Shown: piece after piece, positions 1 to 64,000 of the stretch
Layout of the letters: the number at the start of each line of letters is the position of its first letter
How positions within the stretch are numbered: position 1 is the stretch's first letter
Origin: Vicugna vicugna
Taxonomy: Eukaryota
Direction of reading: 5' to 3'
Assembly: GCA_013265495.1 (NCBI GenBank)
Contig: MU063499.1
Coordinates: 248,001 to 312,000 of the forward strand
DNA length: 64,000 nucleotides
Position numbers and translations under genes: made by a program
Notes under the pieces: model-generated
Told to the model about the DNA's origin: nothing
Seen by the model: the letters and a program-made list of their open reading frames with translations, nothing else
Databases searched by the model: none

Positions 1-983
1 CCTCTGCAGGAGGTAGCCTCTGCTGCCCCAGCACTTGGACGGCAGGCGCTGCAGCAGTCAGCAGCCTTCCCCAGGGACCACAGGCCAGGTGCCTCTGCCT
101 CTTGTTCTTTCCTTCCTGACCTCAGATTCTGCTGGACTTCACAAAGTCTGACATGTCAGGAGCTCCAAACGCTCTTGGTCTCCAGGTCCACTGGCCCCAG
201 AGCCACCAATCATGCTCTTCCTATCACTCTTTTTCATCCAGCAAGCTGCCGTGACCTAAGCTGGGGAGGTATCAACCCTGCTCCCGTCTCTTGCCCGCCA
301 CGCCCAGACCTCCGTGAAGTTTCCATCTGCAAAACCATCCTGAGTTCATCTGCTTCCCTCCCCTGCTCCTGCCATCTTCCACCAGGTGCCTGCCCAACCC
401 TTCCCGGGGTCTGCCTGTTTCCACTCTGGCAGGAGAGCAAGCCTCAAAACACCCATAGGCCATGACACTGCTCTTCCCCTGTGCTCAGGGCACCCCCAAC
501 CCTGACTAAACCCCATTGTGCTTTAGGCCTCTGTTCAAATGACACATGCTTCAAAAGCACCTCCTTAACCTCCAACTCCGAGTCCCCCATTAAAATCCCC
601 CTACCACTCTGTGTCTTCCTTTCAAGGTCCTTCCCATCAGTCACCCAGTGTCCGGTTTCCCATTGGCAAGGCAAAGAAGAACAAGCCTGGGGGCTTGAAT
701 TTCCCACCAGCCTGCAAACTGGGTCTCCTAGGATTGGGTGGGGCTGAGAAAGGCCTGAGGCCTGTACTCAAGAGAGGAGCAGCATCCCGGTGTGGTCAGT
801 CCCAGGGGTGGTGGCAGAGCAGAATCGTAACCCACCTCAGAGAGCACAAAAGAGGTCACTCCCCTCAAGTTCAGAGTGGGAACAGGGCCCCCAGAGTGGA
901 AGATCCCCTATGGTCAGAACCAGAAGACAAGGCTGGAGCCTACCCACCCATTACCACAGGGCTTCCATGAACCCATTGCTCAC

Positions 984-3900
984 CTCCAGCTGCCGCTAGC
1001 ACCATTCGAGGGGCCTTGTAATGCCGGTCCAGGTACTCAGTCAGGTCTGCCCGAGAGAGCTTCCTGCAAGACATACAGCCAATGGGTTACCACAGCTCCC
1101 AAACCAGAGTGACGTGGGTCATATAAAATGGGGCTGAGGAGATAGACAAGGAGAGAGATGGCTTCCCTGGAGAGCAAGCCCTAGCACACCACTCAATCCC
1201 TCCCCCATTCCTGCCACCTGCCACTCTGGGGCCCAGAGGACAGCCCTCATCTGGCCTCCCTCACATCTGACCACAGGACAGTCTCCTCTCAGGAGGGTGT
1301 AAGCTGACATGGTGAGGGCTTATCCCATCAGAGGACAAGAAGCCATGTGGATAAGATACCCAGACACACCCTCCCTCAGGCTGGCAGAACAACAACAAAC
1401 TCATGTGGACATGGCCTGGCCAGGCCAGAATGAGGGCACGAACTCTACCCCAGGCCCAGCTCACTCTCACCTGACATTCTCACTGGGTCCCTCCACGGTC
1501 TGGGCCAGAGGTGTGCCCTGGAACGCCGTGGCATGCAGGTAGTCAAAGACCACATCCCGCATAGACGCATCATTCTCCTGCAGCTCCTGCAGGATCACGT
1601 CACGCTCCTTCTCAACCTGGGAGTCTTCCAGGCTGCAGTTCTGCACAACGTCGGCCAGGAGCTCCACAGCTGGACGTGAAAGAAAGACATGTCTGAGCAC
1701 CAGGCGGGCCACTGGAGACCAGTAACAGCACAAAACCCTCAGGACTGAACACCACTGGTTGCTGTGCTGCAAGTCCATACTCTAAGGGTAACCCCGTCCC
1801 TCAGCCAGCCCCGGGGCTCCAGAGTGCCTGTCCTCTGCACCCATGGAGACCTATCCCACCCCTGCCCCACCCTGCAGGCGTACCTTTTGGCAGGTCCTTG
1901 GACAGTGCCTTAATGTAGTAAGCTGTGTGCTCCCGGGTGCTGTACGCATTAAGATGGGCCCCCATGCTCTCCACCTCCTTCTCCAAGGCATTTCCAGGCC
2001 GATTCTTTGTTCCCTAGAACCAGACATCAACAGCACTCATCAGGAGCCATGTGAGAGCCCAGGACTCCCATCCTTCTCCCTCCTTCTCCATCCCACCAAG
2101 TGCTAAACAGGACTTGAGCTGATCGAGGCCCCAGCATTCTGGGTCAACAGAGTGGAGACATCCGGAAGCCAGGAAAGAAGCCCATGGCCAAACCAAGTGT
2201 TACCTGAAATCTAGAGCTCCCATAACAGCCTGATCTTACCAGCACTCCCTCTCCTCTTACCGACAGTCACGGTCAGGTAAGTTCACACTTCGTTCAGGTG
2301 ATGCTCCCACTACCACTCTCCCTCCCGCCATTCATATGACTATGTGAGTGCTAGCTGCCTCTGTGGGACTCAACCCTAGTCCTGTATGTGTGTATATGTG
2401 GCAGTGGTGCTGTCCAATGACACACACTCATATGCTGAGACCGACACACATCTGTGATGCTGGAGCTGGCAATGCCCATTCCTGTTCCACAACTCCAGCC
2501 ATTCTGTATCATCTTCTCCATTTATTCATTCATTTAGAAACTCAGTCTCTACTCCATGCCCACATAAGCTGGCTTAGCAGCTGTTCCCTTCCTCAAGAAA
2601 CCTCAGTATTTACATCTAAAAACAAAAGATGAAGAGCATTTCACACAAACTAAGTCTGTGTGTTTGTTATAAAGCACGTGTATATCCGCAATTCTACATG
2701 CATGCACGCACACACACAACATGGGCCTGGCCTCTGGTGAAGGGTAGGGCTCCTATGGCTCCCCAGGGTTTTATTTTTTTTTTTTGGCTCTGGGTGCCTT
2801 GTGCAGGGACTCACCAACTAGGCTTCACTCAGGAGAGGCCAAACCCATGTGGCTCCTTCCAGAAAAGCCAGTCAAAGATCACCCCACCCCCAACCCCAAT
2901 GAAGCCCATAATTGAGAAGGCTGACTTTTCTGACATGCATCTTCAGGAGGGACAGCAGGAAGCCCTAACCCCGGGGGAGATTCAGGCCTTTAGGAGCCTC
3001 ACCTTGAAAGCCAGATGCTCCACAAAGTAGCCTGCCCCGTTGTTCTTCTCAGTCTCATAACGGCTACCAGCGTCAATCCACACCCCGACCTGGACAAGAA
3101 ACCCCCAACAAAGATAACCAACCAACCAACCCAGCCCCCCACTTACAGCCCACCCTGTGGGTGACTCCACAAGCCCCAGGGTGGGGAAGAGTTTCTCAGC
3201 AGGACCCTTGTGCTTGGAGGCCAGGGCGTTAGCTGAATGACTAGTCACACTGCATCATCTCTCCTTCCTACTCTATTTCCTTACTGGTTATCAAGACTCC
3301 CAGGGAAAAGGGAAGTTTCTAACTGCACGGTTGCCTGTCCCATCACCACAGGGAATTCTTAAACACAATCTCAGTTTTCCATTGATCTTTGTTTTTCCTA
3401 GGCAAGCAACTAATCATTTGCAACAATTCCTTTTCTTCCTTCCTAAAAATTATACCCTGCCTTTGTTCTGGTGATTGTGTCCTTTTGCCATTAGAGAAGG
3501 AGGCTATTTGCTCAGACACTGAAAACTTTATCATGTTTAGGAAACAGCCTTCATTCACACTTAAAAATAAGAACAAAAAAACCTTCTTAATCAGCCTTAG
3601 ACACCTAACACTGCCAAGTGTTTCCCTGGCACCCAATGAGAGAATCTTATAATTTTCTTAATAGCCTGGTGTGCTATGAAACACACATCATGCTACTCAC
3701 CCCATATGGTAACACAGATCTAATCTTTTAACTACTATTTGTTCATAGTTGATTTAAAATTTTCCCATCTACTTTCCTAAGAGATGTTGATGTATATGCC
3801 ACACATCATAAATTCTTACACGAATGTCTACTTCATCTAACATACTGGAAAGCAAGATGCATTTTACACAATCCAAGACATCCTTTGATTATAACGGACA

Positions 3901-5087
3901 GCACTCCTCTGGCACTAAAGCACAGGGATATTTCTTACAATCTATAGCACCTTACTGTCCATGAAGTACAGTATTCTCTACCAAGCTTTCTTAACAGGCT
4001 GTGGGTCAGCTTATACAGGTGCCATAGAATAAGGAAGCTGCCTGTCACCTTTTGCTGTGTTCAGTGACAACTTATATCACAGGACATTATTTGTTCCTGG
4101 AAAACTTAAAAGAATTTGCGAGAAAAACCACTTAGCCCTGGAGTTTGGGGTGAGGAGACAGGGAAGGCTCACTTCTTGAGAATATTCTGTTTATCTAGTC
4201 AAGATTTCTACCTTTGAGTCAATTTTGAGGGTTTTATTTTTAGGAAAAACCAGCAATTCAACTGGAATATTCAAGTGCATTTCTTCTGCAATACAGTTCC
4301 GGTCTAGTCAAGATACTGACTTTGGCCGTGAGGCTGGCAGTCACTAATGTTTCTGAATCCCATTTCCTTCATTGAAGGATCACTTCTTTCACATGGGCTG
4401 CGTAAGAAAAAGCTGAAAAAAGAACTTGGCTTGCTGATTGGCAGGCATCACAGCTAAATGAGTGTTGGTTACAGCGAGGACTGCCCCCGATAAGTCAAAA
4501 CGTGGGCCGGGATTGTGGAGGAGGGTCAATACAGCAGTGACTGAGCAGGAGTCTGACCCAAACCACAGAGCACCTGGGCCCAAGGTCACACCCTGACCTG
4601 CGAAAAGTCGCCAGGCCCAATATGGAGGCGCCCTTCCGACCGCGGCCCCTACTCACCGTGCAGGTAGGCTGGGAGGACTGCTCGGACGCTACTCGCAGCC
4701 CGTTGTCCAGCTGGCTGACCTGCGTCTCTGGCACGTTCTGGAGGGCTTGGGCATAGGTGGCGGTGCCCCGCAAGGCAGGGGACCTCAGCAGGGCTTGCTG
4801 CTGGAAATAGGCGACCAGAATAGAACTGGGTTGGAGGGGGTCGCTCCTCAGCTCCCAGGCCCGCAGCGGCATCCCCGTCCCCGCCCTCAGCCATGACCTT
4901 CCCACGGCCCTGACCCCGCGACCTCCTCATTCTCGACCCGCCGCCGCTAAAAGCCCGCTCCCAGTCCGCGTCCCGAAGCCCCGCGACACATAGCTCTGCG
5001 CTCTTGTTGCCACCTCACCGAGCGGCGGGTATGCAGGAGCACTCGCGTCCCAACGCTGGCCGCCCGGCAAACCGCGGAAGCCGCCAT
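984..5087 (-). CDS. UQCRC1: Cytochrome b-c1 complex subunit 1 (core protein I), 5' part; exons 1-6 in window, remainder beyond position 1
   Basis: Exons (minus): 5019-5087, 4657-4797, 3003-3089, 1884-2013, 1471-1669, 984-1063. All GT-AG and phase-consistent. Translation [62 protein letters not shown]...[62 protein letters not shown]...; peptidase M16 fold with mitochondrial presequence. Confidence 0.98.
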
Positions 5088-5128
5088 CTTCTAGCTCCAG
5101 TGGGCGCAGGGCCGCCCTGCGCATGCGT
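5080..5128. promoter_or_regulatory. UQCRC1 core promoter motifs: YY1 site overlapping the ATG, and an NRF1 site
   Basis: GCCGCCATCTT at 5080-5090 (YY1 consensus); TGCGCATGCG at 5118-5127 (NRF1-like); inside a CpG island at about 4480-5480. Confidence 0.7.
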
Positions 5129-5989
5129 AGAGTAGACGCGACGGCGCCCAAGGCGCAGGGGCAGTACGGCGGACTTGGCGGTCAGCCGCCCCCTGGCGGA
5201 GGAGGCCGGGAATATTCACTCGCTGCTGGGCGCCGGTTCTGTCTTGACGGCTACGGGTACCCGCGCGCATCAACCCACTTGGCTATCCATCGTCCTGGGC
5301 GGGTCCGTCCTTGGTGCAGTCCCTCTTTCTCTTTCACCTGTGGGCAGCAAGAGTGCGCGATGTTTCTCACAAATCGCGGGCGCCCGGAATCCATTGAGTT
5401 TTCCGAGCGGCCGAGCTCGGGCTCAGCCACAGCACGTCTGGGGATCGCAACCCCTGGGCTAAAGCACCAGCGTGGAATCCTGGGACTATAAGACTGCTGC
5501 TGAAAGTCAAAGTTTTCTCAAAGGAATGAAGTAAATGCAGACTGCGACATGGGAAGAATTTAACAATATATTGCTTAGGAAAAAGCAACAGTTTTAGAGG
5601 CTAATTTGTGAAAAGGATTCCTTGTTTGGAAAACAAAACGCACACAAATCAAAACGACTTGCTTTTTCTAATGGTCTACATAGAAAAAAATCCGGAGGAA
5701 CTTTTAATATGAAATTCAAATTTTTACCAAAAAGTCTGTATTGCTTTTGAAGTAATAGCATACTTTTGAACTCTGCTTCCTTTTACAGGTATACATAATT
5801 TATTGCGCTATTTTTGTGATCATTCAAAATTATCATTCATAATTAAAATAGAACGTTTTTTTATAAAAATCAGACAAAAGATGCTTAAATGTGCATTGAT
5901 TAATATTTTGTGGCCTAAAATTATGTTATGATTGAGACATGAAAAATAAAGTGAAATAGAATCTAATTGGTTCATCTTTCCACTTTTTA

Positions 5990-6285
5990 AAAACTAGTTT
6001 TTAGAAATTTTATATTCACAGGAAAATTGAACAGATAGCACAGAATTTCCCATATATTCCCACCCACAAACGGGTATACAGAGTTTCTCCTATCTGTAAC
6101 ATCTTAACTTTTGATACATTTGTTACAATTAATGAACCAATTATTCATTATTAAAGTCCATAGTTTGTTTAGATTCCCTTAGTTTTAGTTTTTACCTAAT
6201 TTCCTTTTTGGTTCTAGGATTCGATCCAGGACACCACATGACATTTCGTTGTCATGTCTCCTTCAGCTCCTCTTGCCTGTAACAC
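5990..6285 (-). mobile_element. Old L1 (L1MB/MC-like) 3' fragment
   Basis: Characteristic old-L1 3' text: ...aaattgaacagatagcacagaatttcccatat...gatacatttgttacaattaatgaacca...caggacaccacatgacattt...gtcatgtctcctt. Confidence 0.6.
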
Positions 6286-6349
6286 ACCTCCTCTAGTGAC
6301 CAGCGCACTCTACACTCTCCATCTAGCAGAGCTCCCGCAAAGAGCTCTG

Positions 6350-6970
6350 CCTCCAATTCCTCTCCTCTCACTCTCTCTCCCAAACCCACTTCAGTCCAGC
6401 CCCGACTTCACTCTTGCAAAACCACACCTGTCAGAGTAATCCATGAGCTCCATGGTACTATAGTCAATGGTCAAAATGCTAAGTCTTGTTTAACATGTTT
6501 GGCCACTCTTTCCTCCTTAGAGCTTCATGCATTCTCCACCTCCAGGTTCCCATGCTCTCCTGTGCTTTCCTACCTCTCTGGACACTTTGTCTTAGCACCT
6601 CTGCTGGTTCCTCCTTACCTCCAAACTCCTACACAGTTGAGTTCCCAGGGCTCAGTCCTGGTGCTTCTTCCTTTCTTGATCAAAACTTGCCCTTTGGTCA
6701 TTTTGTCCAGTCTCATGGCTTCAGTGCTGTCTGTACATACAGTGGCCCCCATTTTCCCATCATTTACTCACCATCTCTCCTGGAGGGCCAACAGACATCT
6801 CAATTAAGCATGCTAAAGCTGAAGGCTTTCTCCCAAGCCTGTTCCTCCCATAATTGTCTTCATCTCAGTAAATGGCACCTCCATGAACCCAGCTGCTCAT
6901 CCTTGACTCCACTCTCTCAAAATCCACACCCAATTTTTTTTTAACAAATCCAATAATTTCTAAATCCAGT
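6350..6970 (+). mobile_element. L2 LINE fragment
   Basis: Pyrimidine-rich L2-like text: ...ttgcaaaaccacacc...gtcaatggtca...ccagtctcatggcttc...cagacatctcaa...ctcagtaaatggcacc. Confidence 0.55.
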
Positions 6971-7394
6971 TACCTAACCCCCTTCCCCACCCCTACAGCT
7001 CCCCTGGGCTGAGAAGGGAAGGACAATGAGACAACCAGGAAGTGTCATGTGCTAGACGCCCACGGAAGGACATGTTTCAAGAAGTTGGTCAAAAAGGAAA
7101 TGTTACTAAAAGGTCACATACAAGCAGTGGTCCTTGCCACGATTTGGCAAGAGTCTTCAGTGACTCACTGATTTTCTGGACTTTACTTGGCATATGGAGT
7201 GAGGTAAGATCAAAATATCCCCTTCCCCCCTAAATTACGAACTGAACTTTGTAACAGCAATTCTTGACGAGACCTTCTTTCTCTCCTCATGTCTGAGACT
7301 CCATTAATTACCCACAGAGATTCTCAAAACTGTAAAACCCAGTTCATGCGGGCTGCCTGAGAGGGCTGTGGCAGGCCCCCACTTTCTCACTCAA

Positions 7395-8470
7395 TATTTA
7401 TTTGACATACACACCAGTGCATTCTTCTAGGTTTATTTCTGGCTCTCTATTCTATTCCGTTAGTCTGTGTGTCTATTCTTATGCCAGTACCACACTGTTT
7501 TGATTACAGTATCTTTGTACTACATTTTGGAAATCAGAAAGCATGAGTCCTTCAACTTTGTTCTTCTTTTTCAAGATTCTCTTGGCTATTCAGGGTCCCT
7601 CGAGATTCCATATAAATTTTTGAATGGGTTTTTCTATTTCTCTAACAAGAACCATTGAGAATTTCATAGGGATTACACTGAATCTATAGACCACTGGGTA
7701 GTACTGCTGCGTCCAGCGCAGCTTGGGACCGTGTCTGAGGGCGGGCAACACAAGACTTGAGAAAGAAAGAGACAAAGTAAAGAGCAAAGATGGGAACAGG
7801 GGACTCAAGATCTTGTGGATCTAGAGTGCTGAAAGCCTGGTCACAATCATATTTATTAGGAGTATACAGCTCAGGAAAAAAAATGCAATCAAAGAGGTGA
7901 GGCTTTAGATATCCCATGCGAGAAGCACAAAGTTCTGCTTGCTGATTAACTGATTAATTTCAGGCCTATCCCTTTCAGGAACAATCACCCTCCTCGGGGT
8001 ATGCAAAATTTCTAAGTCTATCCTGTTATTGCCTCCGGGGCATCTCGAGATAGCAAATATTTCCCCTGGGTTAAACCACTTGCTTTCATGCCAGAACAGA
8101 GCTCTGTTAATGGATGATCTGGCTTTCGAGGACCATTTGTTTTACCCTAAGGAAATATCTGCCCTCCTTCGTGCCTTTATGGTCAGTCTCAGGATTGCCC
8201 CTTACAAATTTTCTTTAGCATAATACGTGTTATAGGTCATCTACTACGGAAAACACTAAAACAAAGCAAGCATGTGCATTTTAAGCAAGCAAGTGTGAAT
8301 ACAATGTTTTAAGCTCATGGAAATCTATATGTGGCTTGTTTTCTAGCTGCTTGTTGTCCAGTGGCTTGTTTCCCAGCATAGTACTGTCATTTTAACAATA
8401 TTAAGTACTCCAGTCCATGAACATGGAGTATCTTTCCATTTATTTATGTCTAATTTCTTTCAGCAAAGTA
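7395..8470 (-). mobile_element. L1 ORF2 fragment (7395-7704 and 8385-8470) split by an LTR insertion
   Basis: Antisense L1 ORF2 text ctctattctattcc...atgccagtaccacactgttttgattac...ttggctattcagggtcc resumes after the insertion with ttttaacaatatta...ccatgaacatgga. Confidence 0.75.
7705..8378 (-). mobile_element. Solo LTR, 674 bp, probably ERV2/ERVK class
   Basis: TG...CA termini; perfect 6-bp target-site duplication TAGTAC at 7699-7704 and 8379-8384; minus-strand AATAAA at 7852-57; 3' end GCTGGACGCAGCA resembles ERV2 LTR ends. Confidence 0.8.
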
Positions 8471-8487
8471 TTAATACCGACATCCAT

Positions 8488-9015
8488 AGTAGTTTTCTAT
8501 TGCTGCCATAACAATCACCAGAGTTAAAGGCTTAGAACAAAACAAATTTATTATCTCATAGTTCTGCAGGCCCAAAGTCCAACATCAATATCACTGGGCT
8601 GAAATCAAGCTATCAGCAGGGCTGTGTTTCTTTTTGGAGGCTCTAGAGAGATTGTGTATTCAGTCATTCAGGTTGTTGGCAGCCTTTAGATTCTAGTAGT
8701 TGAAGGAGCAAGGTTTGTTTTCTTGCTAGCTATCACCTAAGGGTCATTCCCAGCTTCTACAGATCACCTGAATTCCTTGGATCTCTGGATGGTGGGAGAT
8801 CTCTTCCACCATCTCTAAAGACAGCAGCAGAAAACTAGTATTTTTCACACTTTGGATCTGTCCAACTTTTCTACCTTTAAGGGCTCATGCGGTTATACTG
8901 GGCCCACCAAAATAATCCAGAATAATCTTCCTATTTAAATGTCTTTAACCTTAATTCCATTCGCAAAGTTCTTTTTTGCCATGTGCTATAAGATATCCAC
9001 ACGTTTCATGGGCAT
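8488..9015. mobile_element. MLT1-type MaLR LTR
   Basis: ttttctattgctgccataaca...ggcttagaacaaaacaaatttattatctcatagttctgcaggcccaaagtcc...gggcccaccaaaataatccagaataatct. Confidence 0.7.
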
Positions 9016-9033
9016 CTTTTTTTGTTTCCTTGA

Positions 9034-9150
9034 AGGGGGGGATAATTAGATTTTTTATCATTTTATTTTTTTGATGGAGGTACTGGGGATTAAACCCAGG
9101 ACCTCATGCATGCTAAACTTGCATTCTACCACTGAACTGTCTCCTTCCCC
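9034..9150 (-). mobile_element. tRNA-derived SINE (camelid Vic-1-like)
   Basis: Reverse complement of gggg..tagctcagtggtagag..catgcatgaggtcctgggtt..ccccagtacctcc, plus A-rich tail. Confidence 0.8.
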
Positions 9151-9199
9151 GCTCCATGGACATCTTGAGGGGTCATTATTCTACCTACCACCACCTCCC

Positions 9200-9610
9200 T
9201 GGGAGGCACCAACTCCTGCCCCTCTGGAGGCTGCTCCCTCCTGCTCTCCATACCTCTTTCTTCCACCTGAAATCCTGACCACCATATACTTTCTGGAATA
9301 GGTCAAGTTCTCTTGCTTCACCAGGCCCCTGTATGTGCTTATCTTTCTGACTGGAGCACCCTCCCTTCCTATCACCCCACTCATCCTTCAGGTTCCAGCC
9401 GTCAGCTCACACCTGCCCCACCCCAACCTGTCAGCATGCCTCTCTGCAGAGTAATTGCCTTTTTGAGCCTGTTTCACTGCTGCCACCACCCTTCCCTAAT
9501 TGTGAGTGGGTGAAGGGGGAGCCAGTTCTGTTCTGTACATCAGCAGATCCTGCCATCCACAATAGGGCTAGCAAACAGTAAGTGCTTATTAAACTTTGTA
9601 GAATATAGAA
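9200..9610 (+). mobile_element. L2 3' fragment
   Basis: L2-like text ending ...gggctagcaaacagtaagtgcttattaaactttgtagaat. Confidence 0.45.
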
Positions 9611-10284
9611 GTGCATCTAACAAGAGGCTGATGAAGCTCAGCTTTCAACACCCTTCATTTCCAGGCCTTGCGAGGAGCTCTAGTCGGGTGTCCATGGGCT
9701 CAAGTATTTTTGGAAAACTTGCAAGGTTATGATCATCTAACTCCATCTACTTAGGATCTCTGTCCTTTTCCAGTCAGACTCCCATGCAGTCCACTTCCTC
9801 TCATATGGGGGACACCAGGAGGCTATAATTTTGGGGGTCCAAGAGGTGGATTGGGAGGATGGTGGATTGTCCCAGCTTGGATTCTCTGGGAAGCAGACTC
9901 CAAGAGGGAGATGAGGCTGTTTACCAAGATGGTTCTTAAGATTGACATCTGAAGGAGAGAGAAGACTGGCTATGCTCTCAGTGGCTGGCAACAGCAGGCC
10001 TTCCTTCAAGGGGAACCCAGGTGGCACATCTCTCAGTCTATCATAGGGACATACTTGGTTTGGGTTTAGAGGGACATGTTTATGTGGTTTGCTTCACTCC
10101 TATATACAGCCAACTTATTATTCCTGTCCTGGCGCAGGAATGGCCTCCAGGAACCTCCTGCTGGATTAGAGCTCCTGGTCAAAACATAAGTGCAAGGTCC
10201 TGCTGCATTTAGACCCTGCCCTCACCATACTCAATGCTAGAAAAATCATGAGCTATGGAGGGAGAACAAGGTTTGAAATGTGTG

Positions 10285-10765
10285 GAGCCAGAAGCTCATT
10301 TGTGGAAAATTCTTCCAAATCATACAGCTCTTATAGGACAGAGAGTTGATGACAGTTTCCCAAAACTGAAAACAAGCCAGACCTTTTATGTGACACCATG
10401 AAATTAGTTTTCTAAACTATCAATAATTAAATCACAAATTTCAATCAACCAGGATAGAAGAAAGACTGAAGTATCTTTCTATTCTCCGTATAGAAAATGT
10501 TTCTCCCCAAATTGTGAAATCCTTATCCTATGTCGAGGCCATCGGGGAGAGAACAGCCAGAAAACACGGAGGAGAAATATTACAGAAATGTATCAGGAAG
10601 TCACCACAAAAATGTTATTGTTCTGGATTTTGTGTTGTAGTATTTGTCAACTTTTAAAAATGTGTACGTGGTCATGATTTTTCTGATTTTAATTATCTCT
10701 GTTTTTGAATTCGTAATGTTGTATTCTTTTTCTAAAACAGAAACCCTCCAGATGCATAGGCCTCA
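10285..10765 (+). mobile_element. hAT-Tip100 (Zaphod-like) DNA transposon remnant
   Basis: Decayed hAT C-terminal dimerisation coding: ttttctaaactatcaataattaaatcacaaatttcaatcaaccaggatagaagaaagactgaagtatctttctattctc (approximately FSKLSIIK..FQST..EERL.YLSIL). Confidence 0.6.
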
Positions 10766-11356
10766 GTACCTGCTCAACCGGGACTACCTATGGTAGAAGG
10801 AAGAGAGGAAGGGGGTGAGGGCCCCTTTGGGGAGGTTCAGCCCTCACCCCGCTTCCAGGGGCCTTAGAGCAAGGGCCATTTGAGTGACAAAGCATGTTGA
10901 GATGTCACAAAGTTGATGGCAGCCAGGGCCCACCCTCTACCCCCCAGTCCCAGCTTGGACCCACCATCCTCAACCAGGAGCCCTAGCTGACTCAGCCAGG
11001 TGGTCACCGCCTCCGGGCTGCCCTCTGTGAACCACTCAAGTCTGCCCTGATGGCCAAGTCTTCTCCCACCACACTGGGGGCCCCTGAGGAGCCCCAGAGG
11101 AGCAGCTGTATTTGTGAGTGGGATCCTTAGAGAAGAGGGGTCACTTGATGGGGGCCGTGGAGCACTGTGAGCCAGCCGCGGCCCTGCCCGCCCAGCCGTC
11201 CTGGGCACTGAGGCTCTAAAAGTAGGAAAATGGCACTGGGGCCAGACAGGCCTGGAGAGAACAAGACACATGGGCCTGAGACTGGCCCAGAGCCTCAGGC
11301 CATCCCCTCCCCAACAGGCCACCAGGCAAAGAGAGGCAGATGTTGGCTCACTCGCT

Positions 11357-12164
11357 CTAGGTGGGAGTCCCCTTTATTTGGGTTCGCTGCTTGGTGGCTA
11401 GATGCTGCAGGTGGCCCTCGATGTGGACCAGGAGGGCATCCAGCATATGCAGGACCCCAAGGAGCAGGGCGCGGTCTGAGACAGGGCCCCGTCGTTTCCA
11501 GGGCACACAGGTGTCAGCAGTCACCTGTGGGTGCTGAGGATAGGACCAAGAGGCAGGAGTGAGAACAGAGGAATAGGACAGAAGTGTGGTGGGAAGGGGG
11601 ACTTAGGGTGACGGAGGATCACAGAGGGTCTGTTGTGGGCGAGTGTGGTCATAGGGGCCCATGGAGGCTAGATGAGGAGTAGGGGAATTAAAGGGGGAGG
11701 ATAGGGGCAGGGTACCATCCATGGGGAGAGGTCAGAGATTGTTGGTTGAGGACAATGTAGGGACCCTGGGGTGTGAGCGATGGGGGGAGGGCAGCAGGAG
11801 GCCCACAAGATGTGAGTGGGAGGATGGGTGGAGGTAGAAGGCTGTCGGGGCAGAGCAGTGCCAGGCTTACCTCACTCTTAGTAGCCTGTGAGCGCCGCCA
11901 CTGCATCACCACACGGCTGAGCATCAGCATCATGGCAGTGGTGACCGTGACCCCTGCCACAGGGTAGATGCGGTTCACCCCCAGGCCCATCCAATAGCCG
12001 GGACAGCCCAGGCTGCCCTCACAACCTTCCAGGCTATTTGGCTGGCACCCCCAGGGCTGTAAGTCCAGCCCCACCTGGTACCACAGGGGCCGTGACCAGG
12101 CATGGGTGTGGACAGGCATCACTAGCAGAAGCAGCCACAGCAGGAAAGACTGTGCCTGCACCAT
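11357..12164 (-). CDS. TMEM89: Transmembrane protein 89, 156 aa
   Basis: Exons 11871-12164 and 11357-11533 (GTAAG donor, CAG acceptor, phase 0). Perfect Kozak GCCGCCGCCATGG. MVQAQSFLLWLLLLVMPVHTHAWSRPLWYQVGLDLQPWGCQP...RIYPVAGVTVTTAMMLML...HPQVTAD...LHMLDALLVHIEGHLQHLATKQRTQIKGTPT*. Confidence 0.95.
11373..11378 (-). terminator. TMEM89 poly(A) signal AATAAA, located inside the CDS
   Basis: Minus strand CAA ATA AAG (Q-I-K codons); U-rich tract about 30-45 nt downstream. Confidence 0.6.
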
Positions 12165-12784
12165 GGCGGCGGCAAGTGCCAGGGGCCGGAACCCGGGTGC
12201 CTGGCAACAGGCAAACACCCCTCCCCCGGGGGCAGGCTAGGCAGCAGGTTCCAGCTGGGCCCATGGCTTTCATGAGGGGCCACCTGGCCAGAAGGTATAG
12301 GACAGGGGATTTGTTCCAGGGCTGGGAGGATGGCGTCTTGGGGCCCAGGGCTGAAGAAGTGCCTCCTTTCCCCTCTCCCACCTCCTCACCTAACATCCAA
12401 CCCCTGAAACTCTCACCCCAACAGCTCCCCATGCTGCTCTCCACCCGCCCCTAGCAGAGCGCACAGAGCATTCTGGTCCCCTCCACCCAGCTCAGTTCCA
12501 TAGTCCTTGCGACAACAGAGTGAATGCTAAAAATGTGGAAATAAAGCTTAAAGGCTCACCCTTGGCCTGTGAGGTGCCTGTGCTTTGGCCTCCTAGGTGT
12601 TCCTTGAACACACCCGCTGCTCCCGACGCCAGGAGCACTGTCCTGGAAAGAGACTTCTCATGGCTGGCGTTTCAGTTCAAGTGTCACCTGCTCCCTGAGC
12701 CTCCCTCCCAGGACCATCCTGGGTAACACAATCCCTTCTCTCTCACAAGACCCTGTTTTATTTCCTTCAAAGCATTTCTCTGTA

Positions 12785-13249
12785 CAGGTGTACCTCGGAG
12801 ATACAGTGGTTCAGTTCCAGGCCACCACAATAGGGCGAGTCACACAAATTTTTTGTGTCCCAGTGCACATAAAAGTTATGTTTACACTACACTGTAGTCT
12901 TAAGTGTGCAGTAGCATTATGTTGAAAAAAAAGTACATACCTTAGTACAAACACACTTTACTTCTAAAAAATGCTAACCAGCAGGCGAGCCTTCAGTGAG
13001 TCACAGCAATAACATCAAAGATCATTGATGTCAGATCCACATAATATAATAATAATGAAAAAGTTTGCAATATTGCAAGAATTACCAAAATGTGACACTG
13101 TCACAAGAAGTGAGCAAATGTTGTGGGGTAAGATGGCACCGACAGGCTTGCTCAAGGTGGGGTTGCCACAAACTTTTCAACTTGTTAAAAAAAACACAAA
13201 AAACAAAAAATGCACTACTTGTGAGGTGCAATAAAGTGAGGTCTGCCTG
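12785..13249 (-). mobile_element. Tigger1-derived MITE (internal deletion derivative), 465 bp
   Basis: Terminal inverted repeats CAGGTGTACCTC...GAGGTCTGCCTG flanked by TA duplications (12783-84, 13250-51); sits inside L2-like sequence. Confidence 0.8.
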
Positions 13250-13299
13250 TATCTGCAAGTTTATGTTTGAGGTTTACCTTCCACTCCAGCGCAGAAGCG

Positions 13300-13400
13300 T
13301 CAGTTAACCAGTATTTACCAAGCACCTCCGTGTGCTAGGCGCTGTTCCTGGTGGGTGGACGCAGCATAACAGAGAAGACAAAGAGCCCTGACTTCCTGGG
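13300..13400 (-). mobile_element. L2 3' end fragment
   Basis: cagtatttaccaagcacctccgtgtgctaggcgctgttc...acagagaagacaaagagccctgac. Confidence 0.55.
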
Positions 13401-13667
13401 TGAGGTTGGGGGGTGGGGGTGGGGAAGACAGATGATTTGTGAACACGATGCATGGCACTGACTCAGGTCAGGATAGAAACAGCCAGGCAAGGGAATGCCT
13501 CCGTGCGTTGCAGGGCAGGACAGCTTAGCTTCTGTCCTCTGGCCCAGCACCGAGCCCAGCACCTGGTCATCACTTGCCAACGGCAAAGCTCTCATGTTTT
13601 GGCAGGTGACATGAGCCTAGCACTGTCGCAAGCCTTTTGTGGCATTTACTCATTTAATACTCATTGT

Positions 13668-13803
13668 GGGGGAAGGGTATATAGCTCAGTGGTAGAGCGC
13701 ATGCTTAGCATGCATGAGGTCCTGGGTTCAATCCCCAGTACCTCCATTTGAAAAAAAAAACTAAATAAATACACCTAATTACCTCCCCAGCCAGCAAAAA
13801 AAC
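13668..13803 (+). mobile_element. tRNA-derived SINE (camelid Vic-1-like)
   Basis: ggggaagggtatatagctcagtggtagagcgcatgcttagcatgcatgaggtcctgggttcaatccccagtacctcc with Pol III A and B boxes and A-rich tail. Confidence 0.88.
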
Positions 13804-13804
13804 A

Positions 13805-13890
13805 TTCATTGAGCAACCCAGGAGGTGGGTACTATTACCATTCCTGCTCGCTTGGTGAGGACACTGAGGCCCAGAAAGATTCAACCCCCA
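13805..13890. mobile_element. MIR fragment
   Basis: Core-like gggtactattaccatt...tgaggacactgaggcccagaaag. Confidence 0.5.
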
Positions 13891-14523
13891 CCCTGGGCCC
13901 TCAGTCACTCAGTATCAGCTGGCCTGAAGGCCCCCTGCTACCCACTAGACCATCTGGCCAGATGCTGGTGGTTTACGGCAGAAACCAACACATGGTCCTT
14001 GGCCAACAGTGCCCTGTGAAGCCCAGGTGATCTAATTATACAAACAGGCATTTTACCCCTAGTAAAGTAATTGCTCACATTCTTACTTTTAAATGCAGAC
14101 CAGCAACCCCTGTGAACACCTGCACTGTCTCAGTGGGTTGCTCAGGTGTTCACACCACACCCTCCAGGGGCTGCCCAGTGGTACCCTGCCTGCCCTGCAC
14201 CTTATCGGGTGTCCCTGAGAACAGATCACTCCTGAGAAGCAGCTCTGATTCCATCTAGCTTATAGCTGAGGACACAGGCGCTGAGGGCTGTGCGCGGCTG
14301 GGGAGAAACTTGGACCTGGGAAGCCCCCACCCTGGGCCTGGCCGCATAGCTCTCCCTCCTGCTCCGCACGCCCCCTGCTTGACCCGGCCCTCTCCACACC
14401 TTCCCCCCAACTTCTGACTCCAGCCCCAACTTTTGGGCAGAAGAAGGGTCTGTAGCCAGGACTGTGGATCATGCCCCTGCCCCCACCAAACCACAGCAGA
14501 GCCTGGCATTGGGCAAACAAATC

Positions 14524-14529
14524 TTTATT
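14524..14529 (-). terminator. SLC26A6 poly(A) signal AATAAA
   Basis: TTTATT on plus, about 230 nt after the TGA stop. Confidence 0.75.
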
Positions 14530-14756
14530 CCTGAGACTAAAACCATGTATGCTCCTCCAACTTGCCCAGTGCCTCATCGCAGGCCTAGAGAATTGAACTT
14601 GGAGTCCCAGGACCTCCATCCCTGAGTTGTGTGTGTGTGTGCATGTGGAGGGGACTCCTGGGGAACACATGGAGGCAGCCCAGGGGTTGGGGGGTTCTCA
14701 TGGGTACCCCATCACAACCTCCAGATGTGAGCAGTCTCAGGCAGGGGGCAGCACGG

Positions 14757-17700
14757 TCAGAGTTTGGTAACCTGGCCAGGGAGAGGAGAGAGGCTCCTGT
14801 CAGTTTCCAAAGGACACATACCACCCCCTCTCCCAGGAGCAGCTTCATCTAAAGGCAGGAGGGAAAGGCAGGGGGTCCACAGCGGGCAGAGCCATTCAGA
14901 GCCATCCAGGCAGGGTGGACTTCCTGTAACTGGGCTCAGGGTGGGACAAGCAGTAGATAAACAAAAAGAGCTTGGCTAGAGGTCAGCTCACCGAAACAGG
15001 GCTGACGGGGCTGGACCTCAGACGCTGGAGTGCAAAGATGACAGCATCGTGGACAGAGGCAAAGAGATGCTGCTTGGTGATAGTTGCATCGAAGAAGTGC
15101 CCGGCCTCAAGCTGGGTGATCACGGGAGCTGGAGGTAAGGAGAGGTCTCTCCTGACTCGCAGAACCACCAAGAAACCCAACCCCCAGGCACCAGCAGAAT
15201 GTCACCTTGACTTTCACTCCTGAGGTTTATAGCTAACCTCCAACACTTGACCCTTGACCTCTGCCTCCCAGGACACCTCTGACCTCCAGTTTCAGATAAA
15301 GACTTTCTCCCTGTGCCTTGGCAGATACCTTGGCTGGAATCCCCACACCCCACCTGGACCACTCCTGGTGTCCCCACCCCACGTACAGTGACAGGAGGCC
15401 ATGTAGACTTCCACCTCGATCTCCCGGAAGTCACGGAAAATCTGCAGCAGAAAGGGGGGCCAGCCTCAGGGGGAGGCTCAGGGGTTCTGAGTGGGGACTC
15501 AGGCAGGCAGCAGGGGTCCGAGGGGGAGCTCAGAGAGTCTGGGGATCAGGCTCAGAGGGTTCTTGGACCTTGTCAAGGGGTCAGAGTGGAGAGGCCTCAT
15601 CCCCCCCGCCAGGGCCCATCTCAGGGGTGCCCCCAGCCCCTTACATTCTTCAGGCTTTTGAGGAACACAGTGTCTACAAAGGAGAGGGCGCCCAGATCCA
15701 GGATGAGGCTGTGGAAATCTGGCTGAGGCAGGCCCAGGGCCTTCAGTGAGGACATGTCTGGGGCCTTGGCATCTTCTGGACCCCTGGCTGCCATATCCTC
15801 TAGCTCATTCCCTGCAGTCCCCTGCTGGGGAAGCAAACACACTGCGAGGGCCGCCCGTGGTGGGTGAAGGCAGAGAATGTGCAGAGATGTGCAGAGATGC
15901 ACAGGATCAGACGTGGGAGCGTGAATGTCAGCTCCCACATATATGGGGCATGCAGGGGACACATGAGGACATGGACACAAGGAGCCTGTATGTCAAGACA
16001 GGAGGGACACATGGGGACACACAGGAGAGGATGCCCAGACTCAGGGAGCACACGCAGACATGCATCTCCTGCTCTTTTATCCCCGGGTTCAGCCTTAATA
16101 GGGATGCTTAAGAAGGAGGGGTGCTGGGAGACCATGCCCCATCTTAAGCCAGAGTGGAGTGGGCAGGGGGCTCGGGGATAAACCAGAAGACACATGTGGA
16201 CACATGTGGATACATAGGTATCTTGGACTTCGCCTGAGCCTCTAATTGAGATTGGTGTCCCCTTTAATCCCAGATTTTTCCCGCATGCCTCATCCTTTCC
16301 CTCTACCCATGAGCACAGACTGCAGGGTCTTATGGAATCCACAAATTCAGGGTCTTCACCTAGACCTCAGATTACAGACCGGAGAGCCACAAGCAGAACT
16401 GGGTGGCACATCACTAGAGATCTCCCCACAGAGCTTCTGATCCATTGCCTCATTCCTCCTGCCAATGGCACAACAATCTGGAATCCATAGCTTGTGGGTC
16501 TACGAATTTCCCCACAGGTCATGCCCGGGCACCCTCATCTCTGCAGCGCATGGCTGGCCCCTCTCCCACCTCCAGCCGCACCTTGGCCTTGGAGTCCTCT
16601 GCATTGCTGCTGTCGATGTCGGTGACACTGGCGTTGACACTGATGGAAACCGAAGTGCCCTTGGAGGCGGCAGCCTAGGCCGGGGAAGAGGGGGGCTAGA
16701 AAGAGCTGGCCCAGCTGTCGTATGACAGGCAGGCCTGGTGTCATCCACTGGCTTTGGGAAGGTAGGTGGATCAGGACCTGAAGTTTGGGACCCAGGGCAG
16801 CCAGGCTGAAGGCCTTGGGGTTTGGACCAGCTTCAGGGATAGCCATAAATGGAATATGACTGTGGCAGTTCATGCTGTCACCAGCTTAGCAGGTGAGAGA
16901 AAGACAAAATGGCCCCTCTAGAGCCTTGACCTGCCAGAGGAGTAAAGCAGGGTCCCCGAGAGCATCAGGGAGAGAGGAGGAGGGATGAAGAATGAGGTGG
17001 GAAGCCAGGAGGCTGGGAAAGGCTGGGTGGGGTCAGCGGCAGGAGTCGCTGGCTCAGAGGGGCCCCTGCCTGTTTCAGGAGCTTATTCTCCTTCTGCAGT
17101 CGCTTCAGCTTCAGCTCCTGCTTCCTGAGCAGCTTCTTCTTCTGGGAGATGAGGTGGTCCACGTTCACACCGCACTAGAACAGAGGGCAGGGCAGGGGAT
17201 GTGGACCCTGGGGAGGTGAGGAGCCCTCTGCCACTTACTCCGTGGACCCCAGGCCTCACCCTCTGCTTCAGCGCGTCACTGTAGAGCTCAGCGTTGGCAA
17301 AGTACACGGTGGCCGAGGAGCGGAACACCTTCACGCCCGGGACCTCCCTGGCCTGCAGATGGGTCAGGGTTGGGGGTGGCTGAGCCCTCGTCTCTCCTAG
17401 CGGCATCCTGTTCTCCTTTCTTTCTTCTCTGTGTGCCTCCCATATCTGTCCCCTCCAACCCTCTGCTCCCCAGGGAGATAGAGGCCCAGCCTGCCCGGGT
17501 TATTCTGACCCCTTATCCTGTTCCCTCTGCCAGGCCCTCAGCCACCTTCCTCTTCTTTCTTCAGGGCATCCTGAACCTCTCCTGCTCCATTTCCCCTGCC
17601 TTTCTGCCAACACCCAGGCCAGGTTTCAAAGGCTCTCAGCCTCCACTTGGGTCTCCAGTCCCTGCACTGTGGGCTGTTTTCTGCGTGTGGACAGACGGCC

Positions 17701-20700
17701 CCACCTCAGCTGCCAGACCAGCCAAGCCTTCCCTGGCTCCCACCCAAGTCAGGCTCCCACTCCAGGTCTCTGCTCAGCATTTGGGCCCAAGTGATGTCCT
17801 CTCCCCACCACTTCCCTTTCCATCCAGCTGAGCTGCTCCCCTGATGTCCTCCCCTCATTTTGCCTCATCATATTGTGCTCAGCCCTCAAGGCTCCATCTC
17901 AGGCAGAATGATCTGGTTTTATTCCAGAGCCCCCACCTTTGTTCCCAGAGCTTGGCATGAGACTTCTCAGGTGGTAAATGAGGGACAGAGATTCAGTAAA
18001 CCCACTGATCAGATCAAGAAACAGTCTCCCCTACATCCTGGTGCCCTAGAGCTTGCTGCTCAGCATTCCTGACCCAAGGCTATTCTGCAGGATGAGGCTT
18101 GTACGGCTGCCTCTAACACAGACCCTGTCCCCCAACCCCCAGGCCCATACTCTGAATGGAAGGGTCATAGACCCAAATTTCTCCCTTGAAATTCCAAGGT
18201 CCAAAGCACCCTTAGTGCCCCACTATGCTGTTTTTGTCCCACCCCATCCACGCCTTCCTCTTGCTTAGTCCCTGCCACTCACTTCTGAGTATTCTGCCAC
18301 ATCTCTGTAAATATCCGTGTCTGGCACCTGGCCCAGGACAGAGTAGTGGGGCCTGTGAAGGAGAGAGTGAGTGTGAGATAAGAGTGGTGTTAGGAGAAAG
18401 AGTGACAAGGGGGTACTAATGAGCCTGGGGTCACCCTCAAGATGTAGGAAAGCTGGGGGAAGCCAGGGTGGACTCCTTCATCAGCTGGAATGAGGGTACC
18501 AAAGAGGCGACTCACATCTGTGTGCGGACCACCACGAGCAGCAGGGAGAAGACTACTGCCACTACCAGACCAATGTCCAGGTTCAGCAGGATAGTGGCTA
18601 CAAAGGTCACCAGCCAGATGAGCTGAAAATAGAAGGGCAGGGGTCAACAGGGTCTAGATGGGCCACTGGGGCTGAGGGGCCTGCTCCTGCCCCCGGCACC
18701 CAGGCCTCTCACCAGATCCACTCTATTTGCCTTCCAGAGGGAGCATATGTCTCTGAACTGCATCAGCATGCCCTTCAGATTCACGATGATGACGGCTGCC
18801 AGGACTGCCTAGGGGACAGGAGCGCGGCAGCAGGGACTAAGAAGTGCCTGGAAGCCGACAACCCAGACTGCCTGGGCATCAGCCATGCTGATCCCAAGAG
18901 TCTCAGTATGACCCCAAGTGACACTGACCACCACCTGCCCCCCTCACCTAACCTGCATCTGACTCTGAAAAGTTCTCACCCATGACCCTTGACTCCAAAT
19001 TTCACCCCAGAGATCGCAAGCTTGACAAACAGCATGACCCTGTATCCCTCCCCCTTACCCAGGACCCGAGTGACTGATCTGCATCCCTGGCCTGGCCAAG
19101 GCCCTCAGGCCTGGCTGGGTGGGGGTGGGGGTGCAGGCTCACCTTGGGCAGGTCTTGGAAGAGTTCACCAAGTTTGAGGATGATAATGAGGATGAAGAGG
19201 GAGGAGACGGCTCCAGCCACCTGCGGAGTGGGAGTACGCAGGGAGTGGGCCCGTGTACAGGGGAACTGGGGGAGCAGGGGGTAGGGAGAGAGAGGGAAAG
19301 GGGAGGCACAGACGCACACCCCCGCCCACACCTGAAACCCACCTGTGTGTTGCCCCCCGTGCTCTCCTGAACCAGGCTCCGGGACATAGAGCAGCTCACA
19401 GGGAAGCACTGGAAGATGCCCCCGATGAGGTTACTAAGGCCGAGGGCCACCAGCTCCTGGAGGGGGGAGTCCAGGTGTGAGGATCTTTCACTAGCAGTGC
19501 CTGGTCACTGCGTCTAGGCCCACCTCCATCCTCACTCAGTAGTCCCCAAAGACTTGGCTGCTGTCCCCTCCTGTCCTGCTCTCCCATCCTCAGTCCCCCC
19601 TCCTGGCTGCAGCCCATCTGTTTGCTGTTTCCCTGTGTCCCTAGGCCCTGGGGTCCCTGTACACCTGCCCCCTCATGTCCCTCATCCCATCCCCCAGACC
19701 TGGTTGCTGTCCACCCGGTAGCCATGCCTCAGGGCAAAAATCTTCCCCAGCGAGATGGCAATGGCGAACCCAACCACAGCGATGGCGAAGGCATTTCCCA
19801 CAAGCTTGGCAAACAGCTGGGGGCTGGGGGCCACTGGAGGCAGCATCCTGTGAGGGGCATCCGTGAGGCCACAGGAAGGTTCTGGCCCTGGCCACCCAAA
19901 CCCTCCCTGACCCAACTGGGGCCAGAGCTCACCCTGCAGGGATTTTGCCCACGACATCCACCCCAAATCTGTGCTGCAGGCCCACGCCGTAGGAGATGCC
20001 CGTGGCCCCGATGAGCTTGGGGGGAGAGGACAGAGTCAGGGGAGGGAGGTGCCAGCACCATTGTTAAGGGGGATGGAGAAACCACTCTGGGGGTGAAGGA
20101 AGAAGCCTGAAGCGAAATCTTCAGAGAGGTGGGGAGAAGTCAGCAAAAGGGTGAGAGACAGACACCGCCATCTGGGGAAAGGGGAGATGCTGTAGGGGAC
20201 TATGCTGTGGCCTCCCCAGTCCTCAGGAACGCTTACCACTGCCCACTCCAGCTAGTCTTTCAATACCTTATGGATGCCCATGTGGCAGGGACATATTCTC
20301 ACTTGCCCTTCCCCCGTGCCCAACACCCTGAGTTCGAACCGTAAGCAGCTCCCCGGGGATCGGCAGGGGCAGATGTCGACGTAGTTTGTCATTCAACAGC
20401 TTCACCAGCACGAGTACCACCCCTGCCACAACTGCGGTCACCATGGTGCCCACCACGCTCTGGGGCAGCTTCCAGCAGACCTCCAGTACTGTCTGAGGGG
20501 AGACAGGGTCACAGCCAGCGCTCAAGGTCCTGGGCACACCCATCAGTTCCTCCTCCCACCCTCCAGTCCCTCCTCCTACCCTCACTCACATAGATGAGGG
20601 ACAGCGGCCCAGAGCGGCTGCTCAGATAGAGGCCAAACACATACTTGAGCTGCGAGACGAAGACCTGCACGGATGCAGCTGTGGTATAGCCGCGGACAAG

Positions 20701-23700
20701 AGGCTCAGACAGGTAGGTGACCACAAAGCCGAAATGCACCAGGCCTAGCCCCACCTGTGGGGTGGATGGGGCAGTCAGGGGAGGAGAGGGTCCTAGGGGT
20801 GGCCAGAGCAGAGCCCAGGGCAGGTGGGATCAGAGGGGTATGAGTGATGGAGGGGGAATACGGTGATGGCCCGACACTCAGGGGAACTGGCAGATGGGGT
20901 TGGGGCTGGGTTGGGCAGTCGGGGGCATGTACTCCTGACCTGGAAGAGGCCAACCAGGACACTGAGTGTGGAGGCCAGCTGCACCCGGGCAGCGTCTCTG
21001 GCCGTTACATTGACTGTGGAGTTCAAGTCCTGCAGGAAGGCCTCATCTGGGGCCAGCGATTCTGTCACACTGCCCACCATCACGGACATGACAGCAAAAG
21101 TGCCTGCAGAGACAGATCAGGGTAGGTCTCAAAGATAAAGGACACTGCCCTGCCCTGCAGCCCTGGTCTTAAGGGAGAGGCCAGGAGACATGCAATTCTA
21201 GACAAATATCCTCAGACTAGGCCATGCAAATAGAGGCAAGGCTGTCAGTCAGACATGAACCCTAAGTTCAAAGCTCTTGAGGGCAACTAGAAATGTTCAA
21301 GGACTCTTAAGTGCAGCCCCCATCATCTACCTTGACCGACCTGTGTCCACTGGCTCAGGACCGCTCCCCTTGTAAAAGGTGGAATGGGGAAGAGAGCATG
21401 ACCTGCCTCAGGCTATCAGTTCTGTTCCAAGTCTGGGCCCCTTGAGTTGCTTCACTCACCAGCTGACCCTGGCCCAGTTGCTCCTAGGCCAGGGCCTCTG
21501 TGGAACCTGAATCTGTGGCTCTGTGGTCAGAGGTCCAGTGCTGCCTGGGAATGACCCTTGGGCCGGCCTCCCAGCAGCCCAGCACCAATGCCTCCCTCCC
21601 TCTTCCTGATGTTTCCTTGCCCTGCTCAGCCCTCCCTCACCCTTTCCTCTGTGGAGAATGTGAACAGCCTCCTGTAAGGCTGGGCCTGCTCCACTCACCC
21701 ACGGAGATGTGCCGGGAAGTGCCGAATAGGAAATAGATAAAGACAGGGTAGAAGGAACTGTAGAGGCCAAACACAGGGGGCAGTCCAGCCAGAAGGGCGT
21801 AGGCCAGGCCTGGGGATGGAATGGTAGCAATGTAGGCTTGGAGGACAGGACCTTGAAAGGATGAGGGAATCCCAGCCCTAGGTCATGGGCCATAGTTCCA
21901 GGGGCAGGGGTCATGGCTTCAGGTTTGGAGTAGGGGGTGTTGCAGACCACAGGGCCTCCAGGCCAGGGCCTTGAACGGTCAGGGTCACCACCCAAGGGTT
22001 AAGGGTGCAGCCTCGGGGCCAGGGGTGGCTCACCCTGTGGTAGCTGCATAATGGCCACACTCAGGCCAGACAACAGGTCACCCAGAAGCCACTCACGCAC
22101 TGGATACTGGGGTAGCCAAGCCAAAATTGGGAGGTATTGGAGCAGAAGGGCTCGGGCCCGAGCACGGGAACACCTGGAGACACAAGGGTAGGTATTAGGG
22201 ACAGGTGCTACCTAAGTCCTGCAGGGTTCCCAGCCCCCACCCATCTCACCGAAACCAGGTTCGCCATTGGCGGGTCCCAGCTGCTGAACCCCTCCTTCCC
22301 AGCTCCTCCAGCCGTTCCTGGTTCAGCAGTGGCCGCTCCACATGGTAGTCTCGCCTCCTCAGCTCCATCGCATGCGTTGTGGACAGCAGTGCCTGTGTGT
22401 CCCTTTGTCTGGGGTGGTGAGGCGAGAGACATAGTGAGGGCACTCCTGGCCCTACCTCCCCAAGGGACCAGAAAGTCACCCACCTGACTTCTCTAGGTCC
22501 CAAGATCTAGGTAGGTCCAACCCCCCCAGCTGGTTCCTGCGGGCTCCATGCCCACGCCCAGCCAGGGGCAGTACCTGAACTTTGGCTGGTGGCAGACTCT
22601 TGATGGGCCAAAGTCCCCCACGAAGACAGCAGGATGAGCGCAACCAAAGCTTCAGCCCAGCTGCGACTGCCCAGCCCTGAGTGTTCACCAGTCTGGGTCC
22701 CAGGCTGACTGCCCCTCCTAGCCCCCTTCCCTCAGGCCCTGCTCTTCCCCAGCCAATCCCTGTCTAGTCTGAGTCCTTATCCAACTGCCCATGAGCCCAG
22801 TGCATGCTGTCTGGGAGCACATGCAAGGAAGGAATCCAGCAAACTAGGCAAGATTTTCGTCACATGAGGAGGCTCTAAGAGAAGGTAAGTTTTGGGGCTA
22901 AGATTGCCCCTGGGCCTCTGGCCCCAGGGTCCAGACTGTAGACAAGTTCAGGCCTCTTCTGGGAAAGCCAGGGGTGGCTCTCACCTGGAAGGAAAGGTTT
23001 CTGCCTGTAAAGGCAAGCTCCCATCTGAAGGGGGAACGATCTCACCTAAGGGGAAGCTCTCACCTGACAGGAAAGTTTTCACCAGTGAGGTAAGTTCTGT
23101 CCTGGGGAGAATTTCTCATCTGCCCAGTAGCTACCACCGAATAAGGGGAAAGATCTCACTTGGGAATCTAGGAGATGTGGGGAGAGGGAGTTCTTACCCG
23201 GGGGAAGCTATCCCAGGAACAGTTCTCACCTGGGAATAGGAGCTCTTAGAAGGGGAGGGCTTATCTGGGGGAAAGTTTTCACCTGCCAGGAATGTTCCGG
23301 TCTAGAGGGGATTCTCACTTAAGGGAAGCTCTGACCTGGGGGAGGCTCCCACCTATAATGGGAGAAAGCTTTCACCTGGTAGTGGATTCCAGAAAGGGGA
23401 GTCTTACCTGGAGGGAAGCTCTCCCCTGCTGGGAAAGCCTTTACCTGTCAGGAAAGTTCTGATCTGTGAGAAACTCTGACCAAGGTGGGGGATCCCACCC
23501 GAGTGGCAGGAGCTCACCTAGAAAAGGCCTCTAACCTGGATGTCCCGGTTGGAGGAAGGAGTGGAGAGGGTGCAAGGACGATCCTTGGAGACTCTGCATC
23601 GCCGTCTCACAGAGATCTTTGAGCCCCCTCGCCCCTCCTCCGTGAGTCACTCGAGGTCTTAAAGGGCTCCCCCACCCCCGGCCCCCCCCCCGCAGGATCC

Positions 23701-24209
23701 GTGCTCGGAAGGCGGGGCTGAAATCTGTGGCCCCACCCGCCTGGGAGGGCCCGGCAGGCTGAAAGGCGGGAGAACTAATTCCAGGACCAGTTGCATCGCT
23801 GGGTAGACTCAGGCTCCCGTTATGGACACTCTTGCAGCGACCTCCCGGGCCCCAGCGCGCATTTCCTGGGCCGGGGCTCCTCTGCACGCAGCCGCCTACG
23901 GGCGGTCCCCGGCTAACCCTCGAACGGCGCTCAAGCGGCTTTCCGCACAGCCCGCAGGAGCCGAGGTCGCTCCGGCTCCCGCCCCATCCCTCGCTACAGC
24001 TGGGCAGCCGCCTGCGTAAGATCGACAAAGCGGTAAACCGACGCGCGGCAGGCGGGAAATGCCTGCTTGGGACTCGGCGGTACCCCTTCCGCGCTGACCC
24101 AAGCCGGGCGCCTGCGCGGGGGCCGAAGGGCGGCCCGCGCCTCGCAGACTGGAACATGGGGAACCCGGGCCCCGCCCTGCACTCACCCCGGCGCTTCCGA
24201 TAGCCCCAT
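14757..24209 (-). CDS. SLC26A6: Solute carrier family 26 member 6 (anion exchanger with STAS domain), 762 aa
   Basis: 21 exons: 24187-24209, 22250-22408, 22034-22173, 21699-21809, 20940-21103, 20590-20754, 20340-20492, 19933-20015, 19700-19847, 19343-19456, 19143-19220, 18713-18808, 18516-18622, 18283-18352, 17260-17352, 17070-17174 (GC donor), 16582-16674, 15645-15824 (NAGNAG acceptor), 15387-15441, 14992-15128, 14757-14771. Sum 2289 nt, open frame. Motifs [28 protein letters not shown] and [21 protein letters not shown]; C-terminal PDZ-type VTKL*. Confidence 0.97.
22409..22463 (-). ncRNA. Candidate 5'-tailed mirtron hairpin at the 3' end of SLC26A6 intron 1 (MIR6824-like)
   Basis: Minus UUGGGGAGGUAGGGCCAGGAG...UCUCUCGCCUCACCACCCCAG; G-rich and C-rich arms pair and the hairpin ends exactly at the acceptor AG. 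Resembles human mir-6824 as I recall it. Confidence 0.4.
22960..23540. repeat. Degenerate minisatellite (about 18-22 bp unit, AGCTCTCACCTGGGGGGA-like) in SLC26A6 intron 1
   Basis: Roughly 25 recurrences of (t/c)tcacct, cttacct or close variants, each followed by G/A-rich linkers. Confidence 0.7.
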
Positions 24210-24560
24210 GGCTGGAGGGCAGCCCAGAGGCGGCAGCTCCTACACCTCCGGCAGGAGGCCGCTATGGCCCGAAAGGCGAGTCCGGGACCAAGGCAACGCC
24301 GGAGGCGCGCTCCCAGCGGCCAGTCCCGGGGCAGGACCGGGAAGGCGTGGGCCAGTCAGCGTGCCGGGGCGGGGCCTAAGGGACGCTCCCCGGGTGTAGC
24401 GACCTCCAAGGAGGGAGATTTAACTCCTTCCTCCCGCTGCGGCTTGGCTTGTGCTCCCCCTCGTGGCCCGCCGAGCTCTCCTCCCTGAGTCAGTTGTTAC
24501 CGAAAAACTGGGACTAAGGACCCGAGCTGGCCTGGCCGTATCCGCAGCCGCAGCCGCAGG
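23560..24560. promoter_or_regulatory. SLC26A6 promoter CpG island
   Basis: CpG-dense; GC box GGGGCGGGGC at 24366-24375; AP-1 TGAGTCA at 23643-23649 and 24486-24492; spans exon 1. Confidence 0.7.
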
Positions 24561-25286
24561 TCCCTGAGTGGGACGAGGCTGATACCAGGTCCTGGCTTCT
24601 TGCGGAGGGTCCCCGGGGGATGGGGAGCTGGATGTCTAGGGGCGTGGCTGGTAACTAGAGCATTAGCTCTCTAGGTGGGGCGGGGGAAGTATCCAGATCC
24701 TGGAGGCCTCCAACTGAGAACGCCACCCTCAGGCTTTCCCCCTGAGACCTCTCTGAGACCGAAGGGGCTCAAAGGCCTCCCTTTAACCCTGGACGCGCAG
24801 ACCTGAAAGGCTGAGAGGTTCCCCTCTCCTGGACATAGCACAGGCCGGGCATCAGGCCCGAAGCCTTCTGCCTGAGTTCCGGAGGAACGCTATGTCCCGG
24901 CAATTCCAAGTCTGAGAGGCTCCTCAGTGCTGTCAGTGGGCTGAGGGCAGTTCCTAAGGTGGGTCTGACTGCCAGAGAAAATGCCAGGTGAGGGCTGCAG
25001 GCCCTGCAGACTTAGGAAGCCATCAAGTTGTTGCCTTGACTCTCAGTACGTGTGCTCATACTTCAGGCCCAACCTCAAGGCCACTGGACAAAATTCAGGA
25101 TGAAAGAGATCGGAACCTGGTCCAAATCTCCAATGAAATAAGCTAAAAATAGCCGAATATTCTTGGGAAGGTGGGTGAGGGCAGTGCTCACATTTCTCCC
25201 AAAGGTCAGCCTGGCCTGAATCATTCATAGCCACCCTGGTACCCCACCCCCAAACAGAAAGAGGCAATAACCATTTTCTATAGAAG

Positions 25287-25292
25287 TTTATT
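25287..25292 (-). terminator. CELSR3 poly(A) signal AATAAA (3' UTR about 1.7 kb)
   Basis: TTTATT on plus; the first AATAAA I found downstream of the stop at 26981. Confidence 0.7.
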
Positions 25293-25774
25293 CCCAAAAC
25301 AGAGCGCGGCTTCACGGAACAATTTACACAGACAGGGAAAGGAGCCACTGGGCTGGAGAGGGGACCTCTGGAGAGGGGCATCTACAGAACCTAGGACATA
25401 GCAAGGACAACCCCCTCTCCCCACGGCAGGCCCCTCAACCCTTCAACGGCTGGGGACACTCGATAAGGAGAGCTGGGGTCCTGGCTGGCGGGATTTGGCA
25501 CCAGTCAGTAAAGCAGAGCTTTCAGTCTCTTTCAAAACTGCCTCCCAAGAGTGTGCATGAAGGAGTGGGGTGTCTGCACCGACCCTTCACAACCCTGCTT
25601 GGTCACTGTTCCCCATAGTAAGAGGATGCCTACTGGGCCTGCTGTTCTACAGGGACTCAGGGCTGACCTTTGGCCTGGGAGAGTGAGGGGTTAGAAACCC
25701 CTCAAGGTGGCCAGGTTCAGGGTCCTCACAGGTGGGTCCTCCACACCCCTCTCCCACATTCTCTACCTTTCATT

Positions 25775-26315
25775 TGTAAACAAAACGAAAAAAATATTCT
25801 CAACGGTAAACAAAGTGTAAAAGTTCAAAGTTGTAAGTTGTAAACAAAGTTTAAAAGTGTTTTCAACCTTGACCTGTAAACAAAGTAACAAAATTTAAAA
25901 GTCCCCATTTCTGGACATCAGACAAAGTAATAAAAGTGAGTTTGTGAACATGGTCCTAACAGTCATTTTTCCCTTTAGAAGGGAATTAAGGAGGGATGGA
26001 ACTGAGTCACTTCCTGCAGCCCGGGTGCCTAGGGCCAGGGAGGCTCCTGTAAACATGGGAGGCAGTGGCACCTACATTCTGAGTCTTCAGTTCCCTTGTT
26101 TCTGCTTCTCCCTTTGCTTCCACCACCAACCTCTCCTGCAGAATAAATTCCAGCAGGGGGCAGTGTCAGGGAATCAAATGGCACCACAGACAACTTTTAC
26201 TGACAGCAGGGGCAGGGGCTGGCAAATAACCCCTCCATCCACCTTCTGCAGGAATGTCTGAATAGAGGCCTGAGCCCCTCCCCATGGGAGAAAGGGAAGC
26301 CTTGCTCTGTAAACA
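25775..26315 (-). promoter_or_regulatory. Cluster of six miR-30-5p seed-match sites in the CELSR3 3' UTR
   Basis: Minus TGTTTACA (8mer) at 25775-82, 25839-46, 25875-82, 26048-55, 26308-15; TGTTTAC (7mer-m8) at 25806-12. Confidence 0.75.
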
Positions 26316-26980
26316 TGACATCTGCTGCTCCACCAGCGCCCCACAGCATCAGTCCTGGGTCATAAGGCAGTAAGTGGCAGGGACTCACATAATGAACACA
26401 CACATCCATGGGGAGGGACACAAGAGTGAGCCCCTGTGAGGAGGTCAGAGGACCCCTGTTTCCAAGACCAACTCCCAGTCCCAGAAGTTTGGCCCCTGGG
26501 ATATCCAAGAAAAAGCAAAGATCAGTTCTGCACTTTTGGCCCTGACGATATTCAGATCTACCTGGGCGGGCAGTGGAGGGGTGGGGAAGGAATTTACCCC
26601 TCCTGTCTGAATCCACCCTGGTAAGATGAGAGGAAATATCATATAATTTGCCAGGGACCCAAAGGGGGCCAAACTCTGCACTTCTTTCCCTCTGTCCCCC
26701 TCCCCCTCCTAGCCCAGCCTCAGAATCTGGGAGACAGAAAAGCTGAAAAATAACATAAGCATATCTCTCTGGTTACAAAGGTACAAAATGTATAAAAGTC
26801 CTCCCTTCAGTTCCCTCGCTCTGCGCTCACACGCTCACATGTCAGCACTGTAGCAACGGGGAAAGCTGGGGGGCGAGGGGTGTAGGAGGCTGCCTTGGGA
26901 TCAGCCTCTGACTCCGGGAGTCTTCTGTTCACCCAAATCCTCCATCGCCCTCGGCTGTTCCTCATCCACACGTCTGCCCC

Positions 26981-29900
26981 TCAGGAGTGACTCTCACTTC
27001 TGGGAACTCTGCAGAGTTGAATGTGGAGTCACAGGTGGTTGCTGTCAGGTGGCTCTGGACACCCCCCCCACCAGACCCAGCGTGGACCACCTCTCCTTAC
27101 CTCCCCCAACACCTTTGCCTCTCAGTCCCTAGCCCCAGACTCACCAGCAAGGCCCCCTGGCTGGCCACCTATGTCTTTTCTCTAAGTGCTTAGCAAGCAC
27201 CTGACAAATTGTGTCTCAAAAGTCTCCATGTCTCAAAGAGTTTGTTACTACAGACACATTTTGCAGATGAGGAAACTGAGGCTCAGAGAAGTCAAGTGGG
27301 ACTCCAGAACCTGAACCCCTGCTCAGTTCCCCAAGCACCCCATCCCCCAACAGCCAGACCCCCAAGGCAGGAGCCAGGGGGTGCTCCCAGCTCCCTCTCC
27401 TCTCTACCCCAGTATCCTTCCAGGGCTCTGGGCACCAGGCCCCCAAATCCCCTGCCTCTCCTTCCTGTCTCCTCCTCCAACTCTGCTCAGGTACTGTTGG
27501 TCTCCTGCCCCACTCCCAGGGTGCCCTTCCCTCCAAAGTCACCTCTCACCCTACAGACCTCCACAGAGCCTGACCTAGCTGTCCCTCCTTTGGAAACTCA
27601 ACTCTGCTTTTGGCTTCCAAGACCTGGGAATTTCTGATTCCTACTCACTCCCTCTGCATTTTATTTTTATTTTGCTATTATTATTATTATTAATTTACTT
27701 GGGGGGATAATTAGGTTTATTTATGTTTAGAGGAGGTACTGGGATGGAACCCAGGACCTTGTGCATGCTAGGCATGTGCTCTACCACTTGAGCTATACCC
27801 TCCCCCCTCACTCCCTCTGAATCCTGTAATTCAGCTGCTTCCCAGGTATGTCTGCCATCCCCTACCCTACAGATACCCCACAGGCACCTGAGATGCACCA
27901 GGTCCCAACTCAGTTCCTGTGTGTACTAGCCCAGTCTCCACAGGCAGAAGGAACTTAGTATTGACTGAGTGAGTAAATGAATGAATGATTTACTCCCAGT
28001 TCTTCAGCCTGGCATATAAGGCACCCACATCCTGGCACTACTTCTGGCCCCTTTCTATTCCATTCTACCCCCTAAGCAAATCCTCCCAAGTAGAGACCCC
28101 TCCTCTCCTCCTTGCCCCTTCCACATATTGGGCTACCTCCCACTTCTAGGCCTTGGATCTGCCCGCCCCCTTCCACTAGCTCAGGCTCTTTGGAAGGCAC
28201 CTTGCTCTCTTTAGTTCAGGAGGTGCAAGGGAGGGTGGTTGGCCCTAGGCATACAGCTGACAAAGTCTGGGCTCATCACCCCATTTGCTGCCAGATTTCT
28301 GCCCTTGGCCTGTGGCCCCTTGGCAGTGCTGAGCCTGGGGTAGCCCATGCTGTCTGCCAATCCCCGCTCCATTCTGTGGTGGAACACAGACCCAGGTGCC
28401 CAGGAAGTTGCCCTAAACTGATGGGGATGTGAGCAGGTGGCTGGACCCTGCTTACTCTGAGTCCGGGGACAGCTCCGAGATGCTGTGGGACGTGGCAGAA
28501 CGTGGCGTGGAGGGCCCAAGAGCAGAGGCTGTGGCAGAAGGCGTGGCTGTAGTGTGAGGGCCCGAGGGTGTGCTTGAGGACTGCACGGAAGAGGAGAGAG
28601 CCGAGGAGTTGAAGGAGGCAAGGATGGAGGACAGAATGTCCAGCTGCTCTGTGGAGGGGCCGTGGCTGGGGCCACTGGCTGGGTCTTCCCTGACTCTGAG
28701 CAGCTGCGGTGGGGGCCCGAGGCCTTCTCGTGAGGGGTGCCGGCTAGGCACATGGTCCAGCCGCTCCCCCGAGTTCGATTTCCTGGACAGAGAGTCCAGG
28801 GGCCGGGATGGCAAGAGGGGGTCCCTTGACAGTTGTCGCTGGGGAGATAGTGGCAGAGGCGGGGGCTGTGGGTCAAGGTCCCGGGCACCATGCGGTGGGG
28901 GCAGCGTGCGCATCCAGTCGCAGGGTCCCCCTAGGTCCAGCGCATCGCGTGACCCAAAGCGGCCGGCTGTGGCACCAGGATAGTCCCTGGGTGGCTGCCT
29001 CCGTGGTAGGGTGCTGCCCCGATCCCTGGGCTCCAGGCGGCCTGGCACAGCATCCAGGTGTTCCTGGGAACCTGGTCGACTCAGGGGATGCAGGACAGGG
29101 GCAGGGGCCTCCTCCAGTCGCTCACGACTCAGCTGCCGGCGAAGAAGCAGATCCAGCTGTTCTCGAGAGGAGTAGCGGCTGGCTGGCTGCGAAAGGCTGC
29201 CTGTGCCCCCTCCAGCATAGATGCGACCATAGGAGGCAGCCGGCACAGCACGGTGGCCCAAGGTGGCTGCACGGCACCAGGACAATTCCGGGGCACCCCG
29301 GGTCTGTGGCACCAGTGGGTACTGCAATCGGTTCTTCAGGATGCCTAGAGGGGGAGCAAATAGAGGACAGGGTGTGTACGTGGTGGAGGGTGGAGCAGGA
29401 ACCCCCTGGGTCTAGGAATGCAGCAGCCCCTGGAATCCCTGTGACACAGGGTTGGGGGCAGAAACGCTTTAGGGAGAGGGTGCAGAGGCAGCTCCTGGGA
29501 ATCCTAGAGAGGCTGCAGGACAGGGGTAAGAGTGGGGAGGCAGTAATCCCTTGGGTCAGGACAGGGGCAGTCCTCAGGGTACAGGGGCAGGGGCAAACGT
29601 CCCCCCAAGGTCAGAGAAGGGGCAGCCCCCAGGTCCTGGTAATGCAGGCCAGGGTCCAAGGGGCAGGAATTCCCAGGGTTGGGGCAGGAACAGTCCTCGG
29701 TGGGAAGTCTCTGTGATGCAGTGGTGAAGGCAGAAACCCCTTGAGTTGAGACAGGGAAAATCTCTTGGGATCCTTGTAAAGCAGGGTAGAGGGCCAGAAA
29801 ATTTCCAGGTTAGAACAGAATTTGTGGGTTCTGAGGCATAGCAGCTCCTAGGATCCTTACAAAGCAGACTGGGGTTGGAGGAAGGGGAGGAATCCCCTGG

Positions 29901-32900
29901 GGTGAGGCGGGAGTGGCCACTGGGGTTTCCATGGTGCTGGCTAGGGTACGGGGGGGGGGGGCAGGCAATTCCCAGGTCAGGATGGGGCAGTCCCCAGGGA
30001 CCATAAAGCAGAGTAGAGGTGCAGAAACCTCCCAGATCAGAGCGAGAGAAGTTCTCAGGATCCCTGTGAAGCTATTTGGAGTAGAAGAATGAAATTCCCT
30101 GAGTCAGGGCATGGGCATGGGTATAGGCCAAGGTCAAGGATCCACACCTTTTCTCTGGCGCTGGGCCCGGCCCAGGGAGGTTTCATCTCCACTGGTCAGG
30201 GCCAGGTCCGGCTGGTTGTTGTTGGCTGCGTCCTTGCTGGTATCCAGCCCCAGGCGCCTTTCGGAGCCCCAGGTCTGCAGAGCACAGGGAGTAGCCTCGC
30301 ATTCCCCCAGGGCTGGCCAGTAAGACAGGAGGTCATTGCCATCCACATCTGTGGAGCCAGGGCAGGTTACAGGAGCCTCTGGGTTGACTCCAGTGACCAT
30401 GGCCCCTGTGACCCAGACTCAGTGACCCCCAACCCTAAAGACTCCTGAAATCTGGGCTATTCTCATGGAGCAGAGGTAGGAATAGGAAGGTGTCTCTCAG
30501 AGGTCAATGGAACCATCTAGGGAGAGGGTTACTGATAAGCACTCCTACTCCTGACTGGAGGTGGACAGAGACTGGAGGTGGGGGAACCTGATGGCTGAGG
30601 GGTCGGGAAGACCAGGCTGAACCTCAGCCCTCAGGGAAGAGGAGGAGCTGGAGGGATGACATGTCACCCTATAAAAATCCCTGACCTCATTCTTCTGTTA
30701 CCTGGGCCATTCCTGGGTCTTTGGCTAACAGAACTCTGCTGGGAGGCTGGATGGGGAGAGGTACGTATGGGCCCAATGATGACCCCGGGTCCCCAGTAGG
30801 TTGGTCCCAGGACTCCGCAGGGGATAACAGGGTCCCTGGGTTACACCCAAGTGTAATATGGGGTATCTCTTGGTCACTTGTTGGGTAGAAGGCCCCATCA
30901 CCTTTGGGGTGGGTGAGGAGCCTCTCACTCTGCGCTGCTCGGCGGAGAGGACGCTGGAAACGCCCCCGTGTCCGGCCGTTGTCCTCGCTTTCTGAGGATG
31001 GGATAGACAGACTTCTCTCCTCCTCCAAGGACAGGTCACTGTCAGAGTCGGAGTCAGCACCTGAAGTTGGGAAGGTCAGGAGGAAGGCCTAGCAGTGGCC
31101 TAGGGAGGCAAGGGACTTGGGGGGCTTGAGGGAGGCAAAAACAAGGGGCTGGGGCTGGGAACTGGGGAGAGCTTGGAGTTGGGGTAGGAACAGAAGGCTG
31201 GGACTTGCCAGGAGAACCAGGGCTGGGGGATAGATGCCTCCTGGGGCAGTGACTTCAGGAAAGCTCTCCCCAGGACAGTCAGCAGCTACTCCCAGATTGG
31301 GGCAGAAGAAAGGTGAATCAGGGAGATCCTCTGCCTCCCTCCTCCCTGGCCCAGGCTCCCACCTCCACCAGCATCTCGATGGAACATGGCCACGTCCAGG
31401 TCAGTGGGGCCAGCGTGAGCCTGGACGCTGTGGTCAGTGTGGTCAGCAGCTGAGCCATGTCGAACCAGGACATTGTCCCTGGAAATGCAGGAGAACCCCC
31501 CATCAAAGAGGGATGTGATGGGGTGCCCTGGAGGCAGGGACGTCTGTAAGTGCACAGCCAGCTGTGTGTGGAATGGCTCTGAAGGCACCCCTGGGTGTGT
31601 GGCAGGAAGCATCTGGGGCAGAGGCAGTAGCAGAGGCCCAGCTGGCTGAGATGGGAGGTGCCACCCCAAGGACGTGGTGATGCCAACCCCTGGCAAAGTG
31701 CGGCTGGTCCGAGCTGTGTGCGCCCCTCGTGAGGAGGCCACTCCCCTCACCTGAGGTAGCTGCGGCCCCGCTGGCTGTCTTGGTCCTGGGTCCGGCCGGA
31801 GCGGGCACTGCTCACTGAGGAGACGGTGGAGGCACCGAGAGTGATGCGGATGAGGCCACTTTCCTCGAAGAGAGCCGTGTTGTTGTAAGCCCCAGGCCCC
31901 TGGGGGAGGTGGGTGGGACAGGAGCATGAGCCAACCCTGGAAAAGCCTCAAAGCCTGGCTTCCCGGGGCCCCCACCCTCACTCCCCAGCTCTGGGAGCCC
32001 CTCACCGTCCCAGCCGCTGGCCTGGCCTCCTCGGGCTCTGCCTTCCTGCCCAGACAGGCTGGTGTCCAGGCGGCTCGAGTGTCTGCATTCACGACACAAA
32101 ACAGCAGCAGCACCACCAGGCCCTGTGGGTCAGCAAGGACCAGTGTGGAGTCAGTGAGAGGTCAGAAATGAGGCAGAGGACAGGGTCAGGCCACCACAGG
32201 GTCAGTTAGGGCCAGGGTAGGTCACCATGGGTCAGCAAGGGGGATCAGTCATTGCAGGTCAGAGTGAGTCAGTGATGAACCTGAGGCAGAACCCAATAAG
32301 GGAGTTAAATCAGCAGAGGCAGTGAGAGGTCAGAGTGGCCCGAGTGACCAGAGTCAGTGCAAGTCAGTGTGGACCAGCAAGCAGCCAGAGATCTTAGTGC
32401 CGATGAAAGTCAATCCAGGATCAGTATCAGCCTGGTGTCAGTCATCCCATCTGGGGTCAAGGCCCCAGGCCCCACCCTGCTGAAGCCCCCTCTGGTCCAG
32501 GGTGAAGGAGGGGTGCTGGAGTTACCTGGAGCCCAGAGAGGCCAGCGTGGAGGTAGTGGAAGGCCAGGACACTGTGGTTGACAGCCAGGAGGCCGAAGAG
32601 CCAGGAGGCACTGACCAGCAGAAGGAGCAGAAAGGAGCTGCGAAGTGTCCTGCCGCAGGAACATGAAAGGACACAGCACACGCGAGGGTCACACAGGGCT
32701 CACGTGGGGGACATAGGAGGACACACAGGAGTCACATAGGGGACACCCAGGGGATAGGGAAGGAAAGGGATTCACACAGAAACATGGAGGTTTTGGGAGG
32801 ACACTCAGGGAGACTGGAGGTCACAGAAAGAACCAGAGAGAACTCAGGCAGTCATGAGGGGACATGGGGAAAACACACAGGAAGGAGGTTGGAGCCTGAG

Positions 32901-35900
32901 AGAAAACATGGAAGGCAGGTGGAACACATTGGACAGGGGGCCAAGTGAGCCACCCAGGCCATGGGAGACTGGGAAGATGGCAGGGTGGAAGCGTGTCTGG
33001 AGCCAGAGTAATGCAAGGGCACCAGAGAGGGACCGCTGGCCAGGGCAGGTGTGACTTTGCCCCAACCCAGAATCTGGAGCCCAGCCTGCACCAGGGATGC
33101 TCCAGGAATCCCAGACCCCACTCAGGAGAAGGCTGCCGTTCTGAGAATCCCCCACTCCCCCCAGCCAGCCAACTCACAGCACAGAGGTCTTCTTGGCCTC
33201 CCTCTGCCCAGTGGAGCAGGATGTGCGGGCAGCGAGGAGAAACATGGTCCCATTCATCTGGACCCACGGCCAGACATGTGGAGCAGGGGCAAGGCAGAGA
33301 GAGACAGAGATAGTGAGAGACAGACAGAGACAGAGACAGAGAGAGGCTAAGACTCAAAGAGAGAGGCAGAATGAGTAAGAAATACCAACAGACACACACA
33401 CACAAAACAAAGATCAAAAACAAAGAGAGGGAGAGGAGCTTAGAATCAAAAAAGAAGTCAGAGAGTAACCAGGGAGGGACTGAGAGTTGGAGACGAGAGA
33501 GAGACAGTGGCGGGGCGAGGCAGTCTCTGAGCCCCGCACCTCCCATCTCTATGCCAGTTAAACAGGAACAGAAACGGAGGCCGAGCCCAGGAAGCCTGTG
33601 GACGGCCACTAGCGCCCCTCAGCTAAAACCACCACACCAGCTGCAGGGCCACCGTCCCCACCCCAAGGGGAGCACACAGGTGGCACTGAGTGAGGGCACT
33701 CACCACGATGACAATGACGACAGGGCCTGCAAAACTCCAGATGAGGGGCTCATGGACCGAGATCCAGCAGAAGTCAGGGTTCCCATAGCCTTCGGGATCC
33801 AAGCCGACAGCCAGGCCTGTGGGGGAGAAGGGAGAGGATGGATGGGGCATGTTCTAGAGTTGCTGACCCACTCATGTATGGGGAGAAGCTGGGGGCAGGG
33901 GCAGGGCAGGCTCCTCCCTGAGCAGATGGCACGGAGGAGTGAGGATGGGGTCATGATTAGGATGGGGGGCAGGGGTCAGGCCACTGAGGAAGGGCGGTTG
34001 GGGGTCACAGGCCCTCACCCAGCAGCACAGCGGGGACGCCCCAGCCCAGGGCATGGTAGAAACGCATGGCGCCGCGGTCCACATTGCGTGGCTCGACCTG
34101 CATGCGGTAGAGGTGCAGCCCCTGCACAAGCAGCCACGCGAACGTGCTGAGGAAGAAGTAGTGCAGGAGGATGGCGACCGCGGTGCACACCAGCTGGAGG
34201 CAGGGTAGCGGGACGTCAGGACCTTTCCTGCCCTGCCCCGCCTCTATCCCCTCAACCACCACAGGTTACCCCAGCATCCTGCCCCAAACCCGGGCCCCAG
34301 CCTGAGCATCCCTGACCTCTGACCCTGAACTCTGGCCCAGGCCTTCCCAGGGCCTGGTGAGGTCATCAGGACACAGATCCCCTGGCCCTGACCCGGCACC
34401 TGGTTTTGGGTTCTGTGGATCCCCAGCAGGAAGAGGAGCTCTGCCACCCCCAGGGCGGCAGCCACATTGGCATGGATGCCACGCATGTTGGACTTGAGGC
34501 TGCGCAGGCTCAGCAGGACAGCTGCGGTCAGCAACAGTGCGGCCACAGACACCGATATGACCACGTGGGTGAACACAGCCAGCAGCTCCAGGTCGCCCTC
34601 TAGCCGCTGTGGGGATAAGGATGGTCGCTGGGGTGTTGGGCACCCCTGCTTTTGACCCTCCCACTTCCTCAGGACTATGAATATAGCCCCACCTCGCGGG
34701 GGGAGGCATCCATGAGGATCCCAAAGGTGCCCGTCCGGCTGCAGCGACACCGTGCGTGGGACCCATTCCTGTGCACCAGCTCGCAGTCCCGTGCTGTCCA
34801 AGTGCCATGCCGGTCCACCCTGCAGCCACAGGGCAGTTAGACTTACCATCCCTTCTGGGGGATGCCCCATTGCCAGGCGGGGTTTGAGAGACAGTGGGAG
34901 GGGCTGAGGGCGCCTGGAGTTGGGGAGCAGCATTCCTTGTGGGCCTGGGCACACAGGGGCGTTGGTGGGGGCCCCAGGGGTAGGCTGGGCCTCCCGGGGG
35001 CTACCAGGGGGACCAAGGGTTTCCAGATTGGAGGTCCTCACGGGCCAGGCGGGTCCCACTGCACACAGATGGCCTTGCTGCGATTCGCAGTCTGTAGCAG
35101 GCGGAACTCAAGGCTGATCGGGGACTCCAGGACACCCCTTAGGAAGTTGCGTCCATGGAATACAGCCACGCTGACCACCGGGGAGTTCATAACAGGGTTC
35201 TGGGGAAGCCTGAGGAGACACCCCACCTGGGCTTGGACACTGCAGACCTCCCCCTGCTCTGACCACCCACCTTACTGTCTTCACGCCACCTGCCGTGGCC
35301 CAGAGTCTGGGATGCCCCAGAGTGGATGTTGTTTCTGAGAACCCCTTTGGCCTCTGCTAGGCTGCTTCAGGACTGGGAGTCCATGGCCTGGTTCTGCAGA
35401 AATGCAGCCGAGGGGCTTTGGACCCACTCTCCACACTGGGGTCTGCAGCTTGAGAAGTTCCAGACTGCCTCAAACTGCCCTCTCCGCCACCCCCAGCTGA
35501 CCTCCCTCAGTCAGCCTGTCTTCGCCTGTCTCTATCAGCCAGTTCGCCTGCCTGTACTTGGCTCCTGTAAACTCCTTCATGTGACCACCCCCAGCTGTGG
35601 CTCCTCATCTGTTTGCTACTCTCCACAACTTCCCAGAACATGATTTACATGGAGCCCAGCATGGATAAAGCTCCCAGAGCTGTGGGCAGAGGCGTCTCTG
35701 TATGACTGTGAAACTGCTCATTTGTCCCCCCAAAATGGGGGTGCTCAGTTGGGTAGAAGCTCATAAGAAGTCCAGGGGTGAGGGGCCCGGGAGTAACTCT
35801 ACTCCTACCTGGCACCCCGGCGCTCAGCCTGGAACTGGGCAGGGAGCAGCCCCCCCAAGGTGCGGTAAACCAGGAGGATGATGATGGAGATCCCAGGCTC

Positions 35901-38900
35901 GGGCTCAGGCTCCGGGGGGGACGGTGGCGGAGCCACACTCAAGGTGGTGGAGTTTTCAGTGCTGCTGCCGCTTGTGGACAGAACTGCCGGGGGATGGCAG
36001 GCAGGAGCCACTGTCAGTGACCTCTGACCCTGAGCACCCACAAACCCAGCTCTGAACCCAACCCAGCATCAAGCATGGGAATCTCTTCCCTGAAGGCCCA
36101 GAACTAGGTGGTGCAGGAGACAGGAGCCCGTGAAGGACACATGGGCCCCCCAGGGCTGGATCCCGAATATCAAGGCTGGGAGAGGTCATCTACGGTGACG
36201 GAGCAGATGTGGAGAGGTGAGAGGTACTGTGGCAAGTTGTGGGATGGAGAGCTGGTGTGAGAGGGTCTCACACAGTGGGGGTCTGATGTGGGGGAGTTCT
36301 GGCAAGGGGAGAATTGGCAGGAGGACAACGTGGTATCTGGCTTAGGGGAGGGCAGGGAAACAGGACCTGGCCCAGGGGTCATCCAAGGGCTCTCACCTTC
36401 AGCAGGGGATGGCCGTGGGGCCTGGGAAGGCAGCAGCACATGCGTGTGAGGATCCCAGGCATCCTGGCCCCGGAAAAGGTTGCTGTGGTAACGAGGGTAG
36501 CGACGGGTCCCCCGGGTGGGGCTGGGGTGCTCCATGCGGTCGATGCTGAGCACTGCCCAGGAGGAAGAGGGGTGAGACCCGTCAAGGGTCTCCTCCCGGT
36601 GCTGTCCCATTCCCTCCTACCCCTTATCCTGCACCCACAGCCCACAGCCTCCTGCTACCAGCTCAGAGCCTGTCCCTGCAAAGCGCTGAGGGTGGCAGCA
36701 CAGCCTGTACCACTAATGTCGACATCACTAGCCCCCGGCCCCTCGGACCTCCAAGTCCTTGCCCTTACACAGCCGCCTGTCCCACCCCCCTACCCTCCAC
36801 ATACTGATGTTGGGCGTCACCAGCCCCACAGGATTCAGGTATGTGAGTTCCATATTCCTTGCCAGCGTGGCCGCATACTCCTCCAGATGCTGCACCAGCC
36901 CCGCGCTGCCCGGGGAGCCCCCAGGGGCCCGCTGCCCCAGTGCCGCCCACAAGTCTCCGGTCTCTGGAGCAAGCAGTGCAGAGCCGGCCCACAGCAGGTT
37001 CTGGGAGGAGGGAGGGGAGAGTGGGGCCCAGCCAGATCAGGAGGGTGAGGGGACAGGGCAGGCCTGAGGGGTCTGGCCAGGTGCCTAGAGGGACCCCAGC
37101 AGGCAAGGGGGTGGGCCTAGAGAGGACAAAGCAGAAGAGAGAGCCCAGAGCCTTCACCTCCCCAGGGTCAGGAGGGGCCTGAGTCGGGGATCCAGGGCAG
37201 GGGAGCCTGGGCCAGGGGATTGGGAGCCCAGGGTGCAGCCCTACCTCATTGAAATGGGCATCCTGTGTGGCTGTCAGCCCGAAGCCCTGCTGGTGGCTCT
37301 CAAAGGCTAACAGATGGGCCAGCAGGCGGGCAGTGACTCGGACATCTTGGCTGAAGTAGTGGTCGGTGTGGCCGGTTACCTCCCGAAGCCTCTGAGCCAG
37401 CTTCTTGGCCTCCACAGTATCCAAGACTGTCTTGTTCAGCTCCAGGCCATCCAGCTACCAAGACAAAGATGGAGGTGGTCACTCAGGCCTTTCTCAAAAG
37501 CCTCACAACAAGAAGGGTTTGGTTAGATTAAAGGGCAACCAGGAAAACCCCAGGTCCGGGGCCAAGGCCAGTCTTCAGTGCAGGGCAAGGTCTGGGCAGT
37601 CTCACCAGCAGATTGAGTTCTCGAAAGGCAGGGGAAGTACAGTTGAAGAGGTCGGGTTCCAGCCAACCCTGGTCTTCATCACATAGCCGCATGGCGGTAC
37701 CTGAGAGCAGGCAACCCCTCGTCAGGCCTGGGGCCCGGACACCTCCGCTGATGAGGTGACCACAGCACCCTCCCCTATCCCAGGGGAGCTCTGAGGCAGA
37801 GACCAGGTAGTAGGCATCTGTGGCTGGATCCCTGGACAGAACCACCCCAGTCCTCAGCCCAGATGGGCCCCAGGGGCTTGTCAGTCAATTCCTGAGGGGT
37901 CTGTGGACCATTTTGAACCACCATGATATAAAGAACACATCAGCAGGGCTGTATGTGTACACACGTGCACAGACATATGCACAAGCCAGAACAGCTGCAC
38001 AGACCCGTGGCCCAGGGCAAGCACACATACCAATGCTCTCACATCTACACATAAACAGATGTGCAGACCAGGACAAACACACAGACCTACAATGCTTGCA
38101 GGCACATGCTCTCGCTCGCTCGCTCGCTCTCTTTCTCTTTCTCTCACTCGCTCTCTCTCTCTCTTTCTCTCTCTGACACACACACACATATACACAGTGA
38201 CATGGACCAGGTTTTCCAGATGTATTTTGTGACCAACATGATGTGGGTGTGGAAGCTCTCACACACATTTTAATTGCCCCAGCGGTGCCTTTGCTGATCT
38301 CTCTCCCTTGTCTTTGCGATTGGAATGAGAGTTGAATGAGAAGTGACCTGGGCCTTAAGAGAGCTTGTAGACACTGGTAAAGTCTGACTTAAACGCAGAA
38401 CTCCCTGACTTACATAGAATCCCCTCCCCAAAAGACAGACTCACAGATGCGTGCACAGGCACAGAGAGACACACACAAGAGCATGCATTCACAGACAATC
38501 TCTGTCTGGCCACTGCAGAGACCTGAAGCAGCAGGAAGGATTCTGTGGGGACCTCAGGCAACAGAGAGAAGTGGGATCCTCAAACAGAAGGTGGGTGTCT
38601 TTCATGCCCTCAGGTAGTAGGGAGAGGCCTGCAGGGACCTCAGGAACTGAGGAGGGGTCTACAAGGACCTTAGGAAGTATGTGGGGGGGTGCTCTTCAGG
38701 GTCCTCAGGCAGTGGGGAGGGGCCTCTGAGGATGTGAGGCATCAGAGGGCCCCCAGAGTCCTCAGATAACAGGAAGGGTTCTCCAGGGACTTCAAGCAGC
38801 TGGGAGTAGCTTTTAGAGACCTCAGGCAGTGGGGAGGGGTCTGCAGGGACTTCAGGCAACAGGAGGGATCTGCAAAAGCTCTGGCAGTGGGAGGGGGCAG

Positions 38901-41900
38901 CGCACCTAAGCAAACACGTACCCCTTACCTGCACCCCGCAATCCTGCCCAGAAGCCAAGAGAAACAGATGGAGGCTCATTGAGGGTGTGGTGAGGGACCC
39001 GGAGCCCCAAAGAGGTAGTGAGGGGCCCACATGGACCCCTACCCAACTCCCACTTCTTTGTAGGAACAAGGCCGACCAACTCAGGAAAAGAGGTGGCTCC
39101 AGCAGGCAGAGGACAAGCCTGCACCCCCCTCAGTGATGTACTTGCCTCCTAGTACTCACCCAGGGCCCCCCGAGGACAGGGCACTGAGGCCAAGACACCA
39201 AACTTGGTCTGGGGCCACCACACACCAGATCTCAGGGACTTGGGGCAGGCATCATAGAGCACTAGGGAGAGAGGAGGCACTGAGCCAGGCAGCCAGGAGC
39301 TGGGGCAAGTGACAGCTACTTCCACTGTCCTGCATCCGCCAAGCAACCCCCCCACTCCCCTGCTGGCCTCACAGGAGCTGGCCCGTCAGATTCTGTGACA
39401 GGTCATCCAAATACTCAGGGTAGATATGGGAGTGCCTGGGTGTAAGTAAGGCTCTCTCAGAGAAGCTTCTTAGAGTCCCCACCCAAGGAGCCAAGCATGC
39501 CATGGTGCTTGGTTGCAGCGGGCCAGAGCCAGCTCTCTATATGTGGGGCTGGGTGGAGCCTGCTCACCCCGGCAGCCGCTGGCTGTCACCTCGGCAAAAG
39601 GACTGTCGCAGCTGTTGCACTGGCGGCCAAGGGCTCCTGGGCGACAGGGGCACTGCCCGCTGTGGGGTGCACATGAGCGCGAGGTGGAGCCCACAGGGTA
39701 GCAGTCACATGGGAGGCACGAGTCACTGCCCCGTGGTCGGTAGTGGAACTCCTGTTTGAGAATGGGTCAGGGGCCTAAGGTCAGAGGTCAGGGCTTAAGG
39801 TAGGGGGTCTCAGCTCAGGACTTGGGGAATGAGTGGAATCAAGGGCAAAGGGTCAGGAGAACAGTGCTCACAGGCCAGTAGGAAGACTGGCCTCAAATGA
39901 AACCTAAGGGAGGGGTTAGACGTCAAGGATAAAATGTGGCCATTAGGTCATGGGATAGGGGTAAAAGGTCAGGGGCTGAGTGAGGTGGCAGAGGTCAGCA
40001 AGCTTGATAAGCATCAAAAATCATGTCTAGGGAAGAGTTAAAAGGTCAGGACTCAAGAGCCAGGCACACCTTGCAGTGACACTGCCCATTGGTCTTGTTA
40101 CAGTTGGGGTCAAAGCCCTTGTGAACATCGCAGTTGCAGGGTCCACACGTTGGACTCCCCCACCAGCCCCGTGGGCACTGCTGGTCCATCCTGGGGCAGA
40201 CAGGCAGGTGAGATGCCTCCACGATAGCACAGTGATCCTCTCTCTCCCCACCACCAGCTCCTTCCATCATTTCGACCCCCAGCCCCTTACCTGTGCTCAC
40301 AGTGGTGCCCAAAATAGCCACCTACACAGTCACAGATATAGCCATGGGGGGCCCCGGGGAGGTGCCGGCATGACCCCTGGTTCTGACAGGGGTTCAGGAG
40401 GCAGGCGTCCACACAGCCTGGGCCATAGTAACCTGCAGGTTAGGTCAGAGAACTTAGGACACTGGCCACAGAGCATGGGGGGAAGCAGGTACCTGTCCTT
40501 CTCAGTCCCTGCCTCCTCCATGCTCTCCAGGTTCCCCAGTCTTCACCAAGAGCCCCAGATCACCCTGCCTCCCTCCCCCAGGTCTCACCTGGCCAGCAGG
40601 TACAGGAAAAGGTCTGCCAGAGGTCTCGGCAGTCAGCGTGGGGTGGGCAGGGCCCAGAAGCACAGGCATTGGTCACAACGCAGCCAGGTTCCACGTTCAC
40701 TCGGTGACTTGGGGGAAGCAGGGCCGGAGTCCCTGAAGGTGTGGAGCCGAGCCATACCCCCTATGAACACAGCCAGCAGGGGATGAGACCCATGGCAAAG
40801 CACCTCAGCCTCAAGTCCTGCAGAGCCAGCCACTTGGTTTGAGAACCCTGATATGCAATCTCCTTACAAATCCTGGACTCTGATCCCAAATCCTCAATTC
40901 AGTGCCCCTGTGGGACACCCAATCATGCTGTCCCTGACACAAGCCTCCAGTGACTGTTGATAATCTAAGCTAGACTCTCACCTTCAGCAGCACAGAAAGG
41001 CTTGACCCATCTCTGATGGCTCTCGGACACTGCTACCCCTGTGCCAACCCCCATGTGAATGCAGCATTTCAGGTCCCAAGGCATCTTGATCTCTGACCAC
41101 CCACCCTGATGCCCCATATCATGTTCGCATGCTGACCCCCACCTGGATACAGCCAACCAGCCCCTGAGGATCCTCCTCATCACTGCTGGGGGGCAGGCCT
41201 CCCACGTGGAGTCGCTTTACCTTCAGGCCCTGCAGCTCATTCCCCACTGCCAAGGTGTCCTGGAGGAGGGGAGCAGTCAGCATTGGGGGTGTGGGGGGAC
41301 TTGATGGACCCCTGCCCTGCCCCAGGGTCATTCTTGGCCTTATTCTAGCCCTGCAGGACCACTGTCTGCCCCTCTGGGCCAGGGGACCGGTCTGGGCATG
41401 AGATGCTCCCAGGTATGGAAGACCTACTGGAGCACAGCAGATGAGTGACAGGATGGTTTCAGTCGAGAGCTGAGCTCAGACAGATCCCTCTTTCCTGGAC
41501 CCAGAACAGACCCTGAAATTCCAGGATTTTGAGCTGGGGAGATTGGAGCAGAGACCTGAAGAGGTTTCCAGGATTTAGGCAAAGCACTGGCCGTAGAGAT
41601 TCCCCAAGACCAGGCCAGAAATCTGCATAGCATCCCTGACATGAGGAGGGCCTGGCAGTGGACCAGCCTAGCTGGCAGCATGTGTTCAGAGCAAGGATCT
41701 GAGGAGAGGGCCGGGGGAGACATGAGACTACGTGCAGTGGAGGGAACTGAGAGGAGCTGGACTAGAGGTGGGTCAAATGAGGCGGGTCTGGTCAGAAGAC
41801 TGAGAATGGACTACTTCAGAGTGAGAGGTCAGACCTGAAAGAGACTAAAGTCCAATGAGACCATGAGGACATGGTGGCCCCGCCGGCCACCCGGCTCTTC

Positions 41901-44900
41901 CTGCAACTCCAGCCGCAGATCATGCCATCGGCCGTCACTGACAGTCACCTTGTCCAGAAGGAGGTGGGCAGCTCGGCCCGAGCCCCTGGTCACCGTCACG
42001 GACAGCAACCCCTGATTCAGCTGTGGGCAGAGAGGCACAGCTGTGAGGTCAGAGCCCCAAGTGGGGCTGGAGCTGGGAGTGTCAGGAGGTGAAATCAGGG
42101 GACTCTGAGGTCAAGAATATCACAGGTCAGAACAGCAGGGGCAAGGCTATATCTGGCACATGCGGCACTGTGCCCGGGGACACTACGCTGCTGCGAGTGA
42201 AGTTAGGGGGCATGGGGAAGGACCAGGGGTTGAGGATTGGTGTAGATGGCACATGAGAGCTATGTCAGTACCCTGCACCTGCAGAGGATATCATGGTGGG
42301 GAAGTGGGTCAAAGCCAGGGTCCAGAGCAGAGTCAAGTATGGTCAGGACACCTAGCAGAGAAGTATGCTGTGTGACCAGGCTGGAACCCACAGGAATGTT
42401 GCTGGTGGCATTAGAGATGGAGAGCTGAGGGTACAGGAGGATCAGGAGGACAGGATCAGGAGGACAGACACACCTGACAGAGAAGTGTGCTATGTGGCCC
42501 AGCCTGCACTTGCATCAAGACACCCTGCGTCGCCCGTGTCCGAAATGCCAGCCCCAGGTACCATGGTACAGACACAGCCATGTCATTTCCAAAGTCCCAG
42601 CTCAGAGTGCCATTGCCACGGAAATGGTGGGGATGGGCCATGGCTGGTGGGATAAAAGAAGCAGGGTCACAAGCCCCACCTCAAGAACAGAACTTACCCT
42701 GTGGGCCCCTCCTGCCCCAGGCTGCCCACTCACTGAGCCGACAGTCTTTGCCTCCAAAACCCACAGGGCAGTCACAGCTGAAGCCGCCCCAGCGTTCTGA
42801 GCAGAAGCCGCTGTTCTTGCAGGGGCCCGAGTCACAAAAGTGCAGCTTGGCCTGGCAGCCTGGGAGAGGAAGGCACATGGAGGATGTAAGAACATGGTGA
42901 GGGTACAAGTGCTGGACAAACAGGGGACCAGAGGGGCTGAAAGTGGCCATGGTCTCAGCCCCATGTTCTCTCAGAGGGTGGAATTGGTAGCAATCTGGCC
43001 CCAAAGGCTAGGCAGGGGCATGGTCCTTGCCAGGAAAGGAGACAGGGGTGAGGTCAGATTTTGAATCAATCCATATAGCCCTCCACCCTTTCCCTCTGAT
43101 GCGGACATGGCCTACCTGCTGTGGTGCCATTGTTTGCCACGAAGGCCGCCATGTCCACTCGGCGGCCATCAATATGCAGGTCCCGCATGCAGCCAATAAA
43201 GTCCTTGTGGGACACGGGGAAGTTCTCGGGGAGGTTGGGGACACCCCCCAGGAGCAGAGGGCCCGTCAGGTCCAGGGACCTGGAGGTCAGGGGTCCAAGT
43301 CATTGGTGGGACTGGGGCCAGGGTAGATTTGCTCCTGGGGGGCCACAGGAAATGGAGGGGGTAGGACTCAGAGGGTAAGATGATTGGTGGGGAGAGTAAG
43401 GTCAGGCTGGGGAAGGAACTGGGTCCTTACTTTAGTTGTGGGGGTGCAAAGGACAGTTCATGATTGGCAGATGGTCTGGGGAAAGGTGGGAGAGGCTGGT
43501 GTTGAGGACTAGGATGAGAAAGGGAGGCATCTGGGTGGCTAGGGTAGGGGATGGAGAGTGAAGAGTCTGGGGGCTGATGGGGACATGGAGCATTAGAGAT
43601 CGGGGGAGTGGAGACTTTGTGGGATTGTGTGGGAGTGGGGAGTCTGAGGTAGAATACAGAGATGGGGGCTAAGGTGAAGTAGGGTTTCAGCATCCTACTG
43701 GGGAAAGGGAATTCTGGTGGTTTGGGGAATGATGGGGAGTTTGGCAGGCAGTATGTGAAGGGCTGGGGTGGGCTTTGGCAGGCAGAAGGCTTGGGGATCA
43801 GGGGCTGGGGACCTCACTTCTTGGAGCTTGTTTGCATGCCAGCAGCTGCGCATGAGTAGTTGCCAATCTCAGCACCAAACTGCAGAGCCACGGCCACATC
43901 GCAGTCATCCACGCTCAGGACAGCCACCTTGTCCTTGGAGGGGCCCTGTGCACCCCCCAGGGCATCTGTCCGGGGCTAGAGACCCAGGTACACCACTCAA
44001 CAGGACCCCCAGGGTGACCCCTGAGGGGCAGAATCTGGCATCCCAGCTCCCCCCATACTCCCATGCCAAGGGTGGTGCCCACCTTGTTGTAGTATCTCAG
44101 ATGCACTGTATGCCACTGCCCGTCACTCAGGCCCCCTGGAACTGTGGGGCTGACCACTGTGTTGGACTCACCTGTGGGGTGGACGTGTGTGGAGGCTTGT
44201 CTGGAGCTGCTAAATTCCCCCACCCACCCAAGCATGCAGGCACAGCTACTCCCAGGGTGACCCTGAATACATCAGATCACTCTCCTCACTGGTGACTACA
44301 ACTGCTGGACTAGAGTGCTTTTGGACAGATAGGGGAAGCACATGCTTCTTGGAGAGCTGAGCTTTCCCACAGGGAAAGTGGTCCTCATCAGTGTCTGTTG
44401 GGCATTTGGTGTGTGTTCAGGTGTGCCGGTGGGGCAAACCTGAGGGAACCTGAGACTTGCACCCCACAGCCATCTCACCCACACCTGCACCCATTTGCCC
44501 CCAGACTCATCTGCCGGGGCACCCACCGGTGGAATATGTCAGCCGCACTTGCCCAGCCACGAGCTCCAAGGCCAGGAAGTCGTGCTTCTCGTTCAGGCGC
44601 CCGTTGTAGAACAGCAGTCCGCTTGGCTGCACGGTGGCGAACCTGGGCGGGGTGGGCGGGCGCGTCATGATCCAGACCCCTCCTCACACCCACCATCCCT
44701 GAGACAAGAAGGTTCGCGACGTTCCCGCCCAGGCTGGAGTAAGAGAGGAAGCGACAAGAGAGGGTGGGACCAGCGGGTGAGGTCAGGCAGGCCATCAGGG
44801 GAGCGGTGGTGTGCTGTGGGACCCCAGGATGGGGCAGTCAGGTATCAGGGTCATGGAGGTAGTAGGGAAGGCGTGCAGGCGCACAGATGCGTGCGGGCAC

Positions 44901-47900
44901 CTACGAGAGGGACAGCGTGAGGTGGAAGCGCTGCCGCAGGCCGCGGAACATGACGAACGAACTGGGCGGGAAGGAGCGTGCTGCCACCTCGCAGCGCGGA
45001 CCCTCGAAGGCGCCACCCGCTGGGCACTGGCAGCGGAAGCCGCCGTCGGGCCCATCCGCGCAGGTACCCCCGTTGCGGCAGACGCCGGGCACGCAGCGTC
45101 CGGCCTCCGTGTCCAACTCACAGTCTTCGCCTAGGGGTCAAGCCGCGGTCAGAGGTCAAGACCGCGCAGGCCAATGCTCCAGCGGGCCCCGCCCCTCCGA
45201 AGGCCACGTGCTCCAGGCCAGCGCCAAGACCTCTGAAAAGTCGAGCTCGCTGTGGGCACGCCCCCATTCTGCCTGGCCCGCCAGGCTGCGGCCACGCCCC
45301 TCCCCGGGTCCCGCCCCGTCCACTACCACAGAGCCTCACCGCCCCGCCTGTCCAGGGCCCCGACCCCGGTTGCCTCAAGAGTGATGCTCAATCCTCGCTT
45401 GCACAATAGTTCTGTCCCACTCTCTGCCTGGGTTCACCCCGGCCTGGCGCCCGTCTCACCTGTGAAGCGCGGGCGGCAGACACAGGTGTAGCCTCCCTCG
45501 CGCCGCGCGCAGGCGCCGCCATTGCGGCATGGGTTGGAGTAGCAGAGGTCGAGCTCCGTCTCGCAGAAGTCTCCGGTGAAGCCGGGCGGGCAGCGGCAGC
45601 GCAGGCCTGCGATGGGCTGGATGGGCCTGAAAAGCGTGGAGGCCGAGGCCAGAAAGGGTGCAGACGAGTCAAAACGCAGCACGGACACGCACTTCATGTA
45701 GTTCTCACAGGGCTCGCGCAGGCACACGTTGTCGTCAAAGGGCAGCACTTCCAGGAGTGAGCGGGCGGCAAGGGCGGCGCGGCGCACGTACAGCTGCTCC
45801 TGCAGCTCCTCAGAGCTGAACCAGGGACCCGCAGCGCCAGCCCCGGATCCGCGCGGCGCCAGCGCCGAGAAGCTCACATTGAGCACGGTACCCCCAACGT
45901 CCGTGTCGTTCTGGATATTGAAGATGAAGACATCCTCCGCGGGTGTGGCAAGTACCGCGGCCACGCCTTCCAGGAAGTGGCCCAGCAGTGGCGATAGGAA
46001 GCGTTCCTGCCACATGTTCTCCAGGCGCACTGTCAGGCTGTTGGCCAGCAGCTCCTCCGTGATGATGACCACACGCAGCACACACTGTGCTGTCACACTA
46101 TGTAGGCCATCTACAGGCAGAAGTGGGGGAAGAGGTCAGTCTGGGGTCAGCGGCTTCCCCTCCCTGGGACAAGTGAATTGAAGGATAAATAAAACGTGCC
46201 TTCTTTGGCAATGCCTGTAATTTATACTCCAAAACTTGAGAATGAGCACTGGTAAAGTCTGTCTCTCAACCCCTGCAGCCTCCAGTAGACAGGACTGCAA
46301 GAGCCTCTCCTGCCTGCCCTCTTCTATGAGGGAGAAGTTTATGAAAGCCTGGACCACGGAGGTAGGAAAGAGGCAGGTAGACCTCTGGACATTTTCCCAA
46401 AGGGCAGGGCTTCAGGCAGCCCCTTGGATAGCAGTCAGGCCAGTGTGGGTCCACTCAATGCCTGAGCTGCCAGAGTAAGCTGCGCTTCCCAACCACTAAA
46501 CTGTTGGCCTCCCTCCCCTCCACAGGTAAGTTGAGGGTCAGACTGGACCTAAAGTAACGCTTCATTTGAATAGGGGTGTGGTGTGGGCTGACTGGCCTGT
46601 GGCATTTCCTGGAACCTCCAGAGCATTACCCCAGGATCTCCAGCCTTTCAGAGGGAGATGGGCTAGCCCTAGACCAGCAAGCAGACAGTTCTTTACAGTC
46701 TTTATGGGATCTGCTAATGCTCTAGAATCTTTGGGGTTCTGTGGAGACCGTCCAAGAACCTAAGAAGAAACTATATGAACCTAACCTGTGAGGTCTATGG
46801 CAGATCCTATGGGGTGAAGGAACCCAGCACTTAAGGAATTCTTGGAAGGCTTGGAAATCTCTCTGGTTTGAAGTGCCTTGTGGGGCCCCGGAGGTCACTG
46901 GCTCATTTGATTACCCTCTGCTGCTCACCTGTAACAGTCACCAACATGGAGGCCACCAGTGGACGGTTGTTGTCTAGCTTGCGGCTGAGTCGAAGCTCCC
47001 CGCTGGTCTGGTTGACCACTAGCAGCTGCAACTCATTGCCCCGCTCAAAGGAGTAGAAGAGGTGGTCAGAGACATCAGGATCGTATGCTGGGATGCGCCC
47101 AATAATGCCTGAGGGGAAGGTGTCTGAGCGGTTGGATACATAATTGTTGAAGAGGATCTGAAAGTTGTTGAGCACAGGGCTGTTGTCATTCTGGTCAACC
47201 AGGCGGACGTGCACAGTGGCCCGACTGACCAGAGGGGTTGATGTGGCCTGCACCACAATCACATATTCCTGGCGAGCCTCATAGTCCAAGTCAATGAGTG
47301 CCGTCAACTCTCCAGAGAAGATGTCCATTTGGAACAGCTCAGGGATGTTCCCCTCCACGATCTGGTACATTATATGAGCATTGGGACCTTCGTCAGGGTC
47401 TACTGCAGTGATTTGGGCCACCACTGAGCCCACAATGCTGTTCTCCTTCACTTGCACCTCAAATTCCTCAGCCGGGAAGACGGGTGCATTGTCATTAATA
47501 TCCTGCACTGTCACCTGGATGCTGACTGGAGTCCGAAGCGGGGGCACGCCTCGGTCCACTGCATAGGCAGTCAGTTCATACACTGGCACTGCCTCCCGAT
47601 CCAGCCGCCTCACTGTTCGGACAATGCCAGAGGTGGGCTCAATGGTAAAATCTCCATCCCCATCTTCCCCATTCTGGAAAGTATACTGGACTCGGCCATT
47701 GGCATGAGCATCCCGGTCAGTGGCTGAGATCTGCAGGACACTGGTGAAAGGTGGGGCATCCTCAGAGACCAGCCCTGTGTAATGGGAGGCCACAAACTGT
47801 GGAGCGTTATCATTCACATCATTGACCATCACCTCCACGTAAGTAGTGTCTGCCTTCTGTGGTATTCCATTGTCCCGAGCAGTAATAGCCAGCGTGTAGG

Positions 47901-50670
47901 TCACCTGGTCCTCATAGTCCAGTGGGGCCTGCAGTGTAATGGCCCCTGAGTCTGCATCAATGCGGAACTGGGGCAGGTTGTCTTCCAGGAGATAGGTGAT
48001 TCGAGCATTCTCACCCACATCATCGTCAGAGGCACTGATGACCACTACAGTGCTACCCACTGGCCTATCCTCATTCACACTCACTGAGTAGTGGGCACTT
48101 TGAAAGACAGGTCGGTGAGTGTTGGCATCTGTAATGTTGATGTGCACATAGCAGTGATCATGAAGGGCACGGTCAGATGCAGTTAGCACCAGCTTGAAGT
48201 AGCGTTCCTGCTTGTAGTCCAGTGGCAGAGCCAGTGTCANNNNNNNNNNNNNNNNNNNNNNNNNNNNNNNNNNNNNNNNNNNNNNNNNNNNNNNNNNNNN
48301 NNNNNNNNNNNNNNNNNNNNNNNNNNNNNNNNNNNNNNNNNNNNNNNNNNNNNNNNNNNNNNNNNNNNNNNNNNNNNNNTTCAGCCGTAGGTGGTACTCC
48401 TTCATCGTGAACTCAGGCCGATTGTCGTTAACATCCAGCACAGTCACCGTTACGCTGGCTGAGGCTGAGAGAGGAGGTGAGCCATGGTCTCGGGCCTCCA
48501 CACCAAAGAAGTAATGCTCCACAGACTCACGGTCTAGGGGACCACTCACAGAGACCCAACCAGTGGCACTGTTTATCACAAAGGGTGTATCAGGTGCCAC
48601 ACCAGTGAGGGAGTACTCCAATCTGGCATTCTCCCCATGGTCTGCATCCACTGCCTGAATGTGGATGACTGAGTGGCCCAGAGGTGCATTTTCCAGGACA
48701 GAGACCTGGAAGGGAGTGCTGACAAAGATAGGAGTATGGTCATTGATGTCCACCACCTGGATGCTGGCCAGGCCTGTGTTGTTGGACAGCGGTGGGCGGC
48801 CCGCATCCTGAGCCCGGATGCGCAAGGCATACTCTCTTTCTGCTTCAAAGTCCAGAGGTGCCACCACCTGGATCTCGCCCGTGAGGCTGTCGATGGCAAA
48901 GTGGCCGCGGCTGTTGCCACTGATGATGTTGTAATGCACCAGTCCGTTGGCGTCCTTGTCCCGGTCGGTGGCCGTGACGCGTAGCACCACCGTATGGGGG
49001 CGCACATCTTCGCGCACCTGCGCCACGTAGCGCTTCTCGCTAAACTGGGGCGCGTTGTCGTTCTCATCCAGCACAGTTATGTGCACACGCACGGTGGCTG
49101 ACCGAGGCCCGGGCTCTTGGCCCTGGTCGCTGGCCTCCACTACCAGCTCGTAGTTTTCCATGTGCTCGCGGTCCACGCGACCACTGGTGCTGATGAGACC
49201 CGAGCGCGGATCAATTTCGAAGGCGGCGGCTGCGGCCGCGCGCGCAGCCGGCGGCCCCACAAAGCGGTAACGCAGGTTGGCGTTGGGGGGCGCATCACCG
49301 TCTGTGGCACGCAACTGCAGGATAGGGTAGCCCTCCTCCACGTTCTCACGAAGCGTCTCCCGGTATTGCGCCTGCTCAAATACCGGCGCGTGGTCGTTGC
49401 GGTCGGCCACAGTAACGGCCACCATGGTGGTGGCTGAGAGGCGCGGCGAGCCGTGATCCTGTGCTGTCACGCGCAGGTAGTGGCGATCCATGCTCTCGCG
49501 GTCCAGAGCGGCCTCTGTGCGGATGAGGCCGCTCTGCGGGTCGATGCTGAACAGCTCCAGAGAGCGGCTGTTCATGAGAGCAGCCAGGGAGTAGACTAGG
49601 CGCCCGGCCTCACCCGCGTCTGGGTCCTGAGCCACTACGCGTAGCACCGCGGTACCCGCCGCCTCATTCTCGGGCACTAGCGCCTGGTAGTTGTACTGCG
49701 GAAACTGTGGGTGGCGGTTCGCAGCGCGACGGGGACGGACCCGGCCGGCTGGAGACATTCTCCATACTCCTGGCGGGGCTGGGACCCCAGGGGGGCGCGG
49801 CCCGGGGCGCTGCGGAAGGAAGCGGCGGCGGAAGAGACCATGGGAGCGCATGCGCTCGGGCGTCGGCTCGGGAGCTGTCCGAGACTCGCGGGGTGCTGAA
49901 CCAGACGCGGGAGCTGTCCTCGGTGTGCGAGGTGCTGAATCCAGCTCAGAGCCAGATACCGCAACCTCGGGAGGGCAGTCCGACTGGGGGACTGTCCTCT
50001 TCGCTCGGAATGTCGCGGTTCTCTCTCTCTGACCCCTGCGCCCCGGCGCCCACAACTCCCCGCAGCAGCGCGTGATTCCCACTTTTTTGGGGTCACTTCT
50101 CCCAATATTCCTCTGGGAGGACATCGACTGGGAACCACGCAGCCGAACGAGAAGGTCCGAAGGGAAGGGAGAGCTGTTCTCAGGACCCGAGACCCCTGGG
50201 GACAGAGCCTCTGGCGACAGACTCTCTCTTCGCAAGGACCCTGTCCGCCCACAAGAGGAGACCTCTGGGCGCCAGCATAACAGAGATCCTGGTCCTTGTC
50301 CTGTCTCCCGCCCGCGGCTGCCAAATGCCTGGACCCCGTATTCTGCTTCCAGCCTCGGCTGCTCAGAGGGCTTTCGACCGCTTTGGGCGCTTTGCTTTTC
50401 CCTTCGGAGCCCCACGAAGGCAGGTTCCCTGAATCCCAGGCCAGGCTCTCCATCCTCTCGGACCCCAGGCGGCTCGGGACAAAGAGCTAAGGCTCCGCCA
50501 CCGATCCGCGCCCCTGGCCCAGTAGCGGCAACTACCCCCGGGTCCCAGTCTTGGCCCTTGCAGCCCCCCAGCTCCTCCTGGCTAAGAGGGAACAAAGAGA
50601 GGAGGAGCAGGAGCAGGAGTAGTGGGGTCGTCGGCCCCCTGAGACCCCACCACGGCTGCCGCCTCGCCAT
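26981..50670 (-). CDS. CELSR3: Cadherin EGF LAG seven-pass G-type receptor 3 (adhesion GPCR, planar cell polarity)
   Basis: Exons: 46929-50670, 45460-46110, 44905-45130, 44527-44642, 44083-44171, 43818-43975, 43116-43279, 42734-42859, 42474-42643, 41835-42020, 41143-41259, 40589-40760, 40291-40432, 40070-40190, 39568-39751, 39160-39261, [microexon 38929-38943], 37606-37700, 37245-37454, 36805-37000, 36397-36552, 35809-35983, 35042-35209, 34693-34819, 34400-34606, 34019-34193, 33704-33816, 33178-33257, 32526-32649, 32006-32122, 31751-31899, 31369(or 31363)-31478, 30902-31060, 30148-30348, 28456-29344, 26981-27008. Phases consistent. Signal peptide, cadherin repeats, EGF, LamG, EGF-laminin, HormR, GAIN/GPS, 7TM, tail ending VPRSESHS*. 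Confidence 0.98.
27200..27330. mobile_element. MIR fragment
   Basis: cattttgcagatgaggaaactgaggctcagagaagtcaagt core. Confidence 0.7.
27661..27807 (-). mobile_element. tRNA-derived SINE (camelid Vic-1-like)
   Basis: ggaggtactgggatggaacccaggaccttgtgcatgctaggcatgtgctctaccacttgagctataccctcccc, with (TTA)n tail. Confidence 0.85.
33295..33370. repeat. GA-rich (GAGACA)n microsatellite in a CELSR3 intron
   Basis: cagagagagacagagatagtgagagacagacagagacagagacagagagagg. Confidence 0.8.
38108..38195. repeat. Compound (CT)n/(TCGC)n/(CA)n microsatellite
   Basis: ctctcgctcgctcgctcgctctctttctct...gacacacacacacata. Confidence 0.85.
38511..38900. repeat. Degenerate tandem repeat (about 29-30 bp unit) next to the CELSR3 microexon donor
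   Basis: Unit approximately ggtctgcagggacctcaggcagtgggagg, about a dozen diverged copies. Confidence 0.65.
38929..38943 (-). CDS. CELSR3: CELSR3 15-nt frame-preserving microexon (adds 5 aa: G-LRGA-G)
   Basis: Minus strand ...tttctcttggcttctgggcAG|GATTGCGGGGTGCAG|GTAAG; phase 1/1, matching the flanking exons. Confidence 0.8.
48240..48379. other. Assembly gap (140 N) inside CELSR3 exon 1
   Basis: N run; reading frame is preserved across it. Confidence 0.99.
49871..49939 (-). promoter_or_regulatory. Two tandem long-spacer RE1/NRSE elements within CELSR3 coding exon 1
   Basis: Minus TTCAGCACC-TCGCACACCGA-GGACAGCTCC (49939-49910) and TTCAGCACC-CCGCGAGTCTC-GGACAGCTCC (49900-49871). Confidence 0.55.
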
Positions 50671-51057
50671 CACCCACCGCTTCCCCACACCGCCTCCACT
50701 GTCCCCCGCCCGGGTCCAGACCTTGGGCCCGCCTCGCTGCTCGGGCCCCCACCCGAACCCCTTCCGCCGCCCCAATCCCCCGCCTCTCTGCCCGTCGCTC
50801 CGCGCCGCCGCCACCCTCTGGACACCATCTACTCCGTGGCCAGAGCCCCTTTGACGTGTGGGCCCGGCTTTTGCTGCCCCCACCATAGCATCCCCGACGC
50901 TGCTGCCGCCTCCCGCCGCTCCAACATGGCTCCCGGCCGCTGTGATGGTTCATTCCACCTCCGCCCGGAAGCCCCAAACCCAATGGTACAGGCCGTCGCG
51001 CATGGCAGCTCTATATACCGAAGTTGTTGCAGCCATCTTTATTGAGGGCAGGGTATA

Positions 51058-51078
51058 AGTGCTACCCACGGTGCTGAA
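51058..51078 (-). promoter_or_regulatory. Canonical RE1/NRSE (REST site) upstream of CELSR3
   Basis: Minus TTCAGCACCGTGGGTAGCACT versus consensus TTCAGCACCnnGGACAGCGCC. Confidence 0.7.
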
Positions 51079-51739
51079 CAGGGCGCGAAGGTTCACCACC
51101 CCTGGATCCACCCTCCTCCTCGTGGCCACCGCCCTCATCCGCCTCCCTCCCTCTAGAGCGCTGTCCCAGCTCCGTCTCCCAGCCTTTCCTCTGCTTGTGT
51201 ATCTCTTGTCCCCCTTCCTGAGCACTAGTTCCAAACCCTGCCTGTCCCGGATTTTGGTCTGAAAATTTGGTGCCCATGACATGCAGAGAACGCGTTCTCA
51301 CGACTATTGGGTGGGAATACCATGTGGAATCCTGGGTTTGGAGGGGACGATGGCTCGACGGGGCCTGGGGCGCCTCCAGCCCCCAAAATAACTTTAACTA
51401 TTCGATCATTGAGTTTTAAGTCATGAAACATGTCGCGACCATCTGCTTGGAGCGCCCCACGGAGCAGGGATAGGAGGTGACCTGCCCGAGGCGGAAGCAG
51501 AGGCCAAACTCTTCCCGGCCTTGCCGACCCACAGCAGTCTCCTTGGCTGGGGCTCTTCCACTGGAAGCTACACCCGTCTCCAGGCGGCGAGTCTCGAGTG
51601 CTCTGGAATGCCACGTGGAACCCGGCGTTGCCACAAGCCTACGGACCCGGCTTCCTCGGGTCCCCGCCCCTCTCCCGCTACGACCGCGTCCCTTAATCCG
51701 TTGAAGGGACTAATAGAAGCTCAGTTCTCCTGGCGCTGT

Positions 51740-52350
51740 GTAACTCCTGGCTGACGTCGGGCTGCCTGACCAATGGGCAAACGCCGCGGAATAGACGTCA
51801 CAGAAGACAAGTCAGGGCGGGAGGGCAGGGAAAGCCGACCGTTCCTATCGAAAATTCACTGTTTCTATTGGCACAATGGGTGGCTCCGCCCCTATGGCGG
51901 ACTCATTGTTTGGTGGGAGGGGGCTCCGCGGGTTCCAGGATAGCCCGGAGAAATAACCCAGGAGGTGCTCTGCAAAGTCTGCAAAGGCAGCAGCGACAAC
52001 GGGCTGCAGCTCATCGGGAAAACGGCGCAGGCGTCCCTGGACCGCGGAGAGGTTAAGGGCTGAGTGCCGAAATACTCCAAGGGGCGCGGCTCCTGCTTGG
52101 AACCGGCGGAGAACTCCAGGATAAGGCCTCTGGCCCGCCCCAAATGGTACCTATGACATCACCATCAACCAGTCAGACAGCACATTCTTAGCCCCCAGCC
52201 CCTGACTTCCGGGAGGCGGGGCTCCTGTGGGCTCCGCCCCCGAGGGCCTCACGTGACTACGGAGAGCTGTTGGAAGGGCTCTGGTGGTACCGTCCCGTGT
52301 CTCTACATGAGGACCCTAAGGCCAGAGCCAGATATACGGTCCTATAAGCG
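51740..52350. promoter_or_regulatory. Second promoter-like motif cluster upstream of CELSR3 (possible divergent lncRNA promoter)
   Basis: CRE-like 51752-58 and 51794-800; CCAAT 51770-74; ATTGG 51867-71; GC boxes; ETS ACTTCCGG 52205-12; E-box TCACGTGA 52249-56. Confidence 0.55.
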
Positions 52351-53826
52351 TGAAGGTGTAGCATCTGAAGAGGCGCTGAAGTCGGGACTCGGTTGGATGG
52401 GGGTCCAGTCCACGAAGGAGCTGGAGGAGGGAGGCCAAAGACATGGTTCTGAACGCATATCCGGCCTTCAGGTCCACAATCTAGCTAGTGGAAGGCAGAA
52501 AACTTTACACTAACGGAGGAGAGAGAAAGGTAGGGGGATGCTGGGGTCCCAGAGGAGGAACTTGAGCAGCCAATGTAGCAATCTGGGAAAGCTTCCCAAC
52601 GAAGATGCTTGAGCAGAGCCTTGAATAGCCAAGAGAAGGTCGGCAGTTTCAAGGGAAGGGGGAGCCATCCTAGGTCTTAGAAGCTGTGTGGGCAAAAGTG
52701 CAAAGGCATAAAGGGACCGTGGCCAAGGGAAGTCAAGCCCAGCTCTCCACTAGGGCTAGCACTGCCCTCAACTGATGCTCCTCGTGGAGAGCCAAGACCT
52801 ACACCTCTCCTTGACTCCCCTGTCGACTGCAGATGGCTCTCTGTGTCGCTCCCTGCCATTCAGCATCCACCATTGTCCTTTGTGGCTGCTGTTCCATGTA
52901 ATCCTCCCCCTCCCCATCTACACTCACTTCTATGCCACACCCCCAGTGGCAGCTTCTAATGTTCCCTGTAAAGACAAAAATCAAGTATAGTTTCTCTTTC
53001 CAAGTCCTCTTTCCACTGCCATCTAGAACATCTCAGCCACTCACCTCATGCTTTTTTCTCCCTACTCTGTGTTTGCCCCCTCCTTCCTCCCAGTCAAGTC
53101 AGGGATACCTTGCTGGGAGATGAGGTCAGAAGACCTGGCCAACCCATCCAGCTCAATTATCCAACAGTTCTTTGATCTCACTAAGACTTCCAATCTATTA
53201 TTCGTCACCTCACCTTAACCATTAGCCAGTCCTATAACAACTTCTTAGACAAACTCACTGGGCTAAAATCTAACCCCACTTGAAATAGACTATTTGGGAA
53301 TTCCTCATCTTTGGAGAAGCAGAGCATTGCTAGAGAAAAACGTTTCACATTCATGACCACAAACCTCAGTATTATATTGGAGGGCCTTGCCAGTGCAGTA
53401 AGGCAAAATTAATTAATTAATTAAAAGGTACAAGGATTAGAAAGGAAAAAATTCATTCAAAGGCAACAGGAATGTGTACGTAAAAAAAATCCAAAAGAAA
53501 TTTTGTCAGTTGTAATTTTTGTGTATCAAGTTAAAAAATAAAATTTTAATGATGCTATTTACAATAGCATCATGTAACATAAAATGCCAGGAATAAATAT
53601 AATGAAAGATATGCTATGACTCTTCTCACACACACATAGACATTAAACATTGTGATAATCATTTCATGATGTATGTAAGTCAAATTATTATGCTGCATAC
53701 CTTAAACTTACATAGTGATATGTGTCAATTATATCTCAGTAAAAACTGGAAAAAAAAACATTATTGACAGAAATAAAGACATAAGTGGAGTGAAAAACTA
53801 TGTTCAAAGATTTGGAAGATTCAACA

Positions 53827-54285
53827 CAGACATACCTCAGAGATATTATGGGTCCAGTTCCAGACCACTGCAGTAAAGCAAATACCACAGTAAAGCGAGT
53901 TACATGAATTTTTTGGTTTCCCAGGGCACATAGAAGTTATGTTTAGACGACACTCTTGTCTACTAAGTGTGCAATAGCATTATGTCTAAAAAAAGTACAT
54001 ACTTTGATTAAAAATTACTTATTGCTTAAAAATGCTATCATCTGAGCAGTCAGCNNNNNNNNNNNNNNNNNNNNNNNNNNNNNNNNNNNNNNNNNNNNNN
54101 NNNNNNNNNNNNNNNNNNNNNNNNNNNNNNNNNNNNNNNNNNNNNNNNNNNNNNNNNNNNNNNNNNNNNNNNNNNNNNNNNNNNNNNNNNNNNCCAAAAG
54201 ACTTGCTTGATGCAGGGTTGCCCACCGACCTTCAATTTGTAAAAGATGCACTTTATGCATAGTGCAATAAAATGAGGTATGCCTG
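53827..54285 (-). mobile_element. Tigger1-derived MITE, second copy, containing a 139-N gap
   Basis: Terminal inverted repeats CAGACATACCTC...GAGGTATGCCTG; colinear with the 12785-13249 copy. Confidence 0.8.
54055..54193. other. Assembly gap (139 N)
   Basis: N run. Confidence 0.99.
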
Positions 54286-54357
54286 ACTGCAAAGATGCCA
54301 ATTCTTCCCAAATGATACATGGATTCAATGCAACTCTGATAGAAATCTCAGTAGAAA

Positions 54358-54359
<2 letters not shown>

Positions 54360-54397
<38 letters not shown>
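54360..54397. repeat. (TG)n microsatellite, about 19 units
   Basis: Directly visible. Confidence 0.95.
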
Positions 54398-54400
<3 letters not shown>

Positions 54401-57400
54401 CTGACAAACTAGATTCTAAAATGTTATGAAGGCCAGGAATACCCAAGACAGTCCTGAAAAAAACCCAAGTAGGAGAACAGCTTCCTCTGCTGGATATAAA
54501 GAAAGCTATAGAAACCAAGACTGAATGTTGCTGGTTCAAGAATAGACAGACCAATGAAACAAAATCCAGAGAGGGGCTTGAAGATGTGTGGAGACTTGGA
54601 TATTGACAAGGGTGGCTCTTAAGAGCCAACATGAGGAAAGGATGGCCTTTTCAATAAATGGTGCCGAGTCAACTGGACATCCATGCAGAACAAACTCAGT
54701 GAGATCCTTACTTCATACTACCCACACAATCAATTCCAGATAGATTTGACATATGAAAAGAAAGACAATACAGCTTTGAGAAGAGAACACAGAAGCTCTT
54801 CATGACTTTAGGCAAAGATTTTTTTCAAACAGGACACAAAATATACTCACCATAAAGGAAAATACTGAAAAACTGGATTACATTACAATTAAGAACTTCC
54901 TTTCACCAAAAGATAGCATTAATAATGGAAGAAGATAGTGTAAGATATACGACCCAAGGACTCATATCTGGAATACATACTGCAAACCAATAAAAGACAG
55001 ACAACCCAGCAGATGAATGGGCAAGAGATTTGAACAGGTGCTTCACAAGAGGAGATCCAAATAGAGGTAAACTAATGAAAAGGTGCTTAACTTCTTTAGT
55101 CATTGTGGAGATGCAAATTTAAAAATAAATACTACTGTGCTTCACCAGAATGACTACAAAACAAATGACGGACAATACTAAGTTTCGGAAAAGATATGGA
55201 AGAGCTGGAACTCAGACACTACTGGAGGAGGGTACCTGGGTACAAACACTTTGGAAAACCATTTGGCAATATCTGCCTGTGACTCTGCAGTTCCACGCTT
55301 GAGCGTATACCCCTCAATATAATGCATATGTGCAAGAAGCAGCCACGTACAGCAGTACTGCTTACAGCACTATTCGTGATAGGTGAAACTTGGCGACAAC
55401 TGAAAGATCATCAATAGTGGATAAATAACTGGGGGCGTATCGCACACAGCACTGGGAATGAACACACTGCAACCACATACTATGACACAGACACATCTCA
55501 AAAATTTGATGGTGTGTGACGAAGCCAGCATTTCTACTGTATGATTGCATTTATAAATAAAATTCAAAAACAGGCAAAACTTATCTGTAATTACCTCTAG
55601 GGAGGAGGTCTGGGGAGAAGGGAGGAGCCAATGATTAAGAGGGGCATGCAAATGGGCTTTGGAAACTGGTGACACTCCATTCTTGACCTGGGTGGTGATT
55701 ATATTAGCATCCTGTCATAATTCATTAAGCTGTACTCCTTGTGTACTGTACACTTCTTAGTATGTTGTTCTCCCATTGAACAAGAGAAAAAGACTGTCCT
55801 CACATACTTGGAGCCTTAGTCTGCATCTTTTGGGGGCTAAGCAGGCAGGTGGTCTTCACACAACCCCTTACCCCGGAGTTGCCTTATGCATGTGTGTGGC
55901 CTGTTGTCCTTGGTCATGTCCACATCTGTAGGCACCCATTTCCAGCCCAGAAGTCAGCTCAAACCCCCGCCCCTCATTGCCCCTCAAAATTTGAGTTTTT
56001 TCCTTCAGCCACCCCCCAAACACTCCCCTTTCAGTGGCTTACTTCTTTTTCTGCCCTGTCTCCTGCCTAACCACTTCCTACATCTACCATCCTTCCAGGC
56101 AGTCAGAGGTATTCTCTCAAACAGACAGTTCCTTCCCTGAGGAATTCTCTGGCTAATCATTTCCCCTGGTGGTTGTAATTCTGTGTAGTGAGACCATCAT
56201 CAAGGTGTTTGCTGAGGGGTCCTGGAGTCCTGGACCCTCTTGGTGTATGTTTGCTGCCAGGAGACAGCATTTCTCTGTCAGCTGGGGCTCCTGCCCCCCT
56301 TAAAACATGTACAAGGGGCCCTTGGACAATCAGGCCGAAGCACTCAGGGGCTTATAGTCATCTCGGCATGGGGCCCGCACTGGGACAGATGGCACAGCAC
56401 AGCCCTGCTCTTCCCACAAGGCCAGTGTGTGCAGCCTAACAGGGGACAAAGCAAGGCACGGAGGCCATCAGATGTTCCTGCCTCAGCTTCCTGAGGACTT
56501 GTGCTTACCACTGAATTACGCTGTCTCAGGAGGAGATCCATGGTTCTCTGCCTTCAGCATTCCAAAGAGAAAGGAGTCGTGACTGGAAGCCAGTGCCACT
56601 GATTCCAGCTGTGAAACAGGAGGCACAGGCCTCCAGGAGGAAGGGTGACCAGGTTGTACCACACACAGCTTTCCTGGGGGCCATTTTGTCAGCTCCTCCT
56701 CAGGTCCACGTGAGCCTGTGCACTTAACCTTCTAGAAGAGTCAACAGTTCAGGAAGAACAACTCCCTGTTGGCACATCTCCTGTGCTTTGCTCCCGTGGA
56801 CCTGTTTCCCCAAGACCTCACTCCTAGACTGGCCTTTCTGGGCCCTTGCTGCATTACACTCTGCTGGAAGGGTAATGGCCCTCTGCCTTCAGCACAATGA
56901 GAAAGGAAAAGCGGTGACCAGAAGTCACAGCATCAGTGATTCTGGGTGTGTGCAATCTGATGAGCATCGTCTTGGGTACCACAATGGAGGGAACTGATGG
57001 GATCCACTGCTAGCTGCTGTCTGCCTATTGGTTTGTACTCTCCTCCCCACTTAGGGCGACAGACTTTGTTGACTTGGGAGCCCAAAGGGAAAATAAAGTT
57101 TTTGTCAAACGGTGGCTTCTAATTCCCCTCAAACAGTAGTGCACATCTAACCCCACACCTGAGGTACTCTTTTTGTCCTACCATAATTATCAAATCTGTG
57201 CTGAGGCTGCAAAATGAGGAGATCTTGCTAGATCCAATGACAACTGAGGAAGGGAAACAGCTGGGCAGGCCTAGGGGTTCAGGGAGGCCAGGGCTAGGGT
57301 AGAGCCCACTTCATTTGAGAACAACAGTAAAGGATGTTGTCTTCAACAGGCAAGAGAGAGATGGCATCCAAGGGAGAGAAGGAGGTAAGTGAAGCCTGGA

Positions 57401-57659
57401 GGGGCAGCTACCCGCAGGTGGACCACAGGACTCCCGCTGGCTGTGGCTGCGGCCCAGGAGGACTGGGAACCCAGGGAAGAGAGGCTGGAACAGAGCTCAA
57501 GGGACCCGGATGGAAAGGCCTCTCAGAGACCATTACATCCTCAGGCTGGAGAGGGCAGGGCAAGCTAGTGACGAGATCTGGAGGCCCCAGCGCCCCTGCC
57601 CATCCTCTCCCACTGCCACCCAGGACCATACAGGGAAGCTGGTTTCCAGATGCCTGTGA

Positions 57660-57665
57660 TTTATT
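57660..57665 (-). terminator. NCKIPSD poly(A) signal AATAAA
   Basis: TTTATT on plus, about 660 nt after the TAG stop. Confidence 0.75.
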
Positions 57666-58322
57666 TCCAAAGGTGAGCTGCAGCACATAGGAAAATACAC
57701 ATGGCTTTTCAGTCTACATTTTTACAGAGAAAATAGATTCTGTCATTGGCTTTATCGTTGCCATCACCCCACTCTGTGAGGCTCCAGGATGGATGGCCTG
57801 TCTCCAAGATTCTGCTTTGAAAGCAGCAGCCTGGCCAAGACCTCCAGGGGTGGGAGTGAGGGCTGGGGGAGCAGATCACATGAGCAGCACTCACTGCAAA
57901 GCTAAGGCAAAGAACAGAGCTGGCAGAAGGTGCCTCCTCTCACCCCGAGGACGTGGCTTGCTGAGGCCCAGGACACAGACCAGGCAGGGCGGTTATGAGG
58001 GCTCTGGCCCAGCCTGGAGCAGCAGCAGGACTCTGGGTGTACGTGTGTGGGGGTGGGGGGCATGCTGAAGAGGCAGCCGACCGGGAGATGGAGGGGCTTC
58101 ATTCGGTGCACATGGTCCCCCTGCTCCTGCAGAGCTCCCAGCACATGGTCCGCGATACTGTGCTTGGCCCCTCGCATTAGCTCTACTTCAGGTGGGGGCC
58201 CCTGCTCAGGTCCCTTCCACCATCACCTCCCCTCACACTGTCAGTGTAAAACGTTCTTAGGGCCAAGGCTCCAAGTCCCCTGCACCCTGCCCAGGGCTGC
58301 AGGGAAAGGAGGAAAGGAGGTG

Positions 58323-61300
58323 CTAGCTGGGGGCCTCACCCAGCACTGGGAATTCTTTGCACATCTCTCGGACAATCATGCGGTCCATCTGGCACTGGGG
58401 TGAGGTGTCCTCCTCAGTTAGGATGCGTCGCAGTGTGGCCTGCAGGTCAGGGAGCCGATGGCGGTGCTGCAGGTAGGGCGTGGAGCGGACCACAGCGTGC
58501 ATCAGGGAGAGGTACTCCATGCGCAGCTGCGGGAAGAGCAGGCAAGCTCAGGGACCCCAGGGAGGCACTGCGACTGCTGTCAGACACGGAGAGGCCACTG
58601 CTGCCTCCTGGCAGCCACATGGATCCAGGGCTGTGGACTATCTCACACCACTGAACATCAGGATTGCATCCCCGGCACCCAGAATGTACCCAGCACAGAA
58701 ATGGCCTTTGATAGTCATTGAATAAGTAAGTGAATATGTGAATCATCTCAGACACACAGTCCCAGAATAGGGCCAGCCCAGGAAGTCCTGGCTCAGAGAG
58801 GTGGTGAGGGGAAGCAGCGAGCCCCCACCCCACCTTTAATGCTGGGCTCTCGTGGGGCTGCTGTCTGTCTGTCCGAGGCCCTCCACTTCTTAGTCTGTCC
58901 TCACAGCCTGGAAAATCTGGTTTACGCTCACAGCTTCAAATTCTGACCAACACTCATACCTCTTGCCTAGGCTCTCCAGTGAGCTCTAGACCTAAATATC
59001 CGTCTGCCCACTTGTTATCTGCTTATCACAGAGAGACCTCATGATCTTCCTCGTCTTCCCAAAGCTGAGGGCCTTTTCAGGTTCTTTATGTTAATGAAGA
59101 GCACTGCTATCCTTTCAAATGCTCGAGCCAAAACTGTAGGCATCCTCTCTGATTCCTCTCTCCCCACAACCCAAATCCAGTCCATCCCTGAGACCTGGCT
59201 GTCTTAACTTCTGCAGGTGCCCTGAATCCATCTCCACCCCACCCACTCTCCCAGCACTTCTGGCTTTACCAGCTCCTTATCCTGAGACCCCCCCACCCCG
59301 TCCACTGATCTGGATCCCCCCACACCATCTCTCATTTCTCTCTTTACCTCCGATTAGAGGAATGAATATCAAAACCACCTGAAGGCAGCATCACCCTGCT
59401 ACCTCCCAACCCTGGTCAAACGAAAAAGCAGCTGCAAATCCAATCCTAGTATCTAAGCGGCAGACAACTACAGGGCCGTGCACAGGCAGGAATGCCATTC
59501 CCCACCACAGATCTCACCGCCTGGACTCCCACCACTTTTCTCTGGCACATTCACTCCTCTTTGAAGGACCACTTGAACCATTTGAAGGACCACTTGAAGG
59601 ACCTCATTGAAGGACCACCTTCTCTGTTTTCCCAACCTCAACTGCCTGGTCAGCTGGCCTTGTGCTTCATGGAGGAAACAAGCAGTCTTCAGACACCACT
59701 GGTCTTCCCCTTTGCACCCACCTCACTCATTCCCACCGAATGAGCTGCCCCAGCTCCGGTCAGGGCCATCCCTCCACGGGGTCTGGATCCTCCCCGCTCC
59801 CGCTGCCTGATCTATTTGACTTCTGCTTGACCCCTGTAGTGGCCACTCTCCCAACACATTAGCCAGTCCTCCCCATTTGCTGGGTCATTTCTTGTGGCTG
59901 AGACGTGCACCAGCATCTCCCACCTTTAAAACATTTTCCCTGACCCCACAGCTCCCTCCAGTGACTCCCTCCACTTTTTTCTGCTCCCCTTCACATAAAA
60001 ACTCATTCACTGCTCCCACTTGCCCCCTTTCACTCCCCTCCAAGTTCAAATCCTCTCTTCAACTTTCCACACAGACTCTCTTCCCTCCACTCCACTGACA
60101 TTGCTTGCTGGTCACCCCCGACCTCCGTGTGGCAAATCCAGGGCTCATCCCCCCCTGCCTCTAATCACATGGCTTTGGGCTCTAGCTCTCCTGGTTTTCC
60201 TCCTGAGTGTCTCCCTACTTGCCTCAACTCTGCCCCAGGCTGAGGCCTGAGCTTACTTCTGACCCCTCCATCTCACACCCAAGGTGACCTCACTGTCACA
60301 GTTTTTCCATCACCTCTATGCACAGGCAACTCCAAGTGTCTCTTTCCAGTCCCAGCCCACACCCCACTTCCTCCCTGACGTCCTCCGTACCTGGATGTCC
60401 AGCAGGTAGCTTCTCAACCTTGACACATCTAAACACAACTTTATTTTTCTCCCCAAAGTTCTGCCCCACCTCAGCAATCAGCACTTCATCTACCCAATCA
60501 CTCCAGACTAACCCAGCAGTGAGCCCTGCCAGCCCACTTCTAACACACGTGACCTCCCCTCCCACCCCATCCGTGCCTCTTGGACAGCTACGGCTGGGTC
60601 CTAGCCAGTATCCCACTTCCACTGTGATCCCTCAGAGTCTCCGTTCCATTCGGAATGCTAATCAGATCACTTCCCCTGCCTCTGAGTCGGGGTGACAACC
60701 TCCCACTGCAGCCTCCAAGGCTTGGTGTCAATGCCACTTCCTCTTCTTGTGTCCCTCCATTCCTGCTTCCTCCAGACAGCCCCCCATCACATGATGGCAG
60801 ACTCCTCTGGACCTTGGCACTCCTGTCACGGTTTCCAAGCGGCCACCCACACTCACCTGGCTCCAGCAGTGCCCCTCACCTGTGGGACATGTCTTCAGTG
60901 TCACGTCCCCCCATTTTGTCACCGTTTTCACCCAGCTACCATCCCCTCGGCAGCAGCCTCCAGGCACCTTGTCTCCAGGCGACAGGTCGGCGATGTGACG
61001 CACGGTGATGTCGATGAGCGCCATCATGTCCGTGTGGTAGAAGATAGCAGCCGTGGCAGGGCTGGCGAACACGTCCTGCAGGAACTTCAGGATGGAGTGT
61101 GGCGGCTGTGGCTCATGTTTGAAGATGCGCACGGGGTCGTCTGGAAGGCAGGGGCAGGAGGGGTCAGGGAGGCCCTAGAGGGGGGCCCAGAGTCACTCCG
61201 GGGAGTGATGGGGGCCGTGGAGTCACAGGACACTGAAGTGGCGCTGCACAGATTCCTGGGCTCACCTCCTCTGTTCAGGAGCAACAGCAGCTTCTCGGAG

Positions 61301-64000
61301 AAGATCTTGACGTTGGCGTGTTTGCTCAGGGCGGCCATGATGACGTTCTGGTCAGGGGCTGAGGGAGGACATGGGTGTAGACGAGAGCACAGGTGCTAAG
61401 CCTGGGGAGCGCCCTCTTCCTGGCGGGTCAGCCACCCTGGCTGGGCCCCGCCCCCACCTGGCAGGTGCAAGTTGAGAGCCAGAAGTAGGTTCATGCAGAG
61501 ATCCGGCAGCTGCTCCGTGGTGTCCAGAGGCAGCCCATCCTCGACGATGTTCAGCAGGAACTGGGCGAAGGGTGTGCCCAGGTGCTCTGGGAGGGGGGCA
61601 CACAGAAGCTGGCAGCCCTGCCCCACCCTCGACACCGCCCAGCCTCCCGGGGTTCCTGTGAGCCCTGGGGACGCTCTGTCAGATTATGGTCAGTGGGTCA
61701 CCAGCCCCTCAGGCCACGGCTCCCATCTCCAGCTGGCTGTGGGCTCCCTGTGGTCAGCTGCTCTGCCTTCTTACCATAGTGTGCATAGGGCACTGCCTCC
61801 CCCATGGAGAAGACCATGGCCAGGATGAGGGCGGAGTAACAGAGTTTCTGGTGGTCTGTGGGGGAGCAAAGCAGGTGGTTAGAGCTCCCCCAGATGGTGG
61901 GAAAGCCCCCAGCTGGCAGGAAGCTCCCCCAGTCTCACCCTGTGTGTCTGTCTGCATGTCCCGTGCCAGCTCCACGGGCAGCACAGATGACACGAGTGTG
62001 GAGATGATGGCTGCGTCCAGGCTGCACATGGCGCCAAAGCACTTGAGAAGCAGCAGCCGCAGGGACACCCGGTGCTCCTGGCAGGGGACCTTGTGTGCTC
62101 AGTGCCTGGAACTCCCACCTCTGCCCAGGTCCCTCCATGCCCCGATCCCCTCTGCCTCACACACACCATTTGGTAGTAGGCCACCAAGGCCAGGACAGAC
62201 TCGAACTCGTTTCTCTTGCACATTTTCTTGCAAACTTCAGGGTCTGCGTCCGTCTGTGGGGAGGAGGATGCGTGATGGGTCACTCAGTGGCTACATGTGA
62301 GTGGGCAGAGGATGAGCAGGGGAGACTCCTTCACGCTGGGAAGGGAGGATGGGGCAGGGTGGGGGCTACCTGGGGGCCCCCACCCCGCACCAGAATGTGC
62401 AGCAGCTCCTCCAGGTAGCAGCGGATGACACTCTCGTCCTCATACAGGGCCCAGCTGCGCTGCTGGGCATCGTCCTTCCGCCGAGCCAGGTCTGCAAAGA
62501 TCACCTCCAGCCGCTGCTGGTCATGGCAGACCTGCCCTGAGGGCAGGGCAGTGCTTAAGTCCTGCAGGGAGAGGGTGAGGCCTGACTCAGCTCACTTGCC
62601 CCCACCATCTCCAGCAGGCCCCGGAGGCCTGGAGCTCAACCCGGACCATGAGGTCTGGGAAGGGGCTCGGCCTCTCCCAGTCAGCATCCTCCCAGGTTCT
62701 CTTCCTTCCTCCTCACTGCTCCCCATCAAGCTCCCACAAAAGACCCGTTCCCACAGCTCAGCTCTCAACATCAAGGCTCCCGATGGCACCGGCCCAGTTC
62801 TCTACCCCCTCTCCAAGTAATTCCACCACCCTCAAGTCGTGATAACCTCCTGGGACGGGACTCTGCATAGGACACATCTGTGGGGTGTTTTCCAATTACT
62901 TGCCTCTTGTCCAGATCCGAATAAATGTCCTCCACGAGGAAGGCCATGGACTCCGTCACTGCCTGAATGTGACTCAAGACTCCACTCCCTGATTCTACAC
63001 AGAGTGGAGCCCTGAGGAGGGACCTCTGGCCCATCTGGCCCCCACTGTGTGGACTGGGCTCATACCCTCCCATCCTGATCCCTGACCAGTGACCCAACAT
63101 CGACAAAGGACCCCACACACCCTATGATGTCCACACACCTCACTCACATCTGGGTCAGCCCTCTGGCCTCTGCCATAGCTCTTGAGACTCCACAGCCAAG
63201 GCCAGCAAAGCACTGCCCTCTCTCGTGTCCTATGTCCATTCCTTCCCTGCAGCCTGAGAGACCTCTTGGCCACCCACATCTGTCTCATCTGTCACCTGCC
63301 CCAGATCTCACCTCCTCCCACACTCCCTGCTCTCTCCCTGACTCCATTTTCCAGCCATGCTGGCCTTATTGCACTCCCTCCCATGAGCCAAGTTCGGTCC
63401 TGCCTCATGGCCCTCATCCTGGCTGAATCTCTGCCTGGAACGCTTTTCCTCCCTTTCTCCATCATATCCCCAGCACCCAGCACGATGAAGCTGAGAGCTG
63501 GAGCTCAACAATACCTGTCAGGTAAGGGCCAGACACAGTGTGAGGGTGGGGATAGGGTGGGGGCAGCAGGGTGGGCCCAGGATGGGGAGGCCCCTGGCTC
63601 TGCTGCCCACCCTCACCTTGCCCTCTACCAGCGAGAGGAGGACCTGCTCCATGACAGGTGAGCTGGCCGGCACGGAGGCCTGGATGTGACCCACCACGAC
63701 ACCAATGGCCACGCGGCACAGCTCGTGACTCAGGCCGGTGTTTCTCCGCACGAGCTCCATCAGCTCTGCCCCGATGGTCCTGGGCACGGCAGTCTCAGCC
63801 ACGGCCTTCTCCTCTGTGGTCCCCAAGCTTAGCGCACCCAGGGCCTCCAGCTCATCGGGGGCCGAGGCTGTATCACCTGTCACCTCCTCTGTAGAGGGCT
63901 CAGGATTTGGCACCTTTGAGGGAGGGGGCTGAGCTTGGGACACAGTGGTGTGGGTGCCTCGGCGGGGCACAGGTGGGGGCGTGGGTGAGCAGCTGGGGCC
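58323..64000 (-). CDS. NCKIPSD: NCK-interacting protein with SH3 domain (SPIN90/DIP/WISH), 3' part
   Basis: Exons 63617-64000 (truncated by window edge), 62391-62561, 62167-62253, 61939-62077, 61775-61855, 61458-61586, 61266-61358, 60968-61140, 58323-58526. All GT-AG and phase-consistent. ...[10 protein letters not shown]...[22 protein letters not shown]...[22 protein letters not shown]...[20 protein letters not shown]...[10 protein letters not shown]. Confidence 0.97.
58890..60660 (+). mobile_element. Several L2 fragments in the last NCKIPSD intron
   Basis: ctctccagtgagctctagacctaaatatcc...ccaaaactgtaggcatcctctctgattcctctctc...ccaaatccagtccatc; second piece tggatgtccagcaggtagcttctcaaccttgacacatctaaacaca. 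Confidence 0.55.
59561..59618. repeat. Short tandem repeat TTGAAGGACCAC, 4-5 copies
   Basis: ttgaaggaccacttgaaccatttgaaggaccacttgaaggacctcattgaaggaccac. Confidence 0.8.

What the first reader, a model, noticed from the sequence alone, without database searches (positions are those of the whole stretch)
49871..49939. Two tandem long-spacer REST/RE1 elements encoded inside CELSR3 coding sequence (dual-use codons)
Seen: on the minus strand, two units at a 39-nt (13-codon) period each read TTCAGCACC-N11-GGACAGCTCC. Both RE1 half-sites are near-perfect and identical between copies, including wobble positions (TCA GCA CC / xGG ACA GCT CC), while the 11-nt spacers have diverged (TCGCACACCGA vs CCGCGAGTCTC). 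They encode DSAPRTPRTAP and GSAPRESRTAP in the low-complexity pro-region. Known: the canonical RE1 spacer is 2 nt; REST also binds non-canonical sites with longer spacers (11 nt is at the upper edge of the range I recall); CELSR3 is a neural, REST-repressed gene. Inference: this peptide repeat may be kept partly because the DNA is a silencer array about 750 bp into the CDS.
Basis: partly seen in the sequence, partly recalled or inferred. Interest (0 to 1): 0.8.

Follow-up and report, generated by a model that had tools for sequence, protein, structure and literature searches.

The report
Known REST silencer pair inside CELSR3
Two neighbouring binding sites for the neuron-gene repressor REST lie inside the protein-coding first exon of CELSR3; they are real and strongly conserved as DNA, but the same array has already been published for the human gene, so this is an orthologous copy and not a discovery.

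Summary
On the minus strand, 49939-49910 and 49900-49871 each read TTCAGCACC-N11-GGACAGCTCC with no mismatch, 39 nt apart. They lie 731 nt into the CELSR3 coding sequence.

Tang et al. [quoted passage not shown] In EMSA each left-right pair gives one shifted band and the full array gives two. They cite Jia et al. 2014 for its role in neural expression. Johnson et al. 2008 (PMC2573930) found mouse Celsr3 REST-occupied and among the genes most strongly induced by dominant-negative REST.

What I add is a test of the "dual-use codon" idea in ten eutherians.
- Half-site bases are invariant at 34 of 38 positions, against 2 of 31 in the spacers and linker (p = 6.5e-13).
- Four-fold wobble positions inside the half-sites are invariant at 7 of 7, against 124 of 463 elsewhere in exon 1 (p = 1.2e-4).
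- The leading T is kept even where the amino acid changes.

A third, weaker RE1-like element with the canonical 2-bp gap is conserved in the promoter.

Verdict: real, functional by orthology, already known. Interest is low to moderate.

The parts
49931..49939 (-). Unit 1 left half-site, TTCAGCACC. Codons xxT TCA GCA CCx encode [D/G/N]-S-A-P.
   Evidence: Invariant in 10 eutherians except position 9, which is C>T in elephant.
49920..49930 (-). Unit 1 spacer, 11 nt (TCGCACACCGA).
   Evidence: The sequence varies freely among species while the length is fixed.
49910..49919 (-). Unit 1 right half-site, GGACAGCTCC. Codons xGG ACA GCT CCx encode R-T-A-P.
   Evidence: Invariant except GG>GA in L003 and ACA>ATA in Condylura.
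49901..49909 (-). 9-nt linker between the two units (CGCGTCTGG).
   Evidence: Same length in all 10 species, sequence variable. Matches the 'right-9bp-left' of the human array.
49892..49900 (-). Unit 2 left half-site, TTCAGCACC.
   Evidence: Only position 9 varies, C>T in hamster and elephant.
49881..49891 (-). Unit 2 spacer, 11 nt (CCGCGAGTCTC).
   Evidence: Variable sequence, fixed length.
49871..49880 (-). Unit 2 right half-site, GGACAGCTCC.
   Evidence: All ten bases invariant in all 10 species.
46930..50670 (-). CELSR3 exon 1 coding sequence, the host of the array. The 3' end is approximate. It contains a masked N run that I left as it is.
   Evidence: translation; searches give named CELSR3 orthologues as best hits.
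51058..51078 (-). Promoter-proximal RE1-like element with the canonical 2-bp gap (TTCAGCACC-GT-GGGTAGCACT). It lies about 1.14 kb upstream of unit 1. The left half is perfect and the right half is degenerate.
   Evidence: TCAGCACC is invariant and the right half reads GGGCAG, GGGTAG or GGACAG in the 7 orthologues for which upstream DNA was aligned (L001-L003, L006-L009).

Best explanation
This is the orthologue, in an unnamed eutherian, of the published tandem non-canonical REST/NRSF binding array in the first coding exon of CELSR3.

Each TTCAGCACC-N11-GGACAGCTCC unit is most likely bound by one REST molecule in one orientation. Zinc fingers 7-8 read the left half and fingers 3-5 read the right half, with finger 6 lifted out of the groove as a bridge over the long gap. 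That model is inferred from Tang et al.'s work on non-canonical sites.

Two bound REST molecules recruit corepressors and keep CELSR3 silent in stem cells and non-neural cells. Loss of REST in neurons releases the gene. A weaker canonical-gap RE1-like element in the promoter may contribute.

Because the sites sit in codons, selection on the DNA fixes both the wobble bases and the residues S-A-P and R-T-A-P. The spacer-encoded residues are left free to drift. On this reading the SAPxxxRTAP peptide repeat is largely a by-product of the silencer.

Shown here: the sequence, its non-random nature, and DNA-level constraint across ten eutherians. Shown by others in human and mouse: REST occupancy, binding stoichiometry, and REST-dependent repression. 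Inferred: that the same holds in this organism, and that the peptide has no function of its own.
For: - Exact bipartite matches: 2 found against 0.02 expected.
- Published identical layout in human CELSR3 exon 1, with a REST ChIP-nexus/ChIP-seq peak. EMSA gives a single shift per L-11-R probe and two shifts for the full array (PMC8096226).
- Mouse Celsr3 is REST-occupied and among the genes most strongly induced by dominant-negative REST in ES and neural stem cells (PMC2573930). Human CELSR3 is among the top REST target sites in H1 ChIP-seq (PMC4990229).
- Ten eutherians all keep L-11-R-9-L-11-R. Half-site bases are invariant at 34/38 positions, against 2/31 in spacers plus linker (p = 6.5e-13). 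In the codon alignment, which scores 32/38 for the half-sites because of a gap-placement artefact, flanking positions are invariant at 17/78.
- Four-fold wobble sites in half-site codons are invariant at 7/7. The exon-1 background is 124/463 in 8 species (p = 1.2e-4) and 16/100 in 10 species (p = 9e-6). The result also holds against an A/T-ending matched background.
- The first T of each left half is kept although its codon changes among Asp, Gly and Asn, and between Gly and Arg.
- The only half-site change seen in more than one lineage is position 9, C>T (Pro>Leu). It occurs in hamster and elephant DNA and appears as SAL in 8 of 38 proteins at unit 2. Tang et al. report that this position is barely conserved in non-canonical sites.
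- All 38 eutherian CELSR3 proteins examined keep the 3-residue spacers and linker. A 12-nt indel sits immediately downstream in rodents.
Against: - The 11-bp gap is outside the 7-9 bp class found genome-wide by ChIP-nexus.
- In a genome-wide MPRA only 8- and 9-bp gaps silenced (PMC9903721). Autonomous silencing by an 11-bp unit is therefore not what the general rule predicts.
- Tang et al. leave open that the four motifs could act as half-site-only elements.
- I could not read Jia et al. 2014, the functional study.
- No REST occupancy data for this organism were examined.
- The conservation tests use ten related species. The background shares the same phylogeny, but no explicit tree-aware rate test was run.
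- Unit 1 is weakened in two lineages: GA for GG in L003, and GGATAG in Condylura.
Confidence: 0.88

Rival explanations
1. The conserved feature is the peptide. SAPxxxRTAP would be a functional protein motif in the N-terminal region, for example a processing, glycosylation or phosphorylation site, and its likeness to RE1 half-sites would be incidental.
For: S-A-P and R-T-A-P are nearly invariant in 38 eutherian CELSR3 proteins. A single similar motif appears in squamate and sturgeon CELSR3. The region precedes a conserved RxRR-AANRHP site that looks like a furin site.
Against: Wobble positions are invariant at 7/7 against about 27% in the background. The leading T is kept while its amino acid changes among D, G, N and R. 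A peptide motif would not fix TCA, GCA, ACA and GCT in a GC3-rich exon. The DNA matches 19 of 19 specified REST consensus bases, and the human orthologue binds REST.
Confidence: 0.04
2. The four motifs act as four independent half-site-only REST elements, not as two bipartite 11-bp-gap sites.
For: Tang et al. state this alternative explicitly. An 11-bp gap is outside the 7-9 or 8-9 bp classes. Half-site-only occupancy is known.
Against: EMSA gives one shift per L-11-R probe and two for the whole array, so one REST binds per pair. The gap and linker lengths are fixed in 10 genomes and 38 proteins, while a 12-nt indel lies just downstream. In the MPRA, isolated half-sites did not silence.
Confidence: 0.08
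3. REST control of CELSR3 runs mainly through the conserved promoter-proximal RE1-like element with the canonical 2-bp gap (51058-51078), and the exonic array is secondary.
For: The left half TCAGCACC is invariant in 8 species and the element has canonical spacing. One orthologue (L003) has a perfect GGACAG right half. It lies only about 1.14 kb from the array, so low-resolution ChIP would not separate the two.
Against: The right half is degenerate in most species (GGGCAG, and GGGTAG in this window). It lies in a generally conserved core promoter, so its conservation is less specific. The published ChIP-nexus peak is placed in the first exon.
Confidence: 0.1
4. The synonymous constraint reflects an RNA-level feature, such as mRNA structure or a binding site for an RNA-binding protein, and not DNA binding.
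For: Synonymous constraint alone cannot tell a DNA signal from an RNA signal.
Against: The consensus fold of 10 orthologues is weak at -9.3 kcal/mol, and its covariation term is +0.11, so covariation does not support the fold. The single-sequence fold has z = -0.94. The conserved blocks are exactly the two REST half-site consensus strings.
Confidence: 0.02

Closest known systems
Human CELSR3 first-exon tandem NRSE array (Tang et al. 2021, NAR, PMC8096226; Jia et al. 2014, Mol Cell Biol)
   Same: Same gene, same exon, and the same left-11-right-9-left-11-right layout. Primate proteins retrieved here carry the same SAPxxxRTAP-xxG-SAPxxxRTAP peptide. By position and sequence the window element is its orthologue.
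   Different: A different species, and different spacer and linker letters. Occupancy, EMSA and function were shown in human and mouse, not in this organism.
Non-canonical NRSE/RE1 with a 7-9 bp gap, e.g. the PCDH HS5-1 site with an 8-bp gap (PMC8096226; MPRA in PMC9903721)
   Same: Left and right half-sites lie in the same order and orientation. The recognition model is bipartite, with zinc finger 6 acting as a bridge. Position 9 is relaxed.
   Different: The gap here is 11 bp. That is longer than the 7-9 bp seen genome-wide and the 8-9 bp that silence in the MPRA.
Canonical 21-bp RE1/NRSE (2-bp gap)
   Same: Both half-site strings match the consensus.
   Different: The gap is 11 bp instead of 2, and two units stand in tandem. 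The window holds no perfect canonical RE1, only the degenerate promoter element.
NRSEs inside coding variable exons of clustered protocadherins (PMC2926608; PMC8096226)
   Same: REST sites embedded in large cadherin-family coding first exons, some of them in tandem and binding two REST molecules.
   Different: A different gene family branch and different site types (canonical, 8-bp gap, or right-half only).
Dual-use codons ('duons': transcription-factor sites in coding exons that constrain codon choice; Stergachis et al. 2013, cited from my own knowledge and not checked here)
   Same: A transcription-factor site in a CDS with excess synonymous constraint, and amino acids fixed by the DNA motif.
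   Different: This is a single, individually validated site pair, not a genome-wide statistical class.

Membership tests
RE1/NRSE (REST binding site), non-canonical bipartite class | Left half-site matching TTCAGCACC (motif positions 1-9) | tested here: met
   Two exact copies.
RE1/NRSE (REST binding site), non-canonical bipartite class | Right half-site matching GGACAGCNCC (motif positions 12-21), on the same strand and 3' of the left half | tested here: met
   Two exact copies, each 3' of a left half on the minus strand.
RE1/NRSE (REST binding site), non-canonical bipartite class | Gap length within the accepted range | tested here: inconclusive
   The gap is 11 bp. That is at the edge of the 7-11 bp expansions most often found by ChIP-PET. 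It is outside the 7-9 bp ChIP-nexus class and the 8-9 bp functional class in the MPRA. The human orthologue with the same 11-bp gap does bind REST in EMSA.
RE1/NRSE (REST binding site), non-canonical bipartite class | REST occupancy in vivo | not testable with these tools
   Published for the human orthologue and for mouse Celsr3. No data for this organism were examined.
RE1/NRSE (REST binding site), non-canonical bipartite class | REST-dependent repression of the linked gene | not testable with these tools
   Mouse Celsr3 is strongly induced by dominant-negative REST. The element-level study (Jia 2014) is cited but could not be read.
Dual-use coding element (transcription-factor site constraining codons) | The site lies within translated codons | tested here: met
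   In frame in CELSR3 exon 1.
Dual-use coding element (transcription-factor site constraining codons) | Excess constraint at synonymous positions compared with the same gene's background | tested here: met
   7/7 invariant against 124/463 (p = 1.2e-4) and against 16/100 (p = 9e-6). Also significant against an A/T-matched background.

The most novel reading that the evidence does not exclude
The SAPxxxRTAP peptide would be a passenger of an ancient REST site with an 11-bp gap. A single unit would already have existed in the CELSR3 N-terminus of early bony vertebrates; squamates and a sturgeon carry one SAPxxx[R/W/G]TA[P/T] motif about 105-145 residues before the first cadherin repeat. The unit would then have been duplicated in the mammalian lineage. 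If so, a transcription-factor site has dictated a stretch of protein sequence for hundreds of millions of years, with a gap length that genome-wide rules class as non-functional. The non-mammalian DNA was not seen, so only the peptide evidence exists.
Probability: 0.35. Interest if true: 0.5.

Novelty: already known. Interest (0 to 1): 0.25.

Why it matters
CELSR3 is needed for axon tract and interneuron development, and REST sets its neural restriction. The array is a clean, experimentally backed case of a regulatory site inside codons. The comparative test here shows that the DNA motif, not the peptide, carries the constraint. That matters for interpreting 'silent' CELSR3 exon-1 variants and the exon-1 methylation changes reported in Down syndrome cortex. 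It is also a conserved counter-example to the rule that only 8-9 bp gaps make working non-canonical RE1 silencers. None of this changes the fact that the element itself is already described.

Tried and rejected
- Tandem Repeats Finder on 49000-51000 does not report the 39-nt pair. There are only two copies and their spacers have diverged. This says nothing against the observation.
- A search for a canonical-gap RE1 in the window found no perfect site. The best hit is the degenerate promoter element at 51058-51078. The hit at 49922-49938 is only unit 1 read with its spacer.
- RNA-structure explanation: the consensus fold of 10 orthologues and the single-sequence fold show no significant or covarying structure, so I rejected it.
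- Gene conversion keeping the units alike was rejected. The spacers differ between units within every species, while the half-sites are identical between species.
- Jia et al. 2014 could not be read by PMC id or PubMed id.
- Three orthologue DNA look-ups failed because only the longest isoform is on record: armadillo, wolf and jaguarundi.
- The look-up of sequencing runs returned only coded whole-genome and RNA runs. I did not pursue ChIP runs because the antibody target is not shown.
- The search of earlier findings held nothing about this element.
Full report
**Observation**

The minus strand of the window reads TTCAGCACC-TCGCACACCGA-GGACAGCTCC at 49939..49910 and TTCAGCACC-CCGCGAGTCTC-GGACAGCTCC at 49900..49871. 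A 9-nt linker joins the two. A pattern search finds exactly these two matches with no mismatch. Dinucleotide shuffles give a mean of 0.02 matches even when two mismatches are allowed. The layout is left-11-right-9-left-11-right with a 39-nt period. Tandem Repeats Finder does not call it, as expected for two copies with diverged spacers.

**Context**

The elements lie in frame in a 1327-codon ORF (46903..50886, minus strand). After a low-complexity N-terminal stretch the ORF encodes cadherin repeats. Its best database matches are named CELSR3 proteins of many mammals. The likely start codon is at 50670, so unit 1 starts 731 nt into the coding sequence. Among the named proteins retrieved, Cervus and Ovis CELSR3 are closest, at about 82% identity over the N-terminal region. 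The source is therefore a eutherian, probably a laurasiatherian. The run search returned coded organism names only.

**What is already known**

Tang et al. [quoted passage not shown]
- EMSA gives one shifted band for each left-right pair and two for the full array.
- From this they conclude that each NRSE binds one REST molecule in one orientation.
[quoted passage not shown] 2014.

I could not open Jia et al.. Independent work supports REST control of the gene:
- Mouse Celsr3 is REST-occupied and among the genes most strongly induced by dominant-negative REST in ES and neural stem cells (PMC2573930).
- Human CELSR3 is among the top REST target sites in H1 ChIP-seq peaks, and its exon 1 changes methylation in Down syndrome cortex (PMC4990229).
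- Normalising Rest levels fully restored Celsr3 expression in Rcor1/Rcor2 knock-out brain.

The window element is thus the orthologue of a described and tested element.

**Gap length**

With the half-site definitions used by the MPRA study (positions 1-9 and 12-21 of the 21-bp motif), the gap here is 11 bp.
- ChIP-PET found half-sites most often expanded by 7-11 bp.
- ChIP-nexus found 2 bp or 7-9 bp.
- In the genome-wide MPRA only 8- and 9-bp gaps silenced (PMC9903721).

The CELSR3 units are therefore atypical even among non-canonical sites. Tang et al. leave open a half-site-only reading, although their EMSA favours one REST per pair.

**New test: is the DNA or the peptide constrained?**

I retrieved CELSR3 exon-1 DNA from nine other eutherians. 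Four are unnamed Logan assemblies. Judging only by peptide likeness to named proteins, two look like bats, one looks like a rat-like murid, and L003 is not assigned. The five named ones are Erethizon dorsatum, Cricetulus griseus, Elephas maximus, Cervus elaphus and Condylura cristata.

All ten sequences align without gaps over the array and keep the same layout.
- Half-site bases are invariant at 34 of 38 positions, against 2 of 31 in the spacers and linker (Fisher p = 6.5e-13).
- In the codon alignment, 17 of 78 flanking positions are invariant.
- Where the amino acid is identical in all species and the codon is four-fold degenerate, the third positions inside the half-sites (TCA, GCA, ACA, GCT) are invariant in 7 of 7 columns.
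- The exon-1 background is 124 of 463 in eight species (p = 1.2e-4) and 16 of 100 in all ten (p = 9e-6).
- The result holds against a background restricted to A/T-ending codons (p = 2.4e-4 and 1.2e-5).
- The proline third positions that fall just outside each half-site vary freely.
- The first T of each left half is kept although its codon changes among GAT, GGT and AAT, and from GGT to CGT in elephant.

All 38 eutherian CELSR3 proteins in my hit lists keep the three-residue spacers and linker. A 12-nt indel lies immediately downstream in rodents.

The only half-site change seen in more than one lineage is position 9, C>T (Pro>Leu). It occurs in hamster and elephant DNA and appears as SAL in 8 of 38 proteins at unit 2. 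Tang et al. report that this position is barely conserved in non-canonical sites, because zinc finger 6 no longer contacts it. Two lineages weaken unit 1: GG>GA in L003, and ACA>ATA in Condylura.

This pattern is what selection on a REST site predicts and not what selection on a peptide predicts. No RNA structure explains it. The consensus fold is -9.3 kcal/mol with no covariation support, and the single-sequence z-score is -0.94.

**Mechanism**

The most likely mechanism is that two REST molecules bind side by side. Each reads a left half with zinc fingers 7-8 and a right half with fingers 3-5, and finger 6 bridges the 11-bp gap. This model comes from Tang et al.'s truncation, mutation and simulation work on other non-canonical sites and is inferred for this site. 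Bound REST recruits corepressors and silences CELSR3 outside neurons. The SAPxxxRTAP repeat is then mostly a by-product of the DNA motif. Occupancy and repression in this organism are inferred by orthology and were not shown.

**Other things seen**

- A third RE1-like element with the canonical 2-bp gap lies in the promoter at 51078..51058 (TTCAGCACC-GT-GGGTAGCACT), about 1.14 kb upstream of unit 1. Its left half is invariant in eight species. Its right half is GGGCAG in most, GGACAG in L003, and GGGTAG in this window and in L002. It may contribute to REST control and is a partial rival for the main site.
- Just 3' of unit 2, the palindrome GCGCATGCGC (49855..49846, encoding R-M-R) is invariant in all ten species, including two four-fold Arg wobble positions. 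From my own knowledge it resembles the NRF1 consensus. I did not test this.
- At the peptide level, four squamate CELSR3 proteins and one sturgeon protein carry a single SAPxxx[R/W/G]TA[P/T]-like motif about 105-145 residues before the first cadherin repeat. No such motif occurs elsewhere in about 390,000 residues of the non-eutherian CELSR3 and other cadherin-family hits scanned as controls. This hints at an old single unit that was later duplicated. The DNA could not be fetched.

**Verdict**

The element itself is already described and tested in human, so its novelty is 'already known' and interest is low to moderate.

Noticed in passing
window 51058-51078 (-): Promoter-proximal RE1-like element with the canonical 2-bp gap (TTCAGCACC-GT-GGGTAGCACT). 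The left half is invariant in 8 eutherians. The right half is GGGCAG, GGGTAG or GGACAG. It lies a constant distance of about 1.13-1.14 kb upstream of the exonic array in 7 of 8 species.
   Followed up: partly
window 49846-49855 (-): A perfect palindrome GCGCATGCGC inside the CDS (codons CGC ATG CGC, R-M-R), 15 nt 3' of unit 2. It is invariant in all ten eutherians, including two four-fold Arg wobble positions in CpG context. It looks like an NRF1-type site (from my own knowledge), so it may be a second dual-use element.
   Followed up: partly
window 51029-51039 (-): AAGATGGCTGC in the conserved core promoter. Six of the seven orthologues read AAGATGGCGGC; Condylura has AAGATGGTGGC. It resembles the YY1 consensus (from my own knowledge). 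A conserved CCATGCGCGACGG block follows about 35 nt downstream.
   Followed up: no
P0010, P0012, P0013, P0015 (squamates) and P0034 (Acipenser), N-terminal regions: A single SAPxxx[R/W/G]TA[P/T]-like peptide lies 105-145 residues before the first cadherin repeat. It is absent from about 390,000 residues of the non-eutherian CELSR3 and other cadherin-family hits scanned as controls. It may be an ancestral single-unit version of the REST site.
   Followed up: partly
L004, L005, L006 against window 49859-49870 (-): Rodents (a rat-like murid, porcupine, hamster) lack 12 nt (E-P-T-P) immediately after unit 2, while the array itself has no indel in any species.
   Followed up: partly
window about 49700-49730 (-); R-x-R-R followed by AANRHP[Q/L/F/V]FPQYNYQ is conserved from fish to mammals just before the first cadherin repeat. 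It looks like a furin-type cleavage site.
   Followed up: no
window, inside exon 1 (48 X codons in the translation): A masked or gap N run interrupts the cadherin-repeat part of exon 1. I left it as it is and excluded it from all statistics.
   Followed up: no
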